Source: Promethearchaeia archaeon (lineage in GTDB: Archaea > Asgardarchaeota > Lokiarchaeia > Sigyniarchaeales > SOKP01). From it: a DNA stretch of 40,026 nt. The stretch's first letter is position 1. Every line of letters begins with the position of its first letter. The notes beneath the pieces are model-generated. The model had not been told where the DNA came from and searched no databases. It saw only the letters and a list, made by a program, of their open reading frames with translations. Below, piece after piece: positions 1 to 40,026 of this stretch. Both the position numbers and the translations under genes were made by a program. The stretch covers positions 1-40,026 of the forward strand of contig JAHQWJ010000049.1 of NCBI GenBank assembly GCA_029856125.1, in the 5' to 3' direction.

Positions 1-468
1 AAGAAAGACGGACTTCTTCTATCAAGGACGCCTAAAAAAGTTATAAAAGGAAGAATCCCCCCAAAAATATTTAGAATTAATCCGAAATTTCAAAAAGAAG
101 AAGAAGAAGAGGAGAATTTTTACAAAAAAGTAGTCGTTCATTATCGAAAAGCGGGATATAACGTAAGCAAATTGTTGAGTTATTTAGATCCACTGCTAAA
201 TCTACTTGAAAGCGAGCTAGATGATCCCGAAAGCGCTAAAACTATCTACGACGAATATCTATCCTTTATTCCCGCACCTGTTGTTTTCTACCTTGATAAA
301 AAAAGGGCTGAAGCGCTAATGGACATACATGCTGAATATATTTTAAAATTGCAGAACTTGGCAATGGGAGAAGATTTAAATACTGAGGAGGCTTTTGTAT
401 ATTTTGACATCTCTTTACCTCTGGCTGCTCTCTTCGAGCTAAAAAAAAAAATAAAATTAAAGAAGTAA
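1..468 (+). CDS. 5'-partial protein, probable winged-helix transcriptional regulator
   Basis: The frame of ORF 172..468 is open back to base 1 (KKDGLLLSRTPKKVIKGRIPPKIFRINP...). This resembles the helix/wing end of an ArsR-like wHTH. Confidence 0.5.
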   Translation, partial: KKDGLLLSRTPKKVIKGRIPPKIFRINPKFQKEEEEEENFYKKVVVHYRKAGYNVSKLLSYLDPLLNLLESELDDPESAKTIYDEYLSFIPAPVVFYLDKKRAEALMDIHAEYILKLQNLAMGEDLNTEEAFVYFDISLPLAALFELKKKIKLKK

Positions 469-517
469 TCCAGAGGTGTCTTTATTTAGTGAAATTTAAA
501 AGAATATTACTTAATAA

Positions 518-1954
518 TTGAGGTTAGAGTTTCACATGATGCCGATTATCTATAACCAAAAATTAAAACAGGCAGAAAAAATCAAAAATAATTGGAAACT
601 CAAAGAAGCCCTCAATAATTTGAATGATTTTGACGAAGAAAAAGTTTTAACTACTCATGAACGATTTCAATTTTATTTTTTAAAAAGTTCTATTCTAAAT
701 GATCTTTTCTCATCAAAAGAAGCTCTCAATTACGCTGAACTCGCGTATAAAGAAAGTAAAGATTTGAAATCAGATTATGAAATCATTAATTCTCTCATGT
801 TAATGAGTCAAATTTTTGGGGGTACGCTTGAACCAAGTAAATCTGTACAAGTGATTAATGAGGCTGAAGAAATACTTGCAAGGAACAATCAAAAATCATC
901 ACAAGAATTCAAAATGATGAAAGGATATGTGTTATTACATAAAGGCTGTTGCTGTTTTGGTTTGGGTGAACTTAACCTTTGTCTAATGTTTCTTGGCGAA
1001 GCTTCTCAACTTGCCAGGGACATAGATGATAAAAAGCTAATTTTGCAAACTACTAAATGGTTAGGTTTCACGTATGGTGTTAAAGGTGAGAGTGATCTTG
1101 CATTAGAATATCAAAAACGATATTTAGCGCTAGCAATCGATTTAAACGATAAACAAGAAATTATTGGAGCTCATAACACTTTGGGTATGTTACATACTCA
1201 AAAGGATGAATTTAAGCGAGCAATAAAACATTTGGAAAAGGGATTATCAATATGTTATGAAATCAACAGTTGGAAGACTTTTATTATAAGTACTTCTCTT
1301 TTTGAAGCTTATTTAAAGTCAGATTCTCTTGAAAAAGCTCAGCAATGTCACGATCGAATGGGGTTACTTGTTAAACGAGGAACTTTTAAATTTAACGAGT
1401 TAGCTTATCGTCTTCAAGAAGCAGCATTATTAAAAATAAGCCCTTATAAAACTTCTCATACAAAAGCAGAAATGATCTTCAAGGAAGTTGCTGATAGAGA
1501 AACTACATTTGTTGAGTTTAAATTTTTTGCTTTAGTAAATTTATGCGATCTTTATCTTACTAGATTAAAGGAAACTGGCAATTTAAGAGAATTAGATAAT
1601 ACCCAACCTTACATTGACAAAATACGGTCTATTGCCGAAAATGAAGGAGTAAATTCGCTTCTTGTTGAAATGAACTTGTTGCAGGCTAAATTAAGATTAG
1701 TAATATTTGAATTTAAGGAAGCTCAATCGTTATTAGCTCAGGCTTTGAAAATTGCTAATATACATGGTTTAAATTTGCTAGCTAGACGAATCGAAAATGA
1801 GCAAGCTGAATTATCAAAAAATTTTCTCAAATGGGAAAAATTAAGAATGTCAGGGGGAAAAATATCAGAACGAATGGATTTGGCTCGTGTAGATGAACAA
1901 ATTCAAATATTACTTCAGAAGCGTAATTATTTGAAGAGTATTAATACTAGCTGA
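518..1954 (+). CDS. TPR-repeat protein (likely start ATG at 536)
   Basis: Helical TPR-like repeats (LGFTYGVKGESDLALEYQKRYLALA; AHNTLGMLHTQKDEFKRAIKHLEKGLSI). Confidence 0.8.
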   Translation: MRLEFHMMPIIYNQKLKQAEKIKNNWKLKEALNNLNDFDEEKVLTTHERFQFYFLKSSILNDLFSSKEALNYAELAYKESKDLKSDYEIINSLMLMSQIFGGTLEPSKSVQVINEAEEILARNNQKSSQEFKMMKGYVLLHKGCCCFGLGELNLCLMFLGEASQLARDIDDKKLILQTTKWLGFTYGVKGESDLALEYQKRYLALAIDLNDKQEIIGAHNTLGMLHTQKDEFKRAIKHLEKGLSICYEINSWKTFIISTSLFEAYLKSDSLEKAQQCHDRMGLLVKRGTFKFNELAYRLQEAALLKISPYKTSHTKAEMIFKEVADRETTFVEFKFFALVNLCDLYLTRLKETGNLRELDNTQPYIDKIRSIAENEGVNSLLVEMNLLQAKLRLVIFEFKEAQSLLAQALKIANIHGLNLLARRIENEQAELSKNFLKWEKLRMSGGKISERMDLARVDEQIQILLQKRNYLKSINTS

Positions 1955-1990
1955 TTTATGTGAATTTTTCTTTTTAAATTACTACGCAAA

Positions 1991-2010
1991 TATTATTCCA
2001 CGATCATAAA
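1991..2010 (+). repeat. 20-bp imperfect direct repeat, copy 1 (TATTATTCCACGATCATAAA)
   Basis: 18/20 identical to 3049-3068. The two copies flank the MBL gene. Confidence 0.6.
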
Positions 2011-2038
2011 ATTGAAAGGTAAATAAAAATAGGCGCTT

Positions 2039-2974
2039 TTATTTACTATAAATTTGATTACTAAAGAATTTCTCAATATAACTTTTAACAAATTCGAATT
2101 TTGGTGGATTGTGTCTTTTGATCTTTTTAAGTAGCTCTTTAGCTTTGAGATTGTCTGGATTAATTTCTATAAGATAATTACAGAAATCTAACGCATTGTC
2201 GTATAATCCTAATTCATATTCCAGTAGTGTTAAATTATACAAAACTTCTATGTTATGAGGGTCTTCTTCTAAAACAATGTGAACATATTCATTCATCATC
2301 ATACACGCTTGGATAAATTCCATTACTTTTTCCGCAGGTTTTATGACATTTAAATGGCCTTCACAGAGAATATCAATATCAAATTCAAGAATTTTCTCCA
2401 TAGATTTAATATAATTAACTAAATTACCGCCACTAAGTTTTAAAGCAGATCCACAAATATCTCCTCCAAAGATAATTTTTTGATTTTCAGTTTCAAGATA
2501 ATAGGCTATTGATCCAAGCGTATGTCCTGGAATACTAATGCATTTAATTTCGTAATCCCCCAGCCTTAAATTTTCACCATCCTTTTGAATTTTTATTGTT
2601 ATTTTAATGGGTCTGTATTCAAATCCCTTATAATAATTCTCAATATAACTGTCATAAGATGTTTGCTCTACTTTTTCAGCATCTAATTCGTGAATATAAT
2701 AGCTGATATTGTTATTAATTTTCTTGAGTTCATGACAAACACCGAAATGATCTAGATGCCCATGTGTTATTAAACAATGTCTAATATTTTTAGGATTATA
2801 GCCGTATTCCTTAATATTTATAATTGGTTCAATATATAAACCTGGATCTATTAAGATCAATCCGTCGTTAGTTTTAGTATCAATTAAATAAACTGAACAG
2901 TCAAGATGTCCAAGAGAATAGGGTTTAACATTATAAACATCGCCAATTATCCTTTTCATTAGTAATATCACCAA
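2039..2974 (-). CDS. Metallo-beta-lactamase-fold hydrolase with a C-terminal TPR
   Basis: THGHLDH (HxHxDH), PGHT, GD and EGH motifs. The C-terminal LYNLTLLEYELGLYDNALDFCNYLIEINPDN is TPR-like. Confidence 0.85.
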   Translation of the reverse strand: MVILLMKRIIGDVYNVKPYSLGHLDCSVYLIDTKTNDGLILIDPGLYIEPIINIKEYGYNPKNIRHCLITHGHLDHFGVCHELKKINNNISYYIHELDAEKVEQTSYDSYIENYYKGFEYRPIKITIKIQKDGENLRLGDYEIKCISIPGHTLGSIAYYLETENQKIIFGGDICGSALKLSGGNLVNYIKSMEKILEFDIDILCEGHLNVIKPAEKVMEFIQACMMMNEYVHIVLEEDPHNIEVLYNLTLLEYELGLYDNALDFCNYLIEINPDNLKAKELLKKIKRHNPPKFEFVKSYIEKFFSNQIYSK

Positions 2975-3048
2975 TTATTATAAGGTTAAATTTCTTTATA
3001 TTTTATTTGATGTAAAAATGAACTCTGGATTCTTTTCATTAAGATATA

Positions 3049-3068
3049 TATTGTTTCACGATCATAAA
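3049..3068 (+). repeat. 20-bp imperfect direct repeat, copy 2 (TATTGTTTCACGATCATAAA)
   Basis: 18/20 identical to 1991-2010. Confidence 0.6.
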
Positions 3069-3144
3069 TGTCGGAATTTCTCTCTTTTTTCCTAAAAATC
3101 AACACCCCCTCTTTAATTTATAGCGTAAAAGATTATTTAGATTT

Positions 3145-3906
3145 ATGCTTGAAGCTCGAGTAGACAATTCTTCTGTTGAAAAAAAATTAACCGAAACAGC
3201 ATATCGCTCCCATAACTTTAATGTCATACCTCCGGTTATCGGTATTATTATCTCAGATCAGTATGGGAACACTATTACGGTCTTTGAATATGATTCAAAT
3301 GACGATGATGATTATGGTCCCATTAGGTCTTATCTATCAAAGGATCATAATAATTTATTAGAAATTGACTTAGTTTCAATGTATTTAAGCTCATTTAAAA
3401 TCTTTGCAGGGCAAGCTAACATAAAGAACCTCTCTCACCTCGAAATTTATGGTTCTAATATTAAAGCTCAAATATACTTTTTACTTGAGAAATTTATGGT
3501 AATCATGTTTCTTAATTCTAGTACGGAATTAAATTCAAAACAGAGGGCTCAAGTTATCAAATATTGCGAAGATAAGCTAATTAAATATGAATTTGAATTT
3601 GGAAATTTTAATGATACAAGTTCTAGAGAACTACTGTCTTTATTGGAACAAAAAGGTAAACGATGGCTAAAAAAATTCAATATTCGATATATCCAGACTT
3701 ACAAGAATATTTACTTAAGGAAACACGAAACTACTGAGGAATTAATGAATCAATTAGGGTTGGTAATTCAAAGCGAGATAGACGAATACCTAAACTATGT
3801 TCCAGACGATATAATTAATAATTTTTCTAAGGAATTAAAGAATAAAATTCAAGATAAACTCTTTGAAATAAATCTAAATGTGCCAGAAAACTTTAAAAAA
3901 GAGTAA
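3145..3906 (+). CDS. Hypothetical protein with a longin/roadblock-like N-terminal domain
   Basis: Pattern of VIGIIISDQYGNTITVFEY, helix DLVSMYLSSFKIFA, then three strands and a helix fits a longin-like alpha/beta fold. Helical C-terminus. Confidence 0.5.
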   Translation: MLEARVDNSSVEKKLTETAYRSHNFNVIPPVIGIIISDQYGNTITVFEYDSNDDDDYGPIRSYLSKDHNNLLEIDLVSMYLSSFKIFAGQANIKNLSHLEIYGSNIKAQIYFLLEKFMVIMFLNSSTELNSKQRAQVIKYCEDKLIKYEFEFGNFNDTSSRELLSLLEQKGKRWLKKFNIRYIQTYKNIYLRKHETTEELMNQLGLVIQSEIDEYLNYVPDDIINNFSKELKNKIQDKLFEINLNVPENFKKE

Positions 3907-3982
3907 AAATAGAAATTATGATCATTTGCGATGATTCTTTACGATTAACTCCAGCGAAACAAATTTAAATAAAAAAAAGGAA

Positions 3983-4822
3983 TTACTCTTTAAGTTTGAA
4001 TAATATAATAGTCGCCAAAGCTCTAAGTATATCTTGAAATCTTTCATCCCCAATTGTTTCTATTTGGCCATAACTCGCTCCCATTTCGCTTGCCAGAGAT
4101 AGTATTTCATCATAAGGGATTAAAAGTTTGTTTCCTATGCCTATAAGTGATAAAGGCAAAGATATTTCTTTTTTAAACTTTCTTCTGACTCTAAATTTTA
4201 AATCTGTACTTTCCCTAAGTTCGATAACGTATTTCTTAATCATTTCAAAAGAATCCCTATCCTCAGTGTTAAACACTAAAAGAACTCCTGCCACCCCTTT
4301 ATAAAATTGGGGTCTTATAGATGCGAATCGTTCCTTTTTAGAAATATCCCAGATAGCAAGGCTAGTCAAGGATTTATCATAATTTTCGGTTAATTTTGTG
4401 TAAAATGAAACACCAATTATATCCCTTTCTGGGCCTGTTCCATGCTTATTAAGAATACTTGGGAGGTAGTCAGATTGTTCTTCTGTTAACCCCAGAATTA
4501 TTATCTTTAATTGATGATCATACTTTCTCCCCCATTCTCTAAAACTGGTTAAAAACTTTTCATATCTATAGATTTTTTTCCGTAAATCGTATAATTGGCT
4601 TCGTTCTTTGGTTGAAAGTGGAGTGACCCCAATAATTCGGCGCATAACTGCCTCTACTTGCCCTGGGCTAATCGTTTTTTCATATTTCTCACTTATTTGA
4701 AACGAAACTTCTTTTATATTTAACTCTTTAGATATATTTTCTGTAGGAAATTCAATTTTCTTCAAAAACTTCTTTAAATCATCTATTTGTTTATCTTTAA
4801 GAAAAATATTTTTAGAATTCAT
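3983..4822 (-). CDS. Rab-like small GTPase-fold protein with degenerate nucleotide-binding motifs and an N-terminal extension
   Basis: IIGVSFYTK, LAIWDISKKERFASIRPQFYKGVAGVLLVFN and SFE match Rab-family motifs. There is no GxxxxGK[ST]. Confidence 0.8.
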   Translation of the reverse strand: MNSKNIFLKDKQIDDLKKFLKKIEFPTENISKELNIKEVSFQISEKYEKTISPGQVEAVMRRIIGVTPLSTKERSQLYDLRKKIYRYEKFLTSFREWGRKYDHQLKIIILGLTEEQSDYLPSILNKHGTGPERDIIGVSFYTKLTENYDKSLTSLAIWDISKKERFASIRPQFYKGVAGVLLVFNTEDRDSFEMIKKYVIELRESTDLKFRVRRKFKKEISLPLSLIGIGNKLLIPYDEILSLASEMGASYGQIETIGDERFQDILRALATIILFKLKE

Positions 4823-4865
4823 ATTAGCACACTTCTTTTTTTTAAAATTATCGATATGTTTTAGA

Positions 4866-4877
4866 ATGGACGTCCAT
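4866..4877. promoter_or_regulatory. Perfect 12-bp palindrome ATGGACGTCCAT, possible operator
   Basis: Lies in a divergent intergenic region. The half-site AATGGAC is repeated at 4884-4890. Confidence 0.4.
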
Positions 4878-5014
4878 AATCACAATGGACATTTGAATAT
4901 TTAAATCTTTGTATAAAATTTTATTTAACATAGAATCAGAAAAAAGGAAGTTTTTTTAAATTTTCAAGACACAATTTAAAGATAAGTAAAAAAAATAATT
5001 TTTAAATGAGATAA

Positions 5015-5893
5015 ATGGGACTTGGATCAATAAAGGTAAATGGTAAGAAATTTAATGTAAGAGAAGAACTTGGTCATTTTAGATTATCCATAAATTATAT
5101 GGATATAGTGGATATTTCAGAGCTAAAGGGGTTTAATAAGTTAAAAAATCTTACAGCTTTAGATATTTCAAATAATAAAATTACTAAGTTAGATGGTTTG
5201 GATGAATTAACTAATCTTCAACAGCTTTTTCTTAGCAATAATGAGATCGAAGCTTTTGAAGGTCTCGAATCTTTAGTTAATCTTGATCGCATATTCCTCA
5301 GTGGAAACAAAATTACTGAGTTGAAGGGGCTCGATACTCTAACGAACCTTCAATGGTTAGAAATAAACGAAAATCAGATTAATGAGCTAAAAGGACTAGA
5401 ATCTTTAACCAATCTTATTAAGTTGTCACTTGTTGGAAACCAAATAAAAGAAATAAAGAATTTAGAAAAATTAGCTAATCTTGTAGTTCTGGATCTCAAT
5501 CGTAACCAACTAACAGAAATCAAGAATTTGAACAGTTTAACGAATCTCGAGCGTTTGTTTCTTGCTTACAACCAAATAACGGAAATTAAAGGTTTGGAAA
5601 CTTTGACTAATCTTACTGTTTTATATCTTAACAGTAATAAAATAGCAGAGATCAAAAATTTGGAATCGTTGATAAATCTAGAAACCTTGTATCTTGATAC
5701 AAATCAGCTTACGAGTTTAGAGAATTTAGAAAGCTTGGAAAAACTTGAAAAACTAAAACTTTTATATCTTAATTTCAATCCAATAGAAGGAGAAGAAAAA
5801 CAATTTGCGACAGATGTCCAGGACTTTGAAGGAGTCAAGGTAAAAGAATTTTTAGCGTCTTACAAGAAGTGGAAACAAGCAAATGGAAAATAG
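5015..5893 (+). CDS. Leucine-rich repeat protein (SDS22/internalin-like 22-aa repeats)
   Basis: About 10 repeats of LxxLxLxxNxIxxIxGLExLxN. Confidence 0.95.
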   Translation: MGLGSIKVNGKKFNVREELGHFRLSINYMDIVDISELKGFNKLKNLTALDISNNKITKLDGLDELTNLQQLFLSNNEIEAFEGLESLVNLDRIFLSGNKITELKGLDTLTNLQWLEINENQINELKGLESLTNLIKLSLVGNQIKEIKNLEKLANLVVLDLNRNQLTEIKNLNSLTNLERLFLAYNQITEIKGLETLTNLTVLYLNSNKIAEIKNLESLINLETLYLDTNQLTSLENLESLEKLEKLKLLYLNFNPIEGEEKQFATDVQDFEGVKVKEFLASYKKWKQANGK

Positions 5894-6086
5894 CACGCTT
5901 GTAAAGATAAAAAGGATATATATTTAATTTTTCCGATATTTTTTCTTCACTTTCAATAAAGATTTAAATAGATTAAAGCCTAAATCGTTATTCCTCTAAG
6001 AAATAAAACTAATTCACTTTGAAATAAAAAAGTTAATATGAGTAAAGTGTTTAAAATTAATTTAAAACTGAACGGTTCAAATTATT

Positions 6087-6464
6087 ATGTATCAAATTGA
6101 AAAAATTAGCGATACCTGTTTTTTAATAAAGGCAACAGGTACCTTTCCTCCGCCAGTTGCAGAAAGATTTATAAAAGAATTTAAGGAATTAACTAAAGAT
6201 GTCAGCGAAAATTTGAGCATAATCGTCGACATTACCGATGCTATTCTTTTAAGCATAAATTCAATTGATATAATCTTAGAACTCTTAAAGAGAAATAATG
6301 AAAGACTTTTTAGATCTGCTTTCATAATTGAAAAAAATCCTGTTTTAAACGAAGAATTTAGATATCTCTTAGATCATGCTCAATCCCCTAAAAGAAAAAT
6401 TGTATCTAACCTCGAGGAAGCTAAAGAATGGATTGGTATTGACAAAGTCGTGGTTAAAAAGTAG
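6087..6464 (+). CDS. STAS/SpoIIAA-like (STAS/SEC14) small protein
   Basis: IIVDITDA strand and C-terminal IVSNLEEAKEWI, typical of SpoIIAA-like proteins. Confidence 0.6.
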   Translation: MYQIEKISDTCFLIKATGTFPPPVAERFIKEFKELTKDVSENLSIIVDITDAILLSINSIDIILELLKRNNERLFRSAFIIEKNPVLNEEFRYLLDHAQSPKRKIVSNLEEAKEWIGIDKVVVKK

Positions 6465-6496
6465 ATTTGAAAATTTTTTTTATTTTGGATTTTTTA

Positions 6497-7294
6497 TTAA
6501 AAGTTTAACCTATTTTTACACAATTCAGCGGCTTTTGGATTATTATCCACACCAATCCATTTTCGAGCTAACTTTTTAGCAGCTGATAGTGTCGTTCCAG
6601 AACCACAAAAGAAATCAGCAATAAGATCTCCTTCGTTGGAGGAGGATAAAATTATTCTTCTCAAGAGTTTTTCCGGTTTTTGTGTAGGATAACCGAGATA
6701 TTCTTTAGATCTTGTAGTTGTCTGAAATGAAAAAATATCGTTCCAAACATCACCAACTAATGTTCCCGGGCTTTCGTCTAAGTATTGCTTACCCCCTCTT
6801 CGTTTCCGATAGATGCGTCCTTTCTCATCTTTGTGTCTAAACATTTTTTTAATATAATCCTCTCTATACGGCAAGTATTGTTTGTTAAATGTGAATGAGT
6901 CAGATTTCGTGTAGTATAGTATCGTGTCGTGCTGACGTACCCATCCTTTTATTTGGCTTTTGAACCCTGAAACACTTCCTACATTCCAAATTATCTCTCT
7001 TCGAAAATTTTTGTTCCCATAAATCTTATCGCATATCGGTTTTAAGTCAAAAACCGCGTTTGCATCGCAATGTAAATAAAAACTACCAGTTTCCTTAAGA
7101 ATTCGATGCATTTCCTTAATCCGAGAAAACATAAAATCTAAATATTCATCAATCGAACCCCATTTATCAGAAAACTCTTTATAATCGACCCCACTATAAA
7201 AGGGTGGATCAATATAAATAAGATCGATAAAATCTGTATTCATTTTTTGCATAAAGTCTAAATTTTCAGCGAAATAGACTGTATCTAACTTCAT
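6497..7294 (-). CDS. Site-specific DNA methyltransferase (N6-A/N4-C, beta-type motif order)
   Basis: DLIYIDPPF near the N-terminus, YPTQKPEKLL, and DFFCGSGTT near the C-terminus. Confidence 0.93.
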   Translation of the reverse strand: MKLDTVYFAENLDFMQKMNTDFIDLIYIDPPFYSGVDYKEFSDKWGSIDEYLDFMFSRIKEMHRILKETGSFYLHCDANAVFDLKPICDKIYGNKNFRREIIWNVGSVSGFKSQIKGWVRQHDTILYYTKSDSFTFNKQYLPYREDYIKKMFRHKDEKGRIYRKRRGGKQYLDESPGTLVGDVWNDIFSFQTTTRSKEYLGYPTQKPEKLLRRIILSSSNEGDLIADFFCGSGTTLSAAKKLARKWIGVDNNPKAAELCKNRLNF

Positions 7295-7332
7295 GTGAAA
7301 ATTAAATATGAACTAGTATTATTACAATTACT

Positions 7333-7716
7333 ATGGAGAAAGAAAGGTTAAATAAGAATTTCTTGGACGAATTCCGTGATTATGATTTTTCGAAAATTAA
7401 GGAAACTAAAATCTTTTTAGTTGGTTCAATTCGATTTAAAGATTACTTCATCAAAATCGAATCGATTTTACAAATTCGATATAAAAAACTTGTATCAGTC
7501 TGCTCTGTTGATGGGTTACTAAACAAAAAGAAATTTAACAATAATGAATGGGATAAATTACAAGAAATTGCTATAAGAAAGTTAATCGGTCAAGAGGCAA
7601 TACTAGTTTTAGATGTTGAGAACTATATCGGTGAACAATCAAGAGAAGAAATCGATTATTTTAGTAAGACTCTTAAAAAACCGGTGTATTATCTAACAGA
7701 TCTTAAAGAACCTTGA
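7333..7716 (+). CDS. Nucleoside 2-deoxyribosyltransferase-like fold protein
   Basis: IFLVGSIRF ... AILVLDVENYIGEQSREEIDY ... KKPVYY pattern. Confidence 0.55.
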   Translation: MEKERLNKNFLDEFRDYDFSKIKETKIFLVGSIRFKDYFIKIESILQIRYKKLVSVCSVDGLLNKKKFNNNEWDKLQEIAIRKLIGQEAILVLDVENYIGEQSREEIDYFSKTLKKPVYYLTDLKEP

Positions 7717-7878
7717 ATGAAACTTTTCTTCTTTGGAAGATATTCACAAACCAGCGTAAATTATACTTATAAATCAATAATTTTGTAAACTCGTGTTTTA
7801 TTAATGTTTGGAATAGAATCTAAACATAATCAATTCGATTTGAAAATGTAACGATAAAATAAACGGGGTATAACCAAA

Positions 7879-8859
7879 ATGGAATTGTTCCAAGTATTTT
7901 GGGACGATCAAAAGAATCTTTTCTTAGAATTTGACAAGAACGATGAAGAGCAAGTTCTTTTTCTTCCTGAGACAATTATTCGCGTGAATTTTCAATTTGA
8001 AATGTCCAAGATTGTTAATCACGAAATTTATTATAAACAATCCCCAACTCTAATTTCAATAAAAAAGTATTACCACGCAACGAATCGGTTAGGATTTTCA
8101 ATAGAATTAGATGAGATTCAAGGTTTTTCGGACATCCAGATCAAGATTTTAAGACTAACTTTTTTCTTAAACTCCGGTCATAAAGTTGAGTATACTTTTT
8201 CGGAAAAATTTAACATGTCCGATATTTGGGTTAACGACGACTGTTATGACGGTTTTGAATACATAGATTTGCGTGGAAGCAGAAATCATAGAACAAAGGT
8301 AACTCAAGAAAGAGTAATACACGCAGTAAAAACAAATTCAAATCAAAATACTGAGGAGAGAACGACAATCTACGAGAAAAAAAGTATTGAAAACATCTCA
8401 GTTGACAATTCCTTACTTTCGATGATTGGCGAAAATAATAAAACCCTAAAAAGTATAGAACAACATTTAAAAAATCTTTCATTAACATTACAAAATTTAC
8501 CCTTTAATCCTATCCTTTCTGGACCACCCGTAAGAACACCTCAAAGGATCCCTGGGCCTGGTATCGAAAGGATAAGAAGAACCGATAGCCCCTCTCTTAT
8601 TCATAGTAGAGGTTCTTCAGCAAAAGTACTAGTAATAAAAGAAATGAAGGCTAAATTCAAGGAGACAACTGATAAAAACAATGGTTTTAGCATTAAAGAT
8701 TTTTTAGAACCAATGGGAGAAGCCGAGCTTAAAACTATCATATTGGATGACGAGAAGCTAATGGAGCTGGAAGAGAAAGCAATTCAAAACCAAATTAAAA
8801 GGTTTGAACAACAACAAGAACAAGAAATTAAACTATTAGAACTTAAGGCACCTAAATAA
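7879..8859 (+). CDS. Hypothetical protein (beta-rich N-terminus, coiled coil, Pro-rich linker, helical C-terminus)
   Basis: 326-aa ORF with a GGGG SD-like element upstream. No family recognised. Confidence 0.75.
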   Translation: MELFQVFWDDQKNLFLEFDKNDEEQVLFLPETIIRVNFQFEMSKIVNHEIYYKQSPTLISIKKYYHATNRLGFSIELDEIQGFSDIQIKILRLTFFLNSGHKVEYTFSEKFNMSDIWVNDDCYDGFEYIDLRGSRNHRTKVTQERVIHAVKTNSNQNTEERTTIYEKKSIENISVDNSLLSMIGENNKTLKSIEQHLKNLSLTLQNLPFNPILSGPPVRTPQRIPGPGIERIRRTDSPSLIHSRGSSAKVLVIKEMKAKFKETTDKNNGFSIKDFLEPMGEAELKTIILDDEKLMELEEKAIQNQIKRFEQQQEQEIKLLELKAPK

Positions 8860-9011
8860 ATTAATACCACTATTCACTTCTGTTAGAGCTAAGTATCCTT
8901 AAAATTTCAAATATCTGAGTTTTTGCGAGTTTCATTATAAATCTTTAATTAATTTCAATAATTAAGTTAAAATGGAGATATAAAACTCAAAGGTGAAATA
9001 AAAAAATTCTA

Positions 9012-9782
9012 TTGAACTATTTTATTGGTACAGCTGGTAGTGGGAAAAGTTCCCTTACGGGATTGTTACGGGATTATATAGCTAAAAGAGACCCAGAAAT
9101 CTCAGCAATTACGCTAAATCTTGATCCTGGTGTGAAAACTATGCCTTATACTCCTGATATAGACATCAGAGATTTTATAGTTCTAGAAGAAGTGATGGCA
9201 AAGTACGAATTAGGGCCGAATGGTGCTATGATTTTAGCATCTGATTTGATGGTTAACTTTTTAGACGATTTGAAATATGAAATCGATGAATACAATCCCG
9301 ATTGGGTATTAGTAGACACTGCAGGACAACTTGAACTATTTGCATTTAGAGAGACGGGGCCTTTAATAGCAAGTTCGTTAGGCTTTGGCTCAATTCAAAG
9401 GGCTGTTTCTTTCCTATTTGATTCAAATCTTGTAATGAGACCAAATGGCTTCATATCCACATTGCTTTTAGCTGCCTCGGTACAATTTAGGTTTAGAAAT
9501 ATACCACAAATTAATGTATTATCTAAAGTAGACTTATTAAGCGAAGAACAAATTGAAATGATAATTAATTGGAGCCAAGACTTTAGAGCGTTAGATGATT
9601 CCACAAACGAAAGAGAAAGTGGATTAATAAGAGAGTTATCCATGCTACTATCAGAAGTGTTCAGTCAATTAGGGTCCACATCTGAGTTAATTTCCTGTTC
9701 CATTAAAGAAGAACAAGGTTTAGATTACTTATTTGGTTATCTACAGAGAATATTCGATTCAGATAAGTCATCATTTTATTGA
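9012..9782 (+). CDS. GPN-loop GTPase (ATP_bind_1 family)
   Basis: GTAGSGKS P-loop, NLDPG, LGPNGA, DTAGQLELF, SKVD. Confidence 0.95.
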   Translation: MNYFIGTAGSGKSSLTGLLRDYIAKRDPEISAITLNLDPGVKTMPYTPDIDIRDFIVLEEVMAKYELGPNGAMILASDLMVNFLDDLKYEIDEYNPDWVLVDTAGQLELFAFRETGPLIASSLGFGSIQRAVSFLFDSNLVMRPNGFISTLLLAASVQFRFRNIPQINVLSKVDLLSEEQIEMIINWSQDFRALDDSTNERESGLIRELSMLLSEVFSQLGSTSELISCSIKEEQGLDYLFGYLQRIFDSDKSSFY

Positions 9783-9838
9783 ATTGCTTAATTTAATTAT
9801 CTAAAAAAAAATTATAGAATCTTGAAGGGAGTTAAAAT

Positions 9839-10936
9839 ATGAAAATTATTGGTCCTTGTGCTGGAATTGGCTCGCGATTACGGCCATTTACATTGAGTAA
9901 ACCAAAGACTTTCATAAAAGTAGCGGGTAAAACTGTTCTCGAGCATATTCTTAATAAATTTGGCGAAACATTTGATTCAGAAACAGAGTTAATTTTAATT
10001 GTTGGTTATAAAAAAAGGCAAATCACAGAATTTGTTAAACAAAAATATCATGATAAGTTTAAACTAACCTTTATAGAGCAAATACCACGAGGATACAACG
10101 ATGATATTCCATTTTACTGGGGATTGGGCGAAGCAGTATATTTAGCTAATTCAAGATTCGAAGAACTCAACATTTCGAGTAAAGAAGTAGATAAGCGTGA
10201 GGGTTCCTTACTTTTTTTAGCTGATATGATACCTATTGACGAATACTCCTATTTAATGTATAGATATCATGAATCTGATGTGGATGGAATAATCACGGTT
10301 ATGGAGGTACCAAAAGAAGACGCTAGCTCCTATGGTGTTGTCGTTGTCGATAGCAATTCACTTATTCAGAAGTTAGTCGAAAAACCGAAAGATTTTGTTT
10401 CTAATTTAGCGATTGCTGGTATTTACGCTTTTTCTAATTCAGCTACTAGAGCTCTTTTTGATATAATAAAGGGTTATTTAGATAAAAGGACTCACGATTC
10501 AAAAGAGGTTTTCTTAACTGAAAGTCTACAAGACTTAATAGATAGTGGATTTAAAATTGCTGCTGTTAATTTAAAGAAAGGTATTTTAGATTTTGGAAGA
10601 CCTTCTGAAGTATTAAGGGGCAATAGGTACTTATTAGAGCAACAATCTATTAAAAAGGAATCTTTTCCTGAATTAAACATAACAACTGAGAAGTCATTCA
10701 TAAAAAATCCTATTCACATTGGTAAGAACACTTCAATAATTAATTCGGTTATTGGTCCCTATGTTTCAATAGGAGCCAACTCTAGAATAGAAAAATGTAT
10801 CCTTGAGAATTGTGTTGTTGAAAGTGACACATCGCTGAAAAATGTGATATCAGAAAATTCAATAATAGGTAGTAATGTTAAAGTTGAAAATATTAGCAAA
10901 AATAACCTAATAATAGGAGATAAAAGCATTTATTAA
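9839..10936 (+). CDS. Sugar-1-phosphate nucleotidyltransferase (glucose-1-phosphate thymidylyltransferase-like) with a C-terminal hexapeptide beta-helix
   Basis: AGIGSRLRPFTLSKPK, YGVV, LVEKP, AIAGIY. C-terminal IGKNTSIINSVIGPYVSIG repeats. Confidence 0.9.
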   Translation: MKIIGPCAGIGSRLRPFTLSKPKTFIKVAGKTVLEHILNKFGETFDSETELILIVGYKKRQITEFVKQKYHDKFKLTFIEQIPRGYNDDIPFYWGLGEAVYLANSRFEELNISSKEVDKREGSLLFLADMIPIDEYSYLMYRYHESDVDGIITVMEVPKEDASSYGVVVVDSNSLIQKLVEKPKDFVSNLAIAGIYAFSNSATRALFDIIKGYLDKRTHDSKEVFLTESLQDLIDSGFKIAAVNLKKGILDFGRPSEVLRGNRYLLEQQSIKKESFPELNITTEKSFIKNPIHIGKNTSIINSVIGPYVSIGANSRIEKCILENCVVESDTSLKNVISENSIIGSNVKVENISKNNLIIGDKSIY

Positions 10937-11081
10937 GTTCTCATTTTTTATCTGATTAAAATCAATTAATTATTTAAAGAAATTTTTTAATCCCATAAAA
11001 TATATTTTTAGTAAAATTAATATTAAATATAAGAAGAATTTGAAATCTGAATGAATAAATTAAATTGTAAAATGATGTATC

Positions 11082-12455
11082 ATGCCTTATAAAATCGCTT
11101 TTGATGTAGGACATAAACCCAGAGGTAAACTCGACGAGAATCTCACAGAGTTAAGAGATTTTTTAAACACAAACGATTTTATGTGCTATAATTTTCTGGA
11201 AACTCCAATTACTCATACTTCCCTTGAGCCATTTGATATTTTAGTGTTTGTGTGTCCTGATTTTGCTAAAATTACTTCGATGGAAATAACTGAAATTAAT
11301 AATTGGGTAAGAAATGATGGTGGGGGGTTATTACTTCTTTCACACGCTGGTGGGGACAGGGGTAGAAACAGTAATTTAAGTGAATTAAGTCAAATGTATG
11401 GGATAGTCTTTGAAAATGACCAGGTTTTAGATGAAACTTACAATCTAGGTATGGAAAACATGCCAATAATTACTTCCTTAATACCTCCACACCCTATTAC
11501 AAATAGTATTAGTTCGATTTGTTATAGATCAGGTTGTTCGCTAAGCGTTTTAGGGAATGCTATATCAATAATTTCTTCAAACGAAACTTCTGAACCTTTC
11601 TCTTCGGCTTTAGTCTGTGTTTCTGAACCGGATAAAGGTAGAATTTGCGCCATCGGGAGTTATGAATTATTTAGAGATCGCATAGGGGGAGGCTTCAATA
11701 ACGACGAACATCCAAATTTGGCATATAATATCTTTTCATGGTTGATCTCTGATTATAGAATGGACTTACATTCGAGTGGAACGATCCCTGATATTGTTAC
11801 TAATAAACTTGATTCTGATATCGTTTCTTCGGATTACAATTCAGAAATACCTCAATCGTCATTATTTGGACAGAAGAACGTCGATATCGATTTTTCGATG
11901 AAAATATCGAAAAAAAGTGAGCTAGTAGAATTATTAAAAAAATTTCAAAACCAAATCGACACGATTAAAACTACAATTGATAAACTGATCAAAACAACTG
12001 TAGCATCAGAAAAGGTAATATTTGAGCTTAGTAAACCACCAGAAAATGCTCAAAACAAAGAAAAAAAAGTATTAGATAACTCAAAATCTAATGGTTTAGA
12101 TAAACTACTAGAAAGTAATAATGTCCTAACAGATTTACCTCCAAAGCCAGAAAGTTTAAAAATTAAAGATGAAGACGATTTTATCGGATTACCAAAAATC
12201 GATGACAAAAATAAATTAAAACCTGTTCCAAAAGCAAAAGATAAAAAAAAAGTGAAGAAGAGAGACCTAGTAGCTGAAAAGAAAGCATTAGAGGGTAAAC
12301 TCAATTCGGTTCGAAATTTACTTGAATTTATAGAAAAAAAGCACGATTCTGGACAGATGGATGAAAAATCTTACGAAAAACGCGCTAGTCAACTTAAGAG
12401 TGATTTAATTACTACGCAAAACAAGATCGAAGAAATTGATAAAAAATTAGAATAA
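11082..12455 (+). CDS. GIFT-domain (IFT52/GldG-like) protein with C-terminal coiled coils
   Basis: IAFDVGH, DILVFVCP, GGGLLLLSHAGGD, NLSELSQMYGIVFEND, YRSGCSL, GRICAIGSYELF and NIFSWL follow the IFT52 N-terminal domain pattern. Confidence 0.75.
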   Translation: MPYKIAFDVGHKPRGKLDENLTELRDFLNTNDFMCYNFLETPITHTSLEPFDILVFVCPDFAKITSMEITEINNWVRNDGGGLLLLSHAGGDRGRNSNLSELSQMYGIVFENDQVLDETYNLGMENMPIITSLIPPHPITNSISSICYRSGCSLSVLGNAISIISSNETSEPFSSALVCVSEPDKGRICAIGSYELFRDRIGGGFNNDEHPNLAYNIFSWLISDYRMDLHSSGTIPDIVTNKLDSDIVSSDYNSEIPQSSLFGQKNVDIDFSMKISKKSELVELLKKFQNQIDTIKTTIDKLIKTTVASEKVIFELSKPPENAQNKEKKVLDNSKSNGLDKLLESNNVLTDLPPKPESLKIKDEDDFIGLPKIDDKNKLKPVPKAKDKKKVKKRDLVAEKKALEGKLNSVRNLLEFIEKKHDSGQMDEKSYEKRASQLKSDLITTQNKIEEIDKKLE

Positions 12456-12474
12456 AGAATACAACTCAATTTTC

Positions 12475-13797
12475 TTAATTTTTAGGTTTAAAGTCATCAG
12501 GAACATACGGTTGGGCATATTTATTTACAATTTCAAAGAATTCCTTATCTCCAACGCCCTTTGATATTTTCTTTAATTCTTGTTTTATCAAATTAAAGGA
12601 TTTTCTAATGTCCTTTTTAGAAGTTTCCTCATGTTTTTTTTTCACTTCAGTTACGATCTGCTTTATAATTGCATCTGGAATATCTAAATCCAAAACTTTT
12701 ATTTTTTTTTGAAGAGCGTGTAAAATCGATTTGGAGCCTGAAAATTTTCCAAGATAGAATTTTCTTCTTCTTCCGACTAAATTTGGATTAATTGGCTCAT
12801 ATGTTAATGGATGTGCTAAAATTGCCGCTATATGAAGACCACTTTCATGAGAAAATGCATACTCTCCGACTATTGGTTTATTTAAAGCTAAGGGTTGGTT
12901 GAAGTATTTCTCACAGACTTGACTTAATTCTGGTAATCTTTTCAAATCAATACCCGTATTTATCCCGATTCGCTCTAAAATAGTAACGACTTCTTCTAAA
13001 GCAGCGTTTCCCGCTCTTTCTCCATATCCGTTAATACATGTGTGTGGGTACGTACATCCTTCAATTACTCCAGTAATCGTATTCGCAACAGCTAAACCAA
13101 AATCATTATGCGTATGAATCCCCATAGGGATTTTTTTTTTAAGAGGGTCAACTACCTCCTTTTTAATGCGTTTATACAAATAGGAAGTAGAGTAAGGTGT
13201 TAAGATGCCAACAGTATCGCCTAACACAATTCTTTCAGAGCCCGCTTCAATCGCCGTCTGAAACACATTTTTCAAATGAGTAAAATCACATCGCGTTCCA
13301 TCTTCAGACACCCAATTCACTTTGAAGCCGTTATCAGTTGCGTAAAGAATTGCTTCATTTATGATTTCTAACTGTTCCTCAGGTTTTTGTTTCATTGTTT
13401 TCCTGAATATTGGAGATATAGGCATAAAAATTACAATTTCTTTAAGGTCTGCTTCAATACACGCGTTGATATCTTCCTTCTTTGGTCGAGCTATTCCAAG
13501 AATCGTTGCTCTTTCTAAATTTTCACTAACGAGAGTTTTAACGATTTTTTTTTCAGTTTTGGATACTGCAGGAAAACCAACGGCAATTAATTTCACTCCA
13601 ATTTCATCCATTAACTTTGCTAAATGGATTTTTTCATCAAGTGTCAGATAAACAGTAGGACTTTGTTCGCCATCCCTTAATGTTTCATCCCAAACACAGA
13701 TTTGAGATGGTATGTCGAGATTCTGTTCTTTTAAAGCAATTTTGTTATAATCAACTAGTAAGTTTTCTAGTTCTTCTTTAGTAAATTTATAGCTCAT
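12475..13797 (-). CDS. Homocitrate/isopropylmalate synthase family (DRE-TIM) enzyme, apparently without the LeuA regulatory domain
   Basis: DETLRDGEQ, HTHNDFGLAVAN, GERAGNAALEE, HESGLH, YEP. Confidence 0.9.
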   Translation of the reverse strand: MSYKFTKEELENLLVDYNKIALKEQNLDIPSQICVWDETLRDGEQSPTVYLTLDEKIHLAKLMDEIGVKLIAVGFPAVSKTEKKIVKTLVSENLERATILGIARPKKEDINACIEADLKEIVIFMPISPIFRKTMKQKPEEQLEIINEAILYATDNGFKVNWVSEDGTRCDFTHLKNVFQTAIEAGSERIVLGDTVGILTPYSTSYLYKRIKKEVVDPLKKKIPMGIHTHNDFGLAVANTITGVIEGCTYPHTCINGYGERAGNAALEEVVTILERIGINTGIDLKRLPELSQVCEKYFNQPLALNKPIVGEYAFSHESGLHIAAILAHPLTYEPINPNLVGRRRKFYLGKFSGSKSILHALQKKIKVLDLDIPDAIIKQIVTEVKKKHEETSKKDIRKSFNLIKQELKKISKGVGDKEFFEIVNKYAQPYVPDDFKPKN

Positions 13798-13897
13798 TTC
13801 TATTTCTAAGAATAATCTAAAATAAATAAATTAAATTATTTGATAGAAATTTAAGAATAGTAAAAAAATTGTTTAAGTTAAACAAAAAAGGTCATGT

Positions 13898-14383
13898 TTA
13901 GTTATGCTCGCAACCACAACCGCATTCGTGAGTATCATGTGGATCTGGTTCACAACCCGTTTCTAAAATTTTTATTTTAAATTGAAGAGTTTTTCCCGCA
14001 AGTGGGTGGTTCATATCAATTACTATAAATTCATCATTTACTTCTTTAACCCAAGCCATTGAGTGAGTTCCGTTAGCGTCACCCACTCCGAGCATCATTC
14101 CTGGCTCAGGATCCAAATCTTCTGGCAGTTCATCAATGCTAACAGTTTGAACTAATAAGGGATCAATCACACCGTAAGCTTCAGAAGCGTTTAATATAAT
14201 CTCAAACGAGTCCCCTACTTCTTTACCAATAACTGAATCATCAAAACCTTGAATCAAAGTTCTAGTGCCAACTTCGAATTTTAACGGTTCCCCTCCTTGA
14301 AGCTCCGTGCTATCGAATATGGTTCTGTCTTCTAATCTTCCTTCATATTCAACTTTGATGATATCGCCTTTCTTAATAGACAT
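13898..14383 (-). CDS. slyD: SlyD-type FKBP peptidyl-prolyl isomerase with a His/Cys-rich tail
   Basis: VEYEGRLEDRTIFDST, EAYG, DMNHPLAGKTLQF, tail HDTHECGCGCEHN. Confidence 0.92.
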   Translation of the reverse strand: MSIKKGDIIKVEYEGRLEDRTIFDSTELQGGEPLKFEVGTRTLIQGFDDSVIGKEVGDSFEIILNASEAYGVIDPLLVQTVSIDELPEDLDPEPGMMLGVGDANGTHSMAWVKEVNDEFIVIDMNHPLAGKTLQFKIKILETGCEPDPHDTHECGCGCEHN

Positions 14384-14469
14384 AGTAAGTCCAACTTTTA
14401 TATATTTTATAAAATAATAGAATTATTCCTTATTACTTAACTGTTTATAATTTAGAAATTCTTAACCTT

Positions 14470-14880
14470 CTACGGACTATATTGGCTAAATCTATTTAAA
14501 AATAATTTTGAAATTTTTCTACTTTGTAATTCATTGAATTTTTTCAGTTGTCTTGTAGGAGATTGTTGGAAAGCAGAATCAATGGCCTTCATAAATTCTA
14601 TTCCATCTCCACTTATTCTATATATCCCATAGTCTCCTTTTTTGATTAAATTCGTATTTATTAAATGAGAGAGGTGATTTGATATAGCAGTCTTTTCCCG
14701 ATTTGTATTTTTTACAATATTTCCAAAAGATTTCGTTCCTTTAAGTAATTGGAGTAATATTTGAAACCGATATTCATTTCCTAAAGATTTTAAAATAGGA
14801 ACTATTTCCATAGAGGCTTCATTCAGTGATTCTATTAACGGATCATGAATATTCTCAGATATCATATTGATGATTTTCAC
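14470..14880 (-). CDS. ArsR-family wHTH regulator
   Basis: LKSLGNEYRFQILLQL ... AISNHLSHLINTNLI. Confidence 0.85.
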   Translation of the reverse strand: MKIINMISENIHDPLIESLNEASMEIVPILKSLGNEYRFQILLQLLKGTKSFGNIVKNTNREKTAISNHLSHLINTNLIKKGDYGIYRISGDGIEFMKAIDSAFQQSPTRQLKKFNELQSRKISKLFLNRFSQYSP

Positions 14881-15379
14881 TTTTTTCTTTAATTGGAATA
14901 TACCAATCCATTAATGAATTCGGATCGTTTTCTTTCCATCTTTTTGGTGAATAAGATTGCATTGTATAAGGAAAAGATGTCTCATAATTAGATTCAGGTA
15001 ACCATTTAGTAAAATAATAATCAGAACCCTCTCCCATGTATTTAGTTGTAAAAAACAGATATTTTGTTTTAGGTAAAATTTTATAAAACATTTCTAAGGG
15101 AAAAAATTCTAGACTTTTTACCTCGATTCCTACAAAGATATGAAACTTTTTCTTCATATCATAGTTCGCAGGTTCGATATGGATTTCATATCCATAAACA
15201 TCACCTGATTTAATTTTCTCAAGATATTCGCGGTATGTGTTCCCTAAACTCATAAATCGTTTCCATGTATTCCCAATTTCATTATTTGGATCCCAACCTT
15301 TTGTTGAATGAAAGGGGTTTCCATAATATACGCAACCTAAGAGTTTAAAGACCCTCTCTTCAATTATTTCAGGTTCCAA
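14855..15379 (-). CDS. GyrI-like small-molecule-binding domain protein
   Basis: MEPEIIEE..LLG, IGNTWKRF, FVGIEV, LPKTKYLFF, WLPESNY, WYIPIK. Confidence 0.8.
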   Translation of the reverse strand: MEPEIIEERVFKLLGCVYYGNPFHSTKGWDPNNEIGNTWKRFMSLGNTYREYLEKIKSGDVYGYEIHIEPANYDMKKKFHIFVGIEVKSLEFFPLEMFYKILPKTKYLFFTTKYMGEGSDYYFTKWLPESNYETSFPYTMQSYSPKRWKENDPNSLMDWYIPIKEKSENHQYDI

Positions 15380-15521
15380 TTTATATCGAGGATGATTTAA
15401 TTGTTTTAATTAAAGATTAGTTTTTTATTATTTAAATTTATTCATTATTTTTAGGAATATATTCATATTATTTAAATATAAAGCTGTTTTTTTAGAAATA
15501 CCTAACAAAAAGGGTAATAGT

Positions 15522-16034
15522 ATGAAAGAAAAAGAGTTTAAATTGAAGCCAATTGGCTATGTTCGAGTTGTAGCGAATAATTCAAAAGAAGTTGAATATT
15601 TTCTAGATATTAACGAACAATATCACTCGGCTTTAAAATCGTTAGATAAATTTAGTCATGTTATTGTTGTGTGGTGGGCTCATCAAAACGATACAGAAGA
15701 AATACGGAATCAAAAGGCATGGTCAATAATTCCTCCGTATGGAGAGAATCCCGAAGAAACAGGAATATTTGCGACCCGGGCAGAATATCGCCCAAATCCC
15801 GTAGCAATGACTACTACAAGTATATTAGAGGTTGATGAGGAGAAGGGGATTGTTAAGGTCGGAGGTTTGGATACCTTTGATGGGACTCCTATTATCGATT
15901 TAAAATCCTACTTCCCTATTAGTGATCGCGTAAGGGATTGTTATATCGCTCCTTGGCTAAAGGATTGGCCTGAATGGATGGAAGATGGATCTGTTTGGTG
16001 GGAAGAACAAGGATTTTTTGAAGATTATGAGTAA
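15522..16034 (+). CDS. tsaA: TsaA/TrmO-family SAM-binding (tRNA methyltransferase-like) protein
   Basis: LKPIGYV, FSHVIVVWW, GIFATRAEYRPNPV, GLDTFDGTPIIDLK. Confidence 0.8.
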   Translation: MKEKEFKLKPIGYVRVVANNSKEVEYFLDINEQYHSALKSLDKFSHVIVVWWAHQNDTEEIRNQKAWSIIPPYGENPEETGIFATRAEYRPNPVAMTTTSILEVDEEKGIVKVGGLDTFDGTPIIDLKSYFPISDRVRDCYIAPWLKDWPEWMEDGSVWWEEQGFFEDYE

Positions 16035-16100
16035 GTATTAAATATAACAAAAATTTAAATTTAAATTTTTTTTCGAAAATCAGAATAAGAGGTGTAAGTT

Positions 16101-16886
16101 ATTAGCTTTAAGATAATAGAATTAAACAACGAAAATGTTGAAAGTGAGGGTTTATTCTGCAAAAAATCAAAAAAGAAAGAGGATGGTTATAAAAATAAGC
16201 TCAAATGGATAAAAGAGAGGTTTAACGAAGGATTAAAATACAAGCTCTTACTCGTTAAAGAAGCTAAAGGGTTCACTTCAAGAGGTTTTATAGAATATAT
16301 ACCTGGTAAGTATAACTGGCGGGGAATTGATGCAAATGGTTGGATGGTCATTCATTGTCTTTGGGTTGTAGGTAAACATAAAAAACAGGGATTGGGTTTA
16401 AAACTCCTAGAAGAATGCATAAAAGATGCTAAAGAACTTGGTATGAATGGGGTTGTTTCCATGAGCGCTGAGAAATCTGATGGACTCCCAAATAAAAATT
16501 TTTTTCTGAAATATGGTTTCACCAAAGTTGATGAGAATAAACCTTCCTTTGAACTCTATGCTAAACCCATTTCTGAGGGCGTTTCAATGCCAAAATTTTT
16601 CCCACTTTCTCCTGAAAAGGCTAAAAAATATGATGATGGAAGAACTATTATTGATGGTCATCAATGTCCTTACATGCAAAACATGATCGATAATATAGGT
16701 GAATTTGCAGAAACGAGCGGCATTCCATTTCATGTAAAGGTCTTAAAAAATGCTCAAGAAGCCCAACAAAATGGAATTAACGCTTATGGTATATATTCTA
16801 TAGTATGCAATGGTGAGATTGTCTCACAAACTTTTCCAAGAAGAATATCTGAAGTAACTGAAAAAATTAAACAAATTACATCGTAA
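16101..16886 (+). CDS. GNAT acetyltransferase with a YoaP-like C-terminal domain; probable non-AUG (ATT) start
   Basis: The frame is open from 16098, after TAA at 16095. It encodes ISFKIIELN...KWIKERFNEGL...GFIEYIPG...VIHCLWV...QGLGLKLL...QCPY. SD-like GAGGTG lies at 16089-16094. Confidence 0.8.
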   Translation: MSFKIIELNNENVESEGLFCKKSKKKEDGYKNKLKWIKERFNEGLKYKLLLVKEAKGFTSRGFIEYIPGKYNWRGIDANGWMVIHCLWVVGKHKKQGLGLKLLEECIKDAKELGMNGVVSMSAEKSDGLPNKNFFLKYGFTKVDENKPSFELYAKPISEGVSMPKFFPLSPEKAKKYDDGRTIIDGHQCPYMQNMIDNIGEFAETSGIPFHVKVLKNAQEAQQNGINAYGIYSIVCNGEIVSQTFPRRISEVTEKIKQITS

Positions 16887-16946
16887 AAATAAAGGATATT
16901 AAGATATATTTAGAAAATGGATTACTACTACTTACTCTTAAGATGA

Positions 16947-17285
16947 TTATGTCATCTGTTCAAACAAGGCTTGCAATTCCTCCTTCACATCAGCTAATCC
17001 TAAATCTTTAAGCAGCGTCTTAGAACGATTACTTAAAGAATAAAAAGATCGTGGTTCAGAGCGTTTATATTCTAAAACCTTCTTATTTTTTAAAAAATCA
17101 TTCTCCTTTAAGATCTTGATATGATAATTTAAGTTGTTTTCTGGAATTGACGGTAAAAGATCTCTTAATTCACTAAAGGAAAGAGGTTCCTTTGCTAAGA
17201 GTGTAAGTAATATTTTATATCGGGTTTTTTCAGAAATAAATTCCAATCCTTTTCTTTTATTTTCAAATTTCAATGGAAGTTTCAA
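16947..17285 (-). CDS. ArsR-like wHTH regulator
   Basis: TRYKILLTLL..EPLSFSEL ... NLNYHIKILKENDFL ... FYSLS. Confidence 0.85.
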   Translation of the reverse strand: MKLPLKFENKRKGLEFISEKTRYKILLTLLAKEPLSFSELRDLLPSIPENNLNYHIKILKENDFLKNKKVLEYKRSEPRSFYSLSNRSKTLLKDLGLADVKEELQALFEQMT

Positions 17286-17380
17286 ATCATCTCCCTCCTA
17301 TCATTAATATTGGTTTTTTTATTTAATTCCATAATAAATATGTTTAATAGCATATTTAAATCTAACTCAAATCTAATAGA

Positions 17381-17396
17381 GTCAATTATCATTGAC
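17381..17396. promoter_or_regulatory. Inverted repeat GTCAAT-N4-ATTGAC, probable operator
   Basis: Perfect 6-4-6 inverted repeat between the divergent wHTH gene and 17459. Confidence 0.45.
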
Positions 17397-17458
17397 ATAT
17401 AATAATTTATAATATAAATGAATTTCTAATATGTTTAGTATATTTTAGGGGGAATTAG

Positions 17459-17947
17459 ATGGAGATCTCACATCATAGCGCATGGGATGAATTTTTAGAT
17501 GAATTTATTAGCGTTTTTTCAATTTTCGATCTTTTAAAGAATAAAATTTTCATTTGTGGTTCATACAACGATGATACATTCGTTAATCTTCAGGAAGTGC
17601 AAAGGATAATAAATATGAATGAAAATAATCTTGGATTCTTTGAAAAAGAATTTAGCCGCACTCATCTTGAAAATCTCATTCTAAAATTTGATCTCGTCGC
17701 AAAATTCTCGGACGAGATTATTATGATTATAGAACATGATAAAGGTGGACATATGATTGAGATGGGGATAATCCTCTCCTTTAAAGAATACTATGAAAAA
17801 ACAAAAGTATTTGTGTTAAAAGATGTTGAAATCACTGAAGTTTTAAAGAAAGGTGGCCTATTAACGCCATTCTTTAAAGAAAATGTTACTTTATTTTATT
17901 TTGAAGACATAAAGCAATTAAAAAGATATATTGATGAAATTTATTAA
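17459..17947 (+). CDS. Hypothetical protein, NDT/TIR-like Rossmannoid fold
   Basis: KIFICGSY ... SDEIIMIIEHDKGGHMIEMGI pattern. Confidence 0.55.
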   Translation: MEISHHSAWDEFLDEFISVFSIFDLLKNKIFICGSYNDDTFVNLQEVQRIINMNENNLGFFEKEFSRTHLENLILKFDLVAKFSDEIIMIIEHDKGGHMIEMGIILSFKEYYEKTKVFVLKDVEITEVLKKGGLLTPFFKENVTLFYFEDIKQLKRYIDEIY

Positions 17948-17988
17948 AACTAACTAAAGATTCATCTATTAGGGGAAATAAAAACGTT

Positions 17989-18804
17989 CTAGCTTTTTGA
18001 GAATCCTCCATGATGGAATTCGATTTTATAAATAAGTTTCAACTTTTTGCAATAAGCATCTATTTCTGATTCAATAGAATCCCAAAGAGAATGATCATTC
18101 CTGAATTCTTTATATAAGGGTAAGATTTCAGGATATGTCTGTTTTATAACGTTTAAAATTCTTGGAACGTTATGAGGTCTGAAGTTCAAATTTTCAAACA
18201 TATAAGAATCTGTATAGTCCATCGTCTCTTCTATTATCGCTTTATAATTAGTAATTTTTGGAAAAAATGGCGAAATAAAAGTATATGTTTTAATTCCGTT
18301 CTCGTGTATTTCTTTTAAAGCCTCTAATCGCTCTTTTGGTCTTGAAGCCCCTCGTTCAATTAATTGCGCGAATTCGTTATCTAAGGTGCTGATTGAAATG
18401 CCCACTTCAAGATTCTCAAATTTCTTAAATAGATCAATGTCTCTCGTAACAAATTTAGATTTAGTCAAAACTGAGATTTCTGCTTTGGTCCCTATAAGTT
18501 TTTCAAGAATTTTCCGAGTATTTTTATACTTTAACTCTAAAGGAGTGTAGGGGTCAGTTACAGAGCTGAGTAATATTTTTTTTCCATTATATTTTTGTGG
18601 TTTAATTTTATCGAAGTCATAGGTTTTAACATCTAAGAATTCGCCCCATTTATCACCCTTATGTCCCGTAAAACGTATCATGAATTCAGCATAACAATAC
18701 ACACACCCATGTTGGCACCCAACATACGGATTAATGACAAAATCAATTATGGGGATGTTGCTCTTAGTTATTATGCTCTTAGCTTCTCGATAAGTGATAT
18801 TCAT
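17989..18804 (-). CDS. Radical SAM protein, spore-photoproduct-lyase-like family
   Basis: INPYVGCQHGCVYCYA (CxxxCxxC), SSVTDPY, LTKS, RDIDL. Confidence 0.9.
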   Translation of the reverse strand: MNITYREAKSIITKSNIPIIDFVINPYVGCQHGCVYCYAEFMIRFTGHKGDKWGEFLDVKTYDFDKIKPQKYNGKKILLSSVTDPYTPLELKYKNTRKILEKLIGTKAEISVLTKSKFVTRDIDLFKKFENLEVGISISTLDNEFAQLIERGASRPKERLEALKEIHENGIKTYTFISPFFPKITNYKAIIEETMDYTDSYMFENLNFRPHNVPRILNVIKQTYPEILPLYKEFRNDHSLWDSIESEIDAYCKKLKLIYKIEFHHGGFSKS

Positions 18805-18896
18805 ACTATTGCTATAGAATAATGTAAATTTAATTGAATATATTATTTCTTTTTTAAGATAAATCTATTAATATCCTTTAAATTAATATATTTTTT

Positions 18897-19091
18897 ATGC
18901 CATTGAAATTATTTGAAAATGATAGAACCAATAAAATCGTCCTCCTTATTATTCTAATAGCATTACTAACTGTTTCGGTTATATTGGTATCTATAGTCGT
19001 AATGTACTTAGTGTCTCTAGAAGAAACCGGAGGAGGATGACCGAGTACATGCAGTATCTACATAAATTTAATTTTAAGAACAATTTTATGA
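18897..19091 (+). CDS. Small single-TM protein: 47 aa if UGA at 19038 is a stop, 64-aa candidate selenoprotein if it is Sec
   Basis: MPLKLFENDRTNK-IVLLIILIALLTVSVILVSIVVMYLV-SLEETGGG-UGA-PSTCSIYINLILRTIL-UGA. SECIS-like hairpin immediately downstream. Absent from the ORF track. Confidence 0.6.
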
Positions 19092-19155
19092 AAAGAATGA
19101 CTTTTGCGAGAAAATCTTAGTCGCAAGATGACTGACCCTGCAAAGGTTCATAAAA
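19084..19155 (+). promoter_or_regulatory. SECIS-like / K-turn RNA structure
   Basis: Lower helix TTTTATGAA (19084-92) / TTCATAAAA (19147-55). Core ATGAC (19097-101) / TGAC (19129-32). Upper helix TTTTGCGA / TCGCAAGA. Loop GAAAATCTTAG. Side hairpin CCT-GCAA-AGG. Confidence 0.6.
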
Positions 19156-19273
19156 AAATAATGCTAACAATATCTTTAATAATATGTAGTATTTATTCTA
19201 CTAGTAATTAACAAAACTCTTATAAGTGTTTGAAACCTCTTAATTACACAAATTTGAATGACTGTACAGTATT

Positions 19274-20077
19274 ATGTCTAGCGAAACTCCCGATAATGTT
19301 AAAACTTCTTTACGTGCGATTGGATTAACAGATTATGAGATTTCAATATATCTCACTTTAATTTCTAAAGGACCTATGGATGCAAGAGAACTTTCTGACG
19401 CAAGTGGCGTTCCATATTCTCGAATTTATAATATTTTGACTCAATTAGAAAAGGAAAAAATGTTCATTCTAAGAGAAGAAAACACTCGTCCATCGACTTA
19501 TTTTGCAAAAAGTCCTGACGAAGTTCTAATTATCGCAAAGAAACACCTAACCGATAATTTTAATAACCACTCAAACAAAATCATCCACATGCTTAAACCT
19601 ATTTACGAATCTCATGACACTCCTATAAAAATTGCCTTATATGTTCACCGAGGACGTGATGTATGTATCAACCGCAGTATTGATCTAATCAATCGGGCTA
19701 AAAACTCTCTTTACTTTGTTGCTCCCTATTATGAGTTTTTAGATGTATTTTTTGACGATGTTAAGAAAGCAAGAGCGAGAGGTGTTATTGATATAAAAAT
19801 GCTTGTTGAAGAAGACGCAATGAAAGACAACAAATTTAAAGAAATTATCGAAAAATATAGTGAAATCTCTGAAATTCGCTCTCGCAATCAAGTATTTGGA
19901 GCAAGCGTAGTAATGGACGAAGGAGAAGATGCATTTATTATCCTGACTCAAGGTTTTTTCAAGGCATTAAGCTATTTCGGCGTAGCTACCGATCATATAG
20001 CCTTTGGACCCGCAAGCAACTTTTATTTTGATTATTTATATAAATCAGCAAAACCATTGAAAAGTAAGACGAAATAA
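19274..20077 (+). CDS. TrmB-family transcriptional regulator
   Basis: IGLTDYEISIYLTL, ARELSDASGVPYSRIYNILTQL, RPSTYFAKSP, followed by an effector domain. Confidence 0.92.
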   Translation: MSSETPDNVKTSLRAIGLTDYEISIYLTLISKGPMDARELSDASGVPYSRIYNILTQLEKEKMFILREENTRPSTYFAKSPDEVLIIAKKHLTDNFNNHSNKIIHMLKPIYESHDTPIKIALYVHRGRDVCINRSIDLINRAKNSLYFVAPYYEFLDVFFDDVKKARARGVIDIKMLVEEDAMKDNKFKEIIEKYSEISEIRSRNQVFGASVVMDEGEDAFIILTQGFFKALSYFGVATDHIAFGPASNFYFDYLYKSAKPLKSKTK

Positions 20078-20136
20078 CAATTAGAATTGGTAGAATAATA
20101 AAAAAATCTTACTCCTCGATTTCTTTTAAAATTATC

Positions 20137-22143
20137 TCACTTATTCTCTTTTCCATTAAAAACAGGGATTATTATATGTGATGGGTGATTCTTATCGTGA
20201 TATATTGTTTGAGTGGCGATTTGAAATTTCTTTTTATTTTTTTTCCCAGCAAGATTAGAATTCACATCAAATCTTGGAAAATTACTTGAAGTAATCTCTA
20301 ACCGTATTTTATGATTCTTAGGAAAATAAATAGCAATGGATCCGATTACGATTTCGAATTTATAAATCTTGTTAGGATTAACTAGTTCAGGTTCATCCAA
20401 GTTACCGTTACGGTAACGCGTTCTAACCCCTGAATCAATTACATTTATAGATTTTTTATTGTTTGGGTAAACATCAACTAATTTAACCATGAAATCCGTA
20501 TCTTCTACGGTAGTTGACGCGTAAAATATTATTTTTACTTCGCCAATTATTTCCAACCCTTTTTCAAGGACACTGGTAGTGAAAATTAGTACGTCGTCAC
20601 CTCTTTCAATATCAGTTTGGTCTTGAGGACCACTCAATAAAAACAAATTTCTCCCGCCTTTAGTAATCACTGGATTGGAAGGGTCAAATAGGTATTGATC
20701 TGGTGGTTCTTCTTTAGGTTTGTTTTTAGAAAGAAAGCCGTTACCGTTTAGGCTGTTACTTTTCCCATCTGAGTGAAGATATAACTTTAAATCAGTTGAA
20801 GTTGGAGGCCATTTGTAAAAAGCTCTCCAGATATCCTTGTTTAATATATAGATTTGTAATGGAGGAATTTCAGATAAAAGCGATTGTTCTCCTTTTAAAC
20901 AACAATCGTACCACCAGAAGGGGAGGATTTTTTGTAAGAATCTAAAATCATCTTTTAAATGTGAATATTTCAATGGTTTTAATAAAAACTTATCCATATT
21001 TATATGACTCCACGGCCCTATGATCATTTTAAACTTCTCTCTGAAAAAATCTGGTGCGTTTTTTTGTATTAACATAACATCTCGCATCATATGCTCTATG
21101 AACATGTCATACCACCCCCCTATAAAAAGCGTAGGTGTGTTAAATTCATAGTTGAGTCCAAATGCGTATGGAGATAGGTCATAGTTGTGAAATATATTCC
21201 TTTTGTAAAACATTTCCTTTATGAGTTTTGTAAACGATCCATCGTCCATCCTTGAAACATTGACATCTGTTTTATACACTCTATTTATCATTTTCATAGA
21301 GTATTTGGGATTATCGAAGGATGCCATATCTGACAACTTTGGTTTTTTGGAATCTATAGGTTCGTTAAAAAAACTATTAGAAGGATTAAAAAAGAGTTGT
21401 TTGTAGTATCCATTCCTATCCCATTGGTCAAAATCCATAGTTGTTAATTTCTTCATTGTAGAAATCATTATTAAGTATATAGCTCCTGATAACCCCACAG
21501 GATACAATCCCCTAGGATGCCAAAACACATTGGAATAAGAGCTATGAATAGGATTTAAACAAGTAAGTAAATTATCATTATCCCAAGATACGGCTAACTG
21601 AGTTATACCTAAGTACGATAACCCCCACATTCCTATTTTCTTGTTATACCAAAATCGACGAGTGATCCAACGTAAAGTTTCGAGTCCATCTTGTCTTTCG
21701 TACATATATAGTGAATTCGTACCGTACTCGCTTGATCGCCCGCAACCCCGAATGTCTTGAATCACAGCGACGTACCCTTTAGAGGCGATGAAATATCCTA
21801 GAATGCTAAGGCGATCTTTCCAATAAGGCAGTCTTACTAGAATAGTCGGCCCCGATCCCTTTTTTTTGTAAAGTTCTTTAGGTAAGTAAATATCTGTCGC
21901 TAATTTGCCCCCATCTTCAAGTTCTATCAGCACCTCTTTTAGCCTAATAGAATTAGTTTCTGGTAAAAAACCGACATTTTGGAGTCTTTTTGATCGCCCA
22001 ATTACTTCAAAAATTTTAAAAAGAGGAGTATAAATATAATCCACAAGAAATGCCATGCGGATAAATATAGAACTTAAAGGGGCTAGAAGAGTTGGTAATT
22101 TCAAACCGATCTGTATATCTTTAGGGTTAAACTTTCTTTTCAT
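20137..22143 (-). CDS. CocE/NonD-family serine hydrolase
   Basis: LATDIYLP, QDIRGCGRS, GMWGLSYLG nucleophile elbow, GGWYD, IGPWSH, ITSSNFPRFDVN. Confidence 0.92.
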   Translation of the reverse strand: MKRKFNPKDIQIGLKLPTLLAPLSSIFIRMAFLVDYIYTPLFKIFEVIGRSKRLQNVGFLPETNSIRLKEVLIELEDGGKLATDIYLPKELYKKKGSGPTILVRLPYWKDRLSILGYFIASKGYVAVIQDIRGCGRSSEYGTNSLYMYERQDGLETLRWITRRFWYNKKIGMWGLSYLGITQLAVSWDNDNLLTCLNPIHSSYSNVFWHPRGLYPVGLSGAIYLIMISTMKKLTTMDFDQWDRNGYYKQLFFNPSNSFFNEPIDSKKPKLSDMASFDNPKYSMKMINRVYKTDVNVSRMDDGSFTKLIKEMFYKRNIFHNYDLSPYAFGLNYEFNTPTLFIGGWYDMFIEHMMRDVMLIQKNAPDFFREKFKMIIGPWSHINMDKFLLKPLKYSHLKDDFRFLQKILPFWWYDCCLKGEQSLLSEIPPLQIYILNKDIWRAFYKWPPTSTDLKLYLHSDGKSNSLNGNGFLSKNKPKEEPPDQYLFDPSNPVITKGGRNLFLLSGPQDQTDIERGDDVLIFTTSVLEKGLEIIGEVKIIFYASTTVEDTDFMVKLVDVYPNNKKSINVIDSGVRTRYRNGNLDEPELVNPNKIYKFEIVIGSIAIYFPKNHKIRLEITSSNFPRFDVNSNLAGKKNKKKFQIATQTIYHDKNHPSHIIIPVFNGKENK

Positions 22144-22187
22144 ACTCTAAAAAAAATATAAAGTGAAAGATTTTTGAATTTAACTAT

Positions 22188-22466
22188 TTACCATGTAATT
22201 GTAATTGCATTTTCGGGGCAAACTTCGACGCATTTAAAACAACGACTACAGAGTGAACCCCATATAGGCGTGATTCTCCAATCTTGAGGATCGTACATGT
22301 CTTTTTGCTTCTTTTCAGTGCCTAACGTTTCGTGCATAATAAATACCGCTGGATCACATGCTCTCATACACAAACCGCAGTTTCTGGGATCAATTCTTCC
22401 TTTTTCCCCACAAATAGAATAATCTATTCTGATCTTAGTTCTTTTCTTTTTCTTTGCTTTACTCAT
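22188..22466 (-). CDS. Ferredoxin (4Fe-4S dicluster type)
   Basis: C-(x)9-CGLCMRACDP and CSRCFKCVEVCP. Confidence 0.88.
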   Translation of the reverse strand: MSKAKKKKRTKIRIDYSICGEKGRIDPRNCGLCMRACDPAVFIMHETLGTEKKQKDMYDPQDWRITPIWGSLCSRCFKCVEVCPENAITITW

Positions 22467-22474
22467 ACAATCAC

Positions 22475-23344
22475 CTAATACGTTCCATCAAATCCAGGAT
22501 ATTCTTCTCTAGGAATTAATTTTAAAGCGTCATGTTTACAGGCGTGACGGCAAACACCGCATCCATAACACTTATTATAGTCGATTATAACTCTATCCAT
22601 TGAAGGAATAAACCGAATAGCGCTTAATTGACACATAGCGACGCAGGATTTACATCCTTGGCATTTGTCCTGATCTAATTGAATAATGTATTCCGCTTTA
22701 TACATCACATTGATATCAAAATTGTTACGCAGTGTAAACGCTCCACATTCAGGACTCTCACACGAACAAATTGCATTTATATAGGGTATTGGTTGAAACC
22801 AAACGCTTGAGATATAACCCTTTTTGTTGAATTCTTCCAATTTTTCAACTGCAGTTTCTCGGTCAATCCGTACTACTCTGTCTTTTGGTATGAAACGGGG
22901 CAATTTTTCGAGGACCTCTGAGAGAACACCAAAGTTTATGCAAACTGCTTCTTTTTTCTTTCTTTGCATCCAACGACACATACAATAATTACATATTATT
23001 GGTTCAGCCGCAAGTTCTGACATGATAATTTGAGCATCCTCTAAGGGTATAACCTGGCCAAAATGTCCGTCAGCTCTTACGGGATTTCTCCTTTTCTTTT
23101 GGCTGTGGATCATGTTTTCAGCCCTCCAACGAAGGATTTTTCCAATAACGGGCATCTTTAACTTATATCCTAAATCTTTAGAAGAAAATCCCATTATTTT
23201 TCTAATATAGACTTGCTCAAAATTCATCCATTGCTCCGTTAAGTAATCTTTCATGTTACTTTCTTCAGCAAGCTCATCGGAGTAATTTCTAGCATTCATA
23301 TACCATTTTTTACCGGCTCCGTGAGACATACACCATTGACACAT
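22475..23344 (-). CDS. 4Fe-4S-binding protein with an additional Cys-rich N-terminal domain
   Basis: MCQWC, CNYCMCR, ICSCESPEC, and C-terminal CQGCKSCVAMC / CYGCGVCRHAC. Confidence 0.88.
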   Translation of the reverse strand: MCQWCMSHGAGKKWYMNARNYSDELAEESNMKDYLTEQWMNFEQVYIRKIMGFSSKDLGYKLKMPVIGKILRWRAENMIHSQKKRRNPVRADGHFGQVIPLEDAQIIMSELAAEPIICNYCMCRWMQRKKKEAVCINFGVLSEVLEKLPRFIPKDRVVRIDRETAVEKLEEFNKKGYISSVWFQPIPYINAICSCESPECGAFTLRNNFDINVMYKAEYIIQLDQDKCQGCKSCVAMCQLSAIRFIPSMDRVIIDYNKCYGCGVCRHACKHDALKLIPREEYPGFDGTY

Positions 23345-23495
23345 AAATTAATCCCTTAATATTTCTAATTTTTATTCATAATTTTAATAATACAAATTCG
23401 GTTTTTGGATTTATAAAACTATTTCTTTGATAATTTTTAACACAAATAAAAGCCCAAAAGAAAAATATAACTTAAACATATTTGGCAATTAAATT

Positions 23496-24425
23496 TTAAT
23501 CTGATTTGAATGTTCTTAAGTGTTCCATCATTCCTACGCCAATTTCTCCTGTATTTAAATCTTGAACAATAGCCATCTGTTCAAATAATTCAGTATATCC
23601 TCCAGAGAAATTTCGAGCAAAGCGAATAAAAGAATTTTTTCCGAACCTTTTTGCTGCTATAGTGTGTTTTGTTCCGGTAATATCTTCAAATATGTATGTT
23701 GTAGAAAGAGGACTCTTAAATGGGTCTGTGGCGCATATCGTATCGATATTTAATTTGGATAGTGCGGTATTTCCCTTTACATTAGATATATGACCGGATA
23801 AGTCTATTTTTTCATTAGCATAATCTTTCCGGAAAGCACAAGACCAATTTTTGAATTGAAAATGACCGGCATACCATTTATCAAACTGATGCCAATCTCG
23901 AAAGCCCCAACTTTTATCGCGTTGTCCAAATCCATTAATATCTACGATTTCTCCATTTTTCTTAGTAAGTTTTCCAGTTACTATTCCTGATGACTCAAAA
24001 TGCTGATGCCAAGATTTAGAAGAATCCATACCAAAATTGTGGGTTGGAAATCTCGTCTTAAAATGTAATTCAAGGCTTAGTTTTCGTGAATTGTAATTGA
24101 TTATCCACTCCTCAAATGGTTTTACGAGCGTGTACGAGAGCATATTTTCTCGCAACATAACATTTATATCGTCGTTGTAATCCTGTAGGTGGGGTTCTTT
24201 ATAATACACTTCATTTCTGTCTTCTAAGAATAGAAGAAATACAAATTCTCTTTTTTTTTCATTCGGAACAATCCCAATTGTTGAAAATCCTGAAATTTTA
24301 TTTTCCAAATCTGCCCAATTAAAATAGTAAGATTCGCGCCATTTTAATTCGTTGGTAGGTTGATGTAGTAGTTCATCACGATTATCTAAATCGGGAGGTA
24401 CGTAATATTTGCGCATGCCATTCAT
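23496..24425 (-). CDS. Lipocalin-like (CrtC/AttH/tocopherol-cyclase-like) beta-barrel protein
   Basis: WRESYYFNW, HFESSGIVTG, GFGQRDKSWGFRDW. Overlaps the upstream gene by ATGA. Confidence 0.6.
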   Translation of the reverse strand: MNGMRKYYVPPDLDNRDELLHQPTNELKWRESYYFNWADLENKISGFSTIGIVPNEKKREFVFLLFLEDRNEVYYKEPHLQDYNDDINVMLRENMLSYTLVKPFEEWIINYNSRKLSLELHFKTRFPTHNFGMDSSKSWHQHFESSGIVTGKLTKKNGEIVDINGFGQRDKSWGFRDWHQFDKWYAGHFQFKNWSCAFRKDYANEKIDLSGHISNVKGNTALSKLNIDTICATDPFKSPLSTTYIFEDITGTKHTIAAKRFGKNSFIRFARNFSGGYTELFEQMAIVQDLNTGEIGVGMMEHLRTFKSD

Positions 24426-25579
24426 TCCTCAGGGAGCAAATATAACGACGGGCCTTCTTTTCTTTTTTTAGATTTACTCCTAAAAAGTCTAGGTATACCC
24501 GGGTCAAAATCGCTCTCCAAAAACATTGGTACATATGTATTCATTGTTCTCTCCGTAAGATCCCAATTTATATCACCAGTAATTCCCACGAAATTTGTAT
24601 ATCTCGCATATCCATAACAGTAAGCGTACGCACCAGCAATTAACCTTTGTTTTCTATCCCATTTTGAAAACTTCAAAAATAACTCTTTATTTGCTCTTTC
24701 CGAATAGTCTTTAAATGAATCTAGAATGTTCAAATCAAGATTTTTAACCTTTTCTCCACTACGAGTTAAAAGGGCCACACCTGTGATGTTATCTGTAAAA
24801 TCTTGAGGGATTGAATCAAGAGTGGCGAAATCATCGAAATTATTCTCTACATCTTTCAATCGAAAAGCAAAAGCAATATTGTTAAAAGGTGCTTTGGCAT
24901 TTGTTTCAGACCAAGGAAAATGTGGATTATTACCGTTGTAAAGATGTGAAATCTCTCTAAAAACTAAGCTTTCGTTATCGCTAATTTTATAGGGTCCATG
25001 ATCACATATCTTTGCTCTTGCTTCGCATTCGTCGAGAAAAGAAACAACCTCAAGATTAGCTACAGTTCTTTTCAGTTTAATTACTTCTTCTTTAGAAAGA
25101 TCTATAACATTGTTTAAAGTTTTCTCAACGGTAGAACGATTTAAAACCATGTTCTTCTTGTTAGAGTCATATACAGATATTTTTTCATCCTTGAAATAAG
25201 AGGTGGCTAACCTTTTCCAGAAATCTAATACAAATAAAGTTTGCTCTCTCTTTTCTGGGCTTTCACTTCTAGGATCAGCCCCATTCCTTTGAATTTCTCC
25301 CATTCTTCCAACCATGTAATATAACGGAATATAAAATATACTTAGAGCATGAATTTCTGACAGAATTTTTCGACTTTCCCGTCCCATAATTTCTGGAGTT
25401 GTTTTTTTAGAGATTTTTTTCAAAATATCGTATAACATATCGTAAGCGTTATAAAATGATACGCAAATATAAGCAGTTACGGGGAAAAGCTGTGTCTCTA
25501 ACAGACCGCGCTTTGATACTTGGTAATCAACTAGCTCGGAAGCATGAGCTATTAAATCGTTTGCTTCTTTAATGTCCAT
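24422..25579 (-). CDS. Conserved-looking hypothetical protein, candidate substrate-binding subunit of the split phosphotransferase
   Basis: 385 aa with FPVTAY, ECEARAKICDHGPY and FPWSE motifs. Divergent from the His-swivel gene. Confidence 0.7.
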   Translation of the reverse strand: MDIKEANDLIAHASELVDYQVSKRGLLETQLFPVTAYICVSFYNAYDMLYDILKKISKKTTPEIMGRESRKILSEIHALSIFYIPLYYMVGRMGEIQRNGADPRSESPEKREQTLFVLDFWKRLATSYFKDEKISVYDSNKKNMVLNRSTVEKTLNNVIDLSKEEVIKLKRTVANLEVVSFLDECEARAKICDHGPYKISDNESLVFREISHLYNGNNPHFPWSETNAKAPFNNIAFAFRLKDVENNFDDFATLDSIPQDFTDNITGVALLTRSGEKVKNLDLNILDSFKDYSERANKELFLKFSKWDRKQRLIAGAYAYCYGYARYTNFVGITGDINWDLTERTMNTYVPMFLESDFDPGIPRLFRSKSKKRKEGPSLYLLPEE

Positions 25580-25740
25580 AAATTAATCCTTCAAAATCTT
25601 TCCTTTTATATTTAATTTTAAACTTAATTCTATTTAAATCTATGAAATAGTTTTAAGTTTTTTAAATACATTTAATTACAATATTTAAGATTTTGATATA
25701 TTGAACACTAAGAAAGAAATTACACAGTGGAATTATTTAT

Positions 25741-26097
25741 ATGAGAAAAGTTGGCGAAGGCTTGTCATGTTCATCTAAATCAGAGGTTACAGGAAATTTA
25801 GTCTATGTTACTAAGATTGAAGACGTGATTGATCTATTTGATAAAGCAAAAGATAAAATATGTTTGGTACACGACGCAGGGATGACAACTCTAGGGCCGA
25901 TTTTATCAGATTTAGCTGGTACTATTTGTACTACGGGTGGGGCTGGTTCCCACTTAGCTATTATCTCGAGAGAGTTTGGAATCCCTTGTATCATGGGAAT
26001 TAAAATCTCTACTAACGAGATCCCATCGCTAATCGATAAAAAAGTAAAAATTACGCACGATGGAGAAGATAAAGGCTTTTTACATGTTGAAGATTAA
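25741..26097 (+). CDS. Stand-alone PEP-utilising enzyme mobile (phospho-His swivel) domain
   Basis: GTICTTGGAGSHLAIISREFGIPCIMG. Confidence 0.92.
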   Translation: MRKVGEGLSCSSKSEVTGNLVYVTKIEDVIDLFDKAKDKICLVHDAGMTTLGPILSDLAGTICTTGGAGSHLAIISREFGIPCIMGIKISTNEIPSLIDKKVKITHDGEDKGFLHVED

Positions 26098-26136
26098 GTC
26101 CTTGGTTAATAATAAGAAAGTCTTTACAATTACATT

Positions 26137-27114
26137 ATGGAATATATAACAAGTTTAAAAGAAGGTAAAGAGGATCCTCGTCTTTTTGGAGGGAAAGCAT
26201 CTAACCTTTTTACATTAATTAAAAATGAGATAAATGTCCCTCCCGGATATGCTATAAGTACTAAAGCTTTCACATTGTTCCTCGAAGAATCTCACATTAA
26301 ACCTATCATTAAAGAAATTTTTGCGAAAGAGTATAACCCGAAAGAAGTAATTGAAATTTCAACAAAGATCAAGAATTTATTCTTAGCTTCTGATATACCA
26401 TCAAATATAACCTCAGAGATACAACAAAATCATAGCAAAGAATTTACAGATATCGATGAGCATAGATCTTATGTAGTTAGATCATCGGCTAATTATGAAG
26501 ACTCAAATAGTTTTTCGTTCGCTGGACAAGCTCAATCGTTTCTCAACATCAGAAGCATCACAGAAATCATTTTATCGATAAAAATGTGTTGGGCTTCTTT
26601 GTTTTCTCCTCAAATTCTATTATATCTTTTACAATTAAAAAAAAGAGGATTCAATATTACTCCTCTGAATTTAGAAATGGCGATTGTAGTTCAAAAAATG
26701 TTAAAACCTCAAGTTTCAGGCGTATTATTCACTGCAAATGTAATCAACAACAATAAAGAACAGATGATGATTAATTCTACCTGGGGTCTAGGGGAAACAA
26801 TCACCAACAATACAATTATTCCCGATTTAATAATAATAAAGAAAGGTAATTGCGAAGTAATGAAAATTTCAATTGGAAAAAAAGAAAAAACTTCTATTGC
26901 TAATCCAAAAGGTGATTCTACTATTCTTATTAACACTGAAAGAAAATTTCAGGAAGAGTGCTCTTTAAATTTAACACAACTTAAGCAAATTCATAATTTA
27001 GGCTTAAAGTTAGAAGAGCTTTTTAATTATCCTCAGGATATTGAATGGGCAATAGAAAACAACTCATTATATGCTTTACAGTCGCGACCTATCACAACGC
27101 TGCCAAAAAACTAA
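26137..27114 (+). CDS. Stand-alone PEP-synthase/PPDK N-terminal ATP-grasp domain protein
   Basis: GGKASNL, VPPG, VRSSANYED..SFAGQ, CWASLF, VVQKM, SGVLFT, WGLGE, PQDIEWA, LQSRPIT, then stop. Confidence 0.92.
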   Translation: MEYITSLKEGKEDPRLFGGKASNLFTLIKNEINVPPGYAISTKAFTLFLEESHIKPIIKEIFAKEYNPKEVIEISTKIKNLFLASDIPSNITSEIQQNHSKEFTDIDEHRSYVVRSSANYEDSNSFSFAGQAQSFLNIRSITEIILSIKMCWASLFSPQILLYLLQLKKRGFNITPLNLEMAIVVQKMLKPQVSGVLFTANVINNNKEQMMINSTWGLGETITNNTIIPDLIIIKKGNCEVMKISIGKKEKTSIANPKGDSTILINTERKFQEECSLNLTQLKQIHNLGLKLEELFNYPQDIEWAIENNSLYALQSRPITTLPKN

Positions 27115-27174
27115 ATAATAATTTCTATACGCAGAATCCAGAACTTAGATTGATTGAGAGAAATTTATTAATAA

Positions 27175-27633
27175 TTACTTGAGAAAAGCTCGCTTTCCTA
27201 AATAAATAAAAAGTTCTCCTAATTCAAAAACGGTAAGTGGAAAGATTAGATTTGCCATGTCATGACGTAAATCTTGTTTATCTTTACCAGCGGCAATTAG
27301 TTTCTCAATGTCTTCAACGTAATCGTCCATGTTCATGAATAATATCTCAATTTTATCGCAGCCTGTTAATTCCTCGATATCTTTATCCAAATGCGTTTCT
27401 ACCTGGTTTAAAAGTCCTATTTTTAACTTTGGTTCTAACTCATATTTGGAGATGAGTTCGTTGATCTCTTCAAGAATAATATTTATGGTTAAGTTCCAAT
27501 CTTGATTATCCTTATATTTTGGTATCAAAACATCGCTAATGATTATTTCAAAAAGAGTTTGGGGTACTTTTTCGTCAAATTCTACCTCTGAACCATTCCT
27601 TAATTTTATTGTTTTAACCATTTCCAACCTCAA
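27175..27633 (-). CDS. Hypothetical acidic helical protein
   Basis: 152-aa ORF. No family recognised. Confidence 0.65.
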   Translation of the reverse strand: MRLEMVKTIKLRNGSEVEFDEKVPQTLFEIIISDVLIPKYKDNQDWNLTINIILEEINELISKYELEPKLKIGLLNQVETHLDKDIEELTGCDKIEILFMNMDDYVEDIEKLIAAGKDKQDLRHDMANLIFPLTVFELGELFIYLGKRAFLK

Positions 27634-28103
27634 CTCAATTAATAAATTCTTCTTATTAATTAATAGACTAGTTTTTTATAAATATATTCAGACTTTAAAA
27701 TTCGTTATTGGTCATAACTATTCAAACTTTTCACCAATTAAACTTCGAGCATCTAAATAATACTTCTTAAAAAAAAAAGACAATTTCTAAGTTCAATAAG
27801 AGAAAATGTGTAAAAAGAAGTAAAATAAAATTTTTTCTTTTATCGAAAAATAAGATTCTTTTTTGATTAAATATTAAAGTCGGATTTGTACTTTTTAAAA
27901 AGGTTGTTGAAGAGACAATTGGTATTAATAGCTCCTATATTTCTGAAGAACTTACGTTCATCGATTGGAACGAAGGGGAGATCGAAGAGACGAGAAGTTA
28001 TTACGACAATTTCATCGATGACCTTTCCTATTCAGACTTCTCAGAAGAAATTCAAACTCTATCGATTACGAACGTCGACACGAGCCAAGAACTCGAAGTA
28101 GAA

Positions 28104-31100
28104 ATGCCCATTTTACCTGCATCTGATCCTCTTGAGATTAATTGGACTACCTCGACTTGGGGCGCAGATAACGTTCCTGACAAGTTTGAGTCTTATTACA
28201 TTAGAGGAGACGGATACGAAGAAAGGGGTAGTAATTTTGACAAAACTATCGAAATTAAGATCTCCAACCGATTTAGTTTATATCACGATTATTTAAAGAC
28301 CGATTACTCTCAGAGATACGACGGAGGTAGCACGATCTTTAAAGTTGAAGGCGTTTTTGTAACTCCTCCCGACGGACAAGTGTTTTACACTTCCGATAGA
28401 ACAGCGTTCATGAGCTCCGAAGCTAAAACTTCCGGTCATTATCTCTTCTACGATAGCGATCAGAACGGATTTTACGAAACGGTGTTCGTGTTAAGTCCCG
28501 ATCAAGACGCCGACGGACAATATAACGTAATCTCTATCGGCTACAACTACGATGGAAAGCACGGTTTTATCCCTTACCAAATAATTGAAGAAACCACGCA
28601 ATCAAGCACCTATTACCCGCTAGTTGCTAGTAGCGGAGTCCATCGTACTATGACGAAGACGATAGACAAAAAGTTCCCTGACGAGTTCACGAGCGATGTG
28701 CCCGCAAAAGACCACATTTTCGAAATCTCTAAATTAATTAAAAAATCAGACCAAGTTGAGATGATGCCAGAATTATTTTACGAAGTCTACGAAAGACAAT
28801 ACGCAGACGCTTGGACAGATTACGGTTTAATAAAAGTAAGTTCTATCGTTGAACAAATCGCTATGACATTAACAGCGGGAACAGCTTCTGCCGCATTTAT
28901 TGCCGGCGTTGCTGCAGCATGGGCTCCATACGCAGCGCCATTAGTATTTGCCGGAGTATATTTCTTGTTATCATGGGTAAACAGCGAAGAAAAAGCAAAA
29001 ACTGCTAAAGCTCTGAATGACGCAAGAACTTACTATCCGAGCGATGGTGATTTCAGCGAACCTACGTCTTTAAGCAAAAAGACCGCGAGCGATAGGCTTT
29101 TTGACGATTCTTTAGCCGCATACAACCAAGGACATCCAGGTGCGTATTACGCCACCGTAATCGGAGGTGAACCGGGAAACATGTTCACGGGACAGATAAT
29201 GGTTACTCCTCCGAATTCCATGGGGGACATTAAAGCCCTAATTAGTTCCTACGAACATTATGTTAAAGATTACGAAATATACGCAAGCGGGTTAAACCGA
29301 GAAAATAGAGTTGGTGAAGTTTCAGAAGATCATTTAGATAATGTGTATAGCTGGTATTTAGAAGACGCTAGAAATTCGTTTGAAAACAATTTAGATTACT
29401 TTATTCTATCCAGCGACCTTCCTTCCTACAACGGAAAAGAGTTTTACTCGTTTAACGCTGGTATATCGGACTTCAGAGACGCTTTGATAAACTATTATCG
29501 ATACAACACTTTAGGGTATTTGGAAAACGAGATCGAGGGCGTATCAGGGGGAGAATTCAACGCAATCAGACCGATGAACATTAATGGAATTCCACAATAT
29601 AGATACGTAAGCACGAAAGACGACATTATCAGCACCACCCAACCCTTATCTCCGTTATATGGCCCAATAGTCGTCAGCCAAGATACATACGACTCGCTCG
29701 AGGTTGAGGACGCTAAAATATCGGTGAAAACTCAAGTTGCTTACTCAGAAAGCTCCGAGGGTATCGACACCACCGCTTTAGATTTGTTAGAACTTACAAA
29801 ATATAAAGCTAAGATTCCACTTTCTGAAAGGAAATTTGCTTACGATGTAAGTTTAGTTACGGTTGACGTGGTAAAGATTGTAATGGTCAAAGTTTATGAA
29901 TCTAATTATTTCCACGATTATTGGTATTGGGAAAAAACTTACGAACTGCTTGATTCGTATTCCTTAGAATTATCTCCTGACGATTATTGTCTTGAAGGAG
30001 GTAATTTATATTTCTTCGAAACGCTCGAAGAACTAACGTTTGGCTCTCGAGAAAATTTCGATTCCATATGGGACGGAGAAGACGCTTTATTATTTAACGT
30101 TAACATTAACTTCCCTATTATAATACCTGACACCTTAACTGACGTTATAACCTATACCACTGGTTCTGATATAGGTAGAATAAATACATTTTTAGATTCA
30201 GGAGAATTTGTAAACGCAGAAATAATGGTTCTCGATACAACTACTAACGATTTTGCAAAAAACGCTTTAGCGCAGACCACTCAACACGCAATAAACGATT
30301 ACTTCAATCTTTACACCGTAGCGGCTACCAACGCCCTATCACAAGCAGAGCTCGATTTTACCATAGAGATTACGTTCTGGTCTACTTTAATTTCGTCCGC
30401 AATTCTTCTACCGGGTTCGATCGCAGCACAGGCGTCGAGAATGCCACTAGCAGGTCTCGCAGCTCAACTTCCGAAGCTCGTGGCAAAACAATTGATAGCG
30501 CTCAGTACAGCTCCGATAGCGGAAATAATAGAAGAAGTATACGTCGATTCCTTTATCGAAGCGTGGATAGAAGGTCAAATTGCTATTCTCGGCGGGGACG
30601 AACAACTCGCACGATTCCTTTCGATGCTCGTAACTTCCTTAAGAGAAGCCTCGAACACTGGAATAGACATAGTAGTGGGCGCGTTTAGTTCAGACACCTC
30701 GTCCGATATAGCCACACAAAGAGCAGATTTAATTCAAGACACTAAACTCTCTTGGAAATCTTTGGTAAGCCCCGAAATTGTGGTCGGAGTTTCGCTGGCA
30801 GCCCTCAGTTTTGCGTCCGGCAACGCAGCTTTCGGAACAGGTTTCCTTGGCGGCGTTTTTACTGACACGCTCGGAATTCCCGTTGAGGAATATATTAATA
30901 TTCATACCGCTAAACAACAACTCCTCAAAGTAGATAATCAAATAACAGATATTAAATCTGAAGCGGTAAAAGCTTTAGACTTTATTTCGCAAAGGTACAC
31001 TCAACCAATCAACGTTCCAGCTACGATTAGATCTAGTACAATTGTAGATGTAGTAGCTCATACTCAAGCGTTATCTACTTATTCCTCTGTAATGAACGAG

Positions 31101-34100
31101 TTTTACGAAGAGACCTTACAAAATCAATTTTTAACAAAAGAAACTCAAGAAGAAAAACTCAAATTAATTGAATTTAAACAAGAATCATTAGGTGAATTAG
31201 AAAATACTAAAGATGTTCAGAATTCGATCGAGAGTCAAGTGCAAGATAGTCTTGGACTTGAACCTGTTGTTGCAGATTTTAGTAATGCCCCTGAAATCAT
31301 AAATAAGGTTTTAGCAGAATTATATGATCCTCGTATCAGGGTGCTGGGTAAAGGTTACGACATTGATTTTTTAAGACTGGATATTCCAAGCATTCTGGAG
31401 GTCGGAAATGCTGAAGCCTGGCTCAAAGATGAATTTAATCTAAAAAACAAGGTTAAATTATACTACGGTCGGGACGATTTAGCTACGTTAGTATTCAAGT
31501 ACATTGCTGATGATCCAAAGCGCGCAAATAAGCCTATAACACTTTCTGCTCTTTTAACATGGCTCGATTATAGCTTGAGCGAAGAACTATATATTGTCGA
31601 AGTTGACAGTTCTGGGGATAGGATTCAAGATTCAGATGAGATTGATCCTGCTACCGGAGTGAAGTTTGGCCCAGTTATTGCCAAATCACTGTCAGCAGCT
31701 AAATGGAGGATAACTCAGCAACATGGTAATTCCCAGATAACAGGCAAAGATAGTAATATTAAGACAAGATTTCCCGGCTATTGGGAAATTAGAATAATGT
31801 GGAGCTCCTATTATTCTGGCGGTTTTAATTTCGATCAAATGGGATACACTCTTGAAGATATTAAAGCGTTGGACGATCTTTACAATGAGCTAATTCACCC
31901 TTTAAGTGTTAGCTTTTTGAAAGGAAATGGATTATATGAAGACAATTTACCCTTCGATATTGAAAATTTCAAAGATCAGTTTAAAGAAATTTTTTACGAC
32001 TTAAAATTCTTAGCAGAAGAAGTTACTGATAAGATAACTACGAGCGGAGATAAAGACGAGGACGAGCGAAGACTTGCTGAGTGGAAAGAGTTAATAGAAG
32101 CTACTTATAGAATTGTATGCGAACCAGCATTTTCTGGAACAACTTCATCAGACTTCTTTAAGATTGTCATGGAACGGATCAGATTTACAGTATTAGATAC
32201 GGTTATGAGGAGTAAAATTCTCGTAGATAAAAGCTCCTCCAGTGGCGGTCCTAGTGTTTACGAAGTAGCAACTAAGATAAGAAGTTTTTTAAACAATAAA
32301 CAAAAGGTAGGAGACGTAAACGCAGACGTTTTAAGTGCCAATGGAAGAATGGCTTTCTTTACTTTCTTCAGCGAAGCTTTTTTTGATGACTCTCAGGGTA
32401 AGAAATTAAAAATTTCTACAGAACTAAGGAGGGTAGTAGGAAGAGACCAAGAGGCTTCAGACTATTTTGGGGATTTAATACAAAGATATGTTGATACATT
32501 TGTTTCAAGCGGTTTTTCATTTGTTGGTTTTATAGACGCATTTAACTACGGTCTCGGGGATGTTCTTGGAGGTAATGAATTTCTTGGCGGTCAAATGTCT
32601 GAAATCGAGAACTCTATGCTAGGAATTGACATCTCTGAAATCTCTAAATGGGCTCCTTCAGATCGACGGTTTTTTGATAACTTAGTAGCAATCTTTTTAA
32701 ATGCTTACTTAGCCAACCCGACTAAAGGAACTATGGATCCTAAAGGGATATCTGGTTCCCAAAGAGGTGAAGCTTCTAATGATTGGATCTCCGGTCAATT
32801 TATGACTGTGTTACTTGAAATGTCAAAAGTTGATGCTAAAATTCGCGATATATTACCTTATCTAATTACTGTCGCCGCTCCCTCAAACAATCCTACTTCG
32901 ACGTTAAAATCATTAATGAATTACGTGGCCAAAAAGGGGAGTTTCGACATGTTTAGGAACGGAAAAGAAGGTGCAAAACTAAAAATGCCTTCCAAATATA
33001 CTTTTCTTTTTGAATTTGCAAATTATTTAAATGCTGAAATAGACCTAACAAGCGTTGTTGATGGAGATTTAAACACCGCCGTACAAAGAGTCCAAGATTA
33101 TATAAATAATAACGAAGAGGAAATTACGAGGGAGATGAAAAAATTAGCTAAGGGAATCTATACTTCCCACGAGACTATCAAACCACAGTTTTACCAAGCT
33201 ATTGTTCAATTTTTTACGAGCGAAACTAAGCTAGAATCTTTGTTAAGGAGCCGTATAGATGGAGGTTACGATTTAGCCTTTAAAGATTTTGTAAATATGT
33301 TATTTAAACAAGATGTCGACGGAACTACTAGACAATTAACTCCCGCAATCCTTCCTTCCGATATTGAGATTTGGGACGGCGATAAATGGATCGCTCTTCC
33401 TTACGAATACAAGTTCGATTCTGCTCACGTAATGGTACACTACAGGGGTAGTTCTGGTGAAATTAAGAACGGTATTTTGAAAGTCGATACAATTAGTACT
33501 ACGTTGCCTGATGGCGTTTACGAGGGGTATTACGACCGTACTAGAAAAACTAATAATGTTTATCATAACATTTATTTGTGCGATTCCAACGGAAAACAAC
33601 TCTTTAGCGAGGTAAAACTTCGTCTCGAAACAGGAAAAAAGACTAAATTCGAAGTGAGGAGGAAAGTGGATAAGCATGAATGGTACGAGCAATTTGTAGA
33701 TCAAGTGTCAAAAAATCCAATCAAATCATTCTATATTTCCTTTGGTATTTCTTCCGGAAATCAATTTACTTTCTTTTTACAAGACACAGTATTGTCTATG
33801 AGCGCCAACTCCAAAAGTTATGAGCGATACCTAGTCGATCTTAAATTTAAGGAGAGGTCTAAGGTAACTTCTGAAGGACCTCTTTTAGGTTTAAATATTC
33901 AAGAAGATCTTTACTTTAGAATAAACTCTATACTCGGTTTTCTATATCAATTGGAACAATTTAGCCAGACGGGAGAAGATATTTTTATATCTGAAAGAAT
34001 GGTTCAATTAGAAGGTAAATTAGCTCCCTCTGGAGAGCAATTCTCATTCGATTATTATCAGAAGGTTTTAACGGAATTATCTCCAAGTAACATTGACTTA

Positions 34101-35789
34101 AAGAATTTAGATATCTCAGATACAAAAATTTACTATGAAACATTGTTAAAGATTTTAAAGAATGCGATAGGGAATGAGTTTTTCAAAGATTACAAATCTC
34201 TTAAGCTCATAGAAGGAAAAGAATTTTCATCTGGTGTTGAATTAGTTGTTGATAGTCAAAATGACGATCTTATGCTAATTGTAAAAGTTAACCAAGTATT
34301 GAAAGAGATTATGGGATTCTCAGGGAGCATACTGTTTAAGTTAGGATTTCTAAATTTCGAAAAGTTAGCCACCAATTCTTATGTAGTGAAAGCTATGGGG
34401 CAAACCTACGACAACTTTCTCAAATTTATGAGAAGAGCTAACATTGAATCTATATTCACTCCTACTTCTTATTCTACAATACAAGAACTTATTTCATCCA
34501 TAATGTTTGTGGGTTATAAGGAGACCATTAAGATCAAAAAGGATGGATCTCCCGAATTCAGAGTTATTAATTACGAGCAAAGAACTTCAATCTTATCTGA
34601 TTTATACGACAAAGATATAGTTTTGACATCTCTGGATAACAAATATATAATGATTAATAATTTTCTGGATACTTTTTACGCCGAATACAAAAGGGAAGCC
34701 GATTTATCTCAAATTGGTCGAGCTCTATCAATAGTTTTAGATTCACAATTTAGCGACCAGACAACTGATCAACTAATTAGATTGGGTATGGATCCTCGGC
34801 ATGTAAATTCATTCCGAACAATGGCTTACAACTGTCTGAATAAATACTTATTCTCCGCTGCAGACTATGGAGGAGATCCCCAACAAGATTATGCAGTCAG
34901 GTTTAGAGAAAAGCTTTCAGAATTTATTAGCACTGAGGGCATTTCTGTCAAATTAAATTTACAAGCGTTAAGGGTGCCATTGGCAGATTATTTAAGAGCA
35001 TACCCTATTCCGGGTTTGACTTTAGAGATGTTATTTGACATATTTGCTACCATAAATTTAGATAAATCCGATTACGATAATCTCTTCAAACAGTTTGAAG
35101 GTTATAAGGTTACAAAACACATATTAGCAACCGGAGATAAAGGTTGGAGACATCAGCCTGACTATATTTTTAGAACACGGATTGATCACATTATAAGCCT
35201 TGCTAACTTTTTTGCTTACATGGCAAAGACTTATGGAGGGACGAACCAAAAAGTCAGGATTTATGGTTATTCTTTGAAGAGGGAAGGACTTGGTTACAAG
35301 ACATCCAACGTAAACGCGTATTTCCCTAAAATCAACGCTCAAATTCAAGATCCGAACATGCCAAAAAATAATTTACAATACTTCGAACTTGACTTTAACA
35401 ATTTAGATCAGTTTGATTTTATATTGTTTTTAGGGTCGTTCTTAGCAGATGAGCAAACCTTCGTGGTTAAAACAAATGGAATGGAGGGAAACGAGTTTTT
35501 ATTTGCTTTTAATGCCGTAAGCGGAGCTATAGATATTGGAGACATTTATCCAAGCCTTCGGAGCGACGAAGTAAAACCTTGTTCTATGGATGATTTCAAC
35601 GCTGGTCTTAAATGGTCAGACGATATCGCACACAACGATTTAGAAACCCTTTTCAATTCTATAATGAACGCATTTAAGCAAGATAACTTCGTAACTGTGC
35701 ATAGGTATAATGAGATTGAAGTCTGGAGAGAATATTGCGAGAAAGTATCCGCGTTAAAAGATTTCTCTACCCTCGTAAATACTCAGTAA
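28104..35789 (+). CDS. Giant hypothetical protein (at least 2561 aa); frame open from 27867, possibly 5'-truncated
   Basis: 7.7-kb stop-free frame. DxDxNG/DxDxDG motifs (YDSDQNG, DQDADG) and three hydrophobic Ala/Gly-rich segments. Confidence 0.9.
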   Translation: MPILPASDPLEINWTTSTWGADNVPDKFESYYIRGDGYEERGSNFDKTIEIKISNRFSLYHDYLKTDYSQRYDGGSTIFKVEGVFVTPPDGQVFYTSDRTAFMSSEAKTSGHYLFYDSDQNGFYETVFVLSPDQDADGQYNVISIGYNYDGKHGFIPYQIIEETTQSSTYYPLVASSGVHRTMTKTIDKKFPDEFTSDVPAKDHIFEISKLIKKSDQVEMMPELFYEVYERQYADAWTDYGLIKVSSIVEQIAMTLTAGTASAAFIAGVAAAWAPYAAPLVFAGVYFLLSWVNSEEKAKTAKALNDARTYYPSDGDFSEPTSLSKKTASDRLFDDSLAAYNQGHPGAYYATVIGGEPGNMFTGQIMVTPPNSMGDIKALISSYEHYVKDYEIYASGLNRENRVGEVSEDHLDNVYSWYLEDARNSFENNLDYFILSSDLPSYNGKEFYSFNAGISDFRDALINYYRYNTLGYLENEIEGVSGGEFNAIRPMNINGIPQYRYVSTKDDIISTTQPLSPLYGPIVVSQDTYDSLEVEDAKISVKTQVAYSESSEGIDTTALDLLELTKYKAKIPLSERKFAYDVSLVTVDVVKIVMVKVYESNYFHDYWYWEKTYELLDSYSLELSPDDYCLEGGNLYFFETLEELTFGSRENFDSIWDGEDALLFNVNINFPIIIPDTLTDVITYTTGSDIGRINTFLDSGEFVNAEIMVLDTTTNDFAKNALAQTTQHAINDYFNLYTVAATNALSQAELDFTIEITFWSTLISSAILLPGSIAAQASRMPLAGLAAQLPKLVAKQLIALSTAPIAEIIEEVYVDSFIEAWIEGQIAILGGDEQLARFLSMLVTSLREASNTGIDIVVGAFSSDTSSDIATQRADLIQDTKLSWKSLVSPEIVVGVSLAALSFASGNAAFGTGFLGGVFTDTLGIPVEEYINIHTAKQQLLKVDNQITDIKSEAVKALDFISQRYTQPINVPATIRSSTIVDVVAHTQALSTYSSVMNEFYEETLQNQFLTKETQEEKLKLIEFKQESLGELENTKDVQNSIESQVQDSLGLEPVVADFSNAPEIINKVLAELYDPRIRVLGKGYDIDFLRLDIPSILEVGNAEAWLKDEFNLKNKVKLYYGRDDLATLVFKYIADDPKRANKPITLSALLTWLDYSLSEELYIVEVDSSGDRIQDSDEIDPATGVKFGPVIAKSLSAAKWRITQQHGNSQITGKDSNIKTRFPGYWEIRIMWSSYYSGGFNFDQMGYTLEDIKALDDLYNELIHPLSVSFLKGNGLYEDNLPFDIENFKDQFKEIFYDLKFLAEEVTDKITTSGDKDEDERRLAEWKELIEATYRIVCEPAFSGTTSSDFFKIVMERIRFTVLDTVMRSKILVDKSSSSGGPSVYEVATKIRSFLNNKQKVGDVNADVLSANGRMAFFTFFSEAFFDDSQGKKLKISTELRRVVGRDQEASDYFGDLIQRYVDTFVSSGFSFVGFIDAFNYGLGDVLGGNEFLGGQMSEIENSMLGIDISEISKWAPSDRRFFDNLVAIFLNAYLANPTKGTMDPKGISGSQRGEASNDWISGQFMTVLLEMSKVDAKIRDILPYLITVAAPSNNPTSTLKSLMNYVAKKGSFDMFRNGKEGAKLKMPSKYTFLFEFANYLNAEIDLTSVVDGDLNTAVQRVQDYINNNEEEITREMKKLAKGIYTSHETIKPQFYQAIVQFFTSETKLESLLRSRIDGGYDLAFKDFVNMLFKQDVDGTTRQLTPAILPSDIEIWDGDKWIALPYEYKFDSAHVMVHYRGSSGEIKNGILKVDTISTTLPDGVYEGYYDRTRKTNNVYHNIYLCDSNGKQLFSEVKLRLETGKKTKFEVRRKVDKHEWYEQFVDQVSKNPIKSFYISFGISSGNQFTFFLQDTVLSMSANSKSYERYLVDLKFKERSKVTSEGPLLGLNIQEDLYFRINSILGFLYQLEQFSQTGEDIFISERMVQLEGKLAPSGEQFSFDYYQKVLTELSPSNIDLKNLDISDTKIYYETLLKILKNAIGNEFFKDYKSLKLIEGKEFSSGVELVVDSQNDDLMLIVKVNQVLKEIMGFSGSILFKLGFLNFEKLATNSYVVKAMGQTYDNFLKFMRRANIESIFTPTSYSTIQELISSIMFVGYKETIKIKKDGSPEFRVINYEQRTSILSDLYDKDIVLTSLDNKYIMINNFLDTFYAEYKREADLSQIGRALSIVLDSQFSDQTTDQLIRLGMDPRHVNSFRTMAYNCLNKYLFSAADYGGDPQQDYAVRFREKLSEFISTEGISVKLNLQALRVPLADYLRAYPIPGLTLEMLFDIFATINLDKSDYDNLFKQFEGYKVTKHILATGDKGWRHQPDYIFRTRIDHIISLANFFAYMAKTYGGTNQKVRIYGYSLKREGLGYKTSNVNAYFPKINAQIQDPNMPKNNLQYFELDFNNLDQFDFILFLGSFLADEQTFVVKTNGMEGNEFLFAFNAVSGAIDIGDIYPSLRSDEVKPCSMDDFNAGLKWSDDIAHNDLETLFNSIMNAFKQDNFVTVHRYNEIEVWREYCEKVSALKDFSTLVNTQ

Positions 35790-35903
35790 AATTCTAAAAT
35801 GTTGCAAATTTCAATTTTTTTTTAAGCTTTTAAATTAGTAATTCATAGCGGTACGAAAATTAATAAGAATAAGTTTCCATTCTTAATTCGAGAACTAAGG
35901 ATA

Positions 35904-36494
35904 GTGGTAATTGTGAAAGATAAAGTGAAATTGGATTGGCTTCCTTTGGATAGCGAGATTTCATTGGAAGGAGGAGAAAACGAAGAAGGGGCGGATTTTA
36001 TGTACAATCACGAATTTAACAAGAGAATGAGAGAACTCCATGCCACTTACGATCTTCGGGGAATTATGACCTATGAATCCAAAGATAGTGAAAAACCTAT
36101 AATTATGGGGGATGTAGAAGCGTTTCGCTACGGTTTTACGTATCCTGAGAGCGAGTTTCGCAACTTTACTAAGAGCACGCTCACCAAAATTTTGAATAAT
36201 TTCGTTGGATTCTCTAGTTTAGCCGATGTTCCTGTAGCAAAGAGTATAGTTGATAACCCAACCAATATAGTCTTTAGTTATAACGAACTTGTTCATAGCA
36301 CCGTAATGTTTTTAACGCAGCTTTTTGACTTAGAAGACGTTAGAGCGCAGGTTAAGGCTTACTTAACAAATCCTCACACATTTAAAACAAGGGGATTAAT
36401 ACCTGCTTTAGAATATTTGCTCACTAATGAGCCTCGTATCACTGAATCGGAGAAGAGTGTGATCTCAGAGTTGTTAAATTTTTTACAAGAATAA
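35904..36494 (+). CDS. Hypothetical protein
   Basis: 196-aa ORF directly after the giant ORF, with an AGGA SD-like element upstream. Confidence 0.75.
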   Translation: MVIVKDKVKLDWLPLDSEISLEGGENEEGADFMYNHEFNKRMRELHATYDLRGIMTYESKDSEKPIIMGDVEAFRYGFTYPESEFRNFTKSTLTKILNNFVGFSSLADVPVAKSIVDNPTNIVFSYNELVHSTVMFLTQLFDLEDVRAQVKAYLTNPHTFKTRGLIPALEYLLTNEPRITESEKSVISELLNFLQE

Positions 36495-36585
36495 TTTTAT
36501 TCTTTCATTTTTGGGGCATTGGGAATATGCTTATATTTTTAATTAGTGTTAATTAGACATTAGTTAGACTGATATTGTACAAATT

Positions 36586-39027
36586 TTGGAAGTTAAAATC
36601 ATGGCTGAATTCATGGTTAACAGGCATATCACGCTAAAGTTAGAAGGCCATAGTACCAACATCTATATAAATGGAATGGAATTTATGCAATGCAAAAGGT
36701 TAGTTCTTAACATTCCTATAAAAGGTATAAGATTATACGACGACATTGATTCTATCGACGAGGCTTCTGAGTATTACGACCACTACCTTTTAGAACACGA
36801 AATTCACGAAGAGAGGGACGGACGATTAATAGAGAAATATTACGATCACCAATACGAGATTTCGTACGAAGCGGAATTCTGGGCTCATTGTAGCAATCTT
36901 CAAACTTGGAGTGAACACGGATACGACACGCGAATTCTGAAGACGGATTTAGCCTTTCCTTTACTAAAAAGATTGACTGAAGTCGGAGATTCGCTAGCAA
37001 AAAAAGCGTTTAAAGAAGAAATCGCTAAAAAGATAGAAACGGGGTATGCTCCTGTCATAATATATTTGATCAAAGAGAAGTATCTTAATTATCTGGAAGA
37101 CGAAGAACTAAAAAGCGTGGTTAACGATCCTACAAAAAATATCGTAACATTCATTCTCAAATCCCTAACTTCCTCTAACAATGAAACACAAAACGCAGCT
37201 CTCACACTAAGTAGATATTTAAACGAACACCTACAACAAAAAATCGTATCGTTTTTACTTAATCATGGAGATATAATCAAAAAATCGCGTTATCTAAAAA
37301 GCGACGAAATGAGACCAATTTTTCGTCAAATTGTGATTGAAGAATTCAGGTCAAAAAAATTCAACACAATAAAAAAAGGGGCTGCGCTATTTTGGTTAAA
37401 AATGTACATTGACGATTTCAAGAGTAGGGACGAAGAAGCCAAAGAGTTGATAAAAAGTTATGTCAAGGAAGTTTTTAGAATTGGTAGAAGAGAGGAGTTT
37501 TCGTCTTTAATTACAGGCAACTATCTCTCCGTACTAGCCAGCGAAGAATTACGCGTGTTAATCTCAACTTCGCAAAATTCTTTTATTAAAACTTGTATCG
37601 GTGTAATAAAATCTGAAACTTCGAGTAATAGAAAAATTCATTTAATGAAAAATATAATTAAGATACTTTTAAAAGCAAGAGATATAACTATTCTCGATCT
37701 CGTTGACACCCAATTACAAAAGAAAATCGAGTCTCCTAACTATTTTAGTGACCTTGAGCTAAAGATGTTTGAGGATGTTAACTTACTTCATGCTACTTTT
37801 CCAGAGAAAAGTGAAGATTTTTTGGGAAGCAACGCCCAAGAACTCGTTTCTTTATTGGAAGAAAAGATTGATACACGTTTTTTGACACTAGAGCTCTTAC
37901 AAGCAAAACTTGAGCTCATAGGCTCGGAAGTTATCAAACCAATTTTCAAAGTTTTATGTAGAACCAATAACCACGCTGATAGTTGGGATAGAAAGGACCA
38001 TTATTCTAGCGTGTTAATAAATAATATCGATTTTGAGCCATCTATAATAAAAGAAAAATTTTTCAACTACATTAAATCGCACCGTTTAACTTTGTCCGAA
38101 CACGAATATTTCTTTAAAGGCTTTGGACACACTAACCTTTCAAGAGAAGAATTTTGGGGCATCTTTGAATACGGCGAACATATAGTCGCCCTTGAAAAAA
38201 CTTTAGGGTTTATCGCGTGGCCTGAGAGTCAGACAAATTCCGAAGACGGTGTTAATGTAAGAGTTACTATCGAAAAAGATGTTATCACTAGGTTAAAAAT
38301 TTACGGACTAACCGAGTACGCCGATGTGGGACCGATGGTAACCTTACCTCAGTGTATTAAAGAAATTAAATCGCTTGAGGAATTAGATGTCGAAAGCTCT
38401 GGGATGTTCCATGTTCCTGAATGGATTGATCAATTACCCAATTTAAAAGTAATTAAGTTTGGGGGTAATGGTTTGCGCTCGATCCCTGAGACTATTGGAA
38501 ACCTTAAATTATTAAAAGTATTAGATTTGCAAGTTAGTCACATTCACAAGCTTCCCAAATCAATATGCAACCTTAAAAACTTAAAAAACTTAAATTTAGC
38601 GACTGCAAAACTCCAAAAACTACCTAAAGATATTGGGAACTTGAAGGACCTTAAAGTTTTAGATTTGCATGATAATAAGATAGCAGCACTTCCTAGTAAT
38701 ATTGGAAATTTACATAACTTAGAATATTTGGATTTATCTAGAAACCCTAATTGCTACGACATTCCCGATATGTTCGAACAATTAAGAGAGTTAAAAGTTT
38801 TAAGCCTAAGGGGTCTTAAATTCACACAAGTCCCCGAGACTATTAAACATTTGGCTAACCTTAAAAAACTTAGTTTAAGTTATTGTACTAACTTAACCGA
38901 AATACCCGAATGGATTTCTGAACTTACCAATCTTGAAGAACTAGATTTGCGTGGGACTAATTTAGCAAAAATTCCCGCATCAGTAAAAACTCTCGAAAAA
39001 ATTTTGAAGATATTAAGGCTGAATTGA
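36586..39027 (+). CDS. LRR protein with a Lokiarchaeia-type N-terminal domain (likely start ATG at 36601)
   Basis: N-terminal ITLKLE..TNIYI..F.QCK.L, EFWAHCSNLQ.W, DTR.L...LAFPLLKRL motifs. C-terminal 23-24-aa LRRs (IPETIGNLKLLKVLDL). Confidence 0.9.
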   Translation: MEVKIMAEFMVNRHITLKLEGHSTNIYINGMEFMQCKRLVLNIPIKGIRLYDDIDSIDEASEYYDHYLLEHEIHEERDGRLIEKYYDHQYEISYEAEFWAHCSNLQTWSEHGYDTRILKTDLAFPLLKRLTEVGDSLAKKAFKEEIAKKIETGYAPVIIYLIKEKYLNYLEDEELKSVVNDPTKNIVTFILKSLTSSNNETQNAALTLSRYLNEHLQQKIVSFLLNHGDIIKKSRYLKSDEMRPIFRQIVIEEFRSKKFNTIKKGAALFWLKMYIDDFKSRDEEAKELIKSYVKEVFRIGRREEFSSLITGNYLSVLASEELRVLISTSQNSFIKTCIGVIKSETSSNRKIHLMKNIIKILLKARDITILDLVDTQLQKKIESPNYFSDLELKMFEDVNLLHATFPEKSEDFLGSNAQELVSLLEEKIDTRFLTLELLQAKLELIGSEVIKPIFKVLCRTNNHADSWDRKDHYSSVLINNIDFEPSIIKEKFFNYIKSHRLTLSEHEYFFKGFGHTNLSREEFWGIFEYGEHIVALEKTLGFIAWPESQTNSEDGVNVRVTIEKDVITRLKIYGLTEYADVGPMVTLPQCIKEIKSLEELDVESSGMFHVPEWIDQLPNLKVIKFGGNGLRSIPETIGNLKLLKVLDLQVSHIHKLPKSICNLKNLKNLNLATAKLQKLPKDIGNLKDLKVLDLHDNKIAALPSNIGNLHNLEYLDLSRNPNCYDIPDMFEQLRELKVLSLRGLKFTQVPETIKHLANLKKLSLSYCTNLTEIPEWISELTNLEELDLRGTNLAKIPASVKTLEKILKILRLN

Positions 39028-39483
39028 TTCGAAGATTTAAGGACTTATCCGTGATTTTAGATATTCGTTTTTAAGTGATTTTTTTAAATGATCTCTAAGC
39101 AAATTAACCAACGGGTTATAATCTTGGGTAAAAAGAAGGAAAACTGGAAACCGCGACGTTCTAAAATATAAAAAGAGGAGACGTATTTATCTAATAATTA
39201 CCCGCTCAGTTTTCTGAAAACTGCGCTCAGGGTTAAGGGTTGAGGTATTGAGTCCTAAGACTCTTAGGTATAAGAATATATTATTAATCATGGTTTCCAA
39301 TTTTTTTTTCTATTGTAATATTGAATTTCTACCTATTTAAAGATATCTATCTTTTCACATGACAAAAAAGAAAATCTAATTTACAATCGTTTTGGATGAT
39401 TAAGTTGCTATATCGAAGAATTCACGAAAATCTAATTGAATTTTAACGATTAATAAAGCTATAATTAAAATTTATAATATTAA

Positions 39484-40026
39484 TTATAAATCTATTTTTT
39501 TCTTAATTTTTGTTAAGGTTTTTTGAGTAAGTACAATCTTGTTTTCAAAATATAATTCCAAAATCGAATTATATATCAAAAATATCCCATATTTCTTTTT
39601 AAATCTTTTAACTACCTCTCGAACGAATTTCTTGTCATTATTGCGCCCCTTTTTCTCCATTTTATAGAAATTCAATATATTCTCCTTTAAAAGTGATTTA
39701 ATATTTTTATCGTAAAATCGAGCTATCTTAAATCCGGCGAATTCTGTGCACATTATATTCCAACTAGGAATTGTTATAAAATTGGAATCACGAAGGAAAT
39801 AACTGTCGTATCGATTTTTAAACAAGCCTTGTTTTTTCTTCTTTATTGGTTTAGCATAATGGAGTGCGAAAGGCGTTTTCAATGACGCTTTATTTCTTCT
39901 TATATCTAGGTTTACGTAATACACACGACCTCCATACATTCGATGTAAATAATTTTCTGCTAAACTTATCTTTATCAACTTACCATCTATAGGTTTTTTA
40001 GCAGATGCTACGCATTTTCCTTCCCC
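39484..40026 (-). CDS. 5'-partial basic hypothetical protein
   Basis: The frame of ORF 39484..39978 stays open to the window end (GEGKCVASAKKPIDGKLIKISL...). Confidence 0.65.
   Translation of the reverse strand, partial: GEGKCVASAKKPIDGKLIKISLAENYLHRMYGGRVYYVNLDIRRNKASLKTPFALHYAKPIKKKKQGLFKNRYDSYFLRDSNFITIPSWNIMCTEFAGFKIARFYDKNIKSLLKENILNFYKMEKKGRNNDKKFVREVVKRFKKKYGIFLIYNSILELYFENKIVLTQKTLTKIKKKIDL

Follow-up and report, generated by a model that had tools for sequence, protein, structure and literature searches.

The DNA analysed here, referred to as the window, is a stretch of 40,026 nucleotides from a lokiarchaeal metagenome-assembled genome (G000; Promethearchaeota), and the feature under study is a very small gene on its forward strand that lies between a divergent radical SAM gene and a gene for a TrmB-family regulator (Table 1). 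An ATG opens a run of 47 codons that leads to a first in-frame TGA, beyond which the frame continues through P-S-T-C and 12 further residues to a second TGA. The coordinates and anatomy laid out in the original prediction, i.e., a short N-terminal tail, one hydrophobic helix and EETGGG in a frame with two TGA codons, are thereby confirmed. The same prediction described the gene as missing from the open reading frames; the full read-through frame does exist, but a plain ORF finder lists the 47-aa form ended at the first UGA. In public annotation, the relatives of this gene are likewise truncated at the UGA and named “hypothetical protein.” The best 19-residue hydropathy of the helix is 3.2, its uncharged stretch equals the family median of 28 residues, and the length of the linker varies widely across relatives. 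Elsewhere in the window, all on the forward strand, are a 457-aa protein with a match to the IFT52 GIFT domain (11082-12455, E 6e-13), two stand-alone domain genes in succession, for a PEP-utiliser mobile domain and for a PPDK N-terminal domain (25741-27114), which diverge from a group of genes that encode unknown, Fe-S and peptidase S15 proteins, an ORF of 2561 aa that matches no Pfam model at E 0.001 (28104-35789), and an 813-aa leucine-rich-repeat protein (36586-39027).

Table 1. Positions of the micro-selenoprotein candidate, its RNA elements and its neighbours in the window.
Feature	Position	Strand	Basis or remark
Radical SAM gene, divergent	17989..18804	-	Neighbour in closest relatives only
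Predicted micro-selenoprotein gene	18897..19091	+	64 aa with first UGA read as Sec
Basic N-terminal tail, residues 1-13, predicted cytoplasmic	18897..18935	+	Positive-inside rule
Predicted single transmembrane helix or signal anchor, residues 14-41	18936..19019	+	28 uncharged residues
Linker EETGGG, acidic, Gly-rich	19020..19037	+	Family linker mean 2.4 D/E vs 0.27 K/R
In-frame UGA, putative selenocysteine 48	19038..19040	+	UGA conservation
P-S-T-C with putative partner Cys52 at +4	19041..19052	+	Low pN/pS, in-frame Cys excess
Hydrophobic tail, weak constraint	19053..19088	+	pN/pS 0.84 for codons +5..+11
Predicted lower helix, 19084-92 with 19147-55, closing three-way junction	19084..19155	+	Family duplex energies
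Predicted true stop, UGA, 8 nt upstream of SECIS core	19089..19091	+	Locus L010 has TAA at same position
lokiSECIS type I: AUGA core, 8-bp stem, 11-nt A-rich loop ending AG, GA	19097..19132	+	8/8 pairs covary
Small 3' side hairpin, CCU-GCAA-AGG core at 19137-19146	19133..19150	+	3/4 pairs compensatory
TrmB-family regulator, downstream	19274..20077	+	Pfam TrmB

The published definition of the lokiSECIS calls for a 9-bp stem between an AUGA and a GA, closed by a loop of 11 nt that starts with adenines and ends with G (Mariotti 2016, PMC4989117). At the window locus, an AUGA that is invariant in the family alignment (19097-19100) begins 56 nt after the first TGA, as had been predicted, and precedes a stem formed by 19102-09 and 19121-28, an A-rich loop of 11 nt with AG as its last bases, and N-GA. 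All sequence and structure features of the definition are present when a core-adjacent C-U juxtaposition beyond the eight pairs is counted as the ninth stem position. In 41 family elements, all eight stem pairs have changed on both sides, and stem positions are paired in 93.6-97% of cases vs 36-49% in slid controls. The hairpin, first described as SECIS-like and resembling the eukaryotic type, is thus a lokiSECIS-type element. Its strict pattern occurs at 14 sites in G000 and at 2 in the reversed genome, and the majority of the 14 sit behind known selenoprotein genes, which places the hairpin above chance. A covariance model derived from the family hairpins recovers 10 sites in G000 at E<2e-6, including those behind mvhD, prxL and vhuU, and Rfam gives no match to the hairpin. 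Free folding finds the region more stable than shuffles (z -2.8) and leaves the stem undrawn because the GA/GA core is beyond the folding program's model.

Two further structures surround this element. The small hairpin on its 3' side also lies behind most SECIS of other selenoprotein genes in G000, and the accessible text of the papers on lokiarchaeal SECIS contains no description of it (PMC4989117, PMC11227280). The predicted AU-rich lower helix is supported family-wide, the duplex with the own partner reaching -5.8 kcal/mol vs -3.6 +/- 0.2 kcal/mol for swapped partners, and is weak within the genus (only -2.6); at the window locus, its assignment is tentative. The type I SECIS observed in G000 on contigs C8, C18, C82, C112, C122, C124, C129, C142, and C148 mostly have the small 3' hairpin as well, and many are closed by a lower helix, which suggests a three-way junction. 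The second TGA falls in the 5' strand of this predicted helix. Its reading as the stop can be accepted, but the original placement within the SECIS stem cannot, since it lies outside the covarying stem. A requirement for at least 50 nt between UGA and SECIS does not hold for the family either: members of another order have a UGA-AUGA spacing of 34-36 nt.

Searches with the read-through peptide and with profiles derived from it recovered homologues across the whole genus and in the majority of the family's genera; within the class, they also reached three genomes that belong to a different order. At all 81 inspected loci (71 genomes), the UGA is kept, even where protein identity falls to 15-25%, and a strict-pattern SECIS follows 34-122 nt downstream at 77 of them; the genomes being related, these counts are not independent trials. 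One paralogue in addition to the 81 has Cys for Sec (locus L205, genome G236). As the 81 loci were chosen by similarity, two controls free of that choice were added. Among 78 trmB loci, the 33 with an upstream SECIS are the same 33 that have a TGA micro-ORF, the two never occurring apart, and 13 of 13 metagenome contigs retrieved with a pattern that leaves the codon free carry TGA and SECIS. For comparison, TGA accounts for 320 of the 2361 stops of long ORFs in G000, and the true stops of the family are TAA (56), TGA (18), and TAG (7), neither TAA nor TAG having been found at the position of the first UGA in the loci examined. Coding constraint extends past the UGA over the first four codons (pN/pS 0.33 for codons +1..+4, vs 0.72 and 1.21 out of frame) and then fades; a Cys codon lies within the first five codons in frame at 57 loci, vs 2 and 14 in the other frames. 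The tail ranges from 1 to 61 aa and its length is correlated with the distance between UGA and SECIS (rho 0.81), so that most of it probably serves as a spacer to the SECIS. An amphipathic tail helix, also considered, is unsupported by the tail analysis.

Gene callers that terminate at the first UGA in effect treat it as the ordinary stop of a 47-aa membrane peptide, with a hairpin that is vestigial or serves another gene, and the fading of constraint past four codons would suit them. This is extremely unlikely: TAA or TAG is never exchanged for the codon in the examined loci, an in-frame Cys, purifying constraint and a covarying SECIS lie beyond it, upstream there is no other UGA-containing frame of note, and trmB is uninterrupted. 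From the invariance of the UGA in all three samples, the constraint past it and the covarying hairpin, we consider it highly probable that the first UGA is recoded to Sec by the 3' lokiSECIS, yielding the 64-aa product first proposed. The homologues agree with what that proposal named as support, with TGA, or once Cys, at codon 48, coding sequence past it and a hairpin downstream, and with conservation that continues after GGG.

The source genome encodes most of the machinery that such recoding would use. SepSecS is present, as are two SelD, each with an in-frame TGA, and a PSTK-like kinase (E 2e-49, yet below the curated cut-off). A tRNA-Sec with a UCA anticodon, located by blastn from relatives, lies upstream of SepSecS (C101:1261-1406, minus strand); ARAGORN and the Rfam tRNA-Sec model miss it because two inserts split the gene, at a point after the anticodon and within the T arm. 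In some genus members, the tRNA-Sec gene is uninterrupted. EFSec was not found in G000 and is present in four of four relatives; since the G000 counterpart of its neighbour in the relative G007 begins at a contig end, the gene is probably missing through an assembly gap. The machinery anticipated by the original prediction is thus there except for this factor. Known selenoproteins with in-frame TGA in G000 comprise MvhD, HdrA, VhuU, and PrxL. On contig C124, upstream of position 2466 (minus strand), an hdrA frame has four UGAs in the 1.35 kb read and is followed by mvhD with two UGAs and a shared SECIS, as described for Lokiarchaeota. The lokiarchaeal VhuU, HdrA-VhuD and PrxL genes use the same type I lokiSECIS signal as the new family and share with it the location of the SECIS, where the coding sequence ends and a UGA stop often stands near the core (PMC4989117, PMC11227280). 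Unlike these known selenoproteins, members of the new family are predicted to be membrane-anchored and have no globular domain, and their UGA-SECIS distance goes down to 34 nt.

Several other candidate selenoprotein genes were observed. A 147-codon frame with two adjacent UGAs (HAD-U-U-ADN; G000:C122:12109-12549, minus strand, equivalent to L321:210-650) is conserved beyond the UGAs, with a lokiSECIS about 120 nt downstream, and has a paralogue at G000:C112:44042-44497. Two or three TGA codons are carried by 45 of its 46 matches, in 36 of 42 genomes of the genus, the ten inspected loci all combine tandem UU with a SECIS, and no NCBIfam model matches; this is probably a second undescribed selenoprotein family. 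A further micro-ORF (G000:C8:48149-48352, minus strand) encodes two helices, carries its single UGA in the loop and is accompanied by a SECIS; it has homologues with TGA in three other genomes of the genus, and similar ORFs occur in G229. At G000:C148:27094-27320 (minus strand), a 37-codon ORF that contains two CxxC pairs ends in a UGA, and a SECIS-like element lies 40 nt beyond it; read-through would yield U-G-A-L-C. In a closed genome of family f2, tandem UU (KG-U-U-GI) occurs in a small ORF that has a perfect lokiSECIS (G044:C1:2668700-2669100, minus strand; L268) and looks, by eye, HesB/IscA-like.

The basic flank of a membrane helix is, by the positive-inside rule, cytoplasmic. The ten residues before the helix average 4.1 K/R vs 0.9 D/E in the family, and the N-terminal side is more basic than the linker in 81 of 81 members; on this charge bias and the rule, the peptide is predicted to lie N-in/C-out, with Sec outside the membrane. 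The orientation bears on the SelK/SelS-like layout ascribed to the protein at the outset, and on the reading that makes it a genuine archaeal homologue of eukaryotic SelK/SelS, or their precursor, with Sec on a tail in the cytosol. The likeness to SELENOS and SELENOK lies in small size, a single membrane pass and a Sec placed in a flexible segment that contains Gly. The single helix stands near the N-terminus as in SelK/SelS, a Gly-rich segment precedes Sec, the host is an Asgard lineage, and in a few members Sec is near the C-terminus. In SelS, however, the N-terminus is lumenal and the Sec tail cytosolic, and Sec188 pairs with Cys174 (PMC3628699). Sec is penultimate in SelS; in the new family, it comes about 6-30 residues after the helix and is followed by a variable tail, of 16 residues in the window and of 1-2 residues in only five members. 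No SelK or SelS model is among the Pfam matches listed for 25 members, nor among the best 25 of 74 weak families for 47 members, the long basic Gly/Pro-rich cytosolic region is missing, and the phylum-wide searches did not find the family outside the class. Homology is thus very unlikely, and with the opposite predicted topology and no such model among the matches listed, the resemblance is loose and the protein is not to be grouped with SelK/SelS; the family gives no support for an archaeal origin of either. A further likeness, to the FeoB-associated Cys-rich membrane protein (PF12669), consists in tiny size and a lone helix with a Gly/Cys-rich segment behind it. That model matches only 3 of 47 members, the best at E 0.14 among the matches listed, PF12669 has a Cys cluster where the new family has one Sec/Cys pair, and no feoB neighbour was seen.

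With a basic N-region, a hydrophobic region and, in most members, GG just before Sec, the helix could also be taken for a cleavable signal peptide from which a short, RiPP-like selenopeptide is released, possibly by a cut after GG. A hydrophobic stretch of 28 residues is long for a cleaved signal, however, many members are without GG before U, the product would be only 2-3 residues in some of them, and processing or export genes are not linked at the loci; release of such a peptide is quite unlikely.

A Cys lies within five residues of Sec in 75 of the 81 members, at positions from -5 to +4. The arrangement is UxC in 41, UxxxC in 13, UC in 3, and Cys upstream of U in 18, and there is no nearby Cys in 6. 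The UxxxC motif put forward for the protein is thus that of a subclade and not of the family, in which UxC is the commonest form; in the window's subclade, position +2 is Ser or Asn and Cys is at +4, with no insertion. On the family tree, a rough one built on few columns that include the Cys itself, the Cys position changes 13 times, and UxxxC must have arisen at least twice. A nearby Cys that appears selected while its spacing is not fixed suggests loose chemistry, as in a surface redox buffer or a soft-metal-reactive arm, more than a docking enzyme; the six members without Cys and the tails of such unequal length fit loose chemistry and not a defined enzyme. The same free geometry, Cys-less members and dispensable tail would also suit a real selenoprotein that serves as a selenium sink, store or sacrificial scavenger and does not cycle, as would the several paralogues per genome in one genus. 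CcdA/DsbD was not found in G000, which counts in the same direction and leaves re-reduction of an external Se-S bond unexplained in that genome. A single Sec per chain nevertheless makes a poor store, and the repeated regain of a nearby Cys suggests a selected Se-S pair, so that a sink or store is unlikely.

The surroundings of the gene vary. Only in this genus is trmB its usual neighbour; other genera have unrelated neighbours, upstream genes differ, and locus L021 has another gene between the micro-ORF and trmB. The same-strand trmB downstream in about 30 loci and the barely constrained tail might indicate a leader or regulatory peptide that senses selenium and, by its read-through, controls the gene behind it, here trmB. 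The closest relatives of this TrmB protein (69-94% identity) are mostly from Promethearchaeota/Promethearchaeia (Lokiarchaeia). Variable neighbours and the inserted gene favour a stand-alone gene over such a leader; in other genera, the downstream genes are unrelated or convergent, and a sensor would require neither a membrane helix nor a compensated Cys. A leader function is accordingly rated as distinctly unlikely, and trmB is probably not part of a unit with the micro-selenoprotein. Gene context at the family loci indicates no partner protein. A paralogue lineage with Cys upstream of Sec (L061, L063, L203, L204, L221; five loci) lies between a Trm112-like gene and a convergent ccdA/dsbD gene.

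A large survey names seven Asgard selenoprotein families, i.e., SelD, FrhA/VhuU, HdrA, FrhD/VhuD, Prx-like, AhpF-N, and DsbA-like (Huang 2024, PMC11227280), and a 2026 review counts 11 archaeal families with no small membrane peptide among them (PMC13188914). Among the Pfam and NCBIfam matches listed, none is to a domain of the seven Asgard families and none defines a family for the new protein, only generic transmembrane matches being returned. The family is absent from the archaeal and Asgard lists of 2016, 2024 and 2026 as far as their accessible text extends, in keeping with its presentation from the start as a membrane selenoprotein new to archaea. No description of it was found in the literature covered, which mostly excludes subscription papers; the decoding system is already known, and the protein family is new relative to that literature. 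The Asgard survey searched outward from known families (PMC11227280), and such queries would miss one for which Cys homologues are nearly lacking. Profile and pattern searches across the phylum yielded no convincing member beyond the class: of 30 loci retrieved by pattern, only known members had the helix, and other profile matches, mostly helices within long open frames, were rejected. These queries found no member in family f2, including three closed genomes, where SECIS searches are insensitive and the result is not proof of absence; the membership of candidate loci L029 and L216 from family f4 is uncertain. Viral contigs gave no match to the family, and a 697-aa protein that clustered with one member proved to be an unrelated helicase.

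Taken together, these observations are best accommodated by a stand-alone gene in which the ribosome would insert Sec at codon 48 at the direction of the 3' lokiSECIS and would terminate at the second UGA, too near the SECIS to be recoded, as proposed for other lokiarchaeal genes. The peptide would insert as a single-pass type II protein, N-in/C-out, and its acidic, Gly-rich and flexible tether would carry Sec, in most members together with a neighbouring Cys, on the outer side of the membrane. For such a fold-free arm at the cell surface, a redox or soft-metal-reactive role is the most likely, with cycling between selenol/thiol and selenenylsulfide, or an intermonomer diselenide in members without Cys. 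Our assessment leans modestly in favour of this reading as a whole, function included, on what are so far genomic data.

A broader proposal, which we hold tentatively and rate as somewhat less than probable, is that Lokiarchaeia evolved a class of domain-less membrane selenopeptides, independently of or before eukaryotes, that comprises this family, its paralogues and a second, two-helix family, brings selenium to the cell surface for extracytoplasmic redox or metal handling, and supplies, in archaea related to eukaryotes, a natural ruler of how close UGA and SECIS may be (Sec from 34 nt upwards, stop at up to 18 nt). The natural series of UGA-SECIS spacings could serve as a test of how a eukaryote-like SECIS functions without SBP2. 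If the family is real, the Asgard selenoproteome has been undercounted, archaea gain a class of membrane selenoproteins, and selenium chemistry would take place on the outer face of the membrane.

Follow-up and report, generated by a model that had tools for sequence, protein, structure and literature searches.

The RNA encoded at positions 19084 to 19155 is very probably a functional Lokiarchaeal eukaryote-like type I SECIS, which, as far as sequence comparison allows it to be judged, lies in the mRNA 3' end of a small gene at 18897-19091. Both are located in a stretch of 40,026 nucleotides (the window), which is one contig of a host assembly of 3.69 Mb with 31% G+C. In an initial annotation, a lower helix, an AUGA motif, an 8-bp upper helix, a loop, a CUGA and a side hairpin had been described here, and all of these features were found where they had been placed (Table 1). 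The annotation had read the RNA as a variant SECIS. In line with this, the element fits the published Lokiarchaeal definition, is recovered by an independent covariance model (R1), has covarying homologues and follows an open reading frame (ORF) with a conserved UGA.

Table 1. Positions of the small gene, the parts of its SECIS and the downstream regulator gene in the window
Feature	Position	Strand	Remarks
Small ORF, codons 1-47	18897..19037	+	Basic N-terminus, one membrane helix (~residues 14-40), then SLEETGGG
In-frame UGA, predicted to be read as selenocysteine (residue 48)	19038..19040	+	TGA in 19/19 aligned orthologues and in 12 more distant loci
Post-UGA extension PSTCSIYINLILRTIL and stop UGA (19089-19091)	19041..19091	+	Stop lies within the 5' strand of the lower helix
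SECIS RNA	19084..19155	+	Starts 44 nt past the in-frame UGA
Lower helix, 5' strand UUUUAUGAA	19084..19092	+	9 bp with 19147-19155; variable among orthologues
K-turn C-stem, bulged strand (A19094, G19095)	19094..19095	+	Probable pairs with U19133 and C19132
3-nt bulge A-A-U, then G19099 and A19100 of the tandem sheared pairs	19096..19100	+	AUGA is 19097-19100
Upper (NC) helix, 5' strand CUUUUGCGA	19101..19109	+	Pairs with 19121-19129
Apical loop GAAAAUCUUAG	19110..19120	+	11 nt, A-rich start, AG end
Upper helix, 3' strand UCGCAAGAU	19121..19129	+	Compensatory changes in four pairs
G19130 and A19131 (tandem G.A pairs), C19132 and U19133 (C-stem)	19130..19133	+	
CUGA	19132..19135	+	Overlaps the C-stem bases
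Side hairpin CCCUGCAAAGG	19136..19146	+	Can be drawn as CCU-GCAA-AGG (19137-19146) or in the register of the orthologues
Lower helix, 3' strand UUCAUAAAA	19147..19155	+	Partner of 19084-19092
TrmB-family regulator gene	19274..20077	+	Pfam PF01978 and PF11495; outside the SECIS unit

The core of the element closely follows the lokiSECIS of Mariotti et al. (2016), in which AUGA precedes a 9-bp stem and GA (AA in VhuU) follows it, and in which the first five bases of an 11-nt loop favour A and the last base is a G preceded by A (PMC4989117). The eSECIS-like type I of Huang et al. (2024) is drawn more widely, with a stem of 7-15 bp and at most two mismatches (PMC11227280). The candidate shares with these elements the AUGA, the nine-position stem, the 11-nt A-rich loop ending in AG, the GA and, at 31 loci, a position a few nucleotides past the stop of a coding sequence with a UGA in its frame. 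It differs in that its first loop base is G rather than A, in that its nine stem positions comprise 8 bp (a U.G pair among them) and a C.U at the base, and in that its host gene is outside the seven reported Asgard families. Taken alone, the RNA is an ordinary member of the class described in 2016. With eukaryotic SECIS elements (Rfam SECIS_1 and others), it has in common the K-turn core of AUGA and GA, unpaired apical A residues, a 3'-UTR location and a lower helix; in contrast to them, a hairpin branches from the 3' side of its internal loop and, as had been noted initially, its upper helix is shorter, at nine positions. A GAA/A bulge with a 3-bp G+C stem was absent from 19084-19155 by inspection.

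The initial annotation had proposed scoring the element with Rfam, searching for covarying homologues and looking for a similar fold behind known selenoprotein genes. Rfam returned no family at gathering score and, in 18800-19400, none at E values up to 10, SECIS models included; the Rfam SECIS models had also failed on the original Lokiarchaeal elements (PMC4989117). The other two checks were positive. A similar fold was found in the same genome behind Prx-like, HdrA, VhuD and VhuU genes, and six such SECIS elements (Prx-like, HdrA, three VhuD and VhuU), whose host genes are Pfam-verified and carry an in-frame TGA, were used to build R1, with the candidate left out. The model was limited to the core, because MAFFT misaligned the variable side hairpin and a copy with a 12-nt loop when flanked paralogues were used. 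R1 scored the candidate at 43.6 bits (E of 7.4e-8 in the window and 6.8e-6 genome-wide), the second-best match in the 40-kb window reaching 15.7 bits. Genome-wide, the candidate was the top match outside the training set, whose members scored 48-56 bits. At E values up to 1, R1 gave 12 matches in 3.69 Mb, and eight of these lie behind Prx-like, HdrA, VhuD or VhuU genes with an in-frame TGA. As negative-control loci, we used Cys-type paralogues, since a PF02662 search for Sec-type VhuD in relatives yielded only those; across 99 kb around 30 Cys-type FlpD genes of relatives, R1 found nothing at E values up to 0.1. A single match was obtained in five genomes of sister families or classes, where 150 of ~6000 candidates per genome were scored.

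A genome-wide pattern scan likewise revealed a tight family that shares the geometry of the candidate and has the loop consensus AAAAAnnAUAG. Most of its members are located -1 to 22 nt past ORFs with TGA read as Sec, which Pfam assigns to the AhpC/TSA (Prx-like), HdrA-type and FlpD/VhuD families, and one SECIS follows a 50-residue VhuU-like ORF that is itself 3' of a hydrogenase large subunit. There was a single exception among the similar elements of the genome to placement 0-22 nt after an ORF with an in-frame TGA. TGA is a normal stop in this genome, closing 13% of ORFs of at least 200 codons.

DNA and protein searches of 60 relatives detected orthologous loci in most genomes of the genus, with orthologues of the small ORF in 32 of 41. 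Across three genera, the pairing of this ORF with a SECIS recurs in 30 or more related genomes. Nineteen orthologous SECIS elements were aligned (alignment A2). GA is unchanged throughout this alignment, and AUGA throughout both A2 and a further alignment, A5. Four pairs of the upper helix show compensatory changes: G-C is replaced by A-U in six sequences, C-G by U-A in four and A-U by G-C in one, and the basal position changes as well. Between 91.8 and 93.5% of alignment cells can pair in this helix, compared with 30-48% when the 3' partners are slid by one to three columns. The comparative evidence is needed here, since thermodynamics alone does not single out the SECIS fold: the minimum free energy (MFE) structure that RNAfold predicts for the isolated 72 nt (-15.5 kcal/mol; z-score, -2.55) is a different one. 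That alternative fold is ruled out by covariation at alignment columns 30 and 31, where the SECIS pairing is preserved through G-C to A-U and C-G to U-A changes, while the MFE pairing is lost in six orthologues at column 30 and, at column 31, gives way to a wobble or mismatch in five.

The lower helix behaves differently from the upper one. Apart from a single G-C pair, it consists of A and U alone. Across the aligned orthologues, only 40% of its cells can pair, and a strict per-sequence search recovered an adjacent lower helix of at least 4 bp in 16 of 32 orthologous copies. We therefore do not count it as a conserved feature of the orthologues, though it is real in the host genome, where an adjacent lower helix closes 11 of the 12 type I SECIS elements.

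The side hairpin, which had been considered an unusual insertion, turned out to be a lineage-wide feature rather than a peculiarity of the copy at 19084-19155. All 12 type I SECIS elements of the genome have one, with a stem of 4-6 bp that begins 1-4 nt past the GA and a GC in the loop. Among 20,000 random genomic sites, 2.5% displayed such a hairpin and 0.6% displayed it together with a closing lower helix, percentages that are indicative, the criteria having been chosen post hoc. Of 32 orthologous copies, 29 likewise have a side hairpin whose loop contains GC, and in the remaining three the loop of the hairpin reads CGUAC; in A2, 96-97% of the hairpin cells pair. Within the genus, the loop mostly reads GCAA or GCGA in a GNRA register; in other genera, G-C-A alone is constant. 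The stems of paralogous hairpins are wholly different from one another (ACCAUU/AAUGGU, AUAUGG/CCAUAU, GCCCC/GGGGU and others), and this complete divergence makes the hairpin look like a conserved structure. Furthermore, a side hairpin was observed in both selD type II elements of the genome and in the SECIS of an HdrA gene from a different family within the class.

A second regularity concerns the pair termed -1b.-1n, formed between the nucleotide at the second position upstream of AUGA and the one directly past GA. It is Watson-Crick in all 44 SECIS elements compared (G-C in 38, A-U in 5 and U-A in 1), and in the candidate it belongs, with the upper-helix pairs, to those that covary. The next C-stem pair is Watson-Crick or wobble in 35 of the 44, and the bulge consists of three nucleotides, [A/G/U]-A-U. 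In the candidate, pairing of A19094 with U19133 and of G19095 with C19132 probably leaves the textbook 3-nt bulge A-A-U. The covarying pair and the 3-nt bulge together suggest that the core is a textbook K-turn, with a short C-stem that would open into a three-way junction. With the standard kink-turn (Kt-7, box C/D type), the element would thus share the 3-nt bulge, the tandem G.A/A.G pairs and a covarying closing pair in the C-stem. The L7Ae-binding K-turn that had been offered as an alternative annotation is accordingly right about the core, and for that very reason is no real competitor to the SECIS reading. We also considered a k-junction, in which the non-bulged strand carries a third helix, placed after A1n and before the C-helix strand (PMC10573300). 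A third helix on the non-bulged strand near a K-turn is indeed common to both; however, the base directly after A1n, C19132, pairs with G19095, and the hairpin is at or just beyond the short C-stem. The arrangement is better described as a probable normal K-turn two base pairs from a three-way junction, and the k-junction was rejected. The text of PMC4989117 and PMC11227280 makes no mention of the side hairpin or of the Watson-Crick -1b.-1n pair.

The ORF upstream of the element, 18897-19040, ends in TGA and, if read through, encodes 64 residues up to a second UGA at 19089-19091. This stop is 5 nt 5' of AUGA, and the in-frame UGA is 59 nt upstream of it. The orthologues each carry exactly one TGA inside the match, and in an alignment of 19 sequences (A1), Gly46 and the Sec48 column are invariant, with Gly45 and Gly47 nearly so. 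Past the UGA, each of the 19 orthologues of the genus has another 11-19 codons before a stop, and a Cys occurs at +1 to +4 from Sec in 30 of 31 copies, in 11 motif variants. The sole copy without it, L123, has Gly instead, which counts against a selenoprotein. In all 12 loci from two other genera, R1 gave a same-strand match of 24.6-48.7 bits shortly past the ORF. Their products are built alike: the N-terminus is basic, and a single hydrophobic helix is followed by a Gly run, by Sec and, in 11 of 12, by a Cys at +1 to +4, with motif forms UC, UxC, UxxC and UxxxC; nine end in a variable tail, and three from one genus stop right after the motif. Before the UGA, substitutions are distributed as 224/84/279 over the three codon positions, a coding signature. 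After the UGA, the counts are 47/59/61, with no clear coding signature, and the tail is poorly conserved in sequence; both observations count against the reading, and the tail is either weakly constrained or too short to tell. The spacing between UGA and AUGA is 57-60 nt in the genus (51 nt in one copy) and 43-121 nt elsewhere, and the short UGA-to-SECIS spacing in two of the three genera (43-60 nt) likewise counts against it.

We next compared the product with known proteins. Pfam searches with 19 members gave only transmembrane noise at E values up to 1 and no family. Database copies cut at the UGA have 45-52 residues, some with an N-terminal extension. A collection of 5.8 billion proteins contained 47-residue calls of this kind, one 61-residue copy extended at the N-terminus and two copies in which the UGA had been translated under a TGA=Trp code. 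From 1.84 billion representatives, a profile search returned 17 proteins, 16 of which lose the match at or before profile position 47, just short of Sec, whereas the last, of 233 residues, matches weakly and in part. No homologue with Cys replacing Sec was present among the 1.84 billion representatives. Huang et al. (2024), searching by known families and Sec/TGA pairs, reported seven Asgard selenoprotein families (PMC11227280), to none of which the product belongs, and none of the 11 archaeal selenoprotein families in a 2026 review resembles it. The small ORF therefore likely represents a previously unreported membrane selenoprotein family that extends over three or more genera of Lokiarchaeia. 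Since it lacks both known relatives and a homologue in which Cys replaces Sec, homology-driven surveys could not have detected it.

Genes for the biosynthesis of selenocysteine are present in the genome. SepSecS was detected over its cut-off at 351.7 bits, two tandem selD genes each contain one in-frame TGA, and a full-length PSTK homologue scored 168.6 bits, below the NCBIfam curated cut-off. The candidate for EFSec is a GTPase on contig C32 whose best NCBIfam family is selB, below the curated cut-off; the best two matches to TIGR00475 (selB) were EF-1alpha and aIF2-gamma, with this GTPase third. A tRNA(Sec) was found in the assembly neither by ARAGORN, with or without introns (17 tRNAs), nor by Rfam RF01852, whose matches of ~30 bits are weak and correspond to tRNA-Leu copies. 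The genome contains just two L7Ae-family genes, and no SBP2-like L7Ae paralogue was found among them.

The most serious rival to a SECIS would be a regulatory K-turn that belongs to the 5' leader of the downstream TrmB-family gene or is coupled to that gene in another way, in which case the ORF would encode a 47-residue membrane peptide. Such a leader is suggested by the neighbourhood, as all 20 loci of the genus have the TrmB-family gene downstream in the same orientation and, in more distant genomes, conservation of the DNA extends from the SECIS to ~19256; gene callers, moreover, stop the ORF at the UGA, past which the coding signature is weak. However, the TrmB-family gene has no in-frame TGA of its own, and 12 loci of other genera keep the ORF-SECIS pair with no TrmB-family gene within the fetched flank. 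The open frame past the UGA, with its recurrent and variously spaced Cys, is not expected of a peptide that ends there, and the RNA is indistinguishable from the SECIS elements behind HdrA, VhuD, VhuU and Prx-like genes. We consider a TrmB leader improbable.

Still less credence is given to a separate small RNA, of box C/D-like or other L7Ae-binding type, whose likeness to a SECIS would be superficial. The standard K-turn core and, in the host copy, CUGA together with an imperfect C-box-like AAGAUGA at 19125-19131 agree with such an RNA, and the initial annotation had raised it on account of the CUGA. The orthologues speak against it: CUGA occurs in one of the 19 aligned sequences, the 18 others reading CUUG, CUUA, CUAA, CUUU, CUCA or CCCA, while GAUGA varies to GACGA or GAGGA, and neither a terminal C/D pair nor a guide region is conserved. 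The Rfam searches described above included no snoRNA match, and the placement of the similar elements of the genome behind ORFs with in-frame TGA, with its one exception, is foreign to a free-standing RNA. As for a hairpin that arose by chance between genes in AT-rich DNA, or one that belongs to a generic repeat or terminator, the base composition of the genome, a lower helix built almost wholly of A and U and the modest MFE z-score are what one would expect of it; set against these are the compensatory changes in the helix, the wide gap in R1 score between the candidate and the next match in the window, and the rarity of R1 matches in the genome, most of which are behind selenoprotein genes. 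We attach next to no weight to it.

For the SECIS, the comparative data suggest the following model. The RNA would fold as a standard K-turn whose C-stem consists of A19094-U19133 and G19095-C19132, followed by the A-A-U bulge and the tandem G.A/A.G pairs, and whose NC arm is the nine-position upper helix under the 11-nt A-rich loop. Beneath the C-stem, the side hairpin with its GCA loop and the variable lower helix would form a three-way junction. When a ribosome arrives at the UGA at 19038-19040, the folded element may recruit the Sec elongation factor and Sec-tRNA(Sec), either directly or via an adaptor, so that Sec is inserted and 16 further codons are translated up to the UGA at 19089-19091. 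The product would be a 64-residue single-pass membrane protein, with the motif Gly-Gly-Gly-Sec-x3-Cys in a turn that joins the membrane helix to a short C-terminal one. AlphaFold2 run on A1 predicted two helices, at residues 9-44 and 50-63, linked by a turn at 45-49 with GGG-Sec-Pro (mean pLDDT, 73.7). By the positive-inside rule, we infer that the N-terminus is cytoplasmic and the Sec turn external, and the motif is probably a redox-active selenenylsulfide at the membrane surface.

The eukaryotic proteins SelK and SelS are small single-pass membrane selenoproteins that contain a segment rich in glycine and have Sec close to the C-terminal end. The predicted product resembles them by analogy of layout only, as a small single-pass membrane protein with a Gly-rich segment and Sec near its C-terminus. 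It differs in that no sequence relationship was detected, in that a Cys follows 1-4 residues past Sec and in that most copies have a hydrophobic C-terminal helix.

The Asgard lineage comprises the archaea closest to eukaryotes, and the features shared by these elements may bear on how UGA and SECIS communicate in archaea and how the SBP2-dependent system of eukaryotes originated. The side hairpin with its conserved loop and the covarying closing pair of the K-turn are concrete features that are candidates for a recognition element. Tentatively, and with the odds in our view somewhat against the full picture, Lokiarchaeal SECIS elements could be three-helix RNAs in which the GCA-loop hairpin beside the K-turn docks a substitute for SBP2 (EFSec, L7Ae or another protein); the element at 19084-19155 could serve the founder of a family of very small proteins, anchored in the membrane, with a Gly-run-Sec-x(0-3)-Cys motif and laid out like SelK and SelS; and the Asgard selenoproteome could be substantially larger than seven families. 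More immediately, the element draws attention to a gene that is cut short at the UGA by annotation pipelines. The small local-SECIS covariance model also recovered at least three further orphan SECIS elements in the genome, so SECIS-first searches may enlarge the Asgard selenoproteome; one of these orphans is located behind an ORF with two adjacent UGA codons.

Searching the genome assembly that contains the window (GCA_029856125.1) with R1, a covariance model built from six SECIS behind its Prx-like, HdrA, VhuD and VhuU genes, returned, among other hits, two orphan elements, which lack a known selenoprotein gene upstream. One of these lies on contig C122 behind a 95-codon ORF with two in-frame TGA codons side by side (...IVHAD-U-U-ADNMR...). 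A search of this ORF against Pfam gave no match. Of 30 genomes in the genus, 24 contain homologues with exactly two TGA codons, and C112 carries a paralogue. The ORF and its homologues may constitute a Sec-Sec selenoprotein family. The other orphan, on C8, lies 16 nt 3' of a 59-codon ORF with TGA as codon 27 and two hydrophobic segments. Only 2 of the 30 genomes yielded TGA-bearing homologues of this ORF.

Features in the assembly and in the window
Feature	Position (strand)	Locus (strand)	R1 score (bits)
Orphan SECIS, two-TGA ORF	C122:12049-12393 (-)	L062:174-458 (-)	38.6
Paralogue of two-TGA ORF	C112:44042-44338		
Orphan SECIS, 59-codon ORF	C8:48095-48325 (-)	L067:168-344 (-)	31.3
SECIS-like element	C148:27117-27158 (-)		37.1
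SECIS 3' of second Prx-like gene	C112:35050-35090 (+)		34.2
Tandem selD genes	C24:348-4400 (-)	L071	
Upstream of small ORF	window 18850-18896		
SECIS to TrmB start	window 19156-19256		
Inverted repeat TAGTA-N7-TACTA	window 19187-19203		
TTATAA box	near window 19218		
Three tRNA-Leu (UAG) genes	C84:111342-116233 (+)		

The SECIS behind the second Prx-like gene, which carries the motif W-U-S-H-C, was outside the R1 training set and thus served as an independent positive control for the model. The SECIS-like element on C148 includes both the side hairpin and a lower helix of 9 bp. No convincing ORF was found in the sequence upstream of it; about 45 nt upstream lies a small zinc-ribbon-like frame whose terminal TGA is followed directly by a TAA stop. 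Both selD genes contain a single in-frame TGA, and the SECIS downstream of each is of type II, with AUGA, a 7-bp stem, an apical ministem and GA; in both elements a side hairpin (CCGUUGC...) sits within a lower helix.

Downstream of the SECIS in the window, the DNA up to the TrmB start retains 69-77% identity in genomes whose small ORF can hardly be aligned. Both the inverted repeat and the TTATAA box lie in this stretch, which may comprise the TrmB promoter and operator. Upstream of the small ORF, about 20 nt are missing between a conserved AAATTAATATA box and the ATG relative to most orthologues, so that either the 5' leader is shorter or another TATA-like box is used.

ARAGORN identified only 17 tRNAs in this genome despite its rated completeness of 99%, and most tRNAs are therefore likely to have escaped detection, perhaps owing to introns, or to be absent from the assembly. 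The tRNA-Leu (UAG) genes, 84 nt each and nearly identical, lie within 5 kb.

What the first reader, a model, noticed from the sequence alone, without database searches (positions are those of the whole stretch)
24422..27114. Split dikinase-type phosphotransferase: separate His-swivel, ATP-grasp and putative substrate-binding subunits
Seen: a 118-aa His-swivel gene (SH motif intact) precedes a 325-aa ATP-grasp gene, each with its own ATG and stop. This order is the reverse of PEP synthase, and no pyruvate-binding barrel is nearby. A 385-aa unknown protein is transcribed divergently. Established: rifampin phosphotransferase and phenylphosphate synthase use the same two domains plus a dedicated substrate domain to phosphorylate non-pyruvate hydroxyls. 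Inference: a three-subunit ATP-to-AMP phosphotransferase acting on an unknown alcohol, phenol or lipid-like substrate, with the 385-aa protein as the specificity subunit.
Basis: partly seen in the sequence, partly recalled or inferred. Interest (0 to 1): 0.7.

Follow-up and report, generated by a model that had tools for sequence, protein, structure and literature searches.

The report
Three-part dikinase with phosphate lyase
An Asgard archaeon encodes an ATP-binding protein, a free phospho-histidine carrier and a conserved 385-residue partner whose predicted fold matched no solved structure, next to a relative of 25-phosphosteroid lyase; together they most likely phosphorylate an unknown alcohol and then expel the phosphate, an enzyme arrangement I found described in no paper.

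Summary
There are separate genes for a 118-aa His-swivel (His71 intact) and a 325-aa PPDK_N ATP-grasp. They are divergent from a 385-aa protein (X385) that has no Pfam or NCBIfam match.

- In 400 Asgard genomes, X385 occurs in 115 and the free swivel in 107. All 107 lie within the 115.
- The genes are neighbours in most of 40 loci examined.
- Swivel::X385 fusions exist in Actinobacteria.
- The 99%-complete genome has no orphan pyruvate-binding barrel.

X385 folds confidently (pLDDT 96.5) but has no convincing match among solved structures.

The gene overlapping X385 (DUF7065) is a sequence relative of 25-phosphosteroid lyase (profile E 4e-10). A motif Asp that a deposited lyase variant replaces by Asn is invariant here. 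The same genome also pairs a second DUF7065 gene with a single-chain RPH-type dikinase, in 30 of 30 loci.

Best reading: a three-component small-molecule dikinase (ATP to AMP) with a new acceptor domain feeds a phosphate-eliminating lyase, giving ATP-driven dehydration of an unknown alcohol. The neighbouring Fe-S genes are frequent but not obligatory partners.

This scan has already flagged the same system on other genomes. No paper describing it was found. The substrate and chemistry are untested.

The parts
25741..26097 (+). Free phospho-histidine swivel protein (118 aa). Catalytic His71 is the codon at 25951-25953.
   Evidence: PF00391, E 5e-11. His71 aligns with the catalytic His of PEP synthase chain 8a8e. 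Orthologues are found in 107 of 400 Asgard genomes, all of which also have X385.
26137..27114 (+). Stand-alone ATP-grasp (PPDK_N) nucleotide-binding subunit, 325 aa.
   Evidence: PF01326, E 7e-73, near full length. The best solved relatives are PEP synthase 8a8e (E 4e-53) and rifampin phosphotransferase 5hv6/5fbs (about 1e-43). It lies next to the swivel gene in 26 of 40 loci.
24422..25579 (-). X385: a conserved 385-aa protein without a family assignment, and the inferred phosphoryl-acceptor or substrate subunit.
   Evidence: No Pfam or NCBIfam hit. AF2 model pLDDT 96.5. No Foldseek PDB hit at E<=1e-3, and best VIA Z is 4.3. It is fused behind a swivel domain in P0165, P0170, P0251 and P0260. 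Near-invariant residues over 81 sequences are R24, R92, R188, G195, P196, Y197, L213 and G316.
23496..24425 (-). DUF7065 protein (309 aa), a relative of 25-phosphosteroid lyase. It overlaps the X385 gene by 4 nt. The invariant motif is GQRDKSWGFRDW, with the D170 codon at 23916-23918.
   Evidence: PF23213, 57 bits against a cut-off of 27. The family profile hits PDB 9fzn/9g2i/9g4c '25-phosphosteroid lyase' at E 4e-10. It is adjacent to X385 in 38 of 40 loci.
25580..25740 (.). AT-rich divergent intergenic region (161 bp) with several TATA-like boxes, shared by the two transcription units.
   Evidence: Read directly from the sequence. Promoter function is inferred only.
22188..23344 (-). Two Fe-S proteins: 289 aa (a Cys-rich N-terminal domain plus 2x[4Fe-4S]) and a 92-aa ferredoxin. 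They are frequent neighbours but not obligatory partners.
   Evidence: Fer4 domains. In the locus in 20 of 40 cases. However, the 289-aa protein occurs in 195 of 400 genomes, including lineages and congeners without X385, and is missing from some genomes that have X385.
20137..22143 (-). CocE/NonD-family hydrolase (668 aa), a neighbour specific to this lineage.
   Evidence: TIGR00976, E 1.5e-83. Present in only 4 of 40 loci.
19274..20077 (+). TrmB-family transcription regulator, convergent on the operon. A lineage-specific neighbour.
   Evidence: PF01978, E 5e-17. Present in 6 of 40 loci.
27175..27633 (-). 152-aa protein of unknown function, convergent on the ATP-grasp gene. It is conserved beside the locus only in the window's own family.
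   Evidence: No Pfam hit. Present in 7 of 40 loci.

Best explanation
The locus encodes a three-component small-molecule dikinase coupled to a phosphate-eliminating lyase.

Proposed steps:
1. The 325-aa ATP-grasp protein binds ATP.
2. His71 of the free 118-aa swivel protein takes the beta-phosphoryl group, releasing AMP and Pi, as in PEP synthase, RPH and HpeHI.
3. The phospho-swivel docks on X385, which binds the second substrate, and its hydroxyl group is phosphorylated.
4. The translationally coupled DUF7065 protein, a relative of 25-phosphosteroid lyase, expels the phosphate as a leaving group, most likely forming an alkene.

The net reaction would be an ATP-driven dehydration of an otherwise unreactive alcohol. 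That alcohol is probably tertiary or hindered, and probably hydrophobic.

What is shown: domain identities, the intact catalytic His, gene linkage, co-occurrence, the swivel::X385 fusions, homology to 25-PSL, and a second dikinase-lyase pair in the same genome.

What is inferred: that X385 is the acceptor site, the AMP-forming stoichiometry, elimination as the lyase chemistry, and everything about the substrate.

A thermodynamic rationale, also inferred: the ADP-forming 25-hydroxysteroid kinase is fully reversible with Keq<1, because tertiary phosphoesters are very energy-rich (PMC8449060). A dikinase that spends two anhydride bonds would make such a phosphorylation irreversible.
For: - **Domains and catalytic His:**
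- **Neighbourhood in 40 loci from eight Asgard families:** X385 lies beside DUF7065 in 38, the free swivel in 29 and PPDK_N in 26.
- **Co-occurrence in 400 genomes:** X385 is in 115 and the free swivel in 107, and all 107 are among the 115. In the window's own genus, 25 genomes have both, 17 have neither and none has only one.
- **Fusions:** an N-terminal swivel is fused to the X domain in four 50%-identity clusters, including proteins of Gordonia otitidis and Citricoccus zhacaiensis.
- **Paralogue loci:** these carry swivel-X-swivel-X tandems with one ATP-grasp and one DUF7065 gene (L081).
- **Actinobacteria:** their loci repeat the theme with swivel-X pairs, a DUF7065-like gene and a barrel-less PPDK_N+swivel protein.
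- **Lyase homology:** the DUF7065 profile matches solved 25-phosphosteroid lyase at E 4e-10. One deposited variant carries Asn at the Asp of the RDxSWG motif, and that Asp is invariant here.
- **Independent pairing in the same genome:** a 909-aa RPH-architecture dikinase is followed directly by a second DUF7065/DUF7064 gene (hhalign probability 99.5%). This pairing holds in 30 of 30 loci.
- **No orphan barrel:** no unpaired PEP-binding barrel exists in the genome.
- **Precedent for separate subunits:** HpeHI, CreHI and PpsAB are dikinases with a separate ATP-grasp subunit (PMC12167813).
Against: - No biochemical data exist for any component.
- X385 shows no detectable similarity to any known acceptor domain. 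It has no NCBIfam hit, hhalign probability is 0.2 against the central domain of the genome's own RPH-like enzyme, and the fold search found nothing above Z 4.3. Its role therefore rests on context alone.
- Homology to 25-PSL is moderate and covers mainly the N-terminal half. The fold of the DUF7065 protein was not modelled here.
- Eight X385-positive genomes lack a swivel hit at E<=1e-12, although most of these are incomplete genomes or weak X385 hits.
- In some loci (G147, G149) X385-DUF7065 stand without a nearby swivel or ATP-grasp gene. There the phosphoryl donor would have to act in trans.
- The known 25-PSL works with an ADP-forming kinase annotated as phosphotransferase-family, not with a dikinase (PMC8449060).
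Confidence: 0.6

Rival explanations
1. The three proteins form a dikinase, but phosphorylation is the end point. It would trap, scavenge or inactivate a compound, as with RPH on rifampin or HpeHI on phenols. On this reading the DUF7065 protein performs a separate step, for example CrtC-like hydration or cyclisation, or uses the phosphate as a leaving group for substitution or cyclisation rather than elimination.
For: RPH and HpeHI/CreHI/PpsAB phosphorylate without a following lyase (PMC12167813). The match to 25-PSL is moderate and mostly N-terminal. Hydrolases (CocE/NonD, alpha/beta) and transporters in some loci suggest catabolism or uptake.
Against: X385 and DUF7065 are adjacent in 38 of 40 loci and overlap by 4 nt here. 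A second, differently built dikinase is also always followed by a DUF7065 gene, in 30 of 30 loci. The motif Asp that a deposited 25-PSL variant replaces is invariant here.
Confidence: 0.2
2. X385 is not an enzyme subunit but a protein target or relay partner of the phospho-swivel, in a PTS-like phosphorelay that regulates something. The DUF7065 protein, or another protein, would then hold the small-molecule site.
For: X385 matches no known catalytic fold. Actinobacterial loci combine a PPDK_N+swivel protein with additional swivel-X pairs, which looks like a His-to-His relay.
Against: In every characterised relative, the domain fused to or partnered with the swivel is the second-substrate site: the PEPS/PPDK barrel, the RIF-binding domain and HpeH (PMC12167813). 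X385 has near-invariant Arg residues (R24, R92, R188) and a GPY motif across sequences about 20% identical to the window protein, which suggests a ligand or phosphate site. X385 also diversifies into paralogues, each with its own swivel, as expected of specificity subunits.
Confidence: 0.1
3. A split PEP synthase or PPDK whose pyruvate-binding subunit is encoded elsewhere.
For: NCBIfam's best partial hits for both proteins are PEP synthase models.
Against: All scores are far below the family cut-offs. The genome is 99% complete and has PF02896 barrels only inside a complete PEP synthase and a complete PPDK. The free swivel tracks X385, not any barrel.
Confidence: 0.02

Closest known systems
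Two-component small-molecule dikinases HpeHI, CreHI and PpsAB (phenylphosphate synthase), and single-chain rifampin phosphotransferase RPH (PMC12167813)
   Same: A PPDK_N ATP-grasp, which is a separate subunit in HpeI and PpsB. A swivel His carrier with a GGxxSH motif, with Ser before the His as in PpsA and CreH. No PEP/pyruvate barrel. A dedicated second-substrate module. The expected reaction is ATP to AMP + Pi + phosphoester.
   Different: Here the swivel is a free 118-aa protein, so there are three components rather than two or one. The partner X385 shows no detectable sequence or fold similarity to the RIF-binding-type domain of HpeH, PpsA or RPH. Where fused, the swivel lies N-terminal to X, not C-terminal. 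The system is coupled to a lyase rather than to a carboxylase, or to no follow-up enzyme.
25-hydroxysteroid kinase (25-HSK) plus 25-phosphosteroid lyase (25-PSL) of Sterolibacterium denitrificans: ATP-dependent dehydration of a tertiary alcohol (PMC8449060, PMC11061730; PDB 9fzn, 9g2i, 9g4c)
   Same: The logic of phosphorylating an unreactive alcohol and then eliminating the phosphate. The DUF7065 protein is a sequence relative of the solved 25-PSL and keeps the RDxSWG Asp.
   Different: 25-HSK is a roughly 40-kDa, ADP-forming, fully reversible kinase annotated as phosphotransferase-family. It is not a phospho-His dikinase, and its gene is not next to a lyase gene (PMC8449060). Nothing here shows a steroid substrate, and no Mo-hydroxylase genes lie in the locus.
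PEP synthase / pyruvate phosphate dikinase
   Same: The ATP-grasp and swivel domains, and the phospho-His swivelling mechanism.
   Different: No PEP/pyruvate TIM barrel. The regulatory Thr two residues before the His is Gly here (GGAGSH), read. The genes are split.

Membership tests
Small-molecule dikinases of the RPH / HpeHI / PpsAB type | PPDK_N-type ATP-grasp nucleotide-binding domain | tested here: met
   PF01326, E 7e-73, positions 3-314 of 328. RPH ATP-grasp structures match at about 1e-43.
Small-molecule dikinases of the RPH / HpeHI / PpsAB type | Swivel domain with a catalytic His in a Gly-rich GGxxxH motif | tested here: met
   PF00391, E 5e-11. His71 in GGAGSH aligns with the catalytic His of 8a8e.
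Small-molecule dikinases of the RPH / HpeHI / PpsAB type | RIF-binding-type second-substrate domain joined to the swivel (HpeH, PpsA, CreH; the PRK08296 and PRK06241 models) | tested here: inconclusive
   X385 gives no hit to any NCBIfam model. hhalign probability is 0.2 against the central domain of the genome's own RPH-like enzyme. No RPH chain appears among the fold-search matches. A missing fold match is not proof of a different fold.
Small-molecule dikinases of the RPH / HpeHI / PpsAB type | Stoichiometry ATP + ROH + H2O -> AMP + Pi + RO-P through a phospho-His intermediate | not testable with these tools
   Requires an enzyme assay.
PEP synthase / PPDK | PEP/pyruvate-binding TIM barrel (PF02896) in the protein or as a partner | tested here: not met
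   PF02896 occurs only at C68 (PPDK) and C18 (PEP synthase), both complete multi-domain enzymes, and nowhere on this contig. NCBIfam PEPS scores of 225 and 39 bits fall far below the cut-off of 598.
25-HSK / 25-PSL ATP-dependent dehydratase system | A 25-phosphosteroid-lyase homologue | tested here: met
   The profile of 32 DUF7065 neighbours hits 9fzn/9g2i at E 4e-10 and 9g4c at E 6e-9, profile positions 16-174 against chain residues 19-182. A single-sequence search found nothing.
25-HSK / 25-PSL ATP-dependent dehydratase system | Conserved Asp of the RDxSWG motif, which the deposited variant 9g4c carries as Asn | tested here: met
   R169, D170, S172, W173, G174 and R176 are invariant in 32 sequences. 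The alignment shows D in 9fzn and N in 9g4c at this position. That this Asp is catalytic is inferred from the existence of the variant.
25-HSK / 25-PSL ATP-dependent dehydratase system | An ADP-forming phosphotransferase-family kinase (25-HSK type) as the phosphorylating enzyme | tested here: not met
   None of the nine ORFs of the locus carries such a domain. The only ATP-using proteins are PPDK_N and swivel. The description of 25-HSK is from PMC8449060.
25-HSK / 25-PSL ATP-dependent dehydratase system | A steroid C25 tertiary alcohol as substrate | not testable with these tools
   No substrate information can be derived from the sequence.
Pfam DUF7065 / NCBIfam Rv3169 family | Score above the curated cut-off | tested here: met
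   Pfam PF23213 scores 57.2 bits against a cut-off of 27. NCBIfam Rv3169_fam scores only 30.5 bits against a cut-off of 150. The protein is therefore a member of the Pfam domain family but not of the narrower NCBIfam subfamily.

The most novel reading that the evidence does not exclude
X385 is a new kind of phosphoryl-acceptor domain for swivelling-His dikinases. Together with DUF7065 lyases it would define an undescribed enzyme class, a dikinase-dependent dehydratase. This class would spend ATP to AMP in order to remove unreactive (tertiary, isoprenoid- or sterol-like) hydroxyl groups without oxygen. It would be present in Asgard archaea, Thaumarchaeota and soil Actinobacteria.
Probability: 0.4. 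Interest if true: 0.75.

Novelty: new variant of a known kind. Interest (0 to 1): 0.63.

Why it matters
If correct, this extends the swivelling-histidine dikinase family in three ways:
- a fully split, three-protein form;
- an acceptor domain with no recognisable relatives;
- a link to phosphate-elimination chemistry, which so far is known from a single bacterial steroid pathway.

It would give a function to a conserved protein family that has no Pfam entry. That family has 231 clusters at 50% identity and is found in Asgard archaea, Thaumarchaeota, Actinobacteria and Burkholderia.

It would also give a function to many DUF7065 proteins. It points to an anaerobic route for activating inert alcohols in marine-sediment archaea.

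The actinobacterial homologues (Gordonia, Rhodococcus, Nocardia, Pseudonocardia) make the hypothesis testable in cultivable, genetically tractable organisms.

Tried and rejected
- **Gene-context look-up:** Context was obtained through the genome search and the fetch from genomes instead.
- **First AF2 model:** the model from 25 close homologues was poor (pLDDT 56) and was not used.
- **Fold searches with the good model:** Foldseek against the PDB found nothing at E<=1e-3. VIA-align over 48,161 chains gave a best Z of 4.3.
- **PDB sequence search:** the X385 profile found nothing meaningful.
- **DUF7065 against the PDB:** the single sequence found nothing. Only the family profile found 25-PSL.
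- **ESM Atlas:** not available for this sequence.
- **Burkholderia and metagenomic 726-728-aa X-domain proteins:** their C-terminal half is not DUF7065 (hhalign probability <0.3).
- **Fe-S proteins:** the idea that they are integral to the system was rejected. The 289-aa protein is in 195 of 400 genomes, including many without X385, and is absent from some that have it.
- **N-terminal domain of the 289-aa Fe-S protein:** no Pfam match, and homologues carry only generic names.
- **Other recurrent neighbours:** histone-deacetylase-like, methyltransferase, URO-D-like, MFS_2, GlcD/GlcF-like and alpha/beta hydrolase genes are lineage-specific and gave no consistent clue to the substrate.
- **Literature:** nothing on DUF7065. 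'Rv3169' returned 15 papers whose titles and abstracts show no functional study of it (full texts were not read). Nothing on three-component dikinases or on a gene-level description of 25-PSL.
- **Expression:** no RNA holder was listed. One perfect 254-nt contig over 25732-25985 comes from a library labelled metatranscriptomic that the tool marks as probably DNA. It is not used as evidence.


Full report
**What is there.** The window comes from a Lokiarchaeia-type Asgard genome. Homologues are named Lokiarchaeota or Promethearchaeota by their sources, and G+C is about 30%.

The finding's coordinates hold three ORFs exactly as described:
- 25741-26097 (+), 118 aa;
- 26137-27114 (+), 325 aa;
- 24422-25579 (-), 385 aa, divergent from the other two.

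Pfam assigns the first to the PEP-utiliser mobile (swivel) domain, E 5e-11. It assigns the second to the PPDK_N ATP-grasp, E 7e-73, nearly full length. The third matches nothing in Pfam or NCBIfam, even at permissive thresholds.

The swivel's His71 sits in GGAGSHLAIISREFGIP. It aligns with the catalytic His of a solved PEP synthase.

**Surroundings.** The 385-aa gene (X385) overlaps by 4 nt a 309-aa gene of Pfam family DUF7065. After that come a 289-aa protein (a Cys-rich N-terminal domain plus two [4Fe-4S] motifs), a 92-aa ferredoxin and a CocE/NonD hydrolase. A TrmB regulator converges on this run.

The 99%-complete genome has four other proteins with ATP-grasp plus swivel. Only two of them, a PEP synthase on C18 and a PPDK on C68, carry the PEP/pyruvate barrel PF02896. 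No orphan barrel exists. This rejects the idea of a split PEP synthase whose third subunit lies elsewhere.

X385 homologues occur in 115 of 400 Asgard genomes, with a patchy distribution.

I fetched about 17 kb around 40 homologues from eight families. I chose these loci from the hit list; they are not a random sample. I mapped the window's proteins onto them and clustered all ORFs:
- DUF7065 lies beside X385 in 38 loci.
- A free swivel is present in 29 loci.
- A stand-alone PPDK_N is present in 26 loci.
- The Fe-S pair is present in 20 loci.

A longer paralogue of about 459 aa has the swivel gene directly upstream on the same strand. In one case this forms a swivel-X-swivel-X tandem with a single ATP-grasp and a single DUF7065 gene (L081).

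Genome-wide, orthologues of the free swivel (E<=1e-12) occur in 107 of the same 400 genomes. All 107 are among the 115 with X385. In the window's own genus, 25 genomes have both genes, 17 have neither and none has only one. The eight X385-only genomes are mostly incomplete or have weak X385 hits. These genomes are related to each other, so the counts are descriptive rather than a statistical test.

A profile search of 1.8 billion representatives found 231 clusters of the X family. Four are longer proteins with an N-terminal swivel domain fused to the X domain. They include proteins of Gordonia otitidis and Citricoccus zhacaiensis.

Actinobacterial loci (Gordonia, Nocardia, Rhodococcus, Pseudonocardia, Geodermatophilus) repeat the theme. 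They hold swivel-X pairs, the fusion, a DUF7065-like gene and a barrel-less PPDK_N+swivel protein.

The family also occurs in Thaumarchaeota and Burkholderia ambifaria.

**What X385 is.** With 81 diverse sequences, AlphaFold gives a confident model: pLDDT 96.5, pTM 0.93. It consists of helices packed around a seven-stranded sheet.

Foldseek finds no PDB match at E<=1e-3. An exhaustive VIA-align run gives a best Z of 4.3, below the level the tool itself regards as meaningful. hhalign against the central domain of this genome's own RPH-like enzyme gives probability 0.2.

I therefore cannot relate X385 to the RIF-binding-type domain of RPH, HpeH or PpsA. Sub-domains were not searched separately.

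Across members only about 20% identical to the window protein, R188 and G195 are invariant. R24, R92, P196, Y197, L213 and G316 are nearly invariant. That pattern is compatible with a phosphate or ligand site, but this is inference.

**The lyase link.** Earlier notes of this scan, made on other genomes, claimed that the DUF7065 neighbour is a relative of 25-phosphosteroid lyase. I tested this independently.

The single sequence finds nothing in the PDB. A profile of 32 neighbours does: it hits 9fzn, 9g2i and 9g4c, deposited as '25-phosphosteroid lyase', at E 4e-10 over about 160 residues. The variant entry 9g4c differs by Asp to Asn in the motif RDxSWG. The corresponding GQRDKSWGFRDW is invariant in my alignment.

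The papers I could read describe the pathway as follows:
- 25-HSK phosphorylates a tertiary steroid alcohol and a lyase eliminates the phosphate (PMC8449060, PMC11061730).
- 25-HSK is an ADP-forming kinase annotated as phosphotransferase-family.
- Its reaction is fully reversible, with Keq below one.
- As of those papers, the lyase gene was unknown.

**A second, independent pairing.** Searching the genome for DUF7065 gave a second copy on contig C63. It is a 324-aa DUF7065+DUF7064 protein, with hhalign probability 99.5% to my profile. It starts 17 nt after a 909-aa protein that aligns end to end with the RPH-type PRK06241 models. This arrangement is found in 30 of 30 loci examined.

Two differently built dikinases in the same genomes are thus each coupled to a 25-PSL-like gene. 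This is the strongest contextual argument that these lyase relatives act on dikinase products.

**What is not part of the core.** The 289-aa Fe-S protein occurs in 195 of 400 genomes. These include families and congeners without X385, and it is missing from several genomes that have X385. It is highly conserved in other archaeal phyla too. It is a frequent neighbour, not an obligate partner.

The CocE hydrolase, TrmB and the 152-aa protein are lineage-specific. Other recurrent neighbours vary by lineage and do not point to a substrate.

**Mechanism proposed.** ATP-grasp plus ATP loads His71 of the free swivel, releasing AMP and Pi. The phospho-swivel then docks on X385 and phosphorylates a bound alcohol. 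The DUF7065 lyase expels the phosphate to give an alkene.

The precedent for a separate ATP-grasp subunit and for swivel-mediated transfer is HpeHI, CreHI and PpsAB (PMC12167813). Three things are new here: the free carrier, the unrelated acceptor protein and the coupling to a lyase.

Spending two anhydride bonds would overcome the unfavourable equilibrium reported for phosphorylation of tertiary alcohols. This is an inference from PMC8449060.

Elimination is the likeliest chemistry. Substitution or cyclisation with phosphate as the leaving group cannot be excluded.

The patchy distribution within a genus suggests an accessory, probably catabolic, role.

**Standing.** The same system has been noted repeatedly by this scan on other genomes. 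My tests agree with those notes. They add the co-occurrence count, the demotion of the Fe-S genes, the absence of an orphan barrel and the second dikinase-lyase pair. No paper describing the three-part system was found. All functional statements remain untested predictions.

Noticed in passing
Own genome, contig C63:31101-34820 (L098:4099-7820, minus strand): A 909-aa single-chain RPH-architecture dikinase (PPDK_N 25-339, swivel 835-903) is followed after 17 nt by a 324-aa DUF7065+DUF7064 protein. The pairing is conserved in 30 of 30 Asgard loci examined. It looks like a second 'phosphorylate then eliminate' module.
   Followed up: yes
window 22475-23344 (-): The 289-aa Fe-S protein has a roughly 215-aa Cys-rich N-terminal domain (it starts MCQWCMSHGAGKKWY) with no Pfam family. 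It is nevertheless 63-99% identical across Asgard, Bathyarchaeia, Korarchaeota and Thermoproteota, and is present in 195 of 400 Asgard genomes. It is a highly conserved archaeal protein of unknown function.
   Followed up: partly
L083-L097 (Gordonia, Nocardia, Rhodococcus, Pseudonocardia, Geodermatophilus): Actinobacterial clusters hold up to three swivel-X units (one of them fused), a DUF7065-like gene and a PPDK_N+swivel protein without a barrel. This suggests a His-to-His relay, or several substrate specificities served by one ATP module.
   Followed up: partly
P0179 and P0151 (726-728 aa; Burkholderia ambifaria and a metagenome): An X-family domain at the N-terminus is followed by about 350 residues with no Pfam match and no similarity to DUF7065.
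   Followed up: partly
One search match table (for example G316, G341, G363, G383 with TAG; G062, G276, G382 with TGA; G220, G239, G278 with TAA): Several orthologues of the second DUF7065 gene are reported with one in-frame stop of varying kind. This could be read-through past the true stop, pseudogenes or sequencing errors.
   Followed up: no
window 25732-25985: A 254-nt contig with no differences, starting 9 nt before the swivel ATG, occurs in a marine-sediment library labelled metatranscriptomic. The tool marks that library as probably DNA.
   Followed up: partly
window 28104-35789 (+): A 2561-aa ORF with no obvious domains, in a region of higher G+C (0.39-0.41 against about 0.31 elsewhere). 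Other notes of the scan already flag it.
   Followed up: no
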